A program made the position numbers and the translations under genes. Shown here one piece after another: positions 1 through 64,000 of a DNA stretch of 64,000 nucleotides (position 1 is its first letter; every line of letters starts with the position of its first letter). The notes below the pieces were generated by a model, which ran no database searches, had not been told where the DNA came from, and saw only the letters and a program-made list of their open reading frames with translations. The stretch covers positions 496,001 to 560,000 of the forward strand of contig NOWV01000016.1 in assembly GCA_003344405.1 (NCBI GenBank), written 5' to 3'. The DNA is from Trichoplax sp. H2. Its lineage: Eukaryota.

Positions 1-47
1 TAGACAGCAGTAGAACAAAATTTGATATTCTTGTTACGAAAACTTAC

Positions 48-1042
48 TGGAAAACGTAAGGACCAGTTTCGATGCTACAGCGTGTCGGTGATTGATCTGA
101 TAATTTTCTGAACAACATCTTTGCTTGATTTTGATATTGTTGTGCAGTCTTGCCAACCTATTACCAGATTATACGAAATTATTGACAAGAATTGACAAAT
201 CAAGTGTACTACCATGTGCTAACGTATCGGCAGTTTATGAGTGCAGATTTGTAACGTCCTTAATGGAAATAATGGAAACACCGAATATCCTTTTAGTGTA
301 CAGTAGTTGGCACCCATGTTATCTACCTATAAGCAAGTTCATCTTGGTAGAAAAGTATTGCAAGTTAACGAATAATCCGGTATAACGTTTGGTGTCTCGT
401 GAACTGTGGCAACTTTGCCAGACGTTAGGTGTTCCAATACAGTACTAGCGTACGCCCAGCAAAGTTGACAGCTACGCGGATTTTGTTTTTTTTCACCACA
501 AGAGAAACTACCACGATATTACTGGATGATTTTCACTGCCATTTTTACAACCAGTATATCTATTGCTGGTAACATTATAAGACTAATCGATTTAGTTGTC
601 AAGAAAGCTAAATGTATGACGGATCTTTTCTCCCTAACTGTAAGTAATCCGCCACTTTGGATATGGTGGTGTTTTAGAATAGCTGTGAAGTAAGCTCTTG
701 CAATTCAAAAAAAGATTCTCTCTAATCTACTGTATTTCAGTTCAAAGTGTCGATGTCGTCGTTATTACGAAGAGCAATGATTCCCATACGAGTATTAGTT
801 CGTTTTTATATTTGTTGGTATTTTAAAGGATATCATGATCAATAAGCAACAACCATAGATGATTGTACAGTGTAGAATAAGGTAAGACATGCATTGGCTA
901 TTATTACTCAACTACTATCCATTGCATGCAGTACAACGGAAGCGTAAATGCTCCAAGGAGAACAAACCTCTTCTGATTCTTGCATGGATGCAGCCATTAT
1001 CAGCCCGTCAGCCACACGAGCTATCAAAGTCATTAAAACCAT
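48..1042 (-). CDS. SEC22B: Vesicle-trafficking SNARE SEC22b, 5' part (gene continues off the left edge)
   Basis: Exons 1042-968 ([25 protein letters not shown]) and 157-48 ([36 protein letters not shown]), GT-AG. They match the SEC22B longin N-terminus ([23 protein letters not shown]...LFRKLNEQSPTRC). Confidence 0.93.
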
Positions 1043-1082
1043 ATTGATTACTATTTCTCAACTAGGCTTAAGGCAAGCGAAT

Positions 1083-1194
1083 AAAGAGTTTGGGATTTGA
1101 CAAGGTGATGAGAAAGAGTTTAGGATTTGGCAAGGTGATGAGAAAGAGTTTGGGATTTGGCAAGGTGATGAGAAAGAGTTTGGGATTTGGCAAG
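1083..1194. repeat. 30-bp minisatellite, about 3.7 copies, in the SEC22B 5' region
   Basis: Unit aaagagtttgggatttggcaaggtgatgag, directly visible. Confidence 0.95.
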
Positions 1195-1491
1195 GCTCTC
1201 GTTGGCAGTTGACTGAAGAAATTTTCCGTTAAAGTCTAGTCTCCTATCGGACCTATGCACTACAGTCCGCTCGTCTGTCCACTCTGTTGTTCACTCTGAT
1301 TCAGTACGTGTGCTGTAGTTGTTGCTGCTGCATACTGTAGTAACCATATGTATCGTACTATACTGTAGTAACCGTACTAAATAGTAATGTCAAGAAATTT
1401 TCCCTTGAAGTCCAGTCTCGCTCGACCTGAGCAAGGTTCGGCTGTCCGCTTGTCTGTCCACTCTGTTGTGCACCGGGATACAGTACGTTGC

Positions 1492-1573
1492 GGACTGGAC
1501 TGGACTGGACCAGACCGGACCAGACTGGATCAGACTGAACTAGGCTGGACTGGACTGGACTGGGCTGGACTGG
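1492..1573. repeat. (GGACT)n pentanucleotide microsatellite in the SEC22B/SRD5A3 divergent promoter
   Basis: About 16 imperfect ggact/agacc units. Confidence 0.93.
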
Positions 1574-1921
1574 ATAGTAATGTCGTGACGTGGCACGGGT
1601 GACCCACAGCCGTGAGTGACTTCGTTGTACTGAGTGTACAGTGTACAGTGTACAGTACACTTGTGTAACGTACTGTAGTGGACAGGCTGATAGCACCATC
1701 GGCTGCAGTAGCTGCCCCTAAGTGCCACTAGGCAAATTCAATCAAGTTGAAAAGTGCTCTAGGTGCCCCACATTTCCCAAGCACAATCTGCTCAACACTT
1801 CGTTGACGGCTTCTGCTGTGGACTACAACTTCCTAATACAGCATTGATGCTCCTTTGACCAGTATTTTGGACTGCAGCCGCGTTATAATATCATGTCCTA
1901 AGGGCAGAGAGCAGCTCCAGG

Positions 1922-3367
1922 ATGGACGGTTTCGCATTAATATGGGGCTGTCTTTTAGCCATTGTTTTAGCTCAAGTTTTGGCTTATATCTTATGCCATC
2001 ATCGTTTACCACTCTTCATCCGGGCTACATATGAATGGGGCAAGCTGCTTGATGAGAATACTTCTGCATTCAATCGAAAGTGGCTAGTCCCTAAAAGGTC
2101 AGACACTGAAACACCAAATACATTGTATGGTAATAAGAGCTGTAGGTGATGGACTAGTTAAAGTTGAGCTAAGCGTTCTTGATCAACAATGCAAGTTGCA
2201 TTTCTGCTGTCAGCAACTTTTCAATTCTTGCAAAGTACAGACTCTGCAAAATACTGGACGATAGGCTACGGTTACAACCAACAGGTCTTTTGTAGGCTAG
2301 TGTTACTCTAGTGATCTTGATCACAAGTCGCTTTTCTGCAATCGTTAACTTTTGAATTCTTGCAAAGTACAATCTCTGCAGAATGCAGAAGGATAGACTA
2401 TGGTGATAATCAACAGGTCTTTTATAGACGAGTGGATTAATCTATTGATAATCTCGTTTTGTAGGTACTTTGCACATTTCTACTGGATAGGAAGTACTTT
2501 TACTCTTCTCACTCTATCCGTGCTTTTCTCTAGCTGTAACAAACAGCAAAAGTTTTTGTGCTATCAAATCATCATTCAAGTAAAGGAAGTATTTGGCTAC
2601 TTAGACTCTGCCAATTATTACACGATTAAGACCTCATCTATTATCCTTTCTCTGGTATTACTATCCCTGCAAACATTTCGACGTCTCTACGAATGCTTAT
2701 TTATCTCAAAATTTTCACAATCGGCACAAATGCATTTAGGTCATTACTTGTTGGGAGGAATGTTTTACATACTAGTTAATTTAACAATCATATCTGATGG
2801 ATCTTTCTTAACATCAGGTTTGTTGGTAATATTTTGCTCTTTCTATAGTTTATATTATAGTAGTTATATAGTATAACTGTTCACTGTTAAAGCGTTATAG
2901 CTCTTAACGCGTCAATTATAGGAGTATGTGTATCAACTTACGTAAAAGACTAGTATTAAGTAATTGATTCGAATTGCATTCTAGATGGGGATACTTTCCG
3001 GTTGAAAGATCTATCAACTGCCACCAATATTATTGGAGTCTGCATATTCTGTTGGGGTAGTTTGCATCAACATCGATGCCATAATATCTTAGCTCAGTTA
3101 CGCGTAGGAAGCTCACCTCACAACAGCTATGGAGTTCCAAGAGGTGATTGGTTCAACTACGTTTCGTGTCCTCATTACCTATCGGAAATTATCATCTATT
3201 TTTCTATCGGATTCATTTTAAGTCTTGACCATCAGTCATGGTGGCTGTTATTGGCTTTCATTACAACGATGCTCTCCTTAGGAGCTGTCCAAACAAACCA
3301 ATGGTATTATCAGAATTTTTCAAATTATCCTGAAGATCGTCGAGCTATCATTCCGTTTTTGTTATGA
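1922..3367 (+). CDS. SRD5A3: Polyprenol reductase / steroid 5-alpha-reductase 3
   Basis: Exons 1922-2097, 2465-2817, 2985-3367. The spliced frame gives VPKRYFAHFY, RRLYECLF, QHRCHNILAQLR, PRGDWFNYVSCPHYLSEI and YPEDRRAIIPFLL, all typical of SRD5A3/DFG10. Confidence 0.95.
2178..2422. repeat. Diverged tandem duplication (period about 135 bp) in SRD5A3 intron 1
   Basis: cttgatca...aattcttgcaaagtaca.ctctgca...caacaggtcttt occurs twice. Confidence 0.8.
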
Positions 3368-4206
3368 AGAATAAATTAACTTATCTCATTAGCCGCTAAA
3401 TGAAGTTACAATATTGTATATATCTAGTCTTGTTGTCTATTTATGTACATTGGATTTTATGGTCAATAACCATAGGTAAAGCGTTGATATTTTCACACAA
3501 AAAATGAAGCACAAGATATTATCACATACGAGTATGCTGTTTCTATTTAGCGTATGAATACGCTATTTCGCTATTGTAAAGTACGTGATGCATTGATTAA
3601 GACATTATTGGTCATCATTTGTTATTATTATTAGTACCTTCATAAAATGAAGCAATAGAATGTATTAGTACATATGCAGTACTGCAGTACATTGTTATAC
3701 TCAATATGCAAACTATTCTGACCACTATTTGTGCAAGATTACCTCTTCCATGCTCAGTTGTCGAACTGATAAATAAATTTTAATTTTATATATTTATATT
3801 GCTCTTCAATCCCAGTATAATCTTTGATTCTCAACCGTTTTCTATTACTTATTGACCATTTTCGAGTACAATTTGCAAATATTGAAGCTGGATCTATTGT
3901 ACAGGCTGCAAATGCTGTCGATTTACTTGTAAAATTTGCTATATCACTTATCTATATGCCATAAAATAAATTTAGAATTAATTAATTGCAGCTACTGTCG
4001 TATTCAAACATCGATCAAGAGTTCATGTCTCGTCTATGCAATGGCAGTCATCCATTTTAAGCAAAGCATAGTATGGTCCGAACTATAGTTATATGCTTGT
4101 ATAAGTCGTACGAGACAACACAGTTATTAACTTCTATACGAGTGCATATAGAGATATATATAATTATTTCTGTAGGCGCATGACACTACTGCTTACTATC
4201 ATAAGT

Positions 4207-5222
4207 AAAGTATCTTATTCACATTAAGCAAGGTATCATGAGCTGAAATCTTGTTCCAGATTGAATGATACGACTTTACGAGTATAACATCTAGAGATAT
4301 CATTAGAAATAGCCTTCATGCAGCATGGTGTGCTCGTTTGGCTAGTTATTGATAATTAATTATAAAAATCGAATTATGTAGACAGCCAGACATAGATTTG
4401 AGTGTCATAAATTGAACTCTCCATCGACGCAGTTACTAGCTGAAATCTTCTGCCAGATTGAATGATACGACTTTACGAGTATAACATCTATTGATATTAT
4501 TAGAAATAGCCTTCATACAGCATGGCGTGCTCGTTTGGCTAGTTATTGATAATTAATTATAAAAATCGAATTATGTTGACAGTCAGACATAGATTTGAGT
4601 GTCATAAATTGAACTCTCCATCGACGCAGTTACTAGCTGAAATCTTCTGCCAGGTTGAATGATACGACTTTACGAGTATAACATCTATTGCTATTATTAG
4701 AAATAGCCTTCATACAGTATGGTGTGCTCGTTTGGCTAGTTATTGATAATTAATTATAAAGATCGAATTATGCTGACAGTCAGATATAGATATCGACGCA
4801 GCTACTAGCTGAAATCTTCTGCCAGATTGAATGATACGACTTTACGAGTATAACATCTATTGATATTATTAGAAATAGCCTTCATGCAGCATGGTGTACG
4901 CGTTTGGCTAGTTATTGATAATTAATTATAAAAATCTTATTATGCTGACAGTCAGATATAGATTTGAGTGTCATAAATTGAACTCTCCATGAAGTATCTT
5001 ATTCACATTAAGCAAGGTATCATGAGCTGAAATCTTGTTCCAGATTGAATGATACGACTTTACGAGTATAACATCTATTGATATTATTAGAAATAGCCTT
5101 CATGCGGCATGGTGTGCTCGTTTGGCTAGTTATTGATAATTAATTATAAAAATGTAATTATGCTGGCAGTCAGATATAGATTTGAGTGTCATAAATTGAA
5201 CTCTCCATCGACGTTGTTACTA
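4207..5222. repeat. Tandem repeat with a unit of about 197 bp, 5 copies
   Basis: Unit starts agctgaaatctt...gattgaatgatacgactttacgagtataacatcta at about 4241, 4438, 4635, 4808 and 5025. Copies 1 and 5 share a distinct leader (aagtatcttattcacattaagcaaggtatcatg). Confidence 0.96.
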
Positions 5223-7632
5223 TGACGACTAGAGGAATCGTAGCAGGACATGCAGGTAAAAGTACAATACTGACTACGGTATGGGTACATTACGTTGAAC
5301 ACTGGGCGGTACAGTACTGTACTATAAGGTGCAGCATATGATACTATACAATTCTACCGTACAGACTGTACAGTATATAAAGCGAAATCTGCCCGCCTCG
5401 AAGTCACTCCACGTGCTGCACTAGTCGGCTTGAACTGGATAGGAAAGCTTAAAGTCCTGGTTGGATTTTCTTTTTTCCAAGCACTTCCTGGCAAAACTCG
5501 ATGTCTACTGGAGAAAAAGAGAGGATCGCCACTATTATAGCTTCTATAGTAATGGTGGTATGACTCCATACTGTCGTTAGCATGAAAATGAACTACAAGA
5601 AAATCTACATTTAAAAGACGAGCACTTAATCGACAAGATGGATGGTCGATTTTTTAATGGCCAAAGGGTATTGATGAAGCGATGAGATGATATTCGCAAT
5701 GCACGATATCGTGCAAGTCTGTTCAAGTCTACAAGTAAATTGGCTGATGTTGTCTCGCAGATAGTTCCTAATAATTCTTAGATGCGTAGACAAGGTCACC
5801 GCCATAACTCACCAAAGACTGCAGCTTGAATTGTTGCTAATGGATAGCTCAAGTTTGCCTTGAAAGCGATGGAATGAGTCCGCTTCAACAACGAGGTTCT
5901 TAAAGCACATCTTGGACTAATCACCTATATTTATCACGTAAGTAAATTGGATAAGACGCTTTATTTCATGCAATGACATTGCTTGAAAGATTTGTTAACT
6001 GCTATGTCAAAGGAATTGAGGATGCGATCTGTAAAATGATGAGAACAACCCTGACACCTCTTGTATGAGTGTTTAAAAAATCACGATGAATAGTACTAGA
6101 TTAGTCTTTCTGATACGATCGCTTCTACAATATCTTTCATTTCTAGACAGCGGTAACCTTCCATACTAAACTATGTATTGTATAAAGATTGAAACTATTG
6201 ACTGAAATGATTTTTCTATATTGTCATTAGTAGATATGGTGGAAGAGATAACAACTGAGAACTGAGATACAATTGGAGAGATGAGAAAGACTGTAAATTG
6301 CCATTGAAGACTCATAGCACGATGACAAGTTATTGCGCAGTCATGAGAGATTGGAAAGTACTTCCATCGATTGGAACATTTTCGTGTAAATCAAGCATTA
6401 GGATAGATACATTTTAAACTATTTACTACGTATAATAAACTAAATTGAGATGAAAACGTCTCAGACCGCTGGATATTAGATTAAAAATGTTTTGAAATGA
6501 TGAATTTTCTATGTGGAATTGCAAATTCTGTATTATTGAATTGGTTGACGAAAAAAGAAAATAAATTCTTTTATCAATTTACTGTAAGAAAATAGCTGAA
6601 ATCTTCTGATTTATCGATACTGTACTCTATATCTAGTTATGGACTGCTATCGCCCAATGGATACATTTTACGGTATAGTTGATGCTGATCAGATAATCCA
6701 TTATTTCTAGGCTGGCCTTTGTAAATGCCTCTATTACAGTATAACAAGCTCGTGAACTGCTATTAAAGGAAGTTCTTCATTATACGTAGAATAGCCTTGA
6801 ACACTACTTGTAGGTCAGGTTGTAACCCGACTTGTAATGCATGGTTTATTCGATTGTGAGTGAAAATTGAGTTCTATAGCATTACATTCGAGCATACAGT
6901 ATGCCTAGGGCTTATTACTAAATCTATTTACAGTTTATAAAACTGAGATTGCAAATGTCTGCTGTACAGCATAAAATACATTATCGTACTACTTACAGTA
7001 AATCATGTTAAGTTATAAACTGTAGAATCTACAGTGATGATCCATTGCCAACGAACAAGAAGGCATATACAATATCCAAGTCAAAGTACATGTTGTGGTA
7101 TATGTACAATAGCTTGTGTCAGCGATCTTTACTGTAAACGAATTCTAAAATGCTTAACATTACCGCTCGTGGAGGCAGCAGCTTGGAATGGCATCATACG
7201 ATATGTCATGATGTTAAACACGCATTCTATGCGCACATCTTGATGAGATAACATGAACAGTATAGATCACTCCTAAGTTATTTTGTTAAAAACATTATGA
7301 CGTTAGAGAAAAGCTTAATAACAATACTTCTATACCATCTATTCGATAACTACTATGTCCGTAATAATTATATATACGAGTATACAATATGCGGATCTAA
7401 AACTAAACCTAGCAACTGTAATTAAAGTACGAATATTTTTTTTGCCTATATGGCACAATTATAGCAAACGCTTTCATACCTACAATATCAAATTTTAAGT
7501 AATTCCAAAAAATTACCAAGGTTTATTGTAAATACAAAGAATAGCAATATATCGGCAATTAAACAATGTATTCAAACACCGCTCGCCGATAATATCGTTG
7601 AAAGCAATTTAATTTCACACATTGAAAATATT

Positions 7633-10600
7633 TTATGGCGAATCCTCATTGTCTTCTAAAATAATGTCTTCATCTCCCGTTTGACTTTGGACTGAGTTGC
7701 TAATTTTATTAGCTAATGGATCGGAAGTCCTTGACTTATCAGTATCTGGCACTTTTGTCATTTGCATTGTATCTGTTTCTGTGGTTGCTGTAGATGTGAC
7801 TACATTGTCAGGAGAAACTGAGTATTTCCAATCTATGTCGAAAATAGTACAAATCAGCATTAAAATCAATCTTGCACGAATGGACGATGTGGTAATTGTT
7901 AATTAAATATCTGCAAATTTACATCAATAGAAATGACCACTTTAACTTACTACTAATAGCTCGTGCTCCTAAAAGGATCTCAAGTTTAGAGTCACTGTTC
8001 CGTACCGCCTCAATAAGTATCTTTCCTTCTTTCTGGAAAAGGAACACTGCCGGTATTTTAATATCGTTATTTTGATCCCCGCTCATAGCAAACACCTGAT
8101 GGGAATGTGCGGAACTTCCCTCGGTATTATCTAACAAGGTGATGAAATATAACTTATACTGTTAGTAAAATATATTATCAATTTTGTTGTTGATGTAGCA
8201 AAACTATTGCATTATTTATCATAACTACCTATTACTATCAAGCCTATCGCTCCACTTGCTTGAACATTTCTGGCCTAAATATGAAATTAAATTGTCATTA
8301 AGAAATTGATCTATACCATAAAAGTGCAAGCACAGAATCAATTTAGTACCTTATCGATAAACATGCAATCACCACGCTTAGTAATGACTATTTTCCCAGA
8401 TACGTCATCGAAGTTATTTAAAGCGGTACATCCACTAACAGGATTTGATATGACTGCAAACCCTCTTACATGATATTTTGCCGTCAAATTTTTTCCAAAT
8501 TGCGCCGGGCCCGCTGATAAAGTTACAAGTCCATTATGAGGCGCGGAAAGAAGCTGAACTACGCGAGGTTGGATTACTACCATAAAAAGAATGCATGTAA
8601 TCGTCAACTATTGCAGAAATATTGTAATAGTAGAATATAAAATACCCAATATAAATATAATAATGTATAAATATCATACCGGGATTTTCTTTGATAATAC
8701 GATTAACCTCAATGACTTGTCGCATAAATTCTAAGCCTAATTCTGCATCTTTTGGTGATTTTGCCTAACAAGAACGATTATTAGATCAAGTCCATTAGCT
8801 AAGCAAAGTTGATTGTTTCTTTTTATAGTTATTAACGTATATTGCTTTGAAACTATAAAATTACCAATAAAATACTACTAAAGGTAATAACGCAGATGTC
8901 TGATGAAGACTTACAATACTAGGCATATGTTGTAAGTGTAAGCGGCCATCTTGTATTGAAACGATCTGTACGCCCATTTCTTGTAAAAGTTTCTGATGTT
9001 CTAAATTACCGATCACCAGGTCAGAGGGCTTTAATTTGAGATTGTCTGCGTTTATACTAAAGAAGTACCGATAAGAATTCAAAATAAGTTTTATTGCACG
9101 CAAGAGCAACATAAATATTGCCATATTCAGTTTAATTACGCCTGTGATGCATCTTTTGGGTCACATTGTTTTTCAGTAGTTCCTGAACGCAAATTCATAG
9201 TAAACTTTGAAAAACTGTTGGATTTATCATTATTTGCAGGGCAAGTCGAGGCATCCATGGTAAAATTAATAGTTTTATTTTCCATGACACGATCGATCTA
9301 GTTCGATAGGTAGTTGATTAGTAATTGCACAATAGTGCGCATAGGTAGTACTGAAGTAAAAGTAAATGCTATAACCCAATCACAACATAAGTTAGTGTAG
9401 TTATGAAGCTACCTCGGAAATACGAATGTTGGATAGTGATAAAGGCAATAAATGAGCTTCAGTAGTAAAAATAAAGTTATCGATTGGTAAAATCACATCT
9501 TCCTTTTCCGCAAATAGGAGGTAAAGATACTTAAAAGTCTCGGCAAAGACGAAAGAATCCAATCTGTAAATGGATAGTTGGCAATGTTAATACCAACAGT
9601 TACTATTAAAGATAAGATTTTTACAGCTTGACGATTTACCTATCTTCTTGACTCAATGTACGAACATCTTTTAGTGCAGCAAATCCGCACGGAACACGAG
9701 CGTAGTTGTTTAAGTTTTCTACGATGGATTTACCTACCTCTAAATAAAATGGGTCACGGGTTGCCTATAGGATATAAAGTAGCATTACGAGGCTGCTGTG
9801 ATTAAAATTGACTTGCATTGTGCAATGCAAGAAAACAACAGTTGTACCTTATATAAAAAATAGGTGCTCTCAGCAAATTCTGGACGAAGTGGATGATGAG
9901 GCCAGTATACACCCAGATTAGGCGTGAAGGCCTGCATTTAAAAAGAAGTAACGCTATCTTTTATTGGAATGGCACAGAGTAAAATGAAAAAATTTATGCC
10001 ATACCTCAGGAATAAAATTATGTTTTTTTGTAATCTCATACAACCATTGATGTGTTATCACAGCAGACTTTAGGTCTCCTTTCAATACCTACAAAATCGT
10101 ATAAATATTAATTGATTATATAAGATTGTTTAGCACAATTATCCAATATAGTAGCAATTACCTGTAATCCAGGCCAAAAAGCTTGTAAAGCATCCATGTA
10201 CGGGCGAGAGGCATATCGTGGTCGATGCATTAATACATTTACAAGCATTGGTCCTTGGCTAATGTAGTTCATGATGGCTTCGTAATGCTTTTAGATCAGA
10301 AATAACAAACGTCATTATTTTAAAATCCATGAGTATCGGTAGACTGCACAATAATAGTAACTGCTATATAAACATTACTTTATTACCGTATTGAATCGAT
10401 GGAGAAACGTTTCATCACCAAGTAAAATATAAGCTTTTAGACAATATTCATAGTACGAATCGAAGCCTGCACCAACTCCACTATCTAAATATCAAAAGGG
10501 CAATGAAAAAATTTCAAATTACGGGGATTATCATATCAGGGTATGGCAAAGCTAACCACGATATCGAACGAATATAGACTGCGAACATAATGATACCATC

Positions 10601-13600
10601 CACTATAATGAATCAGATACTGTATGGTAGATAAATACCTTTTGTTATCCAGTCACCATCATTTACATCGATTGTTTGACCCAGTAAATTGCTATGTCGC
10701 TGTCGACGTTTCCATAATTGCTTCATTACCAGTCGGGCTTTTAACTACACGAATATATGTGCATTTAAGATTTAGGTCAAATAGGATTAAATTTTGGAAA
10801 AAAATTTTAAAGGCAAATTTTACTGTGGGTGCAATACCTCAAAAGTAGCATTTTGGGACCACCGGCTAAGCGCAGCAAATTCTAGCAAAACTGTTCCTGC
10901 GCAAGATAAACAAGTAGAACGTCCAGTACTGCTGGTAGATAATTCTTTATTGATGCCATACTTGAGATTAACCTAGAGTGTTGAGATGATGTAATGTTAA
11001 TTGTGCGTTAAAAAAAGTAACAGTTCACTTATGATCATTTAGGCAGAATTTTCAGTTACTTACTCTAGGATATGGTATCCCAGTAGGCGAATTAAAAGCC
11101 GGTAGTAGACGATTACCAATATCTTTTGCTTTATCTAGCAACTCGTTATTATACCATTGTAATTCAGGTCTTCCGCCTTCTTTAAGATGGGCTGCGACGG
11201 CATGGCCTCCCAGAAGTCCGCTAAATATGTATATTAATAAACAAGGGACATGAACTATCTGTAATCCATTTTTTTCACCTAAAATATACGATGATGTTAT
11301 CTTGGCAGTACTATTGATTGTAATTATAGTTACCCTAAAATGCGAATATTTGTTTCAAATACTGAAACAACAATATCGGTATCGAAGGATACCGTATTGA
11401 TAACTAAACGGACAGCTTTATTAAATTCTGCAACATCTCCTAATACCTAATTAAAATGTTTGAAGCGAAATATCATTCAGTCAAAATATAGTTTAACATA
11501 ATTTATAATGATCACAATTTGATAAAGCTTGGGCTACTATTATTATTACTATCCAGCGCAATATAAATCCATCTTGCAAAAATGATTATTGGACTTACAG
11601 CTAGCGTGTCCAGAGTATCAATCAAAGTCAGTTGAAATCTATGTATGCAAAACAACAAGTAAAACTGAAAATATCTCGTTTAAAATACGTTAACGATTAT
11701 GATTGATGGTTGCTATTTCTCATGCATTGTATGCACATGTATATATATATAGTATGATACTATTAATAATTATGATAAATATCAAAAATGGTATGGTGCA
11801 CATAAAATTTACAATTACGGGAAAAAAATTTTGAAGGGTTAAAATTTGCGTTACGTATATTGCATATGTAATACTGAAGTTTCAAGCCAGTCATTGTCGA
11901 TACATTAAAAATCAGTATTTAAATCCTAAATGTGTCTGGGCAACATAGTATGGATATTTGTACATTTAGTTATTTTCAAATAATAAGTATTCAAAGTTGT
12001 AAAACCACTACATCAGTAATGTATGTAGAGAATACTTGCATGATAGACATGAGAAAAAAAGGAACAAAGAGTAAACAGCTGAAAATTAGCTCAAAACGTA
12101 GATAAACGTTTTACTTTTTTGCCTTGTTCCATTGAACTCATAAATCTTGAACAATCCTCATATAATTATACAGATATACAGCTTTTCTTAAATAGGGTGA
12201 GCAATAATAGTTTTAACCCATAGCGTAGTCGTTGCTATTAATTTCTCTATATACATACTTGCCAAGTGCATCATCAATATCCCCGCGATCCGGTTCTACT
12301 CCACGGATACGTCCACGACAGCTTAAAGGCATTAATTCATCTGCGGGATAAGCATTCGTCTGAAAAGATTATCCAGGAACAATCGAATTGTCAGTGTTTC
12401 CAAAGCAAATATTATCAAAAAAGAAAGTTATTATTTAATTTCAATACAGTGACGTCGTACACAATTCAATTTAAAAATAATGTTGAAAATACTTCCGTAA
12501 TACAGAAAAACTATGTTACAGTAACAATCATTTTTTTATTCAATCCGTTTAAAGAAGGCTACGATTTCTTGTGGGGTAACCATCAAATTACGGTATCGAT
12601 TTGAAAAGAATGTAATTTAAAAATTGCGAAGCTTCTCATGTAATAATACAGTAGTGAGCTTAATAGCGTTTGACTACCTTATTAGATAATAGAATAACGT
12701 AAAGCAACTATATACCATTCCATCGTGAAATATTAGTGCTAGGGAGCCGTACTACCAGAGATAAAATTAAAATATTTCGTTTGCACACTAATTACAAATT
12801 TATGCTTGACTTTGTAGGCAAAGATGATTGTTATGGCCCTCAGAAGTGATTGAATAAGTAACACCTAATAAGAACCACTGAAGATATACGTTGTATTCCA
12901 TCATTTAGTTATACTTTCTATAAGATCATATTTAGTTTTGTTATAAATGGATTATATCAAAGCAATAGGATACATAAATGGGTAAGATAGGTTTTCAAAT
13001 CCTCATTGTAATCAGAGATGTAGTAGCCATTTACAATTACTTGTAAAACAAATGGATCCATATATATAATCTCTTAGAATAAATTAAGCAGTACAAGATC
13101 CAAAAGTAAACATAGTACATAAAAAATATCAATCCATTTCTTAGGAAAGCAAAAAAAGAATGGAATTGAGTTATACAGCTAATTAACATATGATGAAAAT
13201 GTGTAGGATCCTATACTCTTATATATTACAGTCTTCGATTGAGAGGAATAGCAGATTTTACTTACTATATTATATTGATTACAATTTATTAATTAATAAT
13301 AATAATAATAATATTTCACTAAGTTTTTTACATACCATATACGCGTTGTAGCCATGGTAGAACATTTCCAGGACTTTTTCCCTAAAAAATTGAATTGTAA
13401 AGATAAATGCTATGTTGTTTGTAATTGCAATCGTTATAAGCGTAGCATTCATGAAATGTTTTTCGATTGTAATTTTATGAAATAATTTTACTAGGCAATT
13501 TTTGGCCAAGGCTATTTTACCATTTGTAGATTAAATAGAAATACTGAGTGTTTCTATGATGGATAAGAAATAATCTCGACGTATCTTATGGGTATAGTAG

Positions 13601-15939
13601 TGACAGAGTATAAGAGAAGCACTTGTACTGTTGAGTTATTGATTGGATTTTTTTAATTTCATTTTTCAAGTTGAACGAATCAATTGTGATAATGTTACGC
13701 TCGAATAAAAATATAGTACAGTACAGTATAATGGTCAAAGTTTTTGAACCATCGAACGGCAGTCTGATAGCTAATTCGATAGTGCCATCGTTGAAGCAAT
13801 ACTTGTAAATTAAGACATTAGTATTTTGTCGGATTAATAGGATTAATTGAATCTATTATTGAGTTTGGTTAGTGTTTGTGGTAATAATGCGGTTTAAGTT
13901 ATAATGACATAGTGAATATAAAACTACGTTAGGTATAATAAAGAGAGATTCTATCGTATACATGTAAATGCGAATTATTATATGATTAGAATGTGATACT
14001 GAAATCAGATCAATTTGATACAAATATGAAAGCGTATAGTTTGATGGCTATACTGTATTTCATCTATCTACTCTATTGGCATAACAAATCAACAGAAAAT
14101 TGAACATGTGTATTTTGCTGTATCAGGCGGATAATAATCATAATAATATTAATTCTTAATGGAAACACTGAAAGCGATTAATTAATCTACTCTATAAACA
14201 ATAATCCCTATTAATGTGATAAAAGTACGGTATACCGGCTTTTCACCTAGATAAAAAAGTAAAAGTCGGTATACTTTAATCCTATTTCTATTACATTTGG
14301 ATCAGAAATCAACACAAGGTTGATTACGCCTATTTTATCTTGGAAAAAAACTATTCTGCTACTGTATCAAGATGGGGTAATCTTAATTTCATCGTTCAAA
14401 TGCTGAAAGTGACTAATTACGTATCTAATTCAGAAATAAATTGTTCAAAAGATAAACTTGATATGAATAAAAGTCAAAATGTAAAGTCAAGTTTATGAGT
14501 AAAGTGAATGATTAGAAGATTGTGCCCAATATTGCTGGTACTCATGGCATCGTTATTCGTCAGCAGAACAACTACTGTACAGTTTCCTTCGTTTGTAATA
14601 GCATGCTGCTTGTGCAATGACAGACTAGCTTAGCAGGTGTTTTTACAACTGAAAATTAAATAGGAAATTGACGACGTATCCCTGCAGTTTGCCTAAAGCG
14701 AACGCTGTAGTCTAGACATTGAAGAATATTTCAATTTGAAATGTGGTGTAATCATGGAGTTATCATGGCAAATAGTCCAGCATGTAGATTGCTGCTATTG
14801 CATTAGTCTGATGATGATTACAGTTACTGTCCAAAATAACATTGATATCGGGCGAATGAATTGTCGCTTTAGAACGACTACGTACAATGCTAAACTGGTG
14901 GATAGGTTGAAGAAAATAATTAATCTCCGATATTGGAATTTTGATACGATCTGCTTGATTCCTTTTGCATATTCATCAGTCATGTGATGAATACCCGAGA
15001 TTGGGAAATAAAAGGATGAGAATTGAAATGAATAAGCAAGTATAAAATAAAGTAAGAGCGTTGTCTTGAGGATGTGATTTTTGGACATGAAAGAAATGGT
15101 TTTATCCATCGCATCTCATAATAAGATGCAATCTGTTGGATTAGTTTAAACACTAATTCATCATCTGGTGTTCATCTCAGTTGGGATTTTGGAGACAATA
15201 TGCAATGTTGGTGTGAAGAAGAAGAAGGCAGTCCATTACTCTACACGTACATAACTATCATGAAAGTATGATGATTTAACACTGGACTACAATCTTATGT
15301 TTCATCAATTCAGCGCAACAACAACATCGTCTAAACAAGACTTCAGGCAAACTCCTTCTCTACGTGTCTATCACGAGCTAGTCGTCGTTTGAAGGGATCG
15401 TCGATGATGATCTGTAGGCGATCATTTCTATTGACGTACAATAGTAGTATGGAGAAGAAGAAGTAAAGATCAAGTTGTCTATTGCCATTTTATGTTCATT
15501 CAATCAAGCGTAACAACACCATTGACTCAATGCGTCGATGGCGAACAAGTCGTCATTTTAAAGGGATCGCTGATGATCAGTGGTAGTATCGAACGATGAA
15601 AATAATCTCTGGGTTGGTCCAAGTGTAGGCAATGTCTTAGTGGCACTGGATCATCATTGATATTCATTCAATCCAGTAGACCAACGTTATCGCCTAACAA
15701 GACGCCCATCATCATCATCATCATGGCACTTTTAGGCGTTGACCATCTACACTAGTCTCGTCTATAGTACGCGTAGTTGCACACTGATTGACAATGAATG
15801 ATCGATACGTGTATCATGAATTATCTTACTTGTATTCCTTCTTTTCGGCAATACTCATACATGATCCACGCTTGGAATAGGCGATAATAATGGATACCAG
15901 TAAGAAGGCCAAGGCATGCAGTAATATCTTGATCGTCAT
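7633..15939 (-). CDS. EDEM3: ER degradation-enhancing alpha-mannosidase-like 3 (GH47 plus PA domain)
   Basis: 21 exons: 15939-15830 (signal peptide [22 protein letters not shown]), 13381-13336, 12359-12259, 11638-11599, 11446-11334, 11220-11064, 10972-10838, 10744-10639, 10484-10387, 10287-10162, 10088-10005, 9931-9848, 9764-9640, 9563-9413, 9297-9140, 9056-8915, 8764-8680, 8576-8350, 8274-8229, 8130-7951, 7832-7633. Motifs: [45 protein letters not shown], and the PA domain AGPAQFG...[11 protein letters not shown]. Confidence 0.95.
15215..15710. repeat. Degenerate repeat (unit about 190 bp, about 3 copies) in EDEM3 intron 1
   Basis: Recurrent ttcat(t)caat..agcg.aacaaca and gtcgtc.ttt.aagggatcg..gatgat segments. 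Confidence 0.55.
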
Positions 15940-16351
15940 CTTCTCCTTGCCTTCATTCGTTTCGGTAGCCACTTTTTCCCTTGGGTTAGACTCTTGTACC
16001 TCTTGTTGTTCTATCTTGACAATGTCGTTTCACTCTTTTACTCCGATCGATTTCTTACTCGTTGTAACGGCAGGAATCATCGATCACATTGACAGCACAC
16101 ACAACACATACAAATAGCAACAATCTTTCGTCTCTAATCTGTAAGCAATAAATCAAATGAAGGATTGGATGATAGAACAACGAAGATTGGTGGGGGGGGG
16201 GGGATAGTCGATTGATTGATTGATGTTTCTACGTTCTCCTTGCTGCCACCAAGGCACTCAGTGGGTCTGCCGAGGTTATGCAATCGAGACTGCGTCCAGT
16301 ATGCCACTGGATGCGTACTTGCGTACTCTGAACGCTTACCGTATTGATTTT

Positions 16352-18580
16352 CAGTCTAGTACTGTACTCAGTCGGCTCCAGCTGACGTCTCCGTCCGTAA
16401 TCGAGGTTTGAGTTGCTCGCCATCAGCCGGACCGACGGCTGCAGCGTCATCAGTCCAGTCTACAGTACAGTAGAACTGTACTCAGTCGGCTCCAGTTGAC
16501 GTCTCCGAGGGTTGAGTCTTCCAACCAGTTGTTGGCCATCAGCCGGACCGACAGCTGAGTCATCAGTCCAGTCTAGAACTGTACTCAGTCGGCTCCAGCT
16601 GACGTCTCCGAGACTCCGTCCGTAATCGAGGTTTGAGTTGCTCGCCATCAGCCGGACCGACGGCTGCAGCGTCATCAGTCCAGTCTACAGTAGAACTGTA
16701 CTCAGTCGGCTCCAGCTGACGTCTCCGAGGCTTGAGTCTTGCAACCAGTTGTTGGCCATCAGCCGGACCGACAGCTGAGTCATCAGTCCAGTCTAGACTC
16801 TAGAACTGTACTCAGTCGGCTCCAGCTGACGTCTCCGAGGCTTGAGTCTTCCAACCAGTTGTTGGCCATCAGCCGGACCGACAGCTGAGTCATCAGTCCA
16901 GTCTAGAACTGTACTCAGTCGTCTCCAGGCTCCAGCTGACGTCTTCGAGACTCCGTCCATAATCGAGGTTTGAGTTGCTCGCCATCAGCCGGACCGACGG
17001 CTGCTGCGTCATCAGTCCAGCCATCAGCCGGACCGACAGCTGAGTCATCAGTCCAGTCTAGTACTGTACTGTACAGTATTCAGTCGGCTCCAGGCTCCAG
17101 CTGACGACTCCGAGACTCCGTAATCGAGGTTTGAGTTGCTCGCCATCAGCCGGACCGACGGCTGTAGCGTCATCAGTCCAGTCTAGAACTGTACACAGTC
17201 GGCTCCAGCTGACGTTTCCGAGGCTTGAGTCTTCCAACCAGTTGTTGGCCATCAGCCGGACCGACAGTTGAGTCATCAGTCCAGTCTAGAACTGCACTCA
17301 GTCGGCTCCAGCTGACGTTTCCGAGGCTTGAGTCTTCCAACCAGTTGTTGGCCATCAGCCGGACCGACAGCTGAGTCATCAGTCCAGTCTAGAACTGCAC
17401 TCAGTCGGCTCCAGCTGACGTTTCCGAGGCTTNNNNNNNNNNNNNNNNNNNNGACGGCTGCAGCGTCATCAGTCCAGTCTACAGTACAGTAGAACTGTAC
17501 TCAGTCGGCTCCAGTTGACGTCTCCGAGGGTTGAGTCTTCCAACCAGTTGTTGGCCATCAGCCGGACCGACAGCTGAGTCATCAGTCCAGTCTAGAACTG
17601 TACTCAGTCGGCTCCAGCTGACGTCTCCGAGACTCCGTCCGTAATCGAGGTTTGAGTTGCTCGCCATCAGCCGGACCGACGGCTGCAGCGTCATCAGTCC
17701 AGTCTACAGTAGAACTGCACTCAGTCGGCTCCAGCTGACGTCTCCGAGGTTTGAGTGACTCTACTTGAGTCTTCCAACTAGTTGTTGGCCATCAGCCGGA
17801 CCGACAGCTGAGTCATCAGTCCAGTCTAGATTCTAGAACTGTACTCAGTCGGCTCCAGCTGACGTCTCCGAGACTCCGTAATCGAGGTTTGAGTTGCTCG
17901 CCATCAGCCGGACCGACGGCTGCAGCGTCATCAGTCCAGTCTACAGTAGAACTGTACTCAGTCGGCTCCAGCTGACGTCTCCGAGGCTTGAGTCTTGCAA
18001 CCAGTTGTTGGCCATCAGCCGGACCGACAGCTGAGTCATCAGTCCAGTCTAGACTCTAGAACTGTACTCAGTCGGCTCCAGCTGACGTTTCCGAGGCTTG
18101 AGTCTTCCAACCAGTTGTTGGCCATCAGCCGGACCGACAGCTGAGTCATCAGTCCAGTCTAGAACTGTACTCAGTCGGCTCCAGCTGACGTCTCCGAGAC
18201 TCCGTTAATCGAGGCTTGAGTCTTCAATCCAGTTGTTAGTCATCAGCCGGACCGACAGCTGAGTCATCCATCTAGTCTAAAACTGTACGCAATCGGCTCC
18301 AGGCTGACGTTTCCGAGACTCCGTAATCGAGGCTTGAGTCTTGGATCGAGTTGTTCACCATCAGCCGGACCGACGGCAGAGTCATCGGTCCAGTCTAGAA
18401 CTGTACTTGACGTCCTGTGACCGTTGACGATCCAGTTGAAGTGACCGCTTACCTCCTACCGTATGCATTTTCACTCTAGTACTGTACTGTACTCAGTCGG
18501 CTGCAGGTGACGTCTGCGAACTGCGTAATCGAGGCTTGAGTCTTGGACCCAGTGGTTGGCCGTCAGCCGGACCGACGGAG
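16352..18580. repeat. GC-rich complex tandem repeat (two interleaved unit types of about 100-120 bp), interrupted by a 20-N gap at 17433-17452
   Basis: Shared core tcagtccagtcta(gaactgtac)tcagtcggctccagctgacgtctccgag...gccatcagccggaccgac, with alternative middles gcttgagtcttccaaccagttgttg or actccgtaatcgaggtttgagttgctc. Copies degenerate at both ends. Confidence 0.97.
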
Positions 18581-19099
18581 AAAGTGGCTCGATCATTTCG
18601 ACTCTGAAAAGTACAGTATAGCAGAGCACAGTACTTTACACTGTGCTGCCATGGAGTACTGTAGACTTATGCTACAGATAGACGGTAGGATGGCCGTTGT
18701 TACCGGTTCCCAAGCAAAGCGATGATTTAACTGCTGGAGAAAGTGCCTCCATCATTTTGATATTCGTCTACAATCACCAAAGTGCAAGACTACATTATTA
18801 CTTGAAAACGCTGAAAGGAGCACCAAGGTATTTGACATTGTCAAGGGATCCATTGGATCGTCTACTCTTGCTTGTAGTCAATCGATCGAGTTTACTGTCA
18901 CTCGCTAGCCTTGATCGCAGTCTTGCTACCCTTGGAAATGTGGTAGAGGCATTGCTGGCAATACAACACAATATACACGATTCATCGATACTAGCTAGAG
19001 GCTAAAGATTGGACATTTCCATCGTCAAGACAAGAAGAATCGCCTGCCTTTTTTTAGTCTATTATTCTTATACTTTCCCTACTCGGCTATCTTGTAAGC

Positions 19100-22000
19100 A
19101 TGACATCGAGAAGCAAGTAAGAAAACACAGTGATGTAATAATGATGCTTGTTACAAATGGAAATAATTGCAACATTGGTTTAGTTACGCCTGTTTCAACA
19201 GTCCTTGTTACAACTGTATGAGATGGCAATACTTTATTTCTCAATACAGTACAAGAGTATATGTAGCTAGACAAACTGCACTTTTGCCAGGCAGTTGTGA
19301 AGCTTACGATAGAAGTAGGTAAAATCTTGTATTGTACTACAGCCTACAATAGGTTACTGATCTGCATCTTTTAGTCATCAAGTTGATAAAGGACTCGTCT
19401 CTTTCGCCATCTTTACTTTCAATCACGACTCTAGATTCGATCGGAGAACTGGCTTGTTTTATTGACACGCCAATCGCCAGATATTACACAAACCCTAGTG
19501 TTTTCTTAGCATAGCATGATTAGCATCCTTGTATTTCCTATTCCCAACGAGTTTACTACAGTAAAAGAGTCTTTGATATCTAAAACACGCACACACAACG
19601 GTTGCAAAACAAGACGTCATCAGCAACTATTCTACTTTATTGATTGCAACACTGCTCAGTATAGTCGACGATGAAATACTCTGTTCCTATCTGATTGCAT
19701 TCCAAAAGTATTTTACTATTTCAGCATTTTGTCATCTCATGCATTCATTTTATATCTACCTGTACTGGAATATAGGGCTACCACCGGCATTCAGATACGA
19801 TGCCCTAGACATCCCCAAGCTAACCTGATTGAAGATTATAGTGCTGGCGATATCGTTTGTCCAGAATGTGGTTTAGTAGTTGGAGATCGGTATGTCAATT
19901 TCTTAACGACAAGGACTAAAAAAACGATTGTGATTGATGCAGTATAGATGTGTACATACAGCTTGTACAAATTGTATCGATATTTGCTTTATGATCATTC
20001 TTTATAGTACATTCTCTATCGTAGTAATTTACTCCTTCCTAGATGTCGAATTGAATATCATGCCCCTTTAATAGTACTTTCAGTTTGAAATCAAACCTAA
20101 AGTGTTTTACAGTACATCAGTACTATCTAATTGATATACGAGTACGTAATAGTATCAGAGAAGAATCCAGCTTGTGCAACTCTGAAGTTAATTGAAGCTA
20201 GTATAGATCTGCTGATGTAGAATAATTTTTAAACAATTGTGAATAACATATTGAAATCCATCGTTGTCCAATTTACTGTAATCAGCTTATTGGCAGTTCC
20301 TGGTAGAGAAAACCTTAGTACAGTACAACACTACTGTATGATTGTATCATAGTCGTAAAAACTACCTCTAACGATTGTATAAATTAATTCTGGTTTCCAA
20401 TAATTATTTACCTGTAACATATACTGTATATATTGTTATCCCATAGAATGAGAAATACTCATTATACTCGTAGTCACGTATATCTGGAATTAAAATTGAC
20501 AGTATATTTTTGATTGTTGTACCTAAACTTTAGCTTAAAATAATTCTCCTAGTTCACAAGAATCCTTCAATTTCATACAACATGGATGAATAAACATTAC
20601 GATATGGATAGTTTAGTTATAAAACTTATTTAATGCTATCATTTAGGATCATTGATGTTGGATCCGAATGGAGAACATTTAGCAATGAAAAGGCTCGATC
20701 TGATCCATCTCGTGTTGGTGCTAGCGAGGTGGGATATAGTCTATTCTACTCTGTTATAGTATCCAGCTTAGTAACAATTTACTAAAACACAGCTAATGCG
20801 TGTACTATGAATTGAACCACCTCTACTGAACTCTTAGATGATGATATCATTTATCATTTCTTTTAAAATGCTTACCAAATTGATAAACTTGATTCAGTTG
20901 AATAATGTTTACAGCTATAATTTCATTATAATACAAAGTACCCAAAGAAGCTAATCGGATTCTAGCCCGTAAAATTCTACTAATCCTGAATATCATTTAT
21001 ACAGTGATACAATACTACTGTAGTAATTGTACAATTGCTTCATCAATGACCTTTTCAGTTGTATGAAAGAAATTGATCATGATGCTTATGTCTTATTTGT
21101 AGAATCCATTACTGAATGGCAGTGATCTAACCACTGTCATTGGTAAGTCGCCATCAGGTTCAGCAGCTTACGATGTTGATGGCAACGCACTATACCGGAA
21201 TCGCTCTGCGGTAATGTAAAAATATTCGATCTTAAAAGACTGCAAACTTTATCACTAGAAATACTGTACTTATATAGAGCTACTGCTATCATAAAACGTA
21301 TATGCAAATGCAAATATGGCATTATCTTGTCAATATGCAGTAAGTTGTTACGCTATACTGATTGCCGCACAGTACATTCTTACTATTGTATAGTTTCGTG
21401 ATATATCTTGAACGTCAAACGACTGCATTAAATTACAGATTAACAAGATCAATGTAGAAACTAGAGATTGATTGTATCGATTTTTCTGCATGAAACTTGA
21501 TTCTATCCTCTTGATGTAGCTACAACAGGCTAGTATATAGACTATCGTATCCTTATATCTACATCCTTACTCTAATTAGATGAATGGTACGGACAGAAGC
21601 TTAGTCAATGCCTTTCAGGAAATTGCAACCATGGCCGATCGAATTAACTTACCAAAAACGATTGTTGTAAGAAACTTTCTTCATAAATATCATGTAGCTA
21701 AATGAAAATTACCCTACTGTCTACAGTAATACAATATCGATCATTTATTAGGACCGGGCTAAAGTACTATTCAAACAAGGCTATGAATTGAAATCCCTCA
21801 AAGGCCGTAGTAATGATGCTCTAGCATCAGCTTCTTTATATATAGCTTGTCGGCAAGAAGGCGTCCCACGTACATTTAAGGGTAAGACTTTCTTCAAAGT
21901 AAGTATGAACACTGTAATACCCTCTACTGCTAATGCATTAAAATATCTTCATCTTAATGAAATACAGAAATTTGTGCTGTATCGAAAATATCAAAGAAAG

Positions 22001-22565
22001 AGATTGGACGATGTTTCAAAGCTATCCTTAAGGCCTTAGAAACTAATGTTGAAATGATATCAACACAAGATTTTATGGTAACTTGAACTCATGTCATGCA
22101 ACTTGTCAAGTTACACCATATCGCGCCTAATATCGATGTAATTCTTATTCCTTGCTAGTCTCGTTTTTGCTCCAATTTAAATTTGCCCAACTACGTTCAA
22201 AAAGCAGCCTCTCATATCGCTCATAGAGCTATCGAACTTGATCTTGCTCCAGGGTAATGTCGACTATTACAAGTATTTCTAATTATCTTTTAGATGAAGT
22301 AATTGAAAGGATAAATAATTGGAGCCTAACGGTTATTTGTAATTATTTGACTAGTCGAAGTCCTGTTTCCGTTACTGCTGCGGCGATCTATTTAGCGTCT
22401 CAAGCATCAGACACAAAGAAATCACAGAAAGAAATTGGAGATGTAGCTGGCGTTGCTGATGTCACTATACGACAGTCTTATCGATTATTACTTCCACGAT
22501 CAAAGGATCTATTTCCGGCAGATTTTGTATTCAAGACACCCATTGATCAATTACCGAGCGCTTAA
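19100..22565 (+). CDS. GTF2B: General transcription factor IIB
   Basis: Exons 19100-19116 (inferred 17-nt MTSRS(K) exon with a gtaag donor), 19776-19889, 20647-20728, 21103-21210, 21580-21666, 21752-21881, 21968-22077, 22159-22253, 22355-22565. Zn ribbon CPRH...[12 protein letters not shown]-reader [12 protein letters not shown], cyclin repeats [14 protein letters not shown] and [11 protein letters not shown]. Confidence 0.96.
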
Positions 22566-23062
22566 TTATCCTAGATAAATCTATTGTAATTCTACTATAA
22601 GCATGATTGGTTTAGAATCGATAACAATGTTGCATAGCAATTCAAGGATGTCTTCTTGATCATACCGATATCTCTCTACTTCGTTGTTATAGGTACTAGC
22701 CGTTGTTGTTGTAACTAGTGTAGAATAACATTTCTTCAGATAGAGCGAGGCACAAGCTTGGGTGATTTTAAAATTTTACATTACGATAGAACTATGTAGT
22801 TGACAGCTGCCATAACAACAAGTGCACGTTCAGTCGCTAGAGTGCTTCTAGAAGCTAACGTACGGTTAATTACCATACTTGTGCTTCTGGTCAATTTTAC
22901 AAACCATTCCGTATACTCTACAATAATTATAATTAGTCCAGTTTGGTCTATCAGCAATAACTTTATTAACAATTAAGAAAAGTAAATATTACAAGAAAAG
23001 AATCAACAGATACATTAAATCCTATATAGATCCCCAATTGATTCGCAATGAGGAATTACTAG

Positions 23063-26000
23063 TTAACGTTGCCCTTGCATATTTGGCGGCAAAAACATTG
23101 CTTTAAGTTGCGAAGACATCTGAGCAATTTCTGTATCATCCTGTACATGTGCTTGTATTGCTTGCGCAAATTGTAACGATCCTGTAGATACGCATAATGT
23201 ATGTAATAACATTAGTAATATCGTCAACTTGTACTTAATCGTTATGTGAATTCTCTACATTTAATAGTGCCACAACTAGACTTAAAATGTATGATGATTT
23301 GTGGTGAAATATTGATACTGAATTTTTTTAAAATTCCTAGAATAAAAGGTACCAGTGTTTTCACTATTCATTCAATCGCTTGAAAAACTTTTTAATAAGT
23401 TATAAAGCCCTCGCACATTGAGTATACTGTACATTAGTAAAGCAATGAAATTACTCTTGCCGCTTTCAATAATGTTGTATTAGACCCTACATATACTGCA
23501 ACTTTCCGGTTATCATCTGTTATTACAAGAGTAAATGGAAAGCGATCGGGACCATAAAGTAAGATCTGATTCAAGACGTTCATAGTCAGAAACTACTGTG
23601 CAGTAGTCCCTGTCATCGTATCAACCAGAGAGAACAGCGATACTTTTAACGTTCGCAATTACTGTGAGAAGGTAAAGTTGTGGGTAAATTCTATCATAAT
23701 CCAGTAAACCATGTTGGGTTGCTTGCCTAGGTCATCAAATATCTTCAACTATAGTTATAGTCAATTCTCAGAATACTGTACTATAACATGGGGGAATTTT
23801 TTTTCATCCTTTTTAAAATTAAAGTAGTAAAATATCAGTCTTCTCGGCCGTTACTAATACAGCTAACGAACAGCATATTTTGAGTGTACATCTAAGTAAT
23901 GTACATGCTATAAAGACACCTTAAAATACAATGCGAAAGTGCAATATACGCGTATAAAATTTAAATGTTAATATAAAACTACCCCACCAAATACAGTCGA
24001 TAATAAGATATCTTGCGACCCTGCAAAATTACCTTGTTGATCACTTGTGAAACCGTATTTTTCGATAACTCTTTGTTGTATTTGCGTTGCCACAGGTACT
24101 ACAATTTGCATCATTTTAAGTAAGTCTGTACCAGCTTCCTCGCGAGCAGCATTCATTTTCGCTAGATTTTCCGGTTCCGTGAAAGCTTGGACGACTTCCT
24201 TTAAGGCAGCTATAAATTACGTGTAGTTATTGCAATATCAATTAGTTCACAATGCGTATCAAGTTGCAATTTAATCGGAAGACTTTTATAGGGTAATTGT
24301 GACTGTTGAATATCGATAAAACCACAAGGTATCAATTTTTACATAATCTAAATCAATACGTATCATGTCATGATTTATCCTGTAGAATATTATCGGAGTA
24401 ATTATTACTTTACGTGACTATTTAACATTAATAAAGCCAGCAGCTATAACTTTTTATATATCTAAATCAATATGTATCAAGTGACGATCCAATCTGAAGA
24501 ATTTTTAGCAACTATAAACTCTTATATGTATAAATCAATAGGCATCAAGTTACGATCTATCCTGAAGATAGAATTTCATCAGGGTATTGTGACTCTAACT
24601 GACAATTGAATATTGGTAAAACCAACAGCTAAAACCTCTCATGCTCTATCCTGAATAATTTCATAAGGGTAATTGTGAATCTGTGAGACTGTTGAACATC
24701 GGCAATACCACAAGCTATAAACTCTCACATACGCGTATGTAAATTAACACGTATCTAGTCATAATCCTATCTTAAAGAATTTCAGCAGCTATAGATTCTT
24801 ACGTGTATCAATCCAATCACAACCTATCTCGACGAATTTCATTAGGGTAATTCTGATTGTGTAATTATTTAACTATTTAACATCGTAAAGTTCACTTTAC
24901 TCCAATAATAGCAAGTCAGTCAGGTTCTATCCTAAAGAATTTTATTCGGGTAATTATGACTCTATAACTGTTTAACATCGCGAAATTAACTTTACTACAT
25001 TAATAGCCAGTCAGGATCTATCCTAAAGATTTTTATGGGAAAGAATTGTAGCTGTTTATCGTCGTTCAATGCCGGCAGTTGCAAACTAGTACAATATCAT
25101 GGCGTATCAAGCCATGGTCTATCCTAAAGATTTTTGGTGGAGTCATAGTGACGGTTTAATATCGATAATTCAATATCAACTTCACTACATGTACAAGAGT
25201 AACAAGTTAGGATCTATCTTAAAGTTTTCAATAATGCGAGTTATAGCGAGGATACGCACGACTATGAATATATTCAACATTGTCTGCCGGGCAATGATTT
25301 GCAACTATGAATGTAGCCATCACATGCTACTTACAGACTATCCATTTCATATGGCTATTTATATCGTTTAGTACAAAAAGTAATCATCATGGCAATTTTG
25401 TGATCACAACAGCATATTCCATTGCCTATACAGTACTCGATCATCACGGTAAAAGCTGAATTGGACTTATTAAACCGAAATATTTCACTTCTATGACCCA
25501 AGGAGACCCTATCTTACTATGGTATTGACATGATATATGTGCTGTAATAAGTGATTTCATCATTGATCGATTTCCATTGGATTAGTGGTATCTAAAAGTC
25601 GATAAACATTGTTCAACGTTGGATCTTGATTCACCATTTACCTACAGTATACCATTTCCTGTATTCCTTTCTTTCACTGCGATAATTTTAAAATTGAAGT
25701 GCTCAACGTAAAAAATATTATTAATATAGATGTCGATAGATAATCAGTCATCGACGATCAGGGTTACGTACTGAAATTGATTCTAAACTATCAAGCATCC
25801 TAAGCTTCAAGATCCAAATCATAACAATATCGATGGACGTCTATTTTTCATTAAGCTATTCTTACTTCGATCGATTACCATTTTCACTACTATAATTAAT
25901 AGATAGGTAACGTATCCAATCACAAAAATCACCATCAAGTTTATTCGAACATCGTACGTGGCAATATGTTAATTGTGTAATACAGTAAGGCGATCGAAAG

Positions 26001-26378
26001 GGGGATAACCAAATAGATCAAATCAACTTCATTTATATCTCCATGACGGCATCCTTTCTTTCTTTCTTGCTCAATTAGTCTCAATATACGATAAGATGAA
26101 ATCGAATAGAGTGGGTCTTAAGCTACAATAGTTTATGGCATGACCATATTCATTGTCTACTACAGCAAACTAAATTTGTTGGCGGTAAAGTAAGTATAAA
26201 TGGTAGCAATCGCTTCAACAGAAGGATCATCTCTAATATAATCGTCTAAGTAATTGCACGTGTTCTATATTATCAATAAAGTAGAAGAACATTCTTAGTA
26301 ATTAACGATATTTTCTACAAGTTGGACAATCTCCTTACTTCGTGCTTCTTCGCGATTCAATTTGGGGACTGCGGCCAT
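23063..26378 (-). CDS. C12orf57: Protein C10 homologue
   Basis: Exons 26378-26339, 24209-24033, 23181-23063 give MAAVPKLNREEARTALKEVVQAFTEPENLAKMNAAREEAGTDLLKMMQIVVPVATQIQQRVIEKYGF...EIAQMSSQLKAMFLPP, matching the C10 family signature PVATQIQQEVIKAYGF. Confidence 0.92.
24255..25230. repeat. Highly degenerate tandem repeat (units of about 100-140 bp) in C10 intron 1
   Basis: Repeated ctatcctaaaga(a)ttt, gggtaattgtgact and taaatcaata.gtatcaagt motifs. Confidence 0.75.
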
Positions 26379-27025
26379 TTTGAACTGCAGCTCTCTTCAC
26401 TGTGTAAAATCAAACGCTCAAGCTGTAACTTTCTACAATGGAAAAGTTGATGGTACTGACAGGAGGACTCCAAGGAAAACTCGATAGACTCCTTTCAATG
26501 CCTTTCAGTACTCAATAGGATTCCAGCCACATGTCCGTCTGGTAACCGTTATGGCTTCCAGACTTCAAGACGGGCAAAAATGGGCATACAAAATTCATAA
26601 CCAATGGATATTTTCTGCATAAACAGAATAAATTCATTATTGTACTCGTATTGTCTTTCAACATGGTGCCATCTGTATACTATCCATATATTAATAATCA
26701 TAATAATAAATACAGTAGGTAAACCTCCTTCACTCGGAAGGATATTTCAAGATTCTACGAAATACCAATATGAACAAATTATTATTTACAATGAATTGAA
26801 TTTTAATAATACGCTGCACCAGTATAAAAGATGAGAGTATTCTACACTAATATGGTCTTCCAGCACTTGAAAGGAAATGTGAAAATTTCCGCGGTAATTA
26901 TAAGAGTAAGAAAAATAAGAATGCAACGAAATGAGGAAAGATCTCCTATTCTGTACTACAGTATATGAGATTGCCTTTCTAGGATAAAGAAAAATATAAT
27001 CATTTATAGTAATGAGAAAATAATT

Positions 27026-27694
27026 ATTGGCGTTTATACCGAATTAAGAGGATAAATATCCTATGCAGTTATTGTCTCAGCATAATATCATCCGATAACT
27101 GTAGAATCAGTAATGATAGTGTCTCTGTAATAATAAATACATTATACACTACGATTAGAGAAAGGGAAAGCAAGAAAATAATCGACATTGATGCTCAATT
27201 ATGAAGATCGATATTCATCGGATAACTGTACAATAAGTGATGATAGCCTGTGTAATAACGAATACAGTATACAGTACAATTTAANNNNNNNNNNNNNNNN
27301 NNNNTCAGATTACTTTAGACTAGATTCTTGTGAGTAATTAATTATTGCTGTACTATTCTTTAGAACCTTGTAATAAAAAGCTTTTATAGTACTGGATTCC
27401 TCTGTGGACTAAAATTACTGTGGAAACGATATTACAATTGGCGTTTATACCGAATTAAGAGGATAAATATCCTATGCAGTTATTGTCTCAGCATAATATC
27501 ATCCGATAACTGTAGAATCAGTAATGATAGTGTCTCTGTAATAATAAATACAATATACACTACGATTAGAGAAAGGGAAAGCAAGAAAATAATCGACATT
27601 GATGCTCAATTATGAAGATCGATATTCATCGGATAACTGTACAATAAGTGATGATAGCCTCTGTAATAACGAATACAGTATACAGTACAATTTA
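27026..27694. repeat. Near-identical duplication of about 260 bp flanking a 20-N gap
   Basis: 27026-27284 is repeated at about 27437-27694; the gap is at 27285-27304. Confidence 0.9.
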
Positions 27695-29014
27695 AATTAA
27701 GAATAGGGAAGAATAATAACGTGGTCTACATTGATGCTAAATTACCAAGATTGCATGTACACGTAATTAATGTACAATTGTATATTATCTTTTCAGCATG
27801 ATATCATCCGTATAGACGTGTGAATAAGCAAAGACCCCAGGCTTAGAAGGATATATTAAATCTCTGTATTAATGCAAACAAGTAGAATTTTTTTACTATA
27901 ATATGCAGACGTCAATACGCACTAAATTGGTTACTAATATCTCAGTAATCACGTAACCATGAACAGGGCTGTGGTATATGCAAAATATCACAAGATGGAT
28001 ATAGATTAGGAAAAAAATAAAGACGTGTACAGTCGAAATGGCACATGCATTTCCATTCAGTGTAAATTCATATTCTCGTACTATACAGATATTATTATAA
28101 TTATTATCCAAAAACATAGTTATCGTAAAGTAATGGGTGTTACAACGTAAATCGTTTATTAAATTGCATGTTACATACGAGTAATGATTAGGTATTAACA
28201 ACTAGCCTACCAAGTAAACCAGTATCAAATTGGCATACAATCTGAGTCTCGCTACTAAATTACCAATAACTAGGAAAATTAAATTAATTTGGCAGGTATT
28301 GCAAAAAGCGTCTAGCAAGATATATTTATCTTGCAGCTTTTACAGTGCATTTAATCGCTTTAGATATAGGAAACTATCGAATGATAATTAATATAATTAG
28401 TCTTTTTACTATCCAATATGGTTTTCATGTTTTATTTATAGAAAAATTCAATTCACTCTCTAAATCATAATATCCTCCGGAGTAATACTACGTAGAATCG
28501 GTGCTATCTTACAAGTAGGTGGAGAATAGAGTTAAGGAGCGTATACATTGCATAGACAGCATACTGTATAACATACACTTAACACAAGCATACGAGTATA
28601 TACATTTTAGCTTAAACTTATGTTTTACTTCAATGATAACATACAAGAATGCATTATAATGGAATTTCTGAACATAGTTTACCGTACCAATAGCAATTGT
28701 TGTGACGTAAAAAATTTTGAAAGCATATTCGGCATATCAGATAGGATAATCTTAGATCAAGCCTCATGTTAGTATAGTAGCTATTCCTTCGATACAAAAA
28801 AAATTTGCAAACTAACGACATGATCCTATTGATGTATCTATGAAGAATGCACTAATAAAAAATATATTAATCCGATATACAATCTACATTAATCGACTTC
28901 TTTATTACGAGAAACTGTAATCGATGTTAACGCTACTCGTGAATAGTCAATCCTGTATATGAAACGGGATTAATTAATTTACACACTCTTATTTTATACG
29001 TAGAACAATTGATT

Positions 29015-32000
29015 TTATTTATTTAGTTTCGATTTAGCGGCTGCAAATACTTTCGGTCTTATTGTGGCCAAGCTAATTAACATCGCCTCCTGTAGGTAAA
29101 AATTCACAGTTTTATTACAGTAATATAAAATGCCTTCAAATGTTCTCAAACAAAAATTCATGATTGCTATGAAATGTTTACCTCAGTTCTGATAATTCGG
29201 CTTCCTTGTCCAGGACAGGTATTTAAATAATAATCAAATAGTAAGCGTATATCTGATAAACGCAAGGATTCATCACTTTCCAAGGCTGCTTCAAGCCCAG
29301 AAAGTCCTCCAAAGGCTATTAAAATATGTCTAATAAATAGCGTTGATATTACGGTGTGAGATTACAAATTGCATACTAATGCTAGTTAACCTTTCTACGG
29401 TATCTATCGAGTAAACATTTGACTGGTAATAATTATAATTCCTCCTAATAAGATACTGAGTGTGGATTGCTCCAAATACCCTACTAGTAGACTGTATTCG
29501 TTATCATACAGATTCAAGGGCATCTCGTAACGACTATTTAGTCATACGTATTTGCGCATACTTAAAAGAAGACAAATTTAACTCTTCCATAGAGTCACCT
29601 CCATCTGATGTTCCTATACTTAAATCATAGCCACCCTAATACACAAGTGAAGGAAAAGAATTTTATCATAAAAGGTACTACATATACAGTCTAAATAAAA
29701 AATCACGTGTTAAAGACTATACAGTAGAATGAGTAGCAAACCTCATAAGGACATTCTGTAATGGCCGCACCTAAGCTTCGTGCAACTCGAACTCTATAGC
29801 CCCAATATATACCTGCATCCATCCGTGGAGCATCAGCACTAACAACTGTACCTTTGTAAGTTTTACTATCTATTTCATAAAACAAAAAGCGGATGTTACT
29901 TAGGGCGTATAATTACACGGCTAGACCTGTAGTGATCAAATGTAACGTGCTAATCGCATGAAAGGATTTCGCATTCATGCAAAATCATGTTATATTTAGA
30001 TAAGCAAACCTGAAGATTGTTCAGAATCCAATTTGACCGTTACTCTTAAGCCGGATTGAAGTTGTCGATCAATCCTTACCTCCTTAAAATGATATTCAGA
30101 ACAAATTTATAACGAAGACATTGACTCAAAAAAATGGTACGATGTTGAATGGCATCATTATACAACAGAAATATTGTGAATATACATGTAGTGATTGCTT
30201 ATCCAATCTGATTGTTATCATACCTTCCTCATACCACAGTTTACTAATGAACCCTTTTTACCGACGGGTCTGTCCAATGTGACACCTTCCCTGTATGGTA
30301 CGTCTTCATCAATAAGCATGTGATGTGTGGAATTCAAGGGGTTCAATAGGCCTATCAAAAAAGGTTTATCTAGCGTTAATCCAGTCTTCTCACTTAAATT
30401 AGAATTATCTACTTGAAATGATATTACTGTACATAACAGAAACATATTTACCGGCATAACGTAAATCAGGATGCTTTGGGAAAAAAAATTTCCTCAGGTA
30501 TCTAGAAAATGTTGAAGAGAAAGACATGGATAAAATTATGAATCAATCTTGTCTTGATATGTAGTTGACTATAAGAAAGAATCCTACGCTGTATTTAAAA
30601 AAAAACGTACTGGGGACATTCTAAGTACTGTAAAATATTAGCCAAAACTTTGTTAGGATCATAGTCCTTCCTTGTAACGCCAGTAAATTCACCAACATCT
30701 TCGCTATAATTCATGTTTAGGGTAACAAAAGAATAAAGTCAGAATACACAATATACACCATATTCTGTTGATTAAGCCGTATTACAAAGTGTGGCACTTA
30801 CTTAACAGTCTTGCCGCTCTCATCGAATATTACTACTTCGTCAACCTCAAAAATTACTAAAGCCCTTGCAATCTTTTGGCACAAAATAGAATTAATTAGT
30901 GTACAAGATATCCATACCTATTGATATTGACTGAAAATGATCGCCTACTTGTCCAGCTAAATAAGTACGTAATTCCGGAGACTGAGCATTGTTTAAAATA
31001 GAGCCAGGCACGGCAACAGAAACAGTGTACGGGCGTCCTAAAAGGTGAGAAAGTTTGAAGTATCGAAACTCTTAATACTTTGGTATAATAATAAAATGGA
31101 GAGGAGTCTCAGGCAAAATGGTAAATCTGTAGCAAGTCGAACATAATTAATTATCCTTGACAGTTTACTAGAAAATAAGCTTCAAAGGCTAAGTATCCAT
31201 ATTGCAAATAACTTGTGATAAGAATAGTGTATCGGTAGTGAAATATGGCATAAGTCGTAGTATTGCCATTTTCAATCCAGTAAATGTTACAAGTATTGCA
31301 ATATTAAAGTACTCAGTTCGATTCCTATACCTTGTTGTAAAAATGCAGAACATCCGAATCTGCAACTATTAACGCACCTTTATTTTCGCTAGCAATATTG
31401 TTATCAGCAGCCTGAATATTGTTATTAATATTGGGCGCTTTTTGATCTCCTGCAGCTTGTACGTGGAGCTGAGCAGCCTCCTTAGTTATCGTTTTATCCT
31501 TCTTTTTTTTGTGTTTTGCTTTCTTTTGCTTAGCAGCCTTGTCTTTACTCTATTGATATAGAAAGAAATTGAAGTAAAATTGAGAGGAATTACTCGTTTA
31601 ACACCATCGTGGCAGGTAAATTTGCATAGAACAATATACTCGTATCTAGAATTCATTACAGATCGAGCAGCAAGTGTAGCATTCGGACATATTGCATAAC
31701 AATGGAATGCAGTTATGGAATTCATGTACGAATACTTGTGCTATTATTACTATCCATCCATTACCATCCATCTTGAATACTTTTTTAATGCATGGATTAT
31801 ACACGTGCTTGCATCAACATCGATCAGCCAGTGAACTGTAGAACTACTATCCTGTGTGCAATGTCTATGTAATCAACGAGTTATCATAGGCGAATTGTTA
31901 TCCTGTATGTCATGCACGCAACCAATGAGTTTTAATAAGCGATCAGTGTTTTGTAGTTTGGAAGAACGCTAGTTAAGTTTGCAGACAGCAATACTTGCGT

Positions 32001-32386
32001 AATGCGTATGTCATCTATCTCCATCATGACCTGCTGCTAAAATACTATAGCATAGCATTGGTCAATGGAGTAGGTGAAATCAATCTCTTTTCAGTCTCTT
32101 TTCAAATCAATTGCTTGTGCTGTTGTCATTTCTTGATACTATCTCCTACACAAAATGAAAAAGTGTGATCTGATGGCTGAAAGAGCTTGACCAATCAGTT
32201 TTGATTGATGATGGCGATTTGTCATCAAGCAGCTCACTCAATAACATACTACAAGTCTAGGAAAAGAGCTGCTGCTGCTGCCTGGCTGTTACTTGATTTA
32301 ATACGCATGCTAAGTGGATAGAAATGATGCAGTAGAATGATTTATTACCACCTATGTTGACTCACCAACTTCCCTGATTGACCCAT
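29015..32386 (-). CDS. SPOUT1: SPOUT-domain RNA methyltransferase 1 (C9orf114)
   Basis: Exons 32386-32366 (inferred first exon MGQSGKL, gtgag donor), 31549-31378, 31037-30949, 30872-30802, 30703-30611, 30501-30452, 30351-30224, 30082-30010, 29869-29742, 29635-29562, 29329-29182, 29089-29015. Motifs: RPYTVSVAVPGSILNNAQSPELRTYLAGQIARA, QYLECPQYLRK, GIYWGYRVR, NTCPGQGSRIIRTEEA. Confidence 0.94.
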
Positions 32387-33204
32387 TTCGATCGGAAGTA
32401 GTTGCTATGGCTTTCCTGTTGGCAATATCATCGCAAGAGCCAAAAGGATTTTGCTCACAAGTTAGTCAGCTTTTCCAGACCTCCAGCAGTCCGTAGTGCG
32501 TACAGGACAGGCTGTACAGTGTACAGTGTACAGTACTGTATCAGCGACTATTACAGCTAGAGTAAACTGACTGAAGAAAGCGATTGTCAGTGTCAACGAC
32601 TTGCTGACTATTTCTCTGGTGATTTCGACTATGGAGTACATCTAAAACTGTACACTGTACTAGCTACGCCTGGAAATGGCTACCAAGTGGGTTGCATACA
32701 GTACTGTGTGCAGTTCCAGTCTTCCGATAGAGCGAAATGATAAGTAAAATAGTCAGCCTCCCCATTTTTTTCAATGCAAAATGGTTGACAGTCTCTCTCT
32801 CACTCTTTCTTTGAGTAATGTCGTCACTGAACTGTACAGTAGTGACATTACTTTCGCTCGAGATTTTCAAAGTTGTCTACTTGTTTGACTTTATATTGGG
32901 TCTACGTCATCCATTGTCCTCACAATAGCCGATATCGTCGATTACTGCATACTGTAGATAATACGGAACATCACCAACAAGGTAGTGTAGGGCAAATCAT
33001 GTCATTAGTTATGCTTCGACGCAAAATCACTGTCAGTGGGTGACGCCATTTCTTATCCTGACACTACTATCTGTACTAGAGTGTGCTAATCCAATGTCTA
33101 GAGTGGGCAGAGTGTACTGTATTATCATTCAATCGCTAGTAGAGATCATAAAGGAACCAAACCTTTCTCAGATCTAATCGCTACAGCATCGTGACACGCT
33201 GCAT

Positions 33205-33331
33205 TGGACGAATAACCATAGGAGGTCCAGTACGGTCCATGAAAGTATAGGTTTTATATGAAATGTCATACTAAATCATATAAATACGATTTGGACGAAT
33301 AGCCATCGAGGTCCAGTACGGTCCATGAAAG
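33205..33331. repeat. Direct repeat of about 41 bp (period about 86)
   Basis: ttggacgaata.ccat..gaggtccagtacggtccatgaaag at about 33205 and 33291. Confidence 0.85.
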
Positions 33332-33797
33332 CATACTGGACACTAACCCTAACATGAGCAGTGGACAGTAGTAAGTCATTCAGATGTCAATCGCAGACTG
33401 TAGACGGTACACCTGCGCGCTTTACAGACATACGGAGTTACGGACGTAGTTAAAACGACCAGTCCAAGAATCAGCCTTGCAATGATTCGTATCGTCAATG
33501 AGCGTTTGCTGTCCCGTTCCTTTCTTTTCTTAGTTTTGAGTAGTCCCTGCAGGCTGTTACTGTGTAACTTGATCGATTTCAACTTGAAATGTGAACTCAT
33601 GTAAAGTGCAAACGTCGGCCGATCAACGTTTACTGTCTGCACCTTTGCACAATCTGACTCACTCATGATAACCCAAACGCAGTTCCACCATTTCTTTCCA
33701 TACAGTACGTCTAGCTAGACCCATGGCTGCTCAGATGAATTGGATAGCGCAGTACACCACTCTACCGCTTGACCGGCACAGTACATTGCGTACAGTA
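33309..33797 (+). ncRNA. Candidate telomerase RNA (template plus H/ACA domain); ends inferred
   Basis: TATAAATA 33279-33286; 8-bp hairpin 33311-33341; CTAACCCTAAC 33343-33353; stem 33538-33545/33725-33732 followed by H box AGATGA 33733-33738; 3' hairpin 33747-33791, then ACA 33792-33794. The pseudoknot is not clearly resolved. Confidence 0.5.
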
Positions 33798-34584
33798 TGT
33801 ACTAAAAGCTGGCAACTCTGGTTGACAGTCAATCATACTGGAAGTGAACGTTGGCGAACGTGTACTGTTGACAGCAGTGTCAAGTCTTCTGCTCACGATA
33901 CTGTACAGTGTACTAAATTGCCAACCAACAGTGGACACCTTTTTGAACATAAGACTGTCTAGTACAATGGAATCCGTTTTTTCCCTATGATTGAAGAGTA
34001 AAAACTACAAGTAAAACGCTTCAAAAAGACCAATCGTCATCCACCTTCCTATATAGATCAATTTCTTCTAGACAGTCCTTGTTCAAACCATGCATTTGCG
34101 ATCGATTTTGTACAAATTGATGCAAAAATTGGAGTATCCAATGGATCAGTTGACTGCACTGTCCAATCGGCTTCCATATACAGTACGTTCAAAAGGATAT
34201 CACTAGTCATGGGTGACATTATTTCTCATCCTGGACCTAATGTGGTACATAATATAGTAGTATATGGTGTGCTAATTTAATGTCCACAGCCGCCATCGTC
34301 GGTCCCATTGGTACGGTGGCCGAGAGGGGCCACTGCTCTACAGTGCACAACTCCTGCGGGCAAATGATAGACAGTAGAGGAGGAGTACAGTGTGGACTAT
34401 ACTTGTCTGTGTGGTGTTTGAGTACTGAGACAATGGCCACAGTCCAGAGTACAGTAAAGAAAGTACTGTACTCACTTTCGCCCACTGGACAAATGGACGG
34501 TCGGACAACGGACGACCTGTGCGCCACACCAACGTGGTGTCCTAGTGTCTGCCGCTCGCTATACAAGGTCTGATACAAAACGAA

Positions 34585-36455
34585 ATGCCAATCATGGACA
34601 ACGACATGGTAGAGTAAGTTGGATCCATTTGAACATTCTTCATCATCGTCTATATATGTTGTCTAGTTAGGCCATAATATAGATAGTATCTCATTTTCTT
34701 TTCTCATTTCAATTGTAGTTCCAACGCAACGTGGGGAGAAAGAATGGAAAATGAGGGTTAGTTGATGATGATATCGTCTAGATAATGGATGCAGTAATAT
34801 TTGGCATGCAACCATCGGTAGTCCATCTAGCCGGCTTTTCATCATGCTAGTTGGTGCTAAATTGTTGATGACAAGGAGTGTTGATATTTCGTGTTGATTT
34901 ACATTACTGATGAAATAAAGTAGATGTAGACGTTATGAAGTAGAGGATGAGTGGAGAGACTATTTTACCAATTTCAAGATTGCTTGTCCTATCTAGACGA
35001 TGAGTCCTCAAGTCCTAAGGTGGAAATTCTGGATAACGGTATTAAAATCGTAGAAGAAGAGAGAACAGAGGGCAACAGAAAATTTCTGGTAAGATCCTGT
35101 CGTTGTTATGCTTGCTATTCGCTGTTATCACAGCCACCTTGAAAATGAAAATGTTCAATCTACCAGATAGCAAAGAGTAACGCTTTCATACTACTGTACT
35201 CAATTGTTGATCTTCAACAAAGTCTTGAAGACTAATGCCGATGTATGATGGCTAATGCTTGTAGGTTAAACGAACATTTCGCATTGAAAACAAGAGAGTT
35301 CCTAAACCGGTTGCTGAAAGAAAGGTAGGACAATTGACCGACAAATAAATTATCAACTCCATTTGATGACAGTTGGAATGCTGACGTGCGGCCATTCCAT
35401 TGACGACTTGAAACGCTTGTGATAATGATTTGTCCATGCTTTGCAATAGGCTTGGAAGAAATTTGGTGCATCTACTGAAGATCCTAAAGGTCCTAGTTCT
35501 AGTACGACTAAAGTTGCTGAAGACACCTTCTTAGCATTTATAACAAATCGTGAAGTAAGTACAACCACAAACACTATTCAATACTAGCAACCGATAAAAG
35601 CATGAATTATCTTATTGGACTATAGGATAACAGTGACGAAAAGTCATTAAACAATATACCAAAAGAAAGATTTGGAACCTACAAAGCACCTTTTGCCGCT
35701 AATAAAGGTAATTAGTATGGATGATAAATACAGTACCTATCATTCAGTATTTCTCCAAAAACTTTTTCATCTGCTGTATGGCATCAATTTATAACCTTTA
35801 TCCATCTTACGTAGAAAATGCACGAAGTGAATTGTCTAGGATGGCCAGTAGTCAATTGGGAGTTGACAGTAAATATGTTGTACCAAGTCGAAGATTTGGA
35901 GGTAGTCAACTTGGTGACACTCTGGAATTATACAAGAGAGGTAAATTATAATTTTACTGTAGTATATTTTAACCAGGTATCATGGTACAACTATATTATC
36001 ATAATCTTTCGTAGACGATCAGAATACAGTCCGTGTATCCAACTTATCCGAGGATGCCGACGAAGCCGATCTTACTGACTTATTTAGACATTTTGGTCAA
36101 ATATCCAGAGTTTTTCTCGTTCGTGACAAAAAAACGCGTCGCTCAAAGGTCTTTTTAATCCTAAACTATTCTCTTAATGAGTATTGCGTAGAAATTGACC
36201 ACTTGAAACTTACTAATCAACATTTTCAATGTTTGCATCTTTTTATACAGTGCTTTGCTTTCATTAATTATAAGAATCGTGAAGATGCAGCATATGCCAT
36301 ATCTCAGTTAAATGGTTTCGCTTATGATCACTTACTCTTGGACGTCGAATGGGCAAAGTAAGATTTGAAAATGTTTCTTACGTGGCATAATACAGAGAAA
36401 TTGATGCTTATATCAATATTTCCCATTTCTTAATTGCAGGCCTCCTTCAAATTAA
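34585..36455 (+). CDS. EIF3G: Eukaryotic translation initiation factor 3 subunit G
   Basis: Exons 34585-34613, 34719-34756, 34997-35088, 35265-35324, 35450-35554, 35626-35707, 35815-35940, 36015-36148, 36251-36357, 36440-36455. Motifs: VPKPVAERKAWKKFG, KYVVPSRR, and the RRM TVRVSNLSED...LNGFAYDHLLLDVEWAKP. Confidence 0.93.
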
Positions 36456-37468
36456 TTTGGTTTTTCCAATTTGTATCAATATTGTCGTATATATTAAGAG
36501 TCTTAATTAATTAATGCAATAACATATTGGTAAAATAAATTAAAACCCTATAAAATCAAGATCTAGACTTTTTTTCTATGCATAAAGCTTTTGTATCACA
36601 AGCTATTAATTAAAATAGTGACTAAATTCAAATTCGTATCGTGTTGCAAGCCAAAGTTGCGCATGCATTATTACTCCTGATACTTGGAATCATTAAGATG
36701 CTCATCTATTCTACTAAAGAATCTCTATGGATAAATGATAGAAAAAGTATAGCGCTACTTCGTAAAGACAGTATAACTACCACTGGAATAATGCATGAAT
36801 GTTAGTGTACTTCTTTACTATTATCTATATAATTACGTATAGTCAGTTTAGTAATGCCTTTTTGTCGATAAATGTATAAATTTACTTATGTAGGAACTTA
36901 TTTTGTCGATACATATCGATATATATAATAAAAGTCACTTTAGAATTCACATTTTTTGCTTGAATACAAGAATATAAAAATATTTTCTAATTGAACAGTA
37001 AATATTAGATAACATGTAATCAAATCACATGAAAATCTGAGGTTGCACTTTAATACAGTAGTCTGAAGCTGACTTCTATACAAAGCCTAAAAACTTTCAA
37101 TATAATACTAACATTGCTTGAGGCTATAATCGTCAACAGCAAGAATCAATTTTAGATAAATAGGTTAAAGAACCAATATTATATGTCTGTACCGTATACA
37201 AGTGCAACGCTCTTACATATGATACTGATCAGAATAACACAACGAGATGAAGTTCATTTCGCCAGCGAGACATTAGTGATGGAGCAAAATACGCGTAGAT
37301 TACAACAGCATTCGGTTTTTGCAACGTTGATTCTAACTAGTACTTTACGAATAATAAATGTGCTACTGCTTTCCTTTTTATTCCATAATCCATCTATTAA
37401 GCCTACAGCACACCCGTGATAAATTGATAATGTTCTAATTGTATCAAGATGTACAAAATCTTTAAAAA

Positions 37469-40093
37469 TTATTTAATTGACCAGAAAGTCGTTGGTTTAT
37501 TTTTTGCGTCCCTTTCCCTTTTCGCAAACCCGGAAAACGATGAAATGCAATTTACAATGGCATGTTCAGCTCTGCCAATAATTGCCAGCTCAACATGAGG
37601 CTCGGGGGGATTCAGGCTTACAATTCTAATCTAAAATTTTGAAAGAAATGAACGGTATAATCAGCGTGTTGTTATTTTCCCTAAAAGTCTAATATCATCA
37701 TCATCTGACAGATTAACTCGTATAAGTATCTACGTCCATACCTGCTCCTTTTTAAATTTCTGCTCTAATCTATCTCGTACGCTACTTTCGTCCGTTGCAA
37801 TAAAAACATTGGTAACGTTATACTTTCGGGCAATTCGTTTAGTCTGTCTGAAAATGTCATTTTCAGACGGATAACATACTTTATACGGTATTGGCTTGAC
37901 GTTATTATCTCCATAACACTGTGGCGATTCCATATAATTTTTAGCCTCGTGATCTTTTAAATGTTGGCAGGCCGATTTCTTAAGATGAATTAAATTAAAT
38001 TTCGCAAAATCCACGGTTAGTCTTAGGCTATTATTTGATGGCTTATAATGCAATTCGTTATGTTACTTATAAACATTCAGTCATTGCGTACCCAATCTGA
38101 ACCCATTCTTAAATGAATAGCAACAAATCGCTGCTTATCTAAGGAATCCTTTATGAAAGTCTTTACTTTTCCGGATATAAATTTAGACCATTTAACATAC
38201 TTGTGCAATAGCCGGTCGTGTGCTTTAACCGGAAAATCGCCTGGTGGGCCAGAGAAAGCCATCACTGGGTACTTTTCTGCTGGAAAACTATCATTAGATG
38301 AACCGTAGGTGAAACAGTTTGAATTTGAGCAGTACGTAAAATTAGATAATAACGTTACAATGATAATAGCTAATCCAAGCAATCATATCCAGATTGCTAT
38401 TGTGACATCATAACAAGATTTGAATTTAATTTATTGCAAACTGTATTTACTTTTGATTCCAAGCTGAACGAACGTGCTCATTAAATGAATAATAAGCGTT
38501 GCCACCACCAATCCTATTTCCATACTCTACGTACGATTTGAATTGAATTTCAAAATGATTCCAAAATGGACCAAATGGATTGCCCTCCTTCATTGCACAC
38601 TAAAGTATTAAAGCAATTGCAAAATCGATTCATTCCAATAAGTATTATTACAGTTACTGTAGTGGTCTACTATGCACAACAAAGGCAAAACTTTAATCAC
38701 CGTGATTTTATAAGATTAGAAAAATGAATCATCTTTATAACAGTATCCATACAATATCTCAAGGATATAGTAAATAGAGACCGACATGTATGACTATAAT
38801 ACCTGTTTATTCTCTCTGTAGTAAAAGTATTATTACAGTTACAGTAGTGGTCTACTATGCACAACACAGTCAAAACTTTAATCACCGTGATTTTATAAAA
38901 TTAGAAAAAATTAATCATCTTTATAACAGTATCCATACAATATCTCAAGGATATAGTAAATAGAGACGGACATATATGACTATAATACCTGCTTATTCTC
39001 TCTGTAGTAAAAGCAAAATCCGATCCGTTTGTTGGGTGGCCAAACAGTGGCAGCAAGATTACTCATGAATGTTTCCATGGTGATAACACGATGGTATTGG
39101 CTTAGAGGCTGTACTCGAATATATTTATCGAAAGGAATTTGAACCTTCCAATTTCAATTAAAATAGGCAATATAGTTACCAATAATCAAATGAATCAATT
39201 GCCAAAGCTAGGAAATCCGTTCTATAAGCATGTCATACAGTACAATACTCTACTATATCGTATAAAGATCAATACTACAGTATGGTATTATCAATATTAA
39301 TTTACAGATGTTCCAGGGCTCCATTCAGGGTATTCAACCCATGGGGGTAAAATTAATGTTCTATTCAATCCACGAGAAAATGAGAGAGAGCCTAGAAACT
39401 GATCAGCTTGATTACCCCAGCGACCTAGGATAAGCAAAGTTGATATTAGTATTTGCTAATACACCTGCATTTTTCTAGCTGCAACTTTTTCAATAGGAAG
39501 GATTATAATTATCGAGAATTGACATATCTGTCCAGTAATCCATATTTCAATTCAAGTGTACTGATCGGAAATTCATGGCATTGTACACTTATCATGACAT
39601 GGTAGAGCAATTACACTTGCAGCATGATTGTATAGGCGTATAGTCTATCAAAATTGTCATTTTATTTATAGGTATAATATTGTGATTACTGACTAACTGG
39701 AACGATCGCTTTAATAATCGTGTAATCAATAATAATTGTTAGCTCATTCTGTTGATGCTACTACTTGTCATCAACTGTACACTGTAGAGTACTGAAGCCA
39801 ATGTCAACAAGGTGAGCAGCAGCATGCATTCTTAAACTGATAGTGTTGAATTATCAGCGGGTAGAATATGAACATTTCTTGACACAATCCATACAATCTG
39901 GATTTAATAAGGTAGACTTACCCATACATGGACAGTAGGCAATATATCCGTTTGGATCAATAGCAATAGCTTGACCTACGTTGGCTTGATTGTCTTGATT
40001 CGCTGGATATTGCGTGCAAGAGCCAAAATTGATATCAAAAGGTACCACCAAGTGGATGGTTATCCATATCAAGAGACACTTGTAATAGTGCAT
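37469..40093 (-). CDS. POFUT1: GDP-fucose protein O-fucosyltransferase 1
   Basis: Exons 40093-39922, 39424-39306, 39144-38989, 38599-38451, 38287-38092, 37978-37742, 37630-37469. Motifs: [75 protein letters not shown]. Confidence 0.95.
38641..39012. repeat. Tandem duplication (unit about 185 bp) spanning the POFUT1 exon 3/intron 3 junction
   Basis: agtattattacagttac.gtagtggtctactatgcacaac...tataatacctg.ttattctctctgtagtaaaag occurs twice. Confidence 0.93.
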
Positions 40094-40412
40094 GAGTATC
40101 TTGTATGTTGTGATCCTACGTGTAATTTTCAATAACTTCCGATTTGACGATGGTTTTAAGTGACTATTTTCAGCATTGCAGATCGAAATCAGAAATGAGA
40201 ATGGAGCTACAGCAGCAGACTTTCCACAGCAACATACAGTATAGTACAGTACAGTACAGGGCCTTCTGTGTACTGTAGGGGGGCGGTACAATACTGTACT
40301 GTACTGTATCATTATTACGGTACAGTACTGTACTATAGATTCGATACAGTTCATTTGAACTACCGTCTACTTTTCCGTTGCCATTTGCAACCAAGATCAA
40401 GCTCTATCTACC

Positions 40413-43400
40413 ATGGCGACCAACGCTGAAAGTCAAGGTTAGTCTACGTGATAAATCGGCTTACAAGCGACGATATATCCAATGATATCGTCAATAAATA
40501 GCCTCTGATGTTATTAAAGGTATCTACTGTTTTCAAATGCTTCAAGGCAAAACATTCATCCAACCGAAGAGAGAAATACTCTCCATGATGGATATGGCCA
40601 AATGGTTGCAATCATCGGTAAATTGTCAATATTTTACAAAGTAGTATCTCTTCAAACTTGTCTGTAGATCTTGTTTTGCTAATTAGGCCACTATCCCAGA
40701 CTTGCATGACCCAGTTTAAAACAGACACGATTGAAAAATGCATTTAACGTCACCAAATTAGGCAATCTTCTTCATTGATTACCATTGATATCAATAGTAG
40801 AATACGTACAACGATGCTACAATCGATACATGCCCACAGTTTGTTATTCTTCTTGACAATGATCAAAATCGTGAAATCTCTCCTTGCATGCAATACAAAC
40901 AGACGAAGAAATCGACTGTAATATCACTTACAGTGTACAGTATGTTATCCCATTACTTATCAAAGGTGCATTTGTAGATGACATTGGCACATGCGAATAA
41001 TAACACCACAGCATTACAGTATTTCATTGCGTCGAGGTATACTATACCCGTATGTACACATTGTACAGCATTGTAGGCAAATTTGTAATTATGTTGCTAT
41101 ATATCTTTTAAATGGTGAATGAGATAGATGTTCCTTGCTATACATTAGGCTTATGCGGAATTACTGGGATTTATACAATCGCTTAATATGGCAATTAGAA
41201 ACAAGAAAATTTCAGACGATTTTCCAAAATCAGAGGTACTTAAGCATCATACAAAGCTGTCCGTAGGGGTCATCTGACTACTTAATAAAATGAAGATTGG
41301 ATTGATATCTCGAGAAGGAAAGAGTAGTATTTTTGTAAATAATCATATAGCTTAATTCTGTATCTAGGCTACCAAACAAATGCTACAGATTCTTGATACT
41401 TTGGATCAATGGACCGAAGAAATTAAGCCAATAGATCAACCTCAACGTTTCGGTAATGCCGCATTTAGGGATTGGCGGAATAGACTATGTGAGGTAATAC
41501 AGGATATTGATGAAAGGTATCGTCTTTAAATTTGCGATTGTCATCATGGAGTTATAAAACTAGAAATAATAAGATCGCAAGATCCACTTGGACCTGAAAA
41601 CGTTATTGAATTTAATTTACATCAACAACTAAAGCGTACTTGCAGGATCATGTTTTAGCTGTTATACAGCCATTTGTGCTCGGCCAGCATATTCTTATCA
41701 TATTTAAATATTTCGATTACACTCGATTAGAAAGCGGATGACTTAATTACCCCATTGTTACCTGATGATGCTAAAGAATCAATAATAGAACTTAAAGCCT
41801 ACTGGAAAGGTATAACCGTAACTGTTGTTGCTCACGTTTTACTCGGATTGCATTCAATATCTTTTATTCATTCTTATTTTCTGTTTCTCATCTATGCGAA
41901 TTTTGTTCTTGAAGAAAGCTTTGGTAACGCTACTAGGATTGATTACGGATCAGGTATGCTTAACTATCAAAACTAAATTTAATTTCTAATTGATTACAAT
42001 TTAAAGACATTGATTAATTAACAACGAATATAGGATTATGAATGTTCATGGATGTTTAAAAAACTATCGTAATCTCGCTTAATAACATCACCATCTTTTA
42101 TAATATGCTATCAAAGGCCATGAACTTTCTTTCGTTGCCTTCCTCTTTTGTTTATGCAAGCTCGAAGTGTTTCATGAAAGCGATTGTTGTTCTCTGGTTT
42201 TACAAGTCTTTAATAGGTTTCTATCACCTTTTATTATCTTCGTCGTTAGTTGAGACCCATACTATATGAGTACTAGTTGTAGGCTTCATTTTTACTTTAC
42301 ACTAGCGTAGTCATAGGTAATTTTTAATGATTATGTCTTGTGTTGACTAGGTACCTTGATGTTGTAAGAAATTTACAATCTAGATATAGAATGGAACCAG
42401 CAGGTAGTCACGGGGTATGGGGATTGGATGATTTTCAATTCCTTTCCTATTTATGGGGTAGTTCACAATTAATAGGTAGGATGAGTGTACCATCATTCGT
42501 GCCTATTATACCAGTTACTCGTCTGACAAAAGCGAACACAATCATTCAAACTCGTATAATTTTGTTAATTATCGTCAGTTTATATTTCATTATATCTTCA
42601 ATGCGTCATGTTATTTAGATCACCCTACGATTCTACCAAAGTCCTTTGTAGACCCAAAGATTTGTCAAGAAAATGCCCACGAATATATGTTTTTAGACTG
42701 CATTAATTTCATTAATAAGGTAATCTTTACATGAATCTAGCGAAAAATATAATATTATTTTAAATATAATAATTAATTATCTATAACTAACTTATCCTGT
42801 AATTATCGTGTATCTTTCAAATTAATAGATGAAAACGGGTCCGTTTGCTGAACATTCTAATCAGTTATGGGGTATTAGTGGTGTACCGTATTGGACTAAA
42901 GTCAATTCTGGCTTAATTAAAATGTTCAAAGCCGAAGTAAGTTGGCTTTACTTTTGTAACTGTAATGTTCATATCATGTATAATTTTTTATAGATCCTTT
43001 AATTATTTTCAGTCAGTTCGAAATTATTCGAACAAGTTTACCAATACCCTTTACCTCAAAGGAACTACTCTACAATTATACTATCATTTAAAATCCTTAC
43101 GTTAGTATTACCGGAAGAGGCGTATAATACTTTAATAGGGTAGGAATAAGATACCACGCTTTTATGAAAATCTACCAACTTTAATTCAATAGAAATAACA
43201 ACAATTACTGATAATTGTATATGTGACACCGTCCTCTACAGTTAGTCAACAATAATAACTTTATTGTACTGTATGACAGTAAATTGATGACCGGATAGCT
43301 ATTACCTATAAATGAAATTGTTTATAATTGTACACCACAGTAGTATATTTAGTAAGTTTCGAAATAATACGTATAGATAGGTCGATATGAATTGCGGTAT

Positions 43401-43710
43401 TCTCTGGGATTTGAAAGCTTACGTTCAGCTATTTATAGATATTACTCTCATTTCTATTCTTAGCTCTTGGCAGATGTATCGTAAACAGTTCAATATTATA
43501 TAATGAATCACAAGCTGTATGACTAGAAAGAAATGCCTACATTAGCATAAAGTATAGAGTTAGATATTCCATTGGAGTGAATTTTTCTCTCTAACTGTAT
43601 TATATTATTATTATTATTTTTAGGTTGTAGGAAAATTTCCTGTAGTGCAACATTTTGTTTTCGGTTCATTGTTATCAATAGCAAAATATGAAGTGCCTAG
43701 GCGTGTATGA
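40413..43710 (+). CDS. PTPA: Serine/threonine-protein phosphatase 2A activator
   Basis: Exons 40413-40437, 40547-40617, 41149-41235, 41368-41493, 41731-41809, 41915-41953, 42117-42216, 42351-42475, 42619-42719, 42829-42936, 43624-43710. Motifs: QRFGNAAFRDW, SFGNATRIDYGSGHE, YRMEPAGSHGVWGLDDFQF, KTGPFAEHS, KFPVVQHF. Confidence 0.97.
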
Positions 43711-45232
43711 TATTTCTTTCTTCGATGAGTCCCCATGTAATAAAAGCAAATTACTGCATATTAAGGATACATTGGTGATTTATGCCAACGGATTTCAATT
43801 GCGTCATCTCTTAATAAAATCACTAATAAACAAACTACCTATCAAAGCGGCGCTCACTACCTAGTTTAGCCTATATCGTCCTTGTATGGGAGTGAGACAA
43901 AAACGAAATTGAAACTGTGTAATACGACCTCGATATTAATCTGTTATATCACTATGCTATCAGAATAGATTACAGTAAAAAGTGGCAAACGTTCTTCATT
44001 TTGCCCAAAAAAGGAACAGACATGAAGCAGTAGTCTAATTTATTTAAATAAGTTTGTAGTGTTTTGTATTAATATTAAGTATGAGTTTCCTTAACTCTGT
44101 ATAACATAATCCAAAACATTTACCCCTTGTCTGAAATAATTCTTTTATTGTACAATAAATTATAAATTAGTTGACAATTCGTTTGCTTTACGTCGGAATA
44201 ATGTTTTTTCCAATTTTTTGGCACAAAAAATAACATTCTTTAATAAGTCATCGTCATATAATAATAACAAATTGCAGCTATACAGTATACAATACTTTAA
44301 TACAAAGTATTGATATAAATTTCTTCATTCAAGAGCTTTGATGAAAGTTGACATTACCTATTGAAGAATAAGTAGTGAGCAACTTCATAATAGATAATTT
44401 TTTTTACAATATCATACAAATACCTTGCTCTAATTTATAGCTAGCATGAGTAGAAACTGTATAGTACAGATAGAAACAAAAAAAGTAGGCAAATATATAA
44501 TGTATATCAAATAAAATGGTTCATTTTGTACCGTTACGGTCAAATATTTCGTTCTAGAAGAATTGAAAATGTTTTCTGTAGCAAAGGTTTTAAATCAGTG
44601 TTGATATAATAGATATTGAGGAGTATTACTACATTTAGTCTACATTCAATGACATGGTATACGAATATTTAGTATTAAAGTATTGATTAATTTAATGGAT
44701 TGTTTAATATAATAATTTATTGCCAACTAAGTACGATATATTAAGTTAAGATTGTTTCTTTCAATACAGAAAATTACTGTATCAACATAGTTTTTATCCT
44801 GCTTCATAAATAGCATAGTAATACCTAATGTAGGATATAGACTGCTCACAGAGCAGTCTTGACCAATTGAAATTATTAACAGTTTGCTACCGGTGCAGAG
44901 TGTTTTTTGATATTGATGATATTTGATAGTATCATGGTATAACCAAACAATGCTTGCAACGTTGCTGCTTAGCGGACAGGACGAAGTGAAGCGCGTGTCA
45001 TTTTAGATCATTTCTTCAGTCCTCCTCTAAGCTAACTTCAAATCTTGTGTCGGCAACAAAACAATATACTATGAAATCTATTGCTGTATTAGCTAGTATT
45101 TTTTATGTCAGTCATTGCTCAATGGAAATGTTGAGTAGGAAGTTCTTTCTACCGTTGAAGCAATTCTTTATCCAACTAGGTTAATTGATGCAAAATAAAA
45201 AAAAAACTAGTGAAGATAGAGTCTATGTTGCT

Positions 45233-45826
45233 TTAAAAAACTTTAATACGCTTTGTGGGTGAGCATAAATCCATGAGTGAATTTTCATCTTTTTCATCTT
45301 CTTCCCGATAGTACTCCAATTCAGTAATTTCAACAGAATCACCGGGAACAACTTGATCTTTATTAACAATGAGTAACTTTCTTTTTTGACCGTTGCAATG
45401 GTCATCATCTCTTAATTTCGGCTGATGGGATGGATTGGCATCATTGTGATGGATATCATCACTCCTTTGAGAGTCTTTCTCTAGTATCAATTTGCTGTCG
45501 TCCGCTACGCTTTCACAATCCATCGACACTGTGGATAAATCTTCCATTCCTTGTTGGGATTGTTGACAAACAGCATCATTTTGGCTTTCATCGTAATCGT
45601 TTGCATGGGCCACTATCGCATTTTGACATGAATTTTTGTTGTCATCATTTCCGATTATCATTTCGTCACTTTCACTGCATGGTGTCGTAGCACAGTATCT
45701 CGCCCGATCTAAGATGGAACTTAATAATAACGTCCGTCTCAATTCGCAACCTTTACGGCTTTGTAAATTCTTGGCAATTTTAACCAGTGAAAGATGTATC
45801 AAATGATTTACATTAACGTCCGACAT
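45233..45826 (-). CDS. Immediate early response (IER2/IER5/IER5L family) protein, intronless, 197 aa
   Basis: The N-terminus NHLIHLSLVKIAKNLQSRKGCELRRTLLLSSILDRAR aligns with the IER domain ([37 protein letters not shown]). It is followed by an acidic low-complexity region, a KRK motif and C-terminal SPTKRIK. First ATG at 45826. Confidence 0.82.
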   Translation of the reverse strand: MSDVNVNHLIHLSLVKIAKNLQSRKGCELRRTLLLSSILDRARYCATTPCSESDEMIIGNDDNKNSCQNAIVAHANDYDESQNDAVCQQSQQGMEDLSTVSMDCESVADDSKLILEKDSQRSDDIHHNDANPSHQPKLRDDDHCNGQKRKLLIVNKDQVVPGDSVEITELEYYREEDEKDENSLMDLCSPTKRIKVF

Positions 45827-46162
45827 GATCAATGTGTATGCTAGAAATCAATGGCGCATAGGATTGATTTGGGCCGGGGGGGGATGCTTGAACTAAACAA
45901 GTAATGTATGAATTGAGAGGAGTCCTGTTGGATTGAAATACAATATTGGAGGAATACAACACGAGTTTAGTAGTGCAAAAACAAGACGATGATGGGAGTC
46001 GATAGAATGATTGGAAATTTTCCTCGTTGGCAAGCCACAACACGACACAAACTCGAATGGCAATCTAGTGACAAGCGTACCCAAGTTGACGTATGGCGGT
46101 TACCCAATCAATGAACACCAGCACGCCAATTGTACCGTCGTCCACTGCTGACGGAATCCGCG

Positions 46163-46197
46163 AACTGTGCACCGACCGGCAAGCTCTTTCTTTTATA
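46163..46197 (-). promoter_or_regulatory. TATA box plus initiator of the IER gene
   Basis: Minus-strand TATAAAAG at 46197-46190, and an Inr-like CAGTT whose A is at 46166, 31 nt downstream of the first T. Confidence 0.7.
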
Positions 46198-46444
46198 TGC
46201 CACGATACGGTACAATACGCGCGTATCGTACTGTACAGTTCGTGTCTTGGGTACGCTGAATGGCTTGAACAATAAGCAAATGTCAATGTCAGCCGCAACG
46301 TCAACCTAGCCAGCTAAAAATAGCACATGGAGAACGGTACCATTACTACAGGAGGTGTTGAAACGTGTTGTGTTTACCTTTTGTTGTACTCTACGCTACA
46401 GTACAGTTAGTCGATGGTTAGGGACTACTTCCACGTTGGCATAG

Positions 46445-47591
46445 TGACGCAACATGACTGCTATTGTGTCTGATCCACCGTAGCGCCGTTGGATGACATA
46501 CAGTATAAAGTACTGTACACTGTAGACGGGTTGACAAGTTGAGGCATGTTTTGCAAGTGAAGCTACAGTACAATACAAGAACCTGTACTGTACTGTACGG
46601 ACAGCGTCGTACCTGTACGGTACGGTACCGCCAAATGCCTTTTGGGCTGATTATCTCCATATATGGCGACGAGTAGTGGAGTAAAAGGCCGCTCAACGTT
46701 GAAAACGTCGCGGGAACGTCAGAACGTTCAATGACTCTACAGTACGTTGAATACTGCAAAGAAAGAAAGGAAATCCTACACTGACTCATGTGATGCATGT
46801 CCATCCTAATTTACAGTACAGTATACAGTACAATACTTGCAGATTGATGTATCATCGATATCACTACTTCCGCACTGTAGCATTATTGTTGACAACAGCC
46901 TCTACTGACATGGACAGACTCCATTGCCAAAATAATGGCTGTAAAAGCTCAACGAGTGCAATAATATTAGTTTAAATCAAAAATATAATCTCCAAATATG
47001 GACAATCTACTGTACAGTATTCTTCATTTCCCAAACAGAGTACTGTACATTACAGTACACTGCACTGTAGATTTGCTTACTCAGCCAATTTCTTCACTTT
47101 GACTTACAGTATTGCTGGTCCTAGCCCCTGACTGGCTGCTTTGGCGATGGGCGGTTACGTCACACCCATGATGACGTAATCGCTCGGCCTTGCCCATCTA
47201 GACTACGGTAGTACTGTTACTGGTGGTACAGTAGTAGTACTTACACTACTCAACTTGTACTAGTAGACTAACTCGCTTTTCACCATGCCATTTTTCAGCA
47301 AAAGAAATCCCTGCTTCTGCGCAGAAATCATTCAAGGGTAATCAACCCAATCCTGTACTGTACTGTCTGTACAGTGTACAGTACACAATCTGTACAGTGT
47401 ACAGTACATAATCTGTAGTTGTACTGTACTGTACAGGCTCACTCGAGTACAGTACAGTACACAATCTGTACAGGCTCACTCGAAAGCAACTCCAACTTCC
47501 ATTGACGAATGACAGCTCGAGCATGAGTCATAACTCATGACATGATTCAACCATCATGAGTCATCTTTCCGAACTTCAACTACTTGCGCAA
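46445..47591. promoter_or_regulatory. Cluster of CArG, CRE/ATF, AP-1 and C/EBP consensus sites upstream of the IER gene
   Basis: CCATATATGG 46657-46666, CCAAATATGG 46992-47001, TTACGTCA 47155-47162, TGACGTAA 47172-47179, TGACTCA 46782-46788, TGAGTCA 47524-47530 and 47557-47563, TTGCGCAA 47584-47591, TGACGCAA 46445-46452. Confidence 0.65.
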
Positions 47592-48635
47592 TGACGGCCG
47601 TCAGCTTGGCCATGGAAGACCAAAGTCTTTCTTCTAGTAGTCCAGGACTTGGCATATTTCCCCATGCTTTCCCTATATAGTTCGTATATGATGCCTATAT
47701 AATGTATCTATCTACCCATGCACGATCCATTTTTCCCTCATTTTCTCACCTATACTTTCATTCTACGACCGTAGTATAAGCACTGTAGTGGATTACTGGC
47801 GTTAAAATAATAATAATCAGTAACATCTACTGTACTTACTGTACTACTGTCGTGTGGAAGCCATGCTATACTAATCATACGTCATCCTCAACAATACTCT
47901 ACTTGTATACTGAATGACTGAATCATTCTGAATGGCCCATTATGGAAATAGGACTCTGATTTACGCACAGATTGTATTGGAATGGAAGGATTTCCCAAAA
48001 GGAGTAGATGGGGTTACAGAAGGATGGAAGATGGATTCTTTCGTCCATAGCGACAGTGGGGGCCAACGTCACTCAATTCCAACAAATTCTCCACTGATCT
48101 ATATTGTACAGTACTGTACTGTACAGTAAGCCGAGTGTATATTCTGTGGGGATGGTGGATTCCTTGAAGGTTAAGCGGCATTTCTTCTAGCTATATAATA
48201 TACGCAAACATTCACTTACTCCAATTTCATGAACAGCAGCATGATATCAGCACATACACGTAGTCTATTGTAGATTGCAAATTGACTCAAAATGATTCAA
48301 TTTCTGAAACTTGATAAAATTACATTTGACCACATGCTGGCCCACGGTGACCGCTCTCTACTGTACCTTTAGCTCAATTCGTTTATCAAGTAGAATATCT
48401 TGGTCCTACATTGCCATAAGCTAGTATGATGAATACAATGGAAAGAAGATTCATCATCTTGGACTTGTATTTATTCCATTTCTCCAATAGCAACCAAATA
48501 AGATCGTGACGGTATGCGTCTATTCAACGATGACATCATACCACTCAGCTACCAATTGAAAACGCGGTATCGTCTCAATTTCGTGCATAGGTTATTTTTC
48601 TCCATCGTCTTCATCAATGCCTTTATTGATTTCGT

Positions 48636-50108
48636 CGTATACTGTAGAAGAAGGTGAATTGAGTGATATGATAGGATGATACTGCATTGCATGATGGAAT
48701 CAATCAAGGTAACACATTGAGTATGAAGAAGATAGAAACATGACAGAGGTAATTCATAACTTATGCTGGCAAGTTACAATAAATCACGGATGGGCAATAC
48801 CGGAAACACATCATAGCACTTTCTCCTAACTTACTCTACAGGATATTGCAAATCTATTTCCATACAACCTTAATTAAACAGCGGTAGAAATGGACACGCT
48901 CAACTAATGTTATTCATTGCCTAATGGTAACATCTAAAGGAATGATAATTAGCAACCTAGTATGGAGCAATATTCCAAATCTAAACAATCTTTTTGACAG
49001 TCAAAACCTCAACACAAGTGCAGTCTCGTTCCAATGTTAGATTATCTAAGTAGAAGCAAACGTTGGCAACAATGTAAGGCCGATATCAAACTATTCCAAA
49101 GTAAAATATTTCTTTACAGACTCGTTAATAGAAAAAAAAAGTAGTTTACGAGCAACGGCATCCGATTAAGAAATCATTCTATGAGGGGAATTCTACACTA
49201 TACCATTTTCAAGTCAGTATCTACATCAAATGTTATACCGCATCGTAGAATAATTTTCAATATTACGACATGTACCGTAATTATTTTCCGCGGTATATTC
49301 AGGCCTAGCATGTGTTTAAAGAGCGCTGAANNNNNNNNNNNNNNNNNNNNCGTATACTGTAGAAGAAGGTGAATTGAGTGATATAATAGGATGATACTGC
49401 ATTGCATGATGGAATCAATCAAGGTAACACATTGAGTATGAAGAAGATAGAAACATGATAGGGGTAATTCATAACTTATGCTTACAAGTTACAATAAATC
49501 ACGGATGGGCAATACCGGAAACACATCATAGCACTTTCTCCTAACTTACTCCACAGGATATTGCAAATCTATTTCCATACAGCCTTAATTAAACAGCGGC
49601 AGAAATAGACACGCTCAACTAATGTTATTCATTGCCTAATGATAACATCTAAAGGAATGATAATTAGCAACCTAGTATGGAGCAATATTCCAAATCTAAA
49701 CAATCTTTTTGACAGTAAATTACGGTACTGTATTGCCAACTTTCTGATAGAAGATTGTCATGCTCGTCAGATTAAAAACCTCAACACAAGTGGAGTCTCG
49801 TTCCAATGTTAGATTATCTAAGTAGAAGCAAACGTTGGCAACAATGTAAGGCCGACATCAAACTATTCCAAAGTAAAATATTCCTTTACAGACTCGTTAA
49901 TAGAAAAAAAAAAAAAAGTAGTTTACGAGCAAGGGCATCCGATTAAGAAATCGTTCTATGAGGGGAATTCTACACTATACCATTTTCAAGTCAGTATCTA
50001 CATCAAATGTTATACCGCATCGTAGAATAATTTTCAATATTGCGACATGTACCGTAATTATTTTCCGCGGTATATTCAGGCCTAGCATGTGTTTAAAGAG
50101 CGCTGAAA
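48636..50108. repeat. Near-identical duplication of about 700 bp flanking a 20-N gap (probable allelic overlap)
   Basis: 48636-49330 is repeated at 49351-50108 with scattered substitutions, a poly-A length difference and an insertion of about 57 nt near 49716-49773. Confidence 0.92.
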
Positions 50109-52670
50109 CAGGTAAAATCATTACATTTGACCTCATAATCCAAAAAATAGCCTAAAAATTGACAGCATTTGTAAATAATTACACATAATAACTTATAGCA
50201 AATCCAAAGCGCTGAATGTTCATACCATAGAGATAAATAAAAATGGACCTGAGTTGCTTCTATGATTCACGTAGAATGTTGTAATATCTTAAATAAAAAC
50301 GAGCGCAATACCATTCATTTCCGCCATATTTCCTACACAAAATGCTGTTGTACTCTTAAGGTTACAAATTTTCCAAGCGATTTTATTTTATGGTACCGTT
50401 AGGATGCAAGCATAGGCAGTTCTTGAAGGCCAACGTCGATTTATCCGATAGCAAAGTGATATTGGTGTACAGATATTTAACAGAAAAAATTGCATCTCGT
50501 AGCACTTCATCACCAACGTTATATAAAGTCAATTCTGTACTGTAGTATAGCATTCCTTAGTCTGCAGCATATATTCGAAATCTTTACATGACCTCGTAAA
50601 ATAATACGAGTATATTTTAAGTAATTTCTTATTACCTAACGGTAGCGGAAATTAGCAAATAATTTACGCCGAGTTTGTTTATTGCAATACTATAGGAGTA
50701 AATAATAACAATCGAAAATGATGATTAATCTCAAAGTCCGGTATGCCATAATATCCTAAATGAAGACAATTTTATCACACTTGCAATAAACTTGGGATTA
50801 TAAATTTTTCTATCGACAAGAAAATGGTTTTCTTTTCGGGAAATTTATATTGTTACTGCTTTACCCTAGCCTTAAGGTGCAAACACCACCGGTAAATTAA
50901 GCCAATACTTCTAGATAAAACATAACATATACATACACAAAAAGTAAACGCTATAAATAACTTTTACATTACCTCACAGCCCTAATAACAACAACGACTA
51001 GAATTGATAGCAAATTGTTTCAAGCTCATTCTTTGTGAATGAGGTTCACATTATTAATATCGCAAAATTATCAGTAAGGTGCTGGGCAATGAGCTAGACA
51101 ATAATAATTGCAATAGAATCAAACGGGATGATGAAGCATCTACTGCTAGCAGTATGGCATAATATCTCCTCCCCCAAAAGACAATCTACCCGCAATTAAA
51201 TATTAAGTGCACAGTACGCTATGATATCACATATTTAAAAATTAGGACTGCCGTACTCCGTTAACCTACTCGTAATTGTATTACTCATCCGAATCAAGGG
51301 CCACTAGATACTTTATATTATATCGTATGGGGCCATAATGGGGCTACTGTTGCATAGAGATACACTCGGCACTGTACTTGTAGAATATCTTTTACATGAA
51401 ATAATACGACTCGTTGCTTTCCCTTGCTATCATAGGACACTGAATGTTCATTTTATATCATCTAATAACTCAAGCAAAGACAGAAATTCGCATTAGATAA
51501 AATCAATCGGTGCTAATCCATGTAAAGTTATATTGATCAATGATAACAATCTAATAGTCATGATTAAGTATGCCGTACTTGATAATGTCTGAAATAAAAA
51601 TAATCTAAAATCAATTTCAATACCACCAATTTTCCCATATTGAGCTACAAATTTTCTCTGGTTATAAGCCTTAACAAAGTAAAACTGATTCTATTTTACT
51701 GGTATGGTAAGATATTAATACTGGTGGCAACTTTTTATGGGTAATATCGGTGTCGCATGTGATAAGACCTTAAATGGCGATAATTCAAAATCAGTAAGTT
51801 ATATTACCACCATCTTTTTGTACATCTAATTGCAATATCCTGTTGATCACAGCTTTAACAATATGAAATCGATTTTATTTTACTGTGATATTACGATGCA
51901 AACGCTAGTGGCAAAAAAAACACTTTGTAAGGTTAGTACAAATTCGTCCCATCAAAAATTAACATTTATGACTAGAAAATGACTGAAAAATAACTTTTCT
52001 TATACAACAGCTTAAGCTTGCATAGCACCCAAATCACCCAAACTAACAAGGATCAACTTCAATTTATATGAGATCGATTCTATTTTCAATGACATTTTAT
52101 TAAACCAGTTTGCTTTCTAGTTATCACGCTATTAGCTTATCGATTAACTTTTCTATGTCTCATCAATCTTCAAGTCATTAGAAGTTCTAAATTACTACAT
52201 AATAGCCTGTACATTAATACAAGCCGTTAAATGCGTCAATTGTGTTAAAATATTAAACTTAATCATAGGATGTTGTTAAAAAGGGCTAATAAATTAAACT
52301 GATCAAGCTATGAATTCACATAGGAGCGAATGAGAATTAACATTTGGCTAAAATGACTTTGATATAATGTCATTTCTGCAATCCTACTACACTCTAATAC
52401 TATACAGTATAAGAAATATATAATGTAATCAATCTTACGATTCTATGATATAGCAGCAGTCAAAGATACATTTAATTGGCATATTCCACTTAAGATATTT
52501 TGTGTAATGTTAAAACAAGCTCGCAGTACGATGGTGTAAATGGACATTGTTTAGAGTAGAAATGCCCTTTCTTAGATTATATGAGTAACCAAAATTAAAC
52601 TTTCATCATATCTTCAGAGAAAAATGTCTACCAATAAATTTATGCGCTGTACTGTATTATTCAATCATTT

Positions 52671-55600
52671 TCAAGACTGTAATAAATCCAAGATAGATCT
52701 CATTATGGTTAAAGACGTTTCCTGGTATCGCCTTTCATCTTGGTATCTCGTCTCTTCCCTCATTTGACGATAATTTTGAAGTTCAATTTCAAACTTCAAC
52801 CTTCTTTCTTCTTGCTCATAGAACTTACCTTGTATTTGCACTATTTCATGAAGATATTCCCCATACAGATTAATAGATTCATCCCTGAATGCTTCCTGGA
52901 AGGCATTCCTGTCTGTAAGAAGAATGACAGTATATACTTTGAGACATTTCTTATGTCATAATCATTGATACCTACTACTACAATTTGCAAGTAGCTAATA
53001 TTGTATAAACTTTGCGTAATGATTTCCATTTCAAAGCTTTTCTTATTAATATATTATAGTCTTGGGAAATAATAAACGACTAACTTCATAATCGTATATA
53101 TCTTTATACAGACCTGCTGAGTAGCTCTCTTCCGGCATAAAGTTTTTTGTTGTCGTTGTTATTCGTTGTGTAGATGTTGGAGATGTTTCAGAGCATAAAT
53201 CGCGGTTTAGATGACTATAGTTCATTTTTTCATTAGCAATGTAGCATTCTTGTTGGATATCATCTGTATCCTCTTGAATATCCAAGATAATATGACTTAA
53301 AAACTACCTATGAGGGACTAATTTTACATAGTGTTATCCCTACAAGAGTTAGCTTTCATTATATTTTATTTTCAGGTAGCAATCTAAATTGTTTTATAAT
53401 TGTAGATACTTCTTAACTGTTCTTAACGTCTATTAGCTATTCTACTTATAATACTACAATCATAATTCAGCATTTCTATCGCTAACCTATTTGTTCCGTA
53501 AGTATTGGAATTTCATATTCTTGATTATTGAAAACGGTTGTTGGTGAATCTTGGAAAGAATCTTTTAGCATCTCCCGCTCATTTTCCAAAGTATGGTCAT
53601 TCTCTTGTTGTAAATTTGTTGAATTTGTGCATCGAAAACTGCTAAAGCTTGATTTTGAAGAATCACCAATAAATTCATGAATCGAATTTGAATCACTCGT
53701 AGAGTTGTTAACTTCTTTTAGCAAATTTGTAGAATTTTCATATTCTAAAAGATTTAATGCTATCCTCTGTTTGGTGTTTGTCGTTAAATCGTTGGCCATC
53801 GATACTGTCTCAACTGGTAAACTTTCGGAAGAGTCTACTCCCTTTCGCTTAGTACTACGTTTTCTCAATACCATAGAAGATCTTACTGTAGTTGGAGATG
53901 ATTTCTTTCCAGTTTTAGAGAGAATTTGTAAAGGTCTTGTTAAATTTTTCCGTAATGGTGTTGGTCCCATCAGCCTATCCAATTCTTAGAAATATTTGCA
54001 ATATGTAACCAGACTGTCGCTTCGTTCTATGTATTACACACAATTAAGGTATTAATATCTCGTATAGGAAATATTATGAACATTTAAACAACCGTATGAG
54101 GTAATTTCCTATATCGTGAACCTCTGCTGTCAACGCAATTTAACTACCTTATTATTACATTCCGAATGTTGATAATCTTAGCACAAATGACCTATGTTTA
54201 ATCTCACGGTCATAAATCAATCGAAGTAAAAGATTTTCTTGATACCTCTGGTATAATTCAGTACAATATCGTTTGTAATCAATCACCTAAAAGTTTTCCG
54301 ATTGGCTGCTTATATCGGAATGCGGCTTCCGAATACCGTCCTGTTAATATACCTTTGTCGTAGTCCTGCAATAATGAATTCATGAACTAAAGCATTATGC
54401 ATAGACGTAGCCAGTTTAGCTTATACTTTTCATAACCCCATACGTTAATAAGTTTCCGCACGACTTCAGTTAACTCGGGGCATTAGCTCGGTTATTTACT
54501 TTTAAATCCATTATCAAAATAAGTGAGATAGGTAAATTTATAAAGTCAATTAAACGGTATGTGCAAACAAGCAAAAACTGGGCCGAAATGATCATTGAAA
54601 TTATTCTTTCGAATTTATGAATATTTGAGATGCGATAACTTGTATCTTTCATTAATTAATAGCCTATGAAAGACGAGAATCTGGAGGATTCTGCTGATGT
54701 ATAACGGAAAATAATGTGAAAAGAAAAAAGATGCTGCTATATATATTAAGTTGCATAATAGCTAAATCGTTATTTAATGTAGTGTGATAACATTCACATT
54801 ATCTCGTATATTAGCTTGCACAGTACTGTATTGGCTTTAGCGCTTGCTGTAATTTGATTTGTAAATGGCAATCGCTATATAAGATTTGAATCTCAATTTT
54901 AAAATCAACTTACTTTTCCAATGTAAGACATAACGTTATTATCTAATTTAGGATAATACATATGCATGAATACGCATATTATTGCATACTAGTTTTTAGC
55001 TACTGTTTACCTTACTAAAGATATGGCCTTTAAAATACTATTGCTAACCGTAAACGAAAAGAAGTATTAAATTAATGAGGTCTCGGACTCACGGCACTGC
55101 TATCTGTCGGGTTCTCGCATAAGCAGGTCAGTCTGAATATCGAACTGTTTGTCTATTTCTCTACTAATTACTCGTATAGCAGTTTCTCGGTAATCGGCGA
55201 TTAACATGCAGTATATCTTGCCTAAAACTATAGGCGTGAAAGCAATTTACACTAAGAGGAATCATTTAAGGATTGCATGCCCTAATTAGGATTTTCTTCT
55301 CTAATTACGTAGATTTTGTGAAATTGCTCATAGTGCTTTGCACCGTAATAGTTAACCTTCATGCTATAATTTAACCCCATTATGCTAGGGCTTTTTCGTA
55401 GTCAATCATTATCGTATACGGTATGAGCTAATGAACACTGCTTACGTATGACCGTATGAACATATAAGAAAGATGAGTTAATTTGACGGTTAACCTTATT
55501 ATCATGTTTTATTCCATGAGATGAAACCTTACAGTTCCAGTGATACTTTCTGTAACCCTATGTTTGCAATTTACTAAAATCATGCAAAAGAGCTAATTAG

Positions 55601-56614
55601 AATAAAAACATTTGAAGAATGTAGATTTGTCGCACAAACGCCATTTTTGGCTCACAAGCAGTGAAGGATAAGAATGACTTAAAAACACTACAATTTTATA
55701 TGATTATAATTATTTATAATCTTTAATTTGGAAGATAATATTCAATCCAGTCAGATTATTATAAAGCCAATCGAAATGCTGAAATTTAGTATGGCAACAT
55801 TTATTGGTTTAACGTTTTAATAAGTGAAAAATTTGTAATTGAACTTGTGCTTAATTATGATTAATAAGAAGGGAATTCACTATCTTCAACATATATTACT
55901 GTTGCCAATCATTATTATAAGGGAATATTATTTTAGCACGGCTACATTCCATTAAAAACTGCTTACATGACAATACTTATTTTACCCAAAATACTAACAT
56001 CATCAAAGAGCTACTTTAAAACAGTTATTCCTATAGTTACGATAGGTCACCAGTAAACAACTTAATTAACAGATAGAAGCTAATTCATAATTATAAGACT
56101 AACTATACGAGCGCATTAAATGATATACCACTCAATTACGCAAAAAACACACCGAAGCAAATTATTTAAGAGATTAAACAGCAAAGGGGAAGATTAGCGT
56201 GAAATCTATCTGTTTGTTACTGGTTAGATTAACGGACTAGTATTCCAAATAAGAATCTATTAAAGTGCTTCACTAAGTTATCCTTTCTGCCCAAGCCAAA
56301 ACAACATCCTAACAGAAAAGAAACGGTAAATATTTTCAGGTAATTTTAAAGGATATTAGGAACTTATACAGTACGTTATCATACATTAATGAACAGATCA
56401 ATTGAAAATCTATGTTTAAAAATAAATTTACTTTGGAGTAAAATCGTAAAGAATACGCCTGTTACGTATTACATGTTTTAGTATTAAAAGAGGTCGTAAA
56501 ATATGACTGCCATTGGATTAAATGATACCGCTTCTTGCGATTAAAATCAATTTAGTAAACCTCTAAAACTCCAGATACAGTATTGTAACAAGGGACACCT
56601 ACAACAGCAGTCAT
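52671..56614 (-). CDS. Uncharacterised protein, possibly Myb/SANT-like DNA-binding, with a low-complexity middle and C-terminal coiled coil
   Basis: Frame-consistent 3' exons 54365-54287, 53984-53487, 53272-53114, 52912-52671 (…GKLLELDRLMG…EQEERRLKFEIELQNYRQMREETRYQDERRYQET…LLQS*). The 5' exons are tentative (56614-56561 MTAVVG…, DVVLAWAE near 56300, NNDWQQ near 55910, VTESITG near 55530) and not fully joined. Confidence 0.5.
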
Positions 56615-57068
56615 GACATAAAAATTGCACAGTCCTGTAACGTAACTTAGTATTGGATTGTAGATTATTAGCCATTTTCAGTATGAAATACGGTATAGTA
56701 GCTTTCAACACTTATCATAAGCCTTTTTTAGTAGCCTGTAGCCATAGATTGTAATTGAAGATTCTATGTTAGAATACAGGTGACTATATACTGTACTGTA
56801 CAGTAGGGTGTTAAGTCACTATAGATTCTAGAGACAAAAATAGATATGTAACTCATATACTAGGATATGGTTGGTTCATCGTACTTTGGCTGGTAAAAAT
56901 AATGTCTACGTAAATACTGCAGCAGTTACCATATTAGATTATATAGATAGTCCGCTGTTAAACGTTGTTACTAATAATAATCTGAATAACTGTAAAATAA
57001 GGTAGAATGTTGCTATGCAGATTATAGCTGTCAATGCTACGAAGAGTATTCAAGTAGGCAACTTTAGC

Positions 57069-60000
57069 TTATTCAGTACTTCTGTCTAAAAGTCTTTCTA
57101 GTAATTGTATCCAGGTAGAATAGAGCTGTGCGTAGATTAATTATCTTTGCGTAAAGATCTAATAATTTTCTACAAATTTTGAAATTTCTTAATCGGTTTT
57201 ATCACATGTCCTAACTTGCAATATCAAATAGATCACTTACATTCCCTTGTATGAAAGCGGTTCCCACACCTGTTGTCGTGTCAGTTACTGAGGAAGAAAA
57301 AGATATGACCATTACATTCTATTTACATGGCTTTTTAGTAGATTGCTCGTGTATTTATAATCTCGATAATACTAATACTAATCGAATCATTTTATTTCAC
57401 TACGATAAATTAGTACATATCCAAGAAGCGTAAGTAAATGAAGTTTAAGGCCAAACAAATCGCCTAAATCTTCACTTGTACGGTAGTACTTTAGACAGGA
57501 ACAAATCTATTCAAAGTGCGTTATTATAGCTTACTTGCTGAACGAATTTTGATGACGATTATAATAAATATCCGAGTAGAAAAGAAAGCAAATTTTAGTA
57601 ATACTGTACATAAGGCTTGCAATCTTATATAACTAGTAGTTTCGTCGACAAATTTAAATTTAAAGCAGTTAATAATCCAATAAATAATAGATCAATAAGA
57701 AAATTTTCAGTTTTTGAAATTAAGGAATACAAATTTTATCGACATAAACGTTATTTCTAGTTACACTTACCTGCTGTAATATTTTCAACATTAGGACGTT
57801 ATCGGAAAAGGAAAAAAATCATAACGAATGTTAGATTAAGGAATATTCTATAATTTACTTTTGACTGGTCAACGTCGGACCTTTTCAATACTGTATTAAG
57901 TGCATAATATGATTCAACTCACTATCTCTGTTGTAACATTGTGTGCTTTCATTGGCGCTTTTCCTTTCATAGGGGGTTGTCCTTTCATAGGTGGCTTCGT
58001 CCAACTGAGGGTGATAAACGAAAGCAAAATTAATTAGTTCCATATTGAAAAACTGGTTTACACAATTACCTTTAGAGTATAAATTGAAAGATTTATTAAT
58101 ATGAGTTTTGTGTAATATTTATGACCATTCCGACTCGAGTTTGTAATATGATGATATAATTATATTATTCCCTATGATATAGAAGGTACCGGTACTGAAG
58201 CCATTCGTCTTTATATTATTACAACTAATTGCTAGAATAGCTATTGCCGGTAATTGCAGTATAATAGTTTTGATAGTCAGTACCTTTAGGTTATTGTCAC
58301 ATAACATACAAAACAACTATCACAATTGAATTTAGCTAGCAATGTTTTTGTATACTGCTGATATGCAGATATTACACAGTGGTATCCTACGATGTAGTCA
58401 CCGTTAATCTTATAAATCAAGACAAATTGTAATCCTCTAGAAAACTACTATAATCCCAAATAATCTGTAGAGAAAACTTATTGATGAAAACAAGAGCGCA
58501 AAGCATAGCATAAATATCAATATTTACCCGCTATTGTGCAATAAGGTTGCAGTAGCCATGAAAAGAGTGAAGAATAACATAATTAGTAATTCCTTATTGC
58601 AAAATGATAAAATTTTTTCCGATATGTTATATAACTAATTCTAATCTATAAGTATTTAATATTTGATGATAGCAATGATATCACTGATCAATTACAAATA
58701 TATCAAGTGCAAAGCATCATCTATTAATACTAACGTAACCATCGATATATTTAATTGGTGCATGTTCTACGATTACATCATCAATATCGCATTTAACTTT
58801 GATGATCTAAATATATAATTGCATTACTAGTCCACGGCATTTGATTAAATTGATGCTTTCTACGAATAGGTTAGGGGTAGTAATGTAATGAATTACTCAA
58901 ATATGCAGTGTCTTTATACATGCATATTAGTGATCTCATTTAACTAGTTACATTATGAGTACTCACAATCTGGGTTCCAGGAATTGAAATTTATTTGAGT
59001 GATGATTTGAAATTAGAAAATTTAACAACTTGTAAGAATGAGACTTTACGTTTCCAAGACTTAACGTAACATTAAGACTACTACCATACATTGCTGTTGC
59101 TGGTACATGTTATTACATGATTACTAGGTACTTTATTCAGCTAGTAATAGTAACAAAGTATACCATAAACGCATAGCCTATGTTACTTACTTCCTATATT
59201 ATTGTAAATTCGCAGTGCGATAAAATTATCGACAAAAACCAATTCCAAGGTCGTCCGAAAATGACCATGTGAGGGGAAAAAATTGGGAGTATGTCATAAA
59301 AGTATTATAACAACTATGAAATCTATGCTACTATGCTAGCTATTGAGATAACAGAGTATGATCATTATATTAGAGTAGGCATGAAATTATAAAAATAAAA
59401 TCGCAAATAACTTTAACATCGTTTCACAGCTGTGCCTATTTGACGTACGATTAAGTAAAATTAAGACTAACAATTATGGAATTAAGTTCAAGATTACTAC
59501 CTTACTAATGTCATAGTCACTCATGAAATGATTTATCCTACTAAGGTTATACAATACTGTACCATTACACGTATTTCTCGATGGGCGCCGAGATAAATAC
59601 AGTAGATAGATTTTAATCGTGTATTGTAGATGGTAATACCTTCATACAATACAGCAGTCTCTACACTACTATAAATAAGATTACCATTCATTGCCGAATG
59701 ATTACTTATACTATTCCGTATGTAAAAGATATTATCTAAATCAAAATAGTTATTGACATAGATTATGTAAGAGATATCATTACTACTTTGTATTAACTGA
59801 AAATTTACAACCGCTTTCATTTCTTGATATATTATCCAGCGACATTACAACGAAGAAATATAATCGTTATTTTTTAAGTGACTAGACATCTACGTTACTT
59901 ACCGGCTGCCATATCGTCGAAGGATGCGTGAAGTAATTAGCGAGAACGGATAAAAATTTAATACAACCAGTACTAACAGTTAGCAACAATTTGCTATAAA

Positions 60001-63000
60001 AGCACAAACATAGAACTTCTATATGTAAATCTACATAAGTACTGCCGTTAAATATTCTAAGCACTCATAAACTGCAGTATATAGACTATCCTAAATAGTA
60101 TGCTTGTTTTTATAAATAACCTAATTCTCATTGGCGAACTATTGCTATCATTACCAAATTTAAAATTAACTTGATTGGTATTATCATGTACGTAATGCTG
60201 TACATAACTATCTACATAATACTTGAACATTATCACTATATTGGTCGTGGCTATAGCATAAGATTTAGAATGCAACGCTCCAACCATCTATAATAACTGT
60301 AGCATTTTAATAAGTCAAATGACCGACTTTCTTTTATACTCTGATATCAAAAAGTCGAATACTGTATACTTTTTACTAAACTCAGGCAAATACAATGTAC
60401 TATGCAAGACCTAGTATAACTTCTTTACTAGATGCATCATAACGATTATCACGTACAATTTTACAACCATTTTACTTACCACCTTTAATTAGCATTCATT
60501 CATGATTAATTATCGAAACAGATAAATATAAAAATGATGAAAGAAGCAATTTTTAGTATACAAATACAACAATCATTTGACTAATAATGACATATTAAGA
60601 TTGACATATTTCAACCACTAACTCTATTCTAACGTAGACAACCAATTTGCTATTAACATATCTAATACAAATTTGCCTTTAGGTTAACTTTGCATACTCC
60701 ACGAAATTAAATAAAATAGTAAATCTTAAGACTGATCACATTTGTAATAATAGTAGATAAATCAGCTTACTTACTTTCTAGATTTTATTCGATAAGCACA
60801 TACGAGGATTGAGAATTAATATGGAAGAAAATGAGTTAAACCGACAAAATCAGAATACAAAAGCTTCCTTATATTGAAAGAACTGAATAATTCACTCTTA
60901 AGTAAATAATGTCGTCTAACATATATATATATAATTTGTAGTAGTATCCTGACCAAAATTGGTGTAAAATTTTCTATTATACTTACGCCCTATATCGTAC
61001 GTCAAAAGCCAAATACATTTAGATTTGAGGAATGCGGAATATGCAAATGCAAAATTTCCAGTTATTTAGTACAAAGTAAGTAAGCTATTATCCTTTATTT
61101 TTTACAGGTATATCGCCATATAATATTGCTGTTATAGTAAATATTCCGTCAAAATTTACTTATTGTCAATTAATAGGATTTTTAAATTAATGTTATGTAA
61201 CATTCATTTTTATTACAAACGCTATAGTTCAGTAAAAAAAAGTGCTGTAATACTATAGTCTACTGTAGATTAATTCATTGGATATATACGTACCATCTAT
61301 CGGTTTTATTCGTAACAGAGCCGAGAAAGTTGAAAGAAAACAATAGAAAACAAGATTGTAACCATTACTTCAATTTTGAGATTCACTGCAGAGCAGTGGT
61401 ATGTAAAGATTTATACAGTCACTAATTTATAGCAATCGCTAGCCATACGTAAGAGTACTTTATAAAGAATAGTTAATCGAAATGGAATTAAAAATTAAAT
61501 CCTTTAAAGCTTTAATTATTTGCTACATCATATAAGTGTCATCTGCGCATATATCCGATTAAACTATAACAAAAAATTCAAAATATTTTTTCGGTAGCTG
61601 TAAGTTAGCTTGAACAGTCATAAACGTTTTCAAACTTACAATCTATTGGTAGATTGATCGTGTAATTTTCACGGCAGGATTGGAGAAAGAGTGTAACGAA
61701 AGTATAAATCAAAAATAGGCGAAGTGGTTAGGATATGAATATAACTCCTTCTCGGGTCACACAACCTCCTCTTATGGTATCTAATTTGCTAATAATATTT
61801 CAGCTCAGACAATATAGTACTTAATGGATAGTTACAGTATATCATATTATACCACTCCGCTGGCGTATTGTTCACATAACACATCAAAATTTATTATTTC
61901 CAACACTAATGACACGAAGCTGACAAAAATAAAGACTACATGTGGCATGTAAGAGATGACCTTGCGTAGATTTACGAGAGACAATTTATAACCAATCTCA
62001 CTAAACACATCTCTAGTGCTACGTTATCGTAACATGATAATTCGTATGTATAGGTAGGTGTTACGAAGCCTCTGAGTCATTTCATGTAAGACGATTCTAT
62101 CAACCATGCTCTACCAATGTAGGCTAGATTATATTCCATTATTAAGATCGATCCTTCGATGACTATTCTACCTACTTTCTATAAAATATCATTTAATAAA
62201 AAATCAGTAACAATTAGTACTATCAAAACTAATAAAACAATAACTTTAAACGAGATTAGGGTGAAGTTCTAGTACCTGTATATAATAACTATCGAGGACT
62301 TCTAAAAGTCCTCTTGAACTTATATACAGTATGACATAGTACACACTGTGATATGTAAATGTACATAATATGCAATGATGAAAACTGCCTAAATATCAAT
62401 TTTTTACTTTAATGAACAAAAGCTTCAATAATCTACCACTGATAACGTATATTCTGTCAACGTCAATATAAGCTTACTTCCTAAAGAATTGCGTCCAATG
62501 CCACCACGATTGCAATATTGCAATATTACGAAAATAAGAGCTCAAGATCAGTATACATTACTTAGGCCATAACATTGAAAATTGTAAATACAACAAATTT
62601 ACTATTACGAACTTTGTACAACAATACAATCAAAGTGATTTTGTAGCTACAGAAGCTTCATTTTATATTGATTTGCCTTAATTATGTTAATTAAAAAAGA
62701 CATAATGAATCTGAAGTATCTATTACACAAGATTACAGCATAGCTAGTCAGATATAGATTGACTGCTAATATCCTTTCAACCAGTCATCAAACTATAGTT
62801 TTTGGCTATATAAATTATATAATATTTCGAAAGAATAACAGTAAATCATATAGTAATTAATTACTTACTTCCTAGAATTTCCAAAGGTGACGTTATTTAT
62901 TAAAAGGGAATAAAAAAAGCATTCTGTTAGCTTGTATAGCAGTTAACGGATAAATCTTAAATAAGAATAGAATTACATATAATTTTGCAATCCTATCTAG

Positions 63001-64000
63001 ATTAAGTTTGCTTATTACAGTATGCTATGCATCATAAAACAATAAAAATAAATCATAAATTACAATATTTTACAAAAGAGGTATTAGACGTCTATTATAC
63101 AGTATTTAATCGTACAAGTACATTACAAGGTATCGCAGGAAGAAGTATAGAGGTTAATCAAATTGATGTTACGTATCCCATTGCAGATCTATTCTTTGTG
63201 AATTACTGCATTTCATCACATATCATATCCCATATCCGCATATTTATTCATAAATACACTATGCATACAGTATATCGTATTCACTTTCATAGATAAAATC
63301 TACTTACTTGCTGTTATGATTGCCCAAATTTAAAGGTAAGTAAACGGTTGATGTATAATTTATTGCAGAGACAGACACACAAAATAAAGTTAGGAATGTC
63401 AGTACAATACTTTTACATTAAATTATACCACATCCGTGAAAATCTTTGCCCAAAAAAATCAAATTTAGAATTCATTATAACTTACTCGCTAAATTTTCAT
63501 ATTCCATTAGTGATCAGAATTTCATAAAGGTAAAGGAAAGATAATAAAATCTTATCGTCAATATCAGTATTTATCAGCGATTGTACCACATAGTTTCAAG
63601 CGATTAACATAACACTATATTAACGATGATATCCACTTCAGGCGTTCAACTAGGCAACATATTACTTTCTACCAATGCAATAATACTACGGTAGATCCTT
63701 TATGACGTACTATTATTAAATATACAGTATAATATTGACTTAATAACAAATTTCAACAAGAAGATTCGTTAATCATTCGTGATATTAAATAATATCCAGA
63801 ATCACTTTATGTGCCCAGTGAAGTATTATCGCTCCACTTACAATATCGTATAAAGATTGTGACTGCAAGTCTAACCTAGTGATACTTAAACTTAAACATG
63901 TCGTTTAATGCTATGTATAAACTAAAGAGAAGTATGCTATAGATAGTCATCGTAGAGATGTAACGCAAAGCATTCACATGATCAACGATAGTACTTACGC
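57069..64000 (-). CDS. 3' part of an uncharacterised micro-exon gene (array of 3-nt exons); continues beyond the window
   Basis: About 17 AG-NNN-GT units plus larger exons 63862-63842, 58004-57923, 57287-57241, 57125-57069. Concatenation gives an open frame ending LYSTWIQLLERLLDRSTE*. Confidence 0.6.

Follow-up and report, generated by a model that had tools for sequence, protein, structure and literature searches.

A candidate telomerase RNA gene between SPOUT1 and EIF3G in Trichoplax

Does the gap between the SPOUT1 and EIF3G genes of Trichoplax hold the gene for the telomerase RNA (TR)? As reported by Hertel et al. in 2009, no TR could be found in Trichoplax (PMC2655684). The iterated Infernal models of Logeswaran, Li, Podlevsky and Chen (2020) have yielded 82 animal TRs, one of which, shown in their fig. 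6C, comes from T. adhaerens (PMC8480181), the sequences being placed in GenBank, the Telomerase Database and the supplements; as described there, it is an Infernal prediction given without bench validation, and the two sponge TRs that were tested showed no activity in vitro, in rabbit reticulocyte lysate. According to the same description, the TRs of basal metazoans combine a P1.1 boundary helix, a template-pseudoknot domain (T-PK) to which a P2.1 stem is added, a CR4/5 of canonical form that includes P6.1, and a box H/ACA; P6.1 is called highly conserved, with stress on the U residues of its loop, 5' ends are predicted from the TATA box, and 3' ends are placed 3 nt after the ACA (PMC8480181). 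A preliminary description of the present locus, made within a 64,000-nucleotide stretch of Trichoplax sp. H2 DNA (the window), had proposed a TR of ~490 nt. Judged from its sequence, the locus is in our view likely to be the Trichoplax TR gene. The main claim of that description, with its TATA box, template-adjacent hairpin, 11-nt template and long arm running onto box H, hairpin and ACA, is well supported, but the length, the 3' end and the P6.1 and CAB assignments that it gave are not. The elements concerned are as follows.

33204-33249, plus strand: incomplete upstream duplicate, covering the promoter-proximal flank and ~27 nt at the start of the putative RNA (hairpin 5' arm), found as direct repeats by alignment
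33279-86, plus strand: TATA box TATAAATA, 32 nt ahead of the hairpin
33311-18 / 33334-41, plus strand: candidate P1.1-type template-boundary hairpin, GTCCAGTA / TACTGGAC, 8 Watson-Crick pairs and a 15-nt loop
33343-53, plus strand: candidate template CTAACCCTAAC, 1.8 repeats, with one unpaired A between hairpin and template
33356-33520, plus strand: core domain, closed by 33363-71 / 33506-14; the minimum-energy fold extends it to 33356-59 / 33517-20
33363-71 / 33506-14, plus strand: core helix GGACAGTAG / TTGCTGTCC, 9 pairs, of which 2 are G-U
33403-10 / 33489-96, plus strand: core helix GACGGTAC / GTATCGTC, 8 pairs, of which 1 is G-U
33515-33537, plus strand: U-rich tract with two T4 runs, 33525-28 and 33534-37
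33538-33732, plus strand: long arm, P4/P5-like, capped by a three-way junction (33586-33694) in the minimum-energy fold
33538-45 / 33725-32, plus strand: arm base GAGTAGTC / GGCTGCTC, 8 pairs, of which 2 are G-U
33558-64 / 33701-07, plus strand: arm helix TACTGTG / TACAGTA, 7 pairs
33733-38, plus strand: box H candidate AGATGA, directly after the last arm pair, with no gap
33747-33797, plus strand: 3' hairpin of the preliminary description (33747-91, loop CUUGAC), then ACA (33792-94) and GTA
33764-33830, plus strand: rival 3' hairpin (33764-33822), then ACA (33825-27) and 3 nt; excludes the hairpin at 33747-91

The two neighbouring genes are those that had been named. Exons on the minus strand at 29.1-31.1 kb match PF02598 (SPOUT1-type methyltransferase), and exons on the plus strand match eIF3g (PF12353) and an RRM. 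A minus-strand splice joint puts the first exon of SPOUT1 beyond 32366. EIF3G is represented by a spliced contig of run X9 spanning 34581-36708, with nine GT..AG introns of 71-240 nt, and adapter letters abutting the start of this contig suggest that the mRNA 5' end lies at 34581. The candidate is thus situated in a divergent intergenic gap of ~2 kb. A protein-coding reading of the locus was rejected, as none of its three ORFs has a Pfam match. An exon 4.3 kb downstream of the locus matches a single protein, a Trichoplax adhaerens fucosyltransferase (the source's own naming), and two fucosyltransferase exons are identical to this protein inside the exon bounds (64/64 and 79/79 residues); the window therefore belongs to T. 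adhaerens or a near-identical lineage. The intergenic gap has high-copy dispersed repeats on both sides, at 32507-32544 and 34085-34131, where depth in run X1 reaches 6828 and 1623, respectively, against ~100-120 around them, with many loose ends. Elsewhere, the window contains a GC-rich satellite of ~2 kb (16352-18406; units of ~103-118 bp, higher-order period 220-457, one N inside) and tandem duplications at 4241-5208 (units of 172-218 bp) and 38640-39013 (unit of 186 bp), 94-95% identical, the latter falling within the span of the fucosyltransferase gene.

In our hands, a base-by-base reading of 32900-34100 bore out every motif and helix coordinate given earlier. The 5' part carries most of what sets the locus apart. 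The 11-mer CTAACCCTAAC occurs once in the window, both strands included, where 0.02 copies are expected (it was present in 2 of 100 shuffles). It is complementary to the telomere repeat of Trichoplax, which we take to be TTAGGG, and spans more than one repeat, as the template of a metazoan H/ACA-type TR does; it would direct GGTTAG synthesis. The hairpin at 33311-33341 ends 1 nt before it, on the 5' side of the template where a P1.1 boundary helix lies. With a predicted energy of -12.3 kcal/mol (z -3.31), this hairpin is matched in stability by 0 of 200 shuffles, and it is also present in the full-length fold. Perfect hairpins of at least 8 bp (loop 3-30) are frequent in the window, with 112 on the plus strand where block shuffles average 58.8, and they end at 0.16% of positions; among the 224 on both strands, the P1.1 candidate is the one that has at least 7 nt of telomeric C-strand within 3 nt downstream. 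It lies outside any repeat family, the GTCCAG excess of the window stemming from the satellite at 16-18 kb. A TATAAA lies 24-38 nt upstream of only ~1.5% of positions, and the distance from the TATA box would put the transcription start near 33309. In sea urchin, P1.1 is described as acting as the template boundary (PMC4712671), and by analogy with this and with the animal TRs of PMC8480181 the hairpin may have the same function here.

The promoter region is also marked by a duplication. The 46 nt at 33204-49 and 33291-336 are direct duplicates, 94-96% identical and spaced by 86-87 nt, which indicates that part of the locus was duplicated in tandem in the past. The upstream copy is devoid of both the 3' arm of the hairpin and the template, and the TATA box separates it from the downstream one.

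Downstream of the template, the core at 33356-33520 is presumed to be the template-pseudoknot domain. Its fold is not better than those of shuffles (z -0.97, as stable in 38 of 200). The preliminary description had cautioned that a canonical triple-helix pseudoknot could not be assigned, and the caution holds: in a search on the single sequence for a stem, a U-run, a second stem and an A-rich loop, with UUU/AAA P3 pairs required, the best score for a canonical pseudoknot (P2b/P3 with a U-A.U triple helix) was 17, inside the range of 15-24 seen in 30 shuffles. The U-tract segment 33533-39 has as its sole perfect partner the A-run in a core hairpin loop at 33451-57, and a second U-run lies directly beside this A-run.

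In the long arm, the complementarity of 33586-97 with 33681-94 was confirmed, and the three-way junction is the minimum-energy fold of the arm, composed of a long hairpin at ~33600-49 and a short one at 33652-69 with the loop CUCAC. As modelled, the cap would be CR4/5-like in topology. The stability of the arm is marginal (33536-33734, -46.3 kcal/mol, z -1.73, as stable in 10 of 200 shuffles). The short hairpin had been likened to P6.1, an assignment for which we find no support, its loop CUCAC being off consensus. A hairpin at 33781-93 fits the P6.1 loop pattern better, but overlaps the 3' hairpin; the reading in which this element, GUAC-AUUGC-GUAC, is the genuine P6.1 and the H/ACA domain lies beyond it was rejected, as neither a box H nor a P5/P6 helix that would support it was found.

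At the level of motifs, the 3' part contains a box H/hairpin/ACA domain, with AGATGA (33733-38) conforming to ANANNA, followed by a hairpin and an ACA at 33792. The hairpin at 33747-91 is the minimum-energy fold of 33739-91, and its geometry fits H/ACA, but its stability is ordinary (-9.5 kcal/mol, z +0.24, as stable in 114 of 200 shuffles). The rival hairpin at 33764-33822 has double that stability (-19.4 kcal/mol, z -1.93, as stable in 9 of 200 shuffles) and is present in the minimum-energy fold of 33309-33830, with an ACA 2 nt after it. The H/ACA geometry is nevertheless better in the 33747-91 version, in which box H adjoins the arm and the hairpin closes 1 nt before the ACA. The 3' end is therefore ambiguous, with the ACA at either 33792 or 33825, and the exact end and the length of ~490 nt proposed earlier lose their support to the rival ACA at 33825 behind the more stable hairpin. 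The suggestion of a CAB-like loop is not supported either. The CAB box consensus is UGAG; the loop CUUGAC of the 3' hairpin has UGAC and so departs from it, CAB being in any case not a defining feature. To gauge how common such tails are, a composite H/ACA-like filter was applied, which requires a long-range helix of 8 pairs that ends 0-2 nt ahead of ANANNA, and a single hairpin of -9 kcal/mol or lower closing at most 2 nt from an ACA. It returned 20 sites in 128 kb, the box H of the candidate among them, and such a tail lies 350-520 nt downstream for only 1.6-1.9% of positions. Just beyond the locus, at 33850-33925, there is a long well-paired hairpin made largely of GTACTGT/ACAGTAC words, which as a whole is not above shuffles (z -0.56); behind it, ACA, CCT and a T5 run occupy 33935-44. 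A 3' end at 33940, using the ACA at 33935 with the CCT and T5 run, was rejected, as no ANANNA box precedes the ~100-nt hairpin.

Measured as a whole, the molecule does not stand out. The predicted fold of the 489-nt form is no better than shuffles (z +0.59, 76 of 100 shuffles as stable), and the same is true of the 522-nt form, 33309-33830 (z -0.24). The covariance-model search that had been proposed as a check gave no Rfam match in the window at gathering score, telomerase families included; at E up to 10, over 33100-34000, it gave three unrelated weak matches, none of them to a telomerase or snoRNA family. To our knowledge, the Rfam model of animal telomerase RNA, presumably Telomerase-vert, covers vertebrates only. 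The words ACTGTA, TACAGT, ACAGTA, TACTGT and CTGTAC are enriched 4.5- to 6.8-fold (~5-fold) over expectation in the window and concentrate in its GC-richer bins, with peaks at 16-18, 32-34 and 46-48 kb (63 in the 46-48 kb bin). This excess possibly reflects a motif of promoter regions or a short dispersed repeat, and it means that helices built of such words, as well as ACA triplets, arise easily here; several of the helices listed above and all candidate ACA boxes are in fact built from them.

The locus was compared with contigs of four sequencing runs, X1, X2, X4 and X9, out of 20 listed as containing it, none of which is recorded as RNA. In three of these four (X1, X2 and X4) the cover extends equally over introns and intergenic DNA, so that they behave as DNA, whereas X9 has a spliced EIF3G contig (depth 151) and hence contains RNA. 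Over the candidate, X9 has a 246-nt contig (33481-33726) of depth 4.5, with low cover further downstream; as the SPOUT1-intron contigs of this run have depths of 2.5-4.3, the cover matches its intronic depth and is neutral on expression. Depth over the candidate equals that of the flanks in all three DNA-like runs, which makes the locus single copy, with no near-identical second copy. The candidate TR gene would thus probably be a single-copy gene, and probably one transcribed by RNA polymerase II; a polymerase III transcript is unlikely in view of the two internal T4 runs. Among the differences listed are variants at 33302, 33412 and 33415 and an extra T behind 33524 (run X4, one lineage), and none of those listed falls in the template in the three DNA runs. 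Two of them, 33412 and 33415, are core positions; the change at 33415 disrupts a predicted pair, and the differences listed include none that would compensate for it. Lineage differences amount to ~1-2% in candidate and flanks alike, too few to show constraint or covariation. A metagenome scan with a 21-nt stretch of the locus gave 0 matches, and one with a neighbouring exon gave no relative among 417 pattern matches.

How far might these features have come together by accident? When the rarities of template, hairpin, TATA box and H/ACA tail are multiplied, the joint expectation is ~3e-8 per window or, as a rough estimate with 6 template permutations and ~1,560 windows of a ~100-Mb genome, ~3e-4 per genome, on criteria that were partly picked, and a tail filter that was written, after the locus was seen. 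Even a hundred-fold relaxation of the filter leaves the joint expectation well under one. A chance assembly, namely intergenic or promoter DNA in which a telomere-like 11-mer came to lie beside a hairpin while the other helices and the ACA arose from the ACTGTA/TACAGT excess, draws strength from the 5-fold word enrichment with its peak in the 32-34 kb bin, from a whole-molecule fold not above shuffles and from the negative pseudoknot and Rfam searches, and with very many windows scanned, rare coincidences will surface. We nonetheless hold it to be improbable, given that the expectation per genome is so low with all template permutations allowed, and that the P1.1 hairpin is not of the repeat family and is alone among 224 hairpins in abutting telomeric sequence.

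The geometry of the H/ACA-like tail and the position in a bidirectional promoter gap would equally suit some other non-coding transcript with an incidental 11-mer, for instance a sno/scaRNA of H/ACA type or an RNA associated with the EIF3G or SPOUT1 promoter. This is quite improbable in our judgement: no snoRNA family was matched at E up to 10, and a ~490-nt snoRNA with a 5' template and a boundary module would carry what are described in PMC8480181 as the defining traits of an animal TR. The 46-nt copy 86-87 nt upstream, as a sign of local duplication, raises the further question of whether the locus is a TR paralogue or a decaying duplicate, the working TR gene being elsewhere in the genome, and the off-consensus pseudoknot, P6.1 and CAB features would agree with decay. 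The flank-like depth in the DNA runs, however, speaks against a near-identical second copy, and the template, boundary hairpin, TATA box and boxes H and ACA are all intact, so that we consider this reading very improbable.

One TR gene per genome is normal. For this reason, and because the locus has the features used by the pipeline of PMC8480181, the TR gene proposed here and the T. adhaerens TR of that paper are most likely one and the same gene, which would make the present finding a rediscovery, the comparison being with the published description of that RNA. As described, both come from the same species or a near-identical lineage and share a template-adjacent P1.1, a TTAGGG template, a central three-way junction and a box H/ACA, with a TATA box to define the 5' end and an ACA 3 nt short of the 3' end; the canonical CR4/5 with P6.1, the P2.1 stem and the pseudoknot that are described for the published RNA are not confidently recognised here (PMC8480181). 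Since the published 'canonical' pseudoknot and P6.1 cannot be reconciled with the single sequence at hand, there is a small chance that the published locus is a different one, or that choices made in the alignment underlie the published structure. It is also conceivable, though unlikely, that the placozoan TR is less canonical than published, with no standard P2b/P3 triple-helix pseudoknot, a hairpin at the P6.1 position that lacks the conserved loop residues, and a 33533-39/33451-57 triplex of inverted strand order, or else that the published TR is something other than this locus, in which case one or other assignment is mistaken. Going by title or start of abstract, none of the other papers listed in the literature search concerns a placozoan TR, and a 28-nt stretch of the locus was found in no paper by full-text search.

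The candidate can further be set beside the P1.1-type TRs of other animals, as these are described for sea urchin, acorn worm and apple snail (PMC4712671, PMC8480181). The order of the parts is the same, P1.1 lies within a few nucleotides of the template, and the size is similar, ~490 nt against the 408-436 nt of the two validated TRs in PMC8480181. The boundary of the apple snail TR, as described, moves when an insertion is made behind nt 32, in the interval from P1.1 to the template; in the present candidate, nt 3-33 would form the hairpin and nt 35-45 the template. On the other hand, there is no detectable sequence similarity to these published RNAs, the candidate core is multi-branched without an assignable triple helix, and the template has 11 nt, compared with the 8 nt given for apple snail. 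With vertebrate TR the candidate shares an 11-nt template of the same type, a central three-way junction and an H/ACA tail. It differs in that no Rfam model matched at E up to 10 and in that the boundary would be set by P1.1, not P1; a start near 33309 would leave no room for the 5' strand of P1.

For transcription, both RNA ends, protein binding and activity, we infer the following scheme from the arrangement of these elements. Transcription would start ~25-30 nt after the TATA box, near 33309, and the first 33 nt of the RNA would fold into the P1.1 hairpin abutting the template, so that reverse transcription would stop after C33343. TERT would copy CUAACCCUAAC into GGTTAG repeats, with the core at 33356-33520 (T-PK) and the three-way-junction arm at 33538-33732 (CR4/5-like) acting as two presumptive TERT-binding domains. 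Box H, the 3' hairpin and the ACA would recruit dyskerin-type H/ACA proteins, which might keep the RNA stable and fix its 3' terminus 3 nt beyond the ACA, either at 33797 or at 33830.

With the T. adhaerens TR already in print (PMC8480181), the gain from the present work is mainly a check of a published prediction, the canonical elements of which are not obvious from the single sequence. If confirmed, the locus would provide exact coordinates and a SPOUT1-EIF3G neighbourhood for the TR of an early-branching animal, and would, through synteny, make it easier to find orthologues in other placozoans. It would moreover allow one to test the ancestry of the pseudoknot and of P6.1 in animals, for which PMC8480181, as described there, has argued.

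What the first reader, a model, noticed from the sequence alone, without database searches (positions are those of the whole stretch)
57535..63668. Array of about 17 three-nucleotide microexons spelling a protein one codon at a time
Seen: on the minus strand almost every strong donor in this ORF-poor 6.5 kb sits exactly 3 nt after an AG. In transcript order: 63668-66 AAA, 63488-86 CGA, 63310-08 CAA, 62871-69 GAA, 62480-78 GAA, 62178-76 AAA, 61642-40 ATT, 61296-94 ATG, 60989-87 GGC, 60777-75 AAA, 60482-80 GTG, 59905-03 CCG, 59193-91 GAA, 58969-67 ATT, 58530-28 CGG, 57773-71 CAG, 57537-35 CAA. Twelve have GTAAG donors, often extended as gtaagtaa; my rough composition-based expectation for AG-NNN-GTAAG here is below 1. 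Spacing is about 180-760 nt. Joined with flanking exons they read SQSLYDI-K-R-Q-E-E-K-I-M-G-K-V-P-E-I-R-LDEATYERTTPYERKSANESTQCYNRD-TAI-TDTTTGVGTAFIQGN-LYSTWIQLLERLLDRSTE*. A second frame is also open (…KKKKLWAKCRKFGWTKPPMKGQPPMKG…QQ*). Established: micro-exon genes are known in schistosomes, and SRRM3/4-dependent microexon programmes in bilaterian neurons. Inference: this is an extreme micro-exon gene in which skipping any unit preserves frame, allowing combinatorial single-residue variation. It would be invisible to ORF finders and standard spliced aligners.
Basis: partly seen in the sequence, partly recalled or inferred. Interest (0 to 1): 0.95.

Follow-up and report, generated by a model that had tools for sequence, protein, structure and literature searches.

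The report
Single-codon exon array in Trichoplax gene
A well-expressed gene of the tiny marine animal Trichoplax really is built from at least sixteen consecutive exons only three bases long, each adding three bases to the messenger RNA, an extreme gene layout that gene finders and spliced aligners cannot see.

Summary
All 17 listed triplets sit between AG and GT on the minus strand. Twelve of them have GTAAG donors. The stretch 57400-64000 holds 13 AG-NNN-GTAAG sites, against a mean of 0.33 (maximum 3) in 1000 dinucleotide shuffles. The excess exists only at spacing 3.

RNA contigs from three runs of two studies carry 16 of the 17 triplets, joined in exactly the predicted order to the 82-nt exon and the exons downstream. 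Only AAA at 63668-63666 was not seen. The contigs also show:
- partly spliced intermediates;
- skipping of one triplet (CGG);
- a variant allele in which two base differences move an acceptor 3 nt, turning a 3-nt exon into a 6-nt exon.

The array continues past the window end.

The organism is a placozoan: the TFIIB exon is 99% identical to that of Trichoplax sp. H2. The closest known kind is the flatworm micro-exon gene, whose exons are mostly 15 bp. I found no paper describing this in placozoans. The reading frame, the 5' end and the function remain open.

The parts
63999..64000 (-). Last two bases of a candidate further 3-nt exon (TGC, 64001-63999) that straddles the window end. Its GTAAGT donor is at 63998.
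   Evidence: One search shows the donor at 63998. The X4 loose end at 63989 continues the genomic sequence and shows AG directly before TGC. Inclusion in spliced RNA was not seen.
63842..63862 (-).
   Evidence: Splice signals. No spliced contig shown across it. Inferred.
63666..63668 (-). Triplet AAA, candidate 3-nt exon with a weak donor (GTAATA).
   Evidence: Not seen in the RNA letters printed. Unverified.
63486..63488 (-). 3-nt exon CGA, donor GTAAGT.
   Evidence: X4 loose end at 60482 (27 letters). It is the outermost triplet of that chain.
63308..63310 (-). 3-nt exon CAA, donor GTAAGT.
   Evidence: X4 loose end at 60482.
62869..62871 (-). 3-nt exon GAA, donor GTAAGTAA.
   Evidence: X4 loose end at 60482.
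62478..62480 (-). 3-nt exon GAA, donor GTAAGC.
   Evidence: X4 loose end at 60482, and X4 joint 62178-62478 (skips 299, ends CT..AC).
62176..62178 (-). 3-nt exon AAA, donor GTAGGT.
   Evidence: X4 joint 62178-62478; X4 loose end at 60482; X4 and X5 loose ends at 58005.
61640..61642 (-). 3-nt exon ATT, donor GTAAGT.
   Evidence: X5 joint 60482-61640 with 9 letters between; loose ends at 58005 and 60482.
61294..61296 (-). 3-nt exon ATG, donor GTACGT.
   Evidence: It is among the 9 letters between the sides of the X5 joint 60482-61640 (table 5c); also in the loose ends.
60987..60989 (-). 3-nt exon GGC, donor GTAAGT.
   Evidence: X5 joint 60777-60987 (skips 209) in a contig that keeps both neighbouring introns; also in table 5c and the loose ends.
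60775..60777 (-). 3-nt exon AAA, donor GTAAGTAA.
   Evidence: X5 joint 60777-60987; table 5c; loose ends.
60480..60482 (-). 3-nt exon GTG, donor GTAAGTAA.
   Evidence: X5 joint 60482-61640; X4 contig 16 ends here with the upstream chain attached; loose ends at 58005.
59903..59905 (-). 3-nt exon CCG, donor GTAAGTAA. In the variant allele of X4 and X5 (+ strand C>T at 59906 and 59910) the acceptor lies 3 nt upstream and the exon is 6 nt (59908-59903).
   Evidence: Loose ends at 58005 (3-nt form) and the X5 loose end at 58004 (6-nt form); the differences are in table 3. No AG-CAA-GT site exists between 60480 and 59905 in the window.
59191..59193 (-). 3-nt exon GAA, donor GTAAGTAA.
   Evidence: X4 joint 58004-59191 and X11 joint 58005-59191; loose ends.
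58967..58969 (-). 3-nt exon ATT, donor GTGAGT.
   Evidence: Letters between the sides of the X4 and X11 joints to 59191 (table 5c).
58528..58530 (-). 3-nt exon CGG, weak donor GTAAAT. Alternatively included.
   Evidence: Included in the X11 joint (5 letters between) and in the X4 and X5 loose ends at 58005. Skipped in X4 contig 16 (3 letters between) and in the X5 loose end at 58004.
57923..58004 (-). 82-nt exon with an 18-nt internal repeat. It has the highest depth of the locus.
   Evidence: Depth is 248 (X4) and 303 (X5) in this bin, against about 5-18 in the introns. Joints on both sides. Repeat D12.
57771..57773 (-). 3-nt exon CAG, donor GTAAGT.
   Evidence: X11 joint 57287-57923 with 6 letters between; X4 and X5 loose ends at 57923; X5 loose end at 57287.
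57535..57537 (-). 3-nt exon CAA, donor GTAAGC.
   Evidence: Same joints and loose ends as for 57773-57771.
57241..57287 (-). 47-nt exon, donor GTAAGT at 57240. The X4/X5 allele differs at two bases inside it.
   Evidence: X11 contig 10 and the loose ends at 57923 and 57240. Length corrected.
56100..56308 (-). Last exon. It starts at 56308 after ttag. Frame 1 stops at TAG 56275-56273, and 3' UTR follows. The 3' end was not determined; 56100 is a nominal limit.
Evidence: The X4 and X11 loose ends at 57240 (median length 255 and 160) match 56307-56278 of the window.

Best explanation
This is a transcribed, well-expressed gene on the minus strand of a Trichoplax (placozoan) genome. About 48 nt of its mRNA is assembled from at least 16 separate 3-nt exons. 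Each consists of AG, three bases and a strong U1-type donor (mostly GTAAGT, often GTAAGTAA), and they are separated by ordinary GT-AG introns of 149-709 nt.

Shown:
- The triplets are joined in genomic order in RNA.
- Single introns can be removed while both neighbours are still in place, so there is no fixed order.
- The triplet with the weak GTAAAT donor is skipped in some contigs.
- A natural allele shifts one acceptor by exactly 3 nt.

Inferred:
- Splicing works by intron definition. Each short intron is recognised as a unit, so the exon needs no minimum length.
- The unusually good intron side of each donor makes up for an exon side that does not fit the consensus and for the absence of a polypyrimidine tract.
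- The two introns that flank a triplet are probably removed one after the other, because the U1 site covers the whole exon and abuts the acceptor AG.
- The RNA is most likely protein-coding, because every unit is 3 nt and the variant is 6 nt, so length changes never shift the frame.
- The architecture works like a flatworm micro-exon gene taken to its limit. One residue can be added, dropped or gained by small splice-site mutations without harming the rest of the protein.

My odds on the reading frame: frame 1 (one triplet equals one codon, stop in the last exon) about 55%; frame 2 (lysine-rich, stop at the first codon of exon 57287) about 35%; non-coding about 10%.
For: Motif statistics: (13 observed against 0.33 expected; the excess is only at spacing 3 and only on the minus strand of this gene).

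RNA evidence, all:
- The X4 and X5 loose ends at 58005 read, on the minus strand, the ten triplets from 62178 to 58528 in order, joined to the 82-nt exon.
- The X4 loose end at 60482 reads the nine triplets from 63488 to 60775.
- X11 (a second study) joins 59191, 58967, 58528, the 82-nt exon, 57771, 57535, the 47-nt exon and the last exon in one 366-nt contig.
- All six joints in the gene have CT..AC ends, that is GT..AG introns on the minus strand.
- X1 covers the region colinearly at depth about 100 and behaves as DNA. It shows no joint inside the array.
- Partly spliced contigs exist: X5 contig 26, X5 contig 25 and X4 contig 16.
- Depth is 248-303 in the 82-nt exon bin against 5-18 in the introns.

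Other support:
- 17 of the 20 GT[AG]AG sites on the minus strand of 56-64 kb are used or predicted donors.
- 10 of 16 donors are GTAAGT.
- Frame 1 is open for 78 codons and ends in the last exon.
- Organism.
Against: - The reading frame is not settled. Frame 2 is also open for 51 codons, and third-position A+T content is 0.66 against 0.63.
- The two base differences inside the 47-nt exon between alleles are both first-codon-position changes in frame 1 (read by eye from the loose ends). That fits either a fast-evolving protein or an untranslated region.
- No database protein contains either frame of the 82-nt exon. Translation is therefore inferred only from the rule of three.
- The 5' end lies outside the window, so the start codon and any signal peptide are unknown.
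- Only one skipping event and one allelic change were seen, so the variation is not combinatorial.
- All RNA evidence comes from assembled contigs. They cannot give isoform proportions, and X4 and X5 belong to one study.
- The exact 3-nt spacing could partly reflect a mechanical preference of the splicing machinery rather than coding constraint.
Confidence: 0.85

Rival explanations
1. The sites are recursive-splicing waypoints. The AG-NNN-GTAAGT sites would exist to remove a roughly 6-kb intron in steps, as Drosophila ratchet points do. The three bases left behind each time would be an incidental by-product with no role in the product.
For: The core motif resembles a ratchet point (juxtaposed acceptor and GTAAGT donor; abstracts of 10.1101/006163 and PMC8605326, listing). 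Stepwise, partly spliced intermediates are seen. The triplets encode mostly charged or polar residues of no obvious motif.
Against: The triplets are retained in the mature RNA of three runs, whereas ratchet points leave nothing. Only 1 of the 16 GTAAG sites has AG at spacing 0, against 13 at spacing 3. The sub-introns are only 149-709 nt, and a 6-kb interval is not long enough to need subdivision. Every unit is 3 nt and the allelic variant is 6 nt, which points to frame constraint.
Confidence: 0.08
2. The transcript is a non-coding RNA or a host gene for something in its introns. The 3-nt spacing would be a mechanical optimum of the placozoan spliceosome rather than a codon.
For: There is no database homologue of either frame. 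Two frames are open. No start codon is in view. The two allelic differences in the 47-nt exon are non-synonymous in frame 1.
Against: All 16 units are exactly 3 nt and the variant is 6 nt. Frame 1 stays open for 78 codons, through three more exons, to a stop in the last exon. No Rfam family is found in the window. The introns share nothing with each other except the junction core.
Confidence: 0.1
3. The pattern is chance or an artefact. It would be a composition effect of AT-rich DNA, or the RNA chain would be a misassembly or come from another locus.
For: The DNA is AT-rich (about 30% GC). The contigs are assemblies, not reads.
Against: None of 1000 shuffles exceeds 3 sites, against 13 observed. 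The same chain appears in several contigs of three runs from two studies, physically joined to retained introns of this locus. The rest of the window shows only the chance level (4 of 57).
Confidence: 0.02

Closest known systems
Micro-exon genes (MEGs) of parasitic flatworms (Schistosoma mansoni, Echinococcus multilocularis, Hymenolepis microstoma)
   Same: Both have runs of many very small exons whose lengths are divisible by three, separated by much longer introns and flanked by larger exons. Exon skipping changes the product by a few residues without a frame shift. Both are missed by gene finders and RNA-seq aligners. (Passages read in 10.1101/2020.04.08.031872; PMC4350168; PMC10526429.)
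   Different: - Flatworm MEG exons are mostly 15 bp, with a minimum of 6 bp in the body text of PMC10526429 (its abstract says 3-81). Here at least 16 consecutive exons are all 3 nt.
- MEGs are stated to 'appear to be restricted to platyhelminths' (PMC4350168). This gene is in a placozoan.
- No sequence similarity was found, so any likeness is convergent.
- The signal peptide and secretion that define MEG products could not be tested.
- The 82-nt and 47-nt exons here are not divisible by three.
Zero-nucleotide recursive splice sites (ratchet points) of Drosophila long introns
   Same: An acceptor lies directly next to a strong GTAAGT-type donor inside a long non-coding interval, and the flanking segments are removed stepwise. 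(Abstracts only: 10.1101/006163, PMC8605326.)
   Different: Ratchet points leave no base in the mRNA and sit in very long introns. Here three bases remain each time, the segments are short, and the spacing is strictly 3, not 0.
Isolated 3-nt microexons in ordinary genes (Drosophila homothorax micro-Ex8, human RPS24 and MAP4K5)
   Same: Each is a real spliceosomal exon of 3 nt that adds one residue. (Search listing and abstract starts only: PMC7392893, PMC12207440, PMC8632122.)
   Different: Those are single exons, or at most three mixed-size microexons, inside otherwise normal genes. Here 16 or more stand back to back and make up a whole stretch of the mRNA.
SRRM3/SRRM4 (eMIC)-dependent neuronal microexon programme of bilaterians
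   Same: Both involve very short, frame-preserving exons.
   Different: There is no enrichment of the upstream UGC motif (4 of 16 microexons against 3.0 at random) and no polypyrimidine tract (52% pyrimidine). Placozoans have no neurons. That the eMIC domain is bilaterian-specific is recalled from memory and comes from no call.

Membership tests
Micro-exon gene, operational definition of the H. microstoma genome paper | [quoted passage not shown] | tested here: met
   At least 20 exons lie in the window, and 16 RNA-verified 3-nt exons stand in runs of 14 and 2. The definition was read.
Flatworm MEG family (biological sense) | The product carries a signal peptide and is secreted. | not testable with these tools
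   The 5' end of the gene lies beyond base 64000. No genome is held, and only 30 letters of each loose end are printed.
Flatworm MEG family (biological sense) | Protein variants are made by skipping of symmetrical micro-exons. | tested here: met
   One of the 16 exons (CGG, 58530-58528) is present in some contigs and absent in others. The other 15 showed no skipping in the contigs seen. Proportions are unknown.
Flatworm MEG family (biological sense) | Homology to one of the described MEG families, or occurrence in Platyhelminthes. | tested here: not met
   The organism is a placozoan (TFIIB exon 99% identical to Trichoplax sp. H2). No related protein was found for either frame of the 82-nt exon.
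Recursive splice site (ratchet point) | Acceptor AG directly joined to donor GT (zero-nucleotide exon), with nothing retained in the mRNA. | tested here: not met
   Spacing is 3 at 13 of the 16 GTAAG sites and 0 at one. The triplets are retained in RNA.
SRRM3/4-dependent microexons | A UGC-containing enhancer close upstream of the acceptor. | tested here: not met
   4 of 16 have UGC within 20 nt, against a random mean of 3.0. 6 of 16 have it within 40 nt, against 5.2.
Canonical U2-type spliceosomal introns | GT..AG termini and a consensus-like donor. | tested here: met
   All 19 modelled introns begin with GT and end with AG. All 6 RNA joints in the gene have CT..AC ends on the + strand.

The most novel reading that the evidence does not exclude
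Placozoans would have independently evolved a hidden class of micro-exon genes built from single-codon exons. Their spliceosome would routinely accept back-to-back 3-nt exons defined by nothing more than AG-NNN-GTAAGT. New codons could then be born, lost or resized by one or two point mutations in an intron, as the 59906/59910 allele shows. This locus would be the first seen of many that current placozoan annotations miss, possibly encoding secreted or signalling peptides.
Probability: 0.35. Interest if true: 0.9.

Novelty: new variant of a known kind. Interest (0 to 1): 0.85.

Why it matters
A 3-nt exon is smaller than the footprint of either splice-site recognition complex. One such exon is a curiosity. 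Sixteen in a row, all used, show that a natural spliceosome can build a coding stretch codon by codon with no exon-definition signal. That gives splicing research a natural substrate for asking how adjacent acceptor and donor sites are read in turn.

For evolution, it shows a micro-exon gene architecture outside flatworms, in one of the earliest-branching animal phyla. It also catches a codon being added by an acceptor shift in a living population.

For genomics, it is a concrete example of a well-expressed gene that no ORF finder, gene predictor or standard spliced aligner would report. Neither frame of its largest exon is in the protein databases searched.

Tried and rejected
Searches that gave nothing or could not run:
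- Whole-genome scan for more arrays: no genome is held for this window, so motif density could only be measured within the 64 kb.
- Protein identity. The 27-aa exon was too short for the search for homologous proteins. The 77-aa stop-to-stop frame around it found nothing among proteins of 42-135 aa or 136-2000 aa. The 39-aa frame-2 reading gave only 10 weak hits, E 6e-10 to 9e-4 and 43-50% identity where an identity was given, to proteins of 456-5430 aa, mostly with several matched stretches each. I take these, without having inspected the proteins, to be proline/lysine-rich repeat matches rather than homologues.
- Earlier findings of this scan: nothing for this genome or for arrays of 3-nt spliceosomal exons.
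- DeMarco et al. 2010 is not held. What I say of it comes from citing papers.

Ideas tested and rejected:
- Origin by tandem duplication or a mobile intron: the introns share no repeat except the junction core itself (family D1).
- Auxiliary intronic signals: no 4- to 6-mer is more widespread near the microexons than in random intron windows. Pyrimidine content before the AG is 52%. UGC is not enriched.
- Structured RNAs in the introns: no Rfam match at gathering score anywhere in the window.

Limits of the data:
- Parts of the locus without cover in X4, X5 or X11 (for example 60516-61519 in X4) prove nothing, because these are contigs.
- Codon third-position composition did not separate frames 1 and 2.
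Full report
**The observation**

The minus strand of 57400-64000 was read in full. Twelve of the 17 have GTAAG donors. The others are GTAATA, GTAGGT, GTACGT, GTGAGT and GTAAAT.

- Across the window, the minus strand has 17 AG-N(k)-GTAAG sites at k=3 and 0-5 at every other k from 0 to 15. The plus strand has 2 at k=3.
- In 57400-64000 there are 13 sites, against a mean of 0.33 (maximum 3) in 1000 dinucleotide-preserving shuffles. One of the 13 is an overlap artefact at 60773.
- Of the 16 GTAAG sites there, 13 have AG at spacing 3 and none or one at each other spacing.
- In the rest of the minus strand the figure is 4 of 57, which is the chance level.

The pattern is real, strand-specific and confined to this locus.

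**The organism and its neighbours**

The window is about 29-36% GC outside a few GC-richer stretches and carries animal housekeeping genes in pieces:
- TFIIB
- an RRM protein
- a GDP-fucose O-fucosyltransferase
- PTPA
- a GH47 mannosidase
- a steroid 5-alpha-reductase-like protein

A TFIIB exon is 99% identical to the TFIIB of Trichoplax sp. H2. The next named hits are 60-79% identical. The window is therefore from a placozoan of the Trichoplax lineage. No whole genome is held for it.

**RNA evidence (all)**

A run search with 56900-64000 gave coded runs. Four were laid on 56500-64000:
- X4 and X5: on record as random-primed RNA-seq, one study.
- X11: RNA by guess, a second study.
- X1: covers the whole stretch colinearly at depth about 100 and behaves as DNA.

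All are assembled contigs. Results:

1. X4 and X5 contigs that end on the 82-nt exon continue, beyond 58005, with letters that are exactly the triplets 58528, 58967, 59191, 59903, 60480, 60775, 60987, 61294, 61640 and 62176 in that order. I checked this triplet by triplet on the + strand.
2. An X4 contig runs unspliced from 59191 to 60482. It then continues with the triplets 60775, 60987, 61294, 61640, 62176, 62478, 62869, 63308 and 63486.
3. One 366-nt X11 contig joins 59191, 58967, 58528, the 82-nt exon, 57771, 57535 and 57287-57241, then a further 160 letters.
4. Explicit joints at 60777-60987, 60482-61640, 62178-62478, 58004/5-59191 and 57287-57923 all have CT..AC ends, that is GT..AG introns on the minus strand.
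5. X1 shows no joint inside the array.

AAA at 63668-63666 (donor GTAATA) and the 21-nt exon 63862-63842 are not, because only 30 letters of each loose end are printed. Depth in the bin of the 82-nt exon is 248 (X4) and 303 (X5), against about 5-18 in the introns. That fits an abundant spliced mRNA alongside some precursor.

**What the intermediates and variants add**

- X5 contig 26 has the intron between GGC and AAA removed while the introns on both sides are still present.
- X5 contig 25 and X4 contig 16 combine spliced chains with retained introns elsewhere. Introns are therefore removed independently, in no fixed 5'-to-3' order.
- CGG (58530-58528), which has the weak GTAAAT donor, is included in X11 and in one form in X4 and X5. 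It is skipped in X4 contig 16 and in a second X5 form.
- That second X5 form also has three extra letters next to CCG. The window has no AG-CAA-GT between 60480 and 59905.
- The retained-intron contigs of X4 and X5 differ from the window at 59906 and 59910 (+ strand C>T). This destroys the AG at 59907-59906 and creates one at 59910-59909. The same donor then closes a 6-nt exon, 59908-59903. A natural allele thus adds three bases to the mRNA through two intron-edge substitutions.
- The same allele differs at two bases inside the 47-nt exon.

**Gene model and corrections**

- The exon after CAA (57537-57535) is 57287-57241, 47 nt.
- The loose ends at 57240 in X4 and X11 match 56307-56278.
- At the other end, the window begins (minus strand) with the last two bases of a further AG-TGC-GTAAGT unit. 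The AG is seen in the X4 contig that runs past 64000. The array and the gene therefore continue outside the window.
- 17 of the 20 GT[AG]AG sites on this strand between 56 and 64 kb are donors of the model.

**Anatomy of the signals**

- Ten of the 16 verified donors are GTAAGT, and five of those extend to GTAAGTAA.
- The exon side does not fit the usual consensus: the last base is G in 5 of 16.
- There is no polypyrimidine tract: 52% pyrimidine in the 25 nt before the AG, the same as the region as a whole. No 4- to 6-mer near the microexons is more widespread than in random intron windows.
- UGC is not enriched.
- The introns are 149-709 nt and 25-36% GC, and their lengths are not multiples of three.
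- The introns share nothing with one another except the junction core. I therefore see no sign of recent tandem duplication or of a mobile intron.

**How it most likely works**

- Shown: canonical GT-AG introns, retention of each triplet, independent removal of single introns, and skipping where the donor is weak.
- Inferred from general knowledge of splicing: with introns this short, pairing of splice sites across the intron (intron definition) would make exon length irrelevant.
- Inferred: U1 pairing normally spans the last three exon bases and the first six intron bases, so the U1 site covers the entire exon and touches the acceptor AG. The two introns flanking a triplet are then probably processed one after the other. 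The strong intron half of each donor would supply the binding energy that the arbitrary exon half cannot.

**Coding or not**

Every unit is 3 nt and the variant is 6 nt. This is the main argument for translation.

- Frame 1 treats each triplet as a codon. It is open for 78 codons from the 21-nt exon to a TAG in the last exon.
- Frame 2 is open for 51 codons and stops at the first codon of exon 57287. It reads a lysine-rich peptide with a thrice-repeated proline-methionine-lysine motif from the 18-nt repeat of the 82-nt exon.
- Third-position composition does not discriminate: 0.66 against 0.63.
- The two allelic differences in the 47-nt exon are both non-synonymous in frame 1.
- No protein in the databases contains either frame.

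I put frame 1 at about 55%, frame 2 at 35% and non-coding at 10%.

**Comparison with what is known**

- Flatworm micro-exon genes are the closest kind. They have runs of symmetrical micro-exons between long introns, variants made by skipping, and poor annotation (passages read). This locus meets the operational definition used for Hymenolepis.
- In S. mansoni, however, the exons are mostly 15 bp with a minimum of 6 bp in the body text (the abstract says 3-81). MEGs are said to appear restricted to platyhelminths.
- Here the exons are uniformly 3 nt, the animal is a placozoan, and there is no sequence similarity. Secretion could not be tested.
- Drosophila ratchet points share the juxtaposed acceptor and donor but leave nothing in the mRNA (abstracts).
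- Single 3-nt exons are known in hth, RPS24 and MAP4K5 (listing).

Literature checks:
- Searches for Trichoplax or placozoa together with microexon terms returned only the mitochondrial cox1 1-bp exon paper and an unrelated Dlx paper, and the cox1 paper again.
- Phrases such as 'consecutive microexons', 'tandem microexons', '3-nt exons' and 'three-nucleotide exons' gave 8 papers. None is about such arrays.
- A search pairing 'micro-exon genes' with non-bilaterian terms listed no paper holding that phrase among its top 12.
- The 2023 placozoan cell-atlas paper has no occurrence of microexon or splicing.
- Supplementary tables were closed, so 3-nt runs hidden in flatworm or placozoan gene models cannot be excluded.

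**Verdict**

It is a new variant of a known kind: micro-exon gene architecture reduced to single triplets, in a new phylum. The 5' end, the frame, the function and the genome-wide frequency are open.

Noticed in passing
window 16350-18400: A GC-rich satellite (about 53% GC in a roughly 33% GC genome) with a unit of about 103-110 bp and higher-order periods of about 220 and 457 bp. It contains a run of N and lies just upstream of the TFIIB gene.
   Followed up: partly
window 4241-5208 and 38640-39013: Two young tandem duplications: units of about 172-218 bp in 2-3 copies at 94-95% identity, and a 186-bp unit in 2 copies at 95% identity.
   Followed up: no
window 59906 and 59910 (variant allele in runs X4 and X5): Two linked base differences move a splice acceptor by exactly 3 nt and turn a 3-nt exon into a 6-nt exon. 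Both spliced forms are present in run X5, so the sampled animals carry both alleles or strains.
   Followed up: yes
window 57241-57287: The RNA contigs of X4 and X5 differ from the window at two bases within this 47-nt exon, about 4%. The surrounding introns differ by roughly 0.5-1%, and the 82-nt exon is identical. This could be fast evolution of this part of the product, or it could be untranslated (read by eye from the loose ends).
   Followed up: partly
window 57946-57999: The 82-nt exon contains three imperfect copies of an 18-nt unit, giving a six-residue repeat in either open frame.
   Followed up: partly
window 56671-56836: The DNA-like run X1 has a contig that skips 164 bases here, in the 3' flank of the gene. 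This is probably an insertion/deletion polymorphism or a repeat. Depth in X1 rises to about 7500 at 56751-57001, which suggests a dispersed repeat.
   Followed up: no
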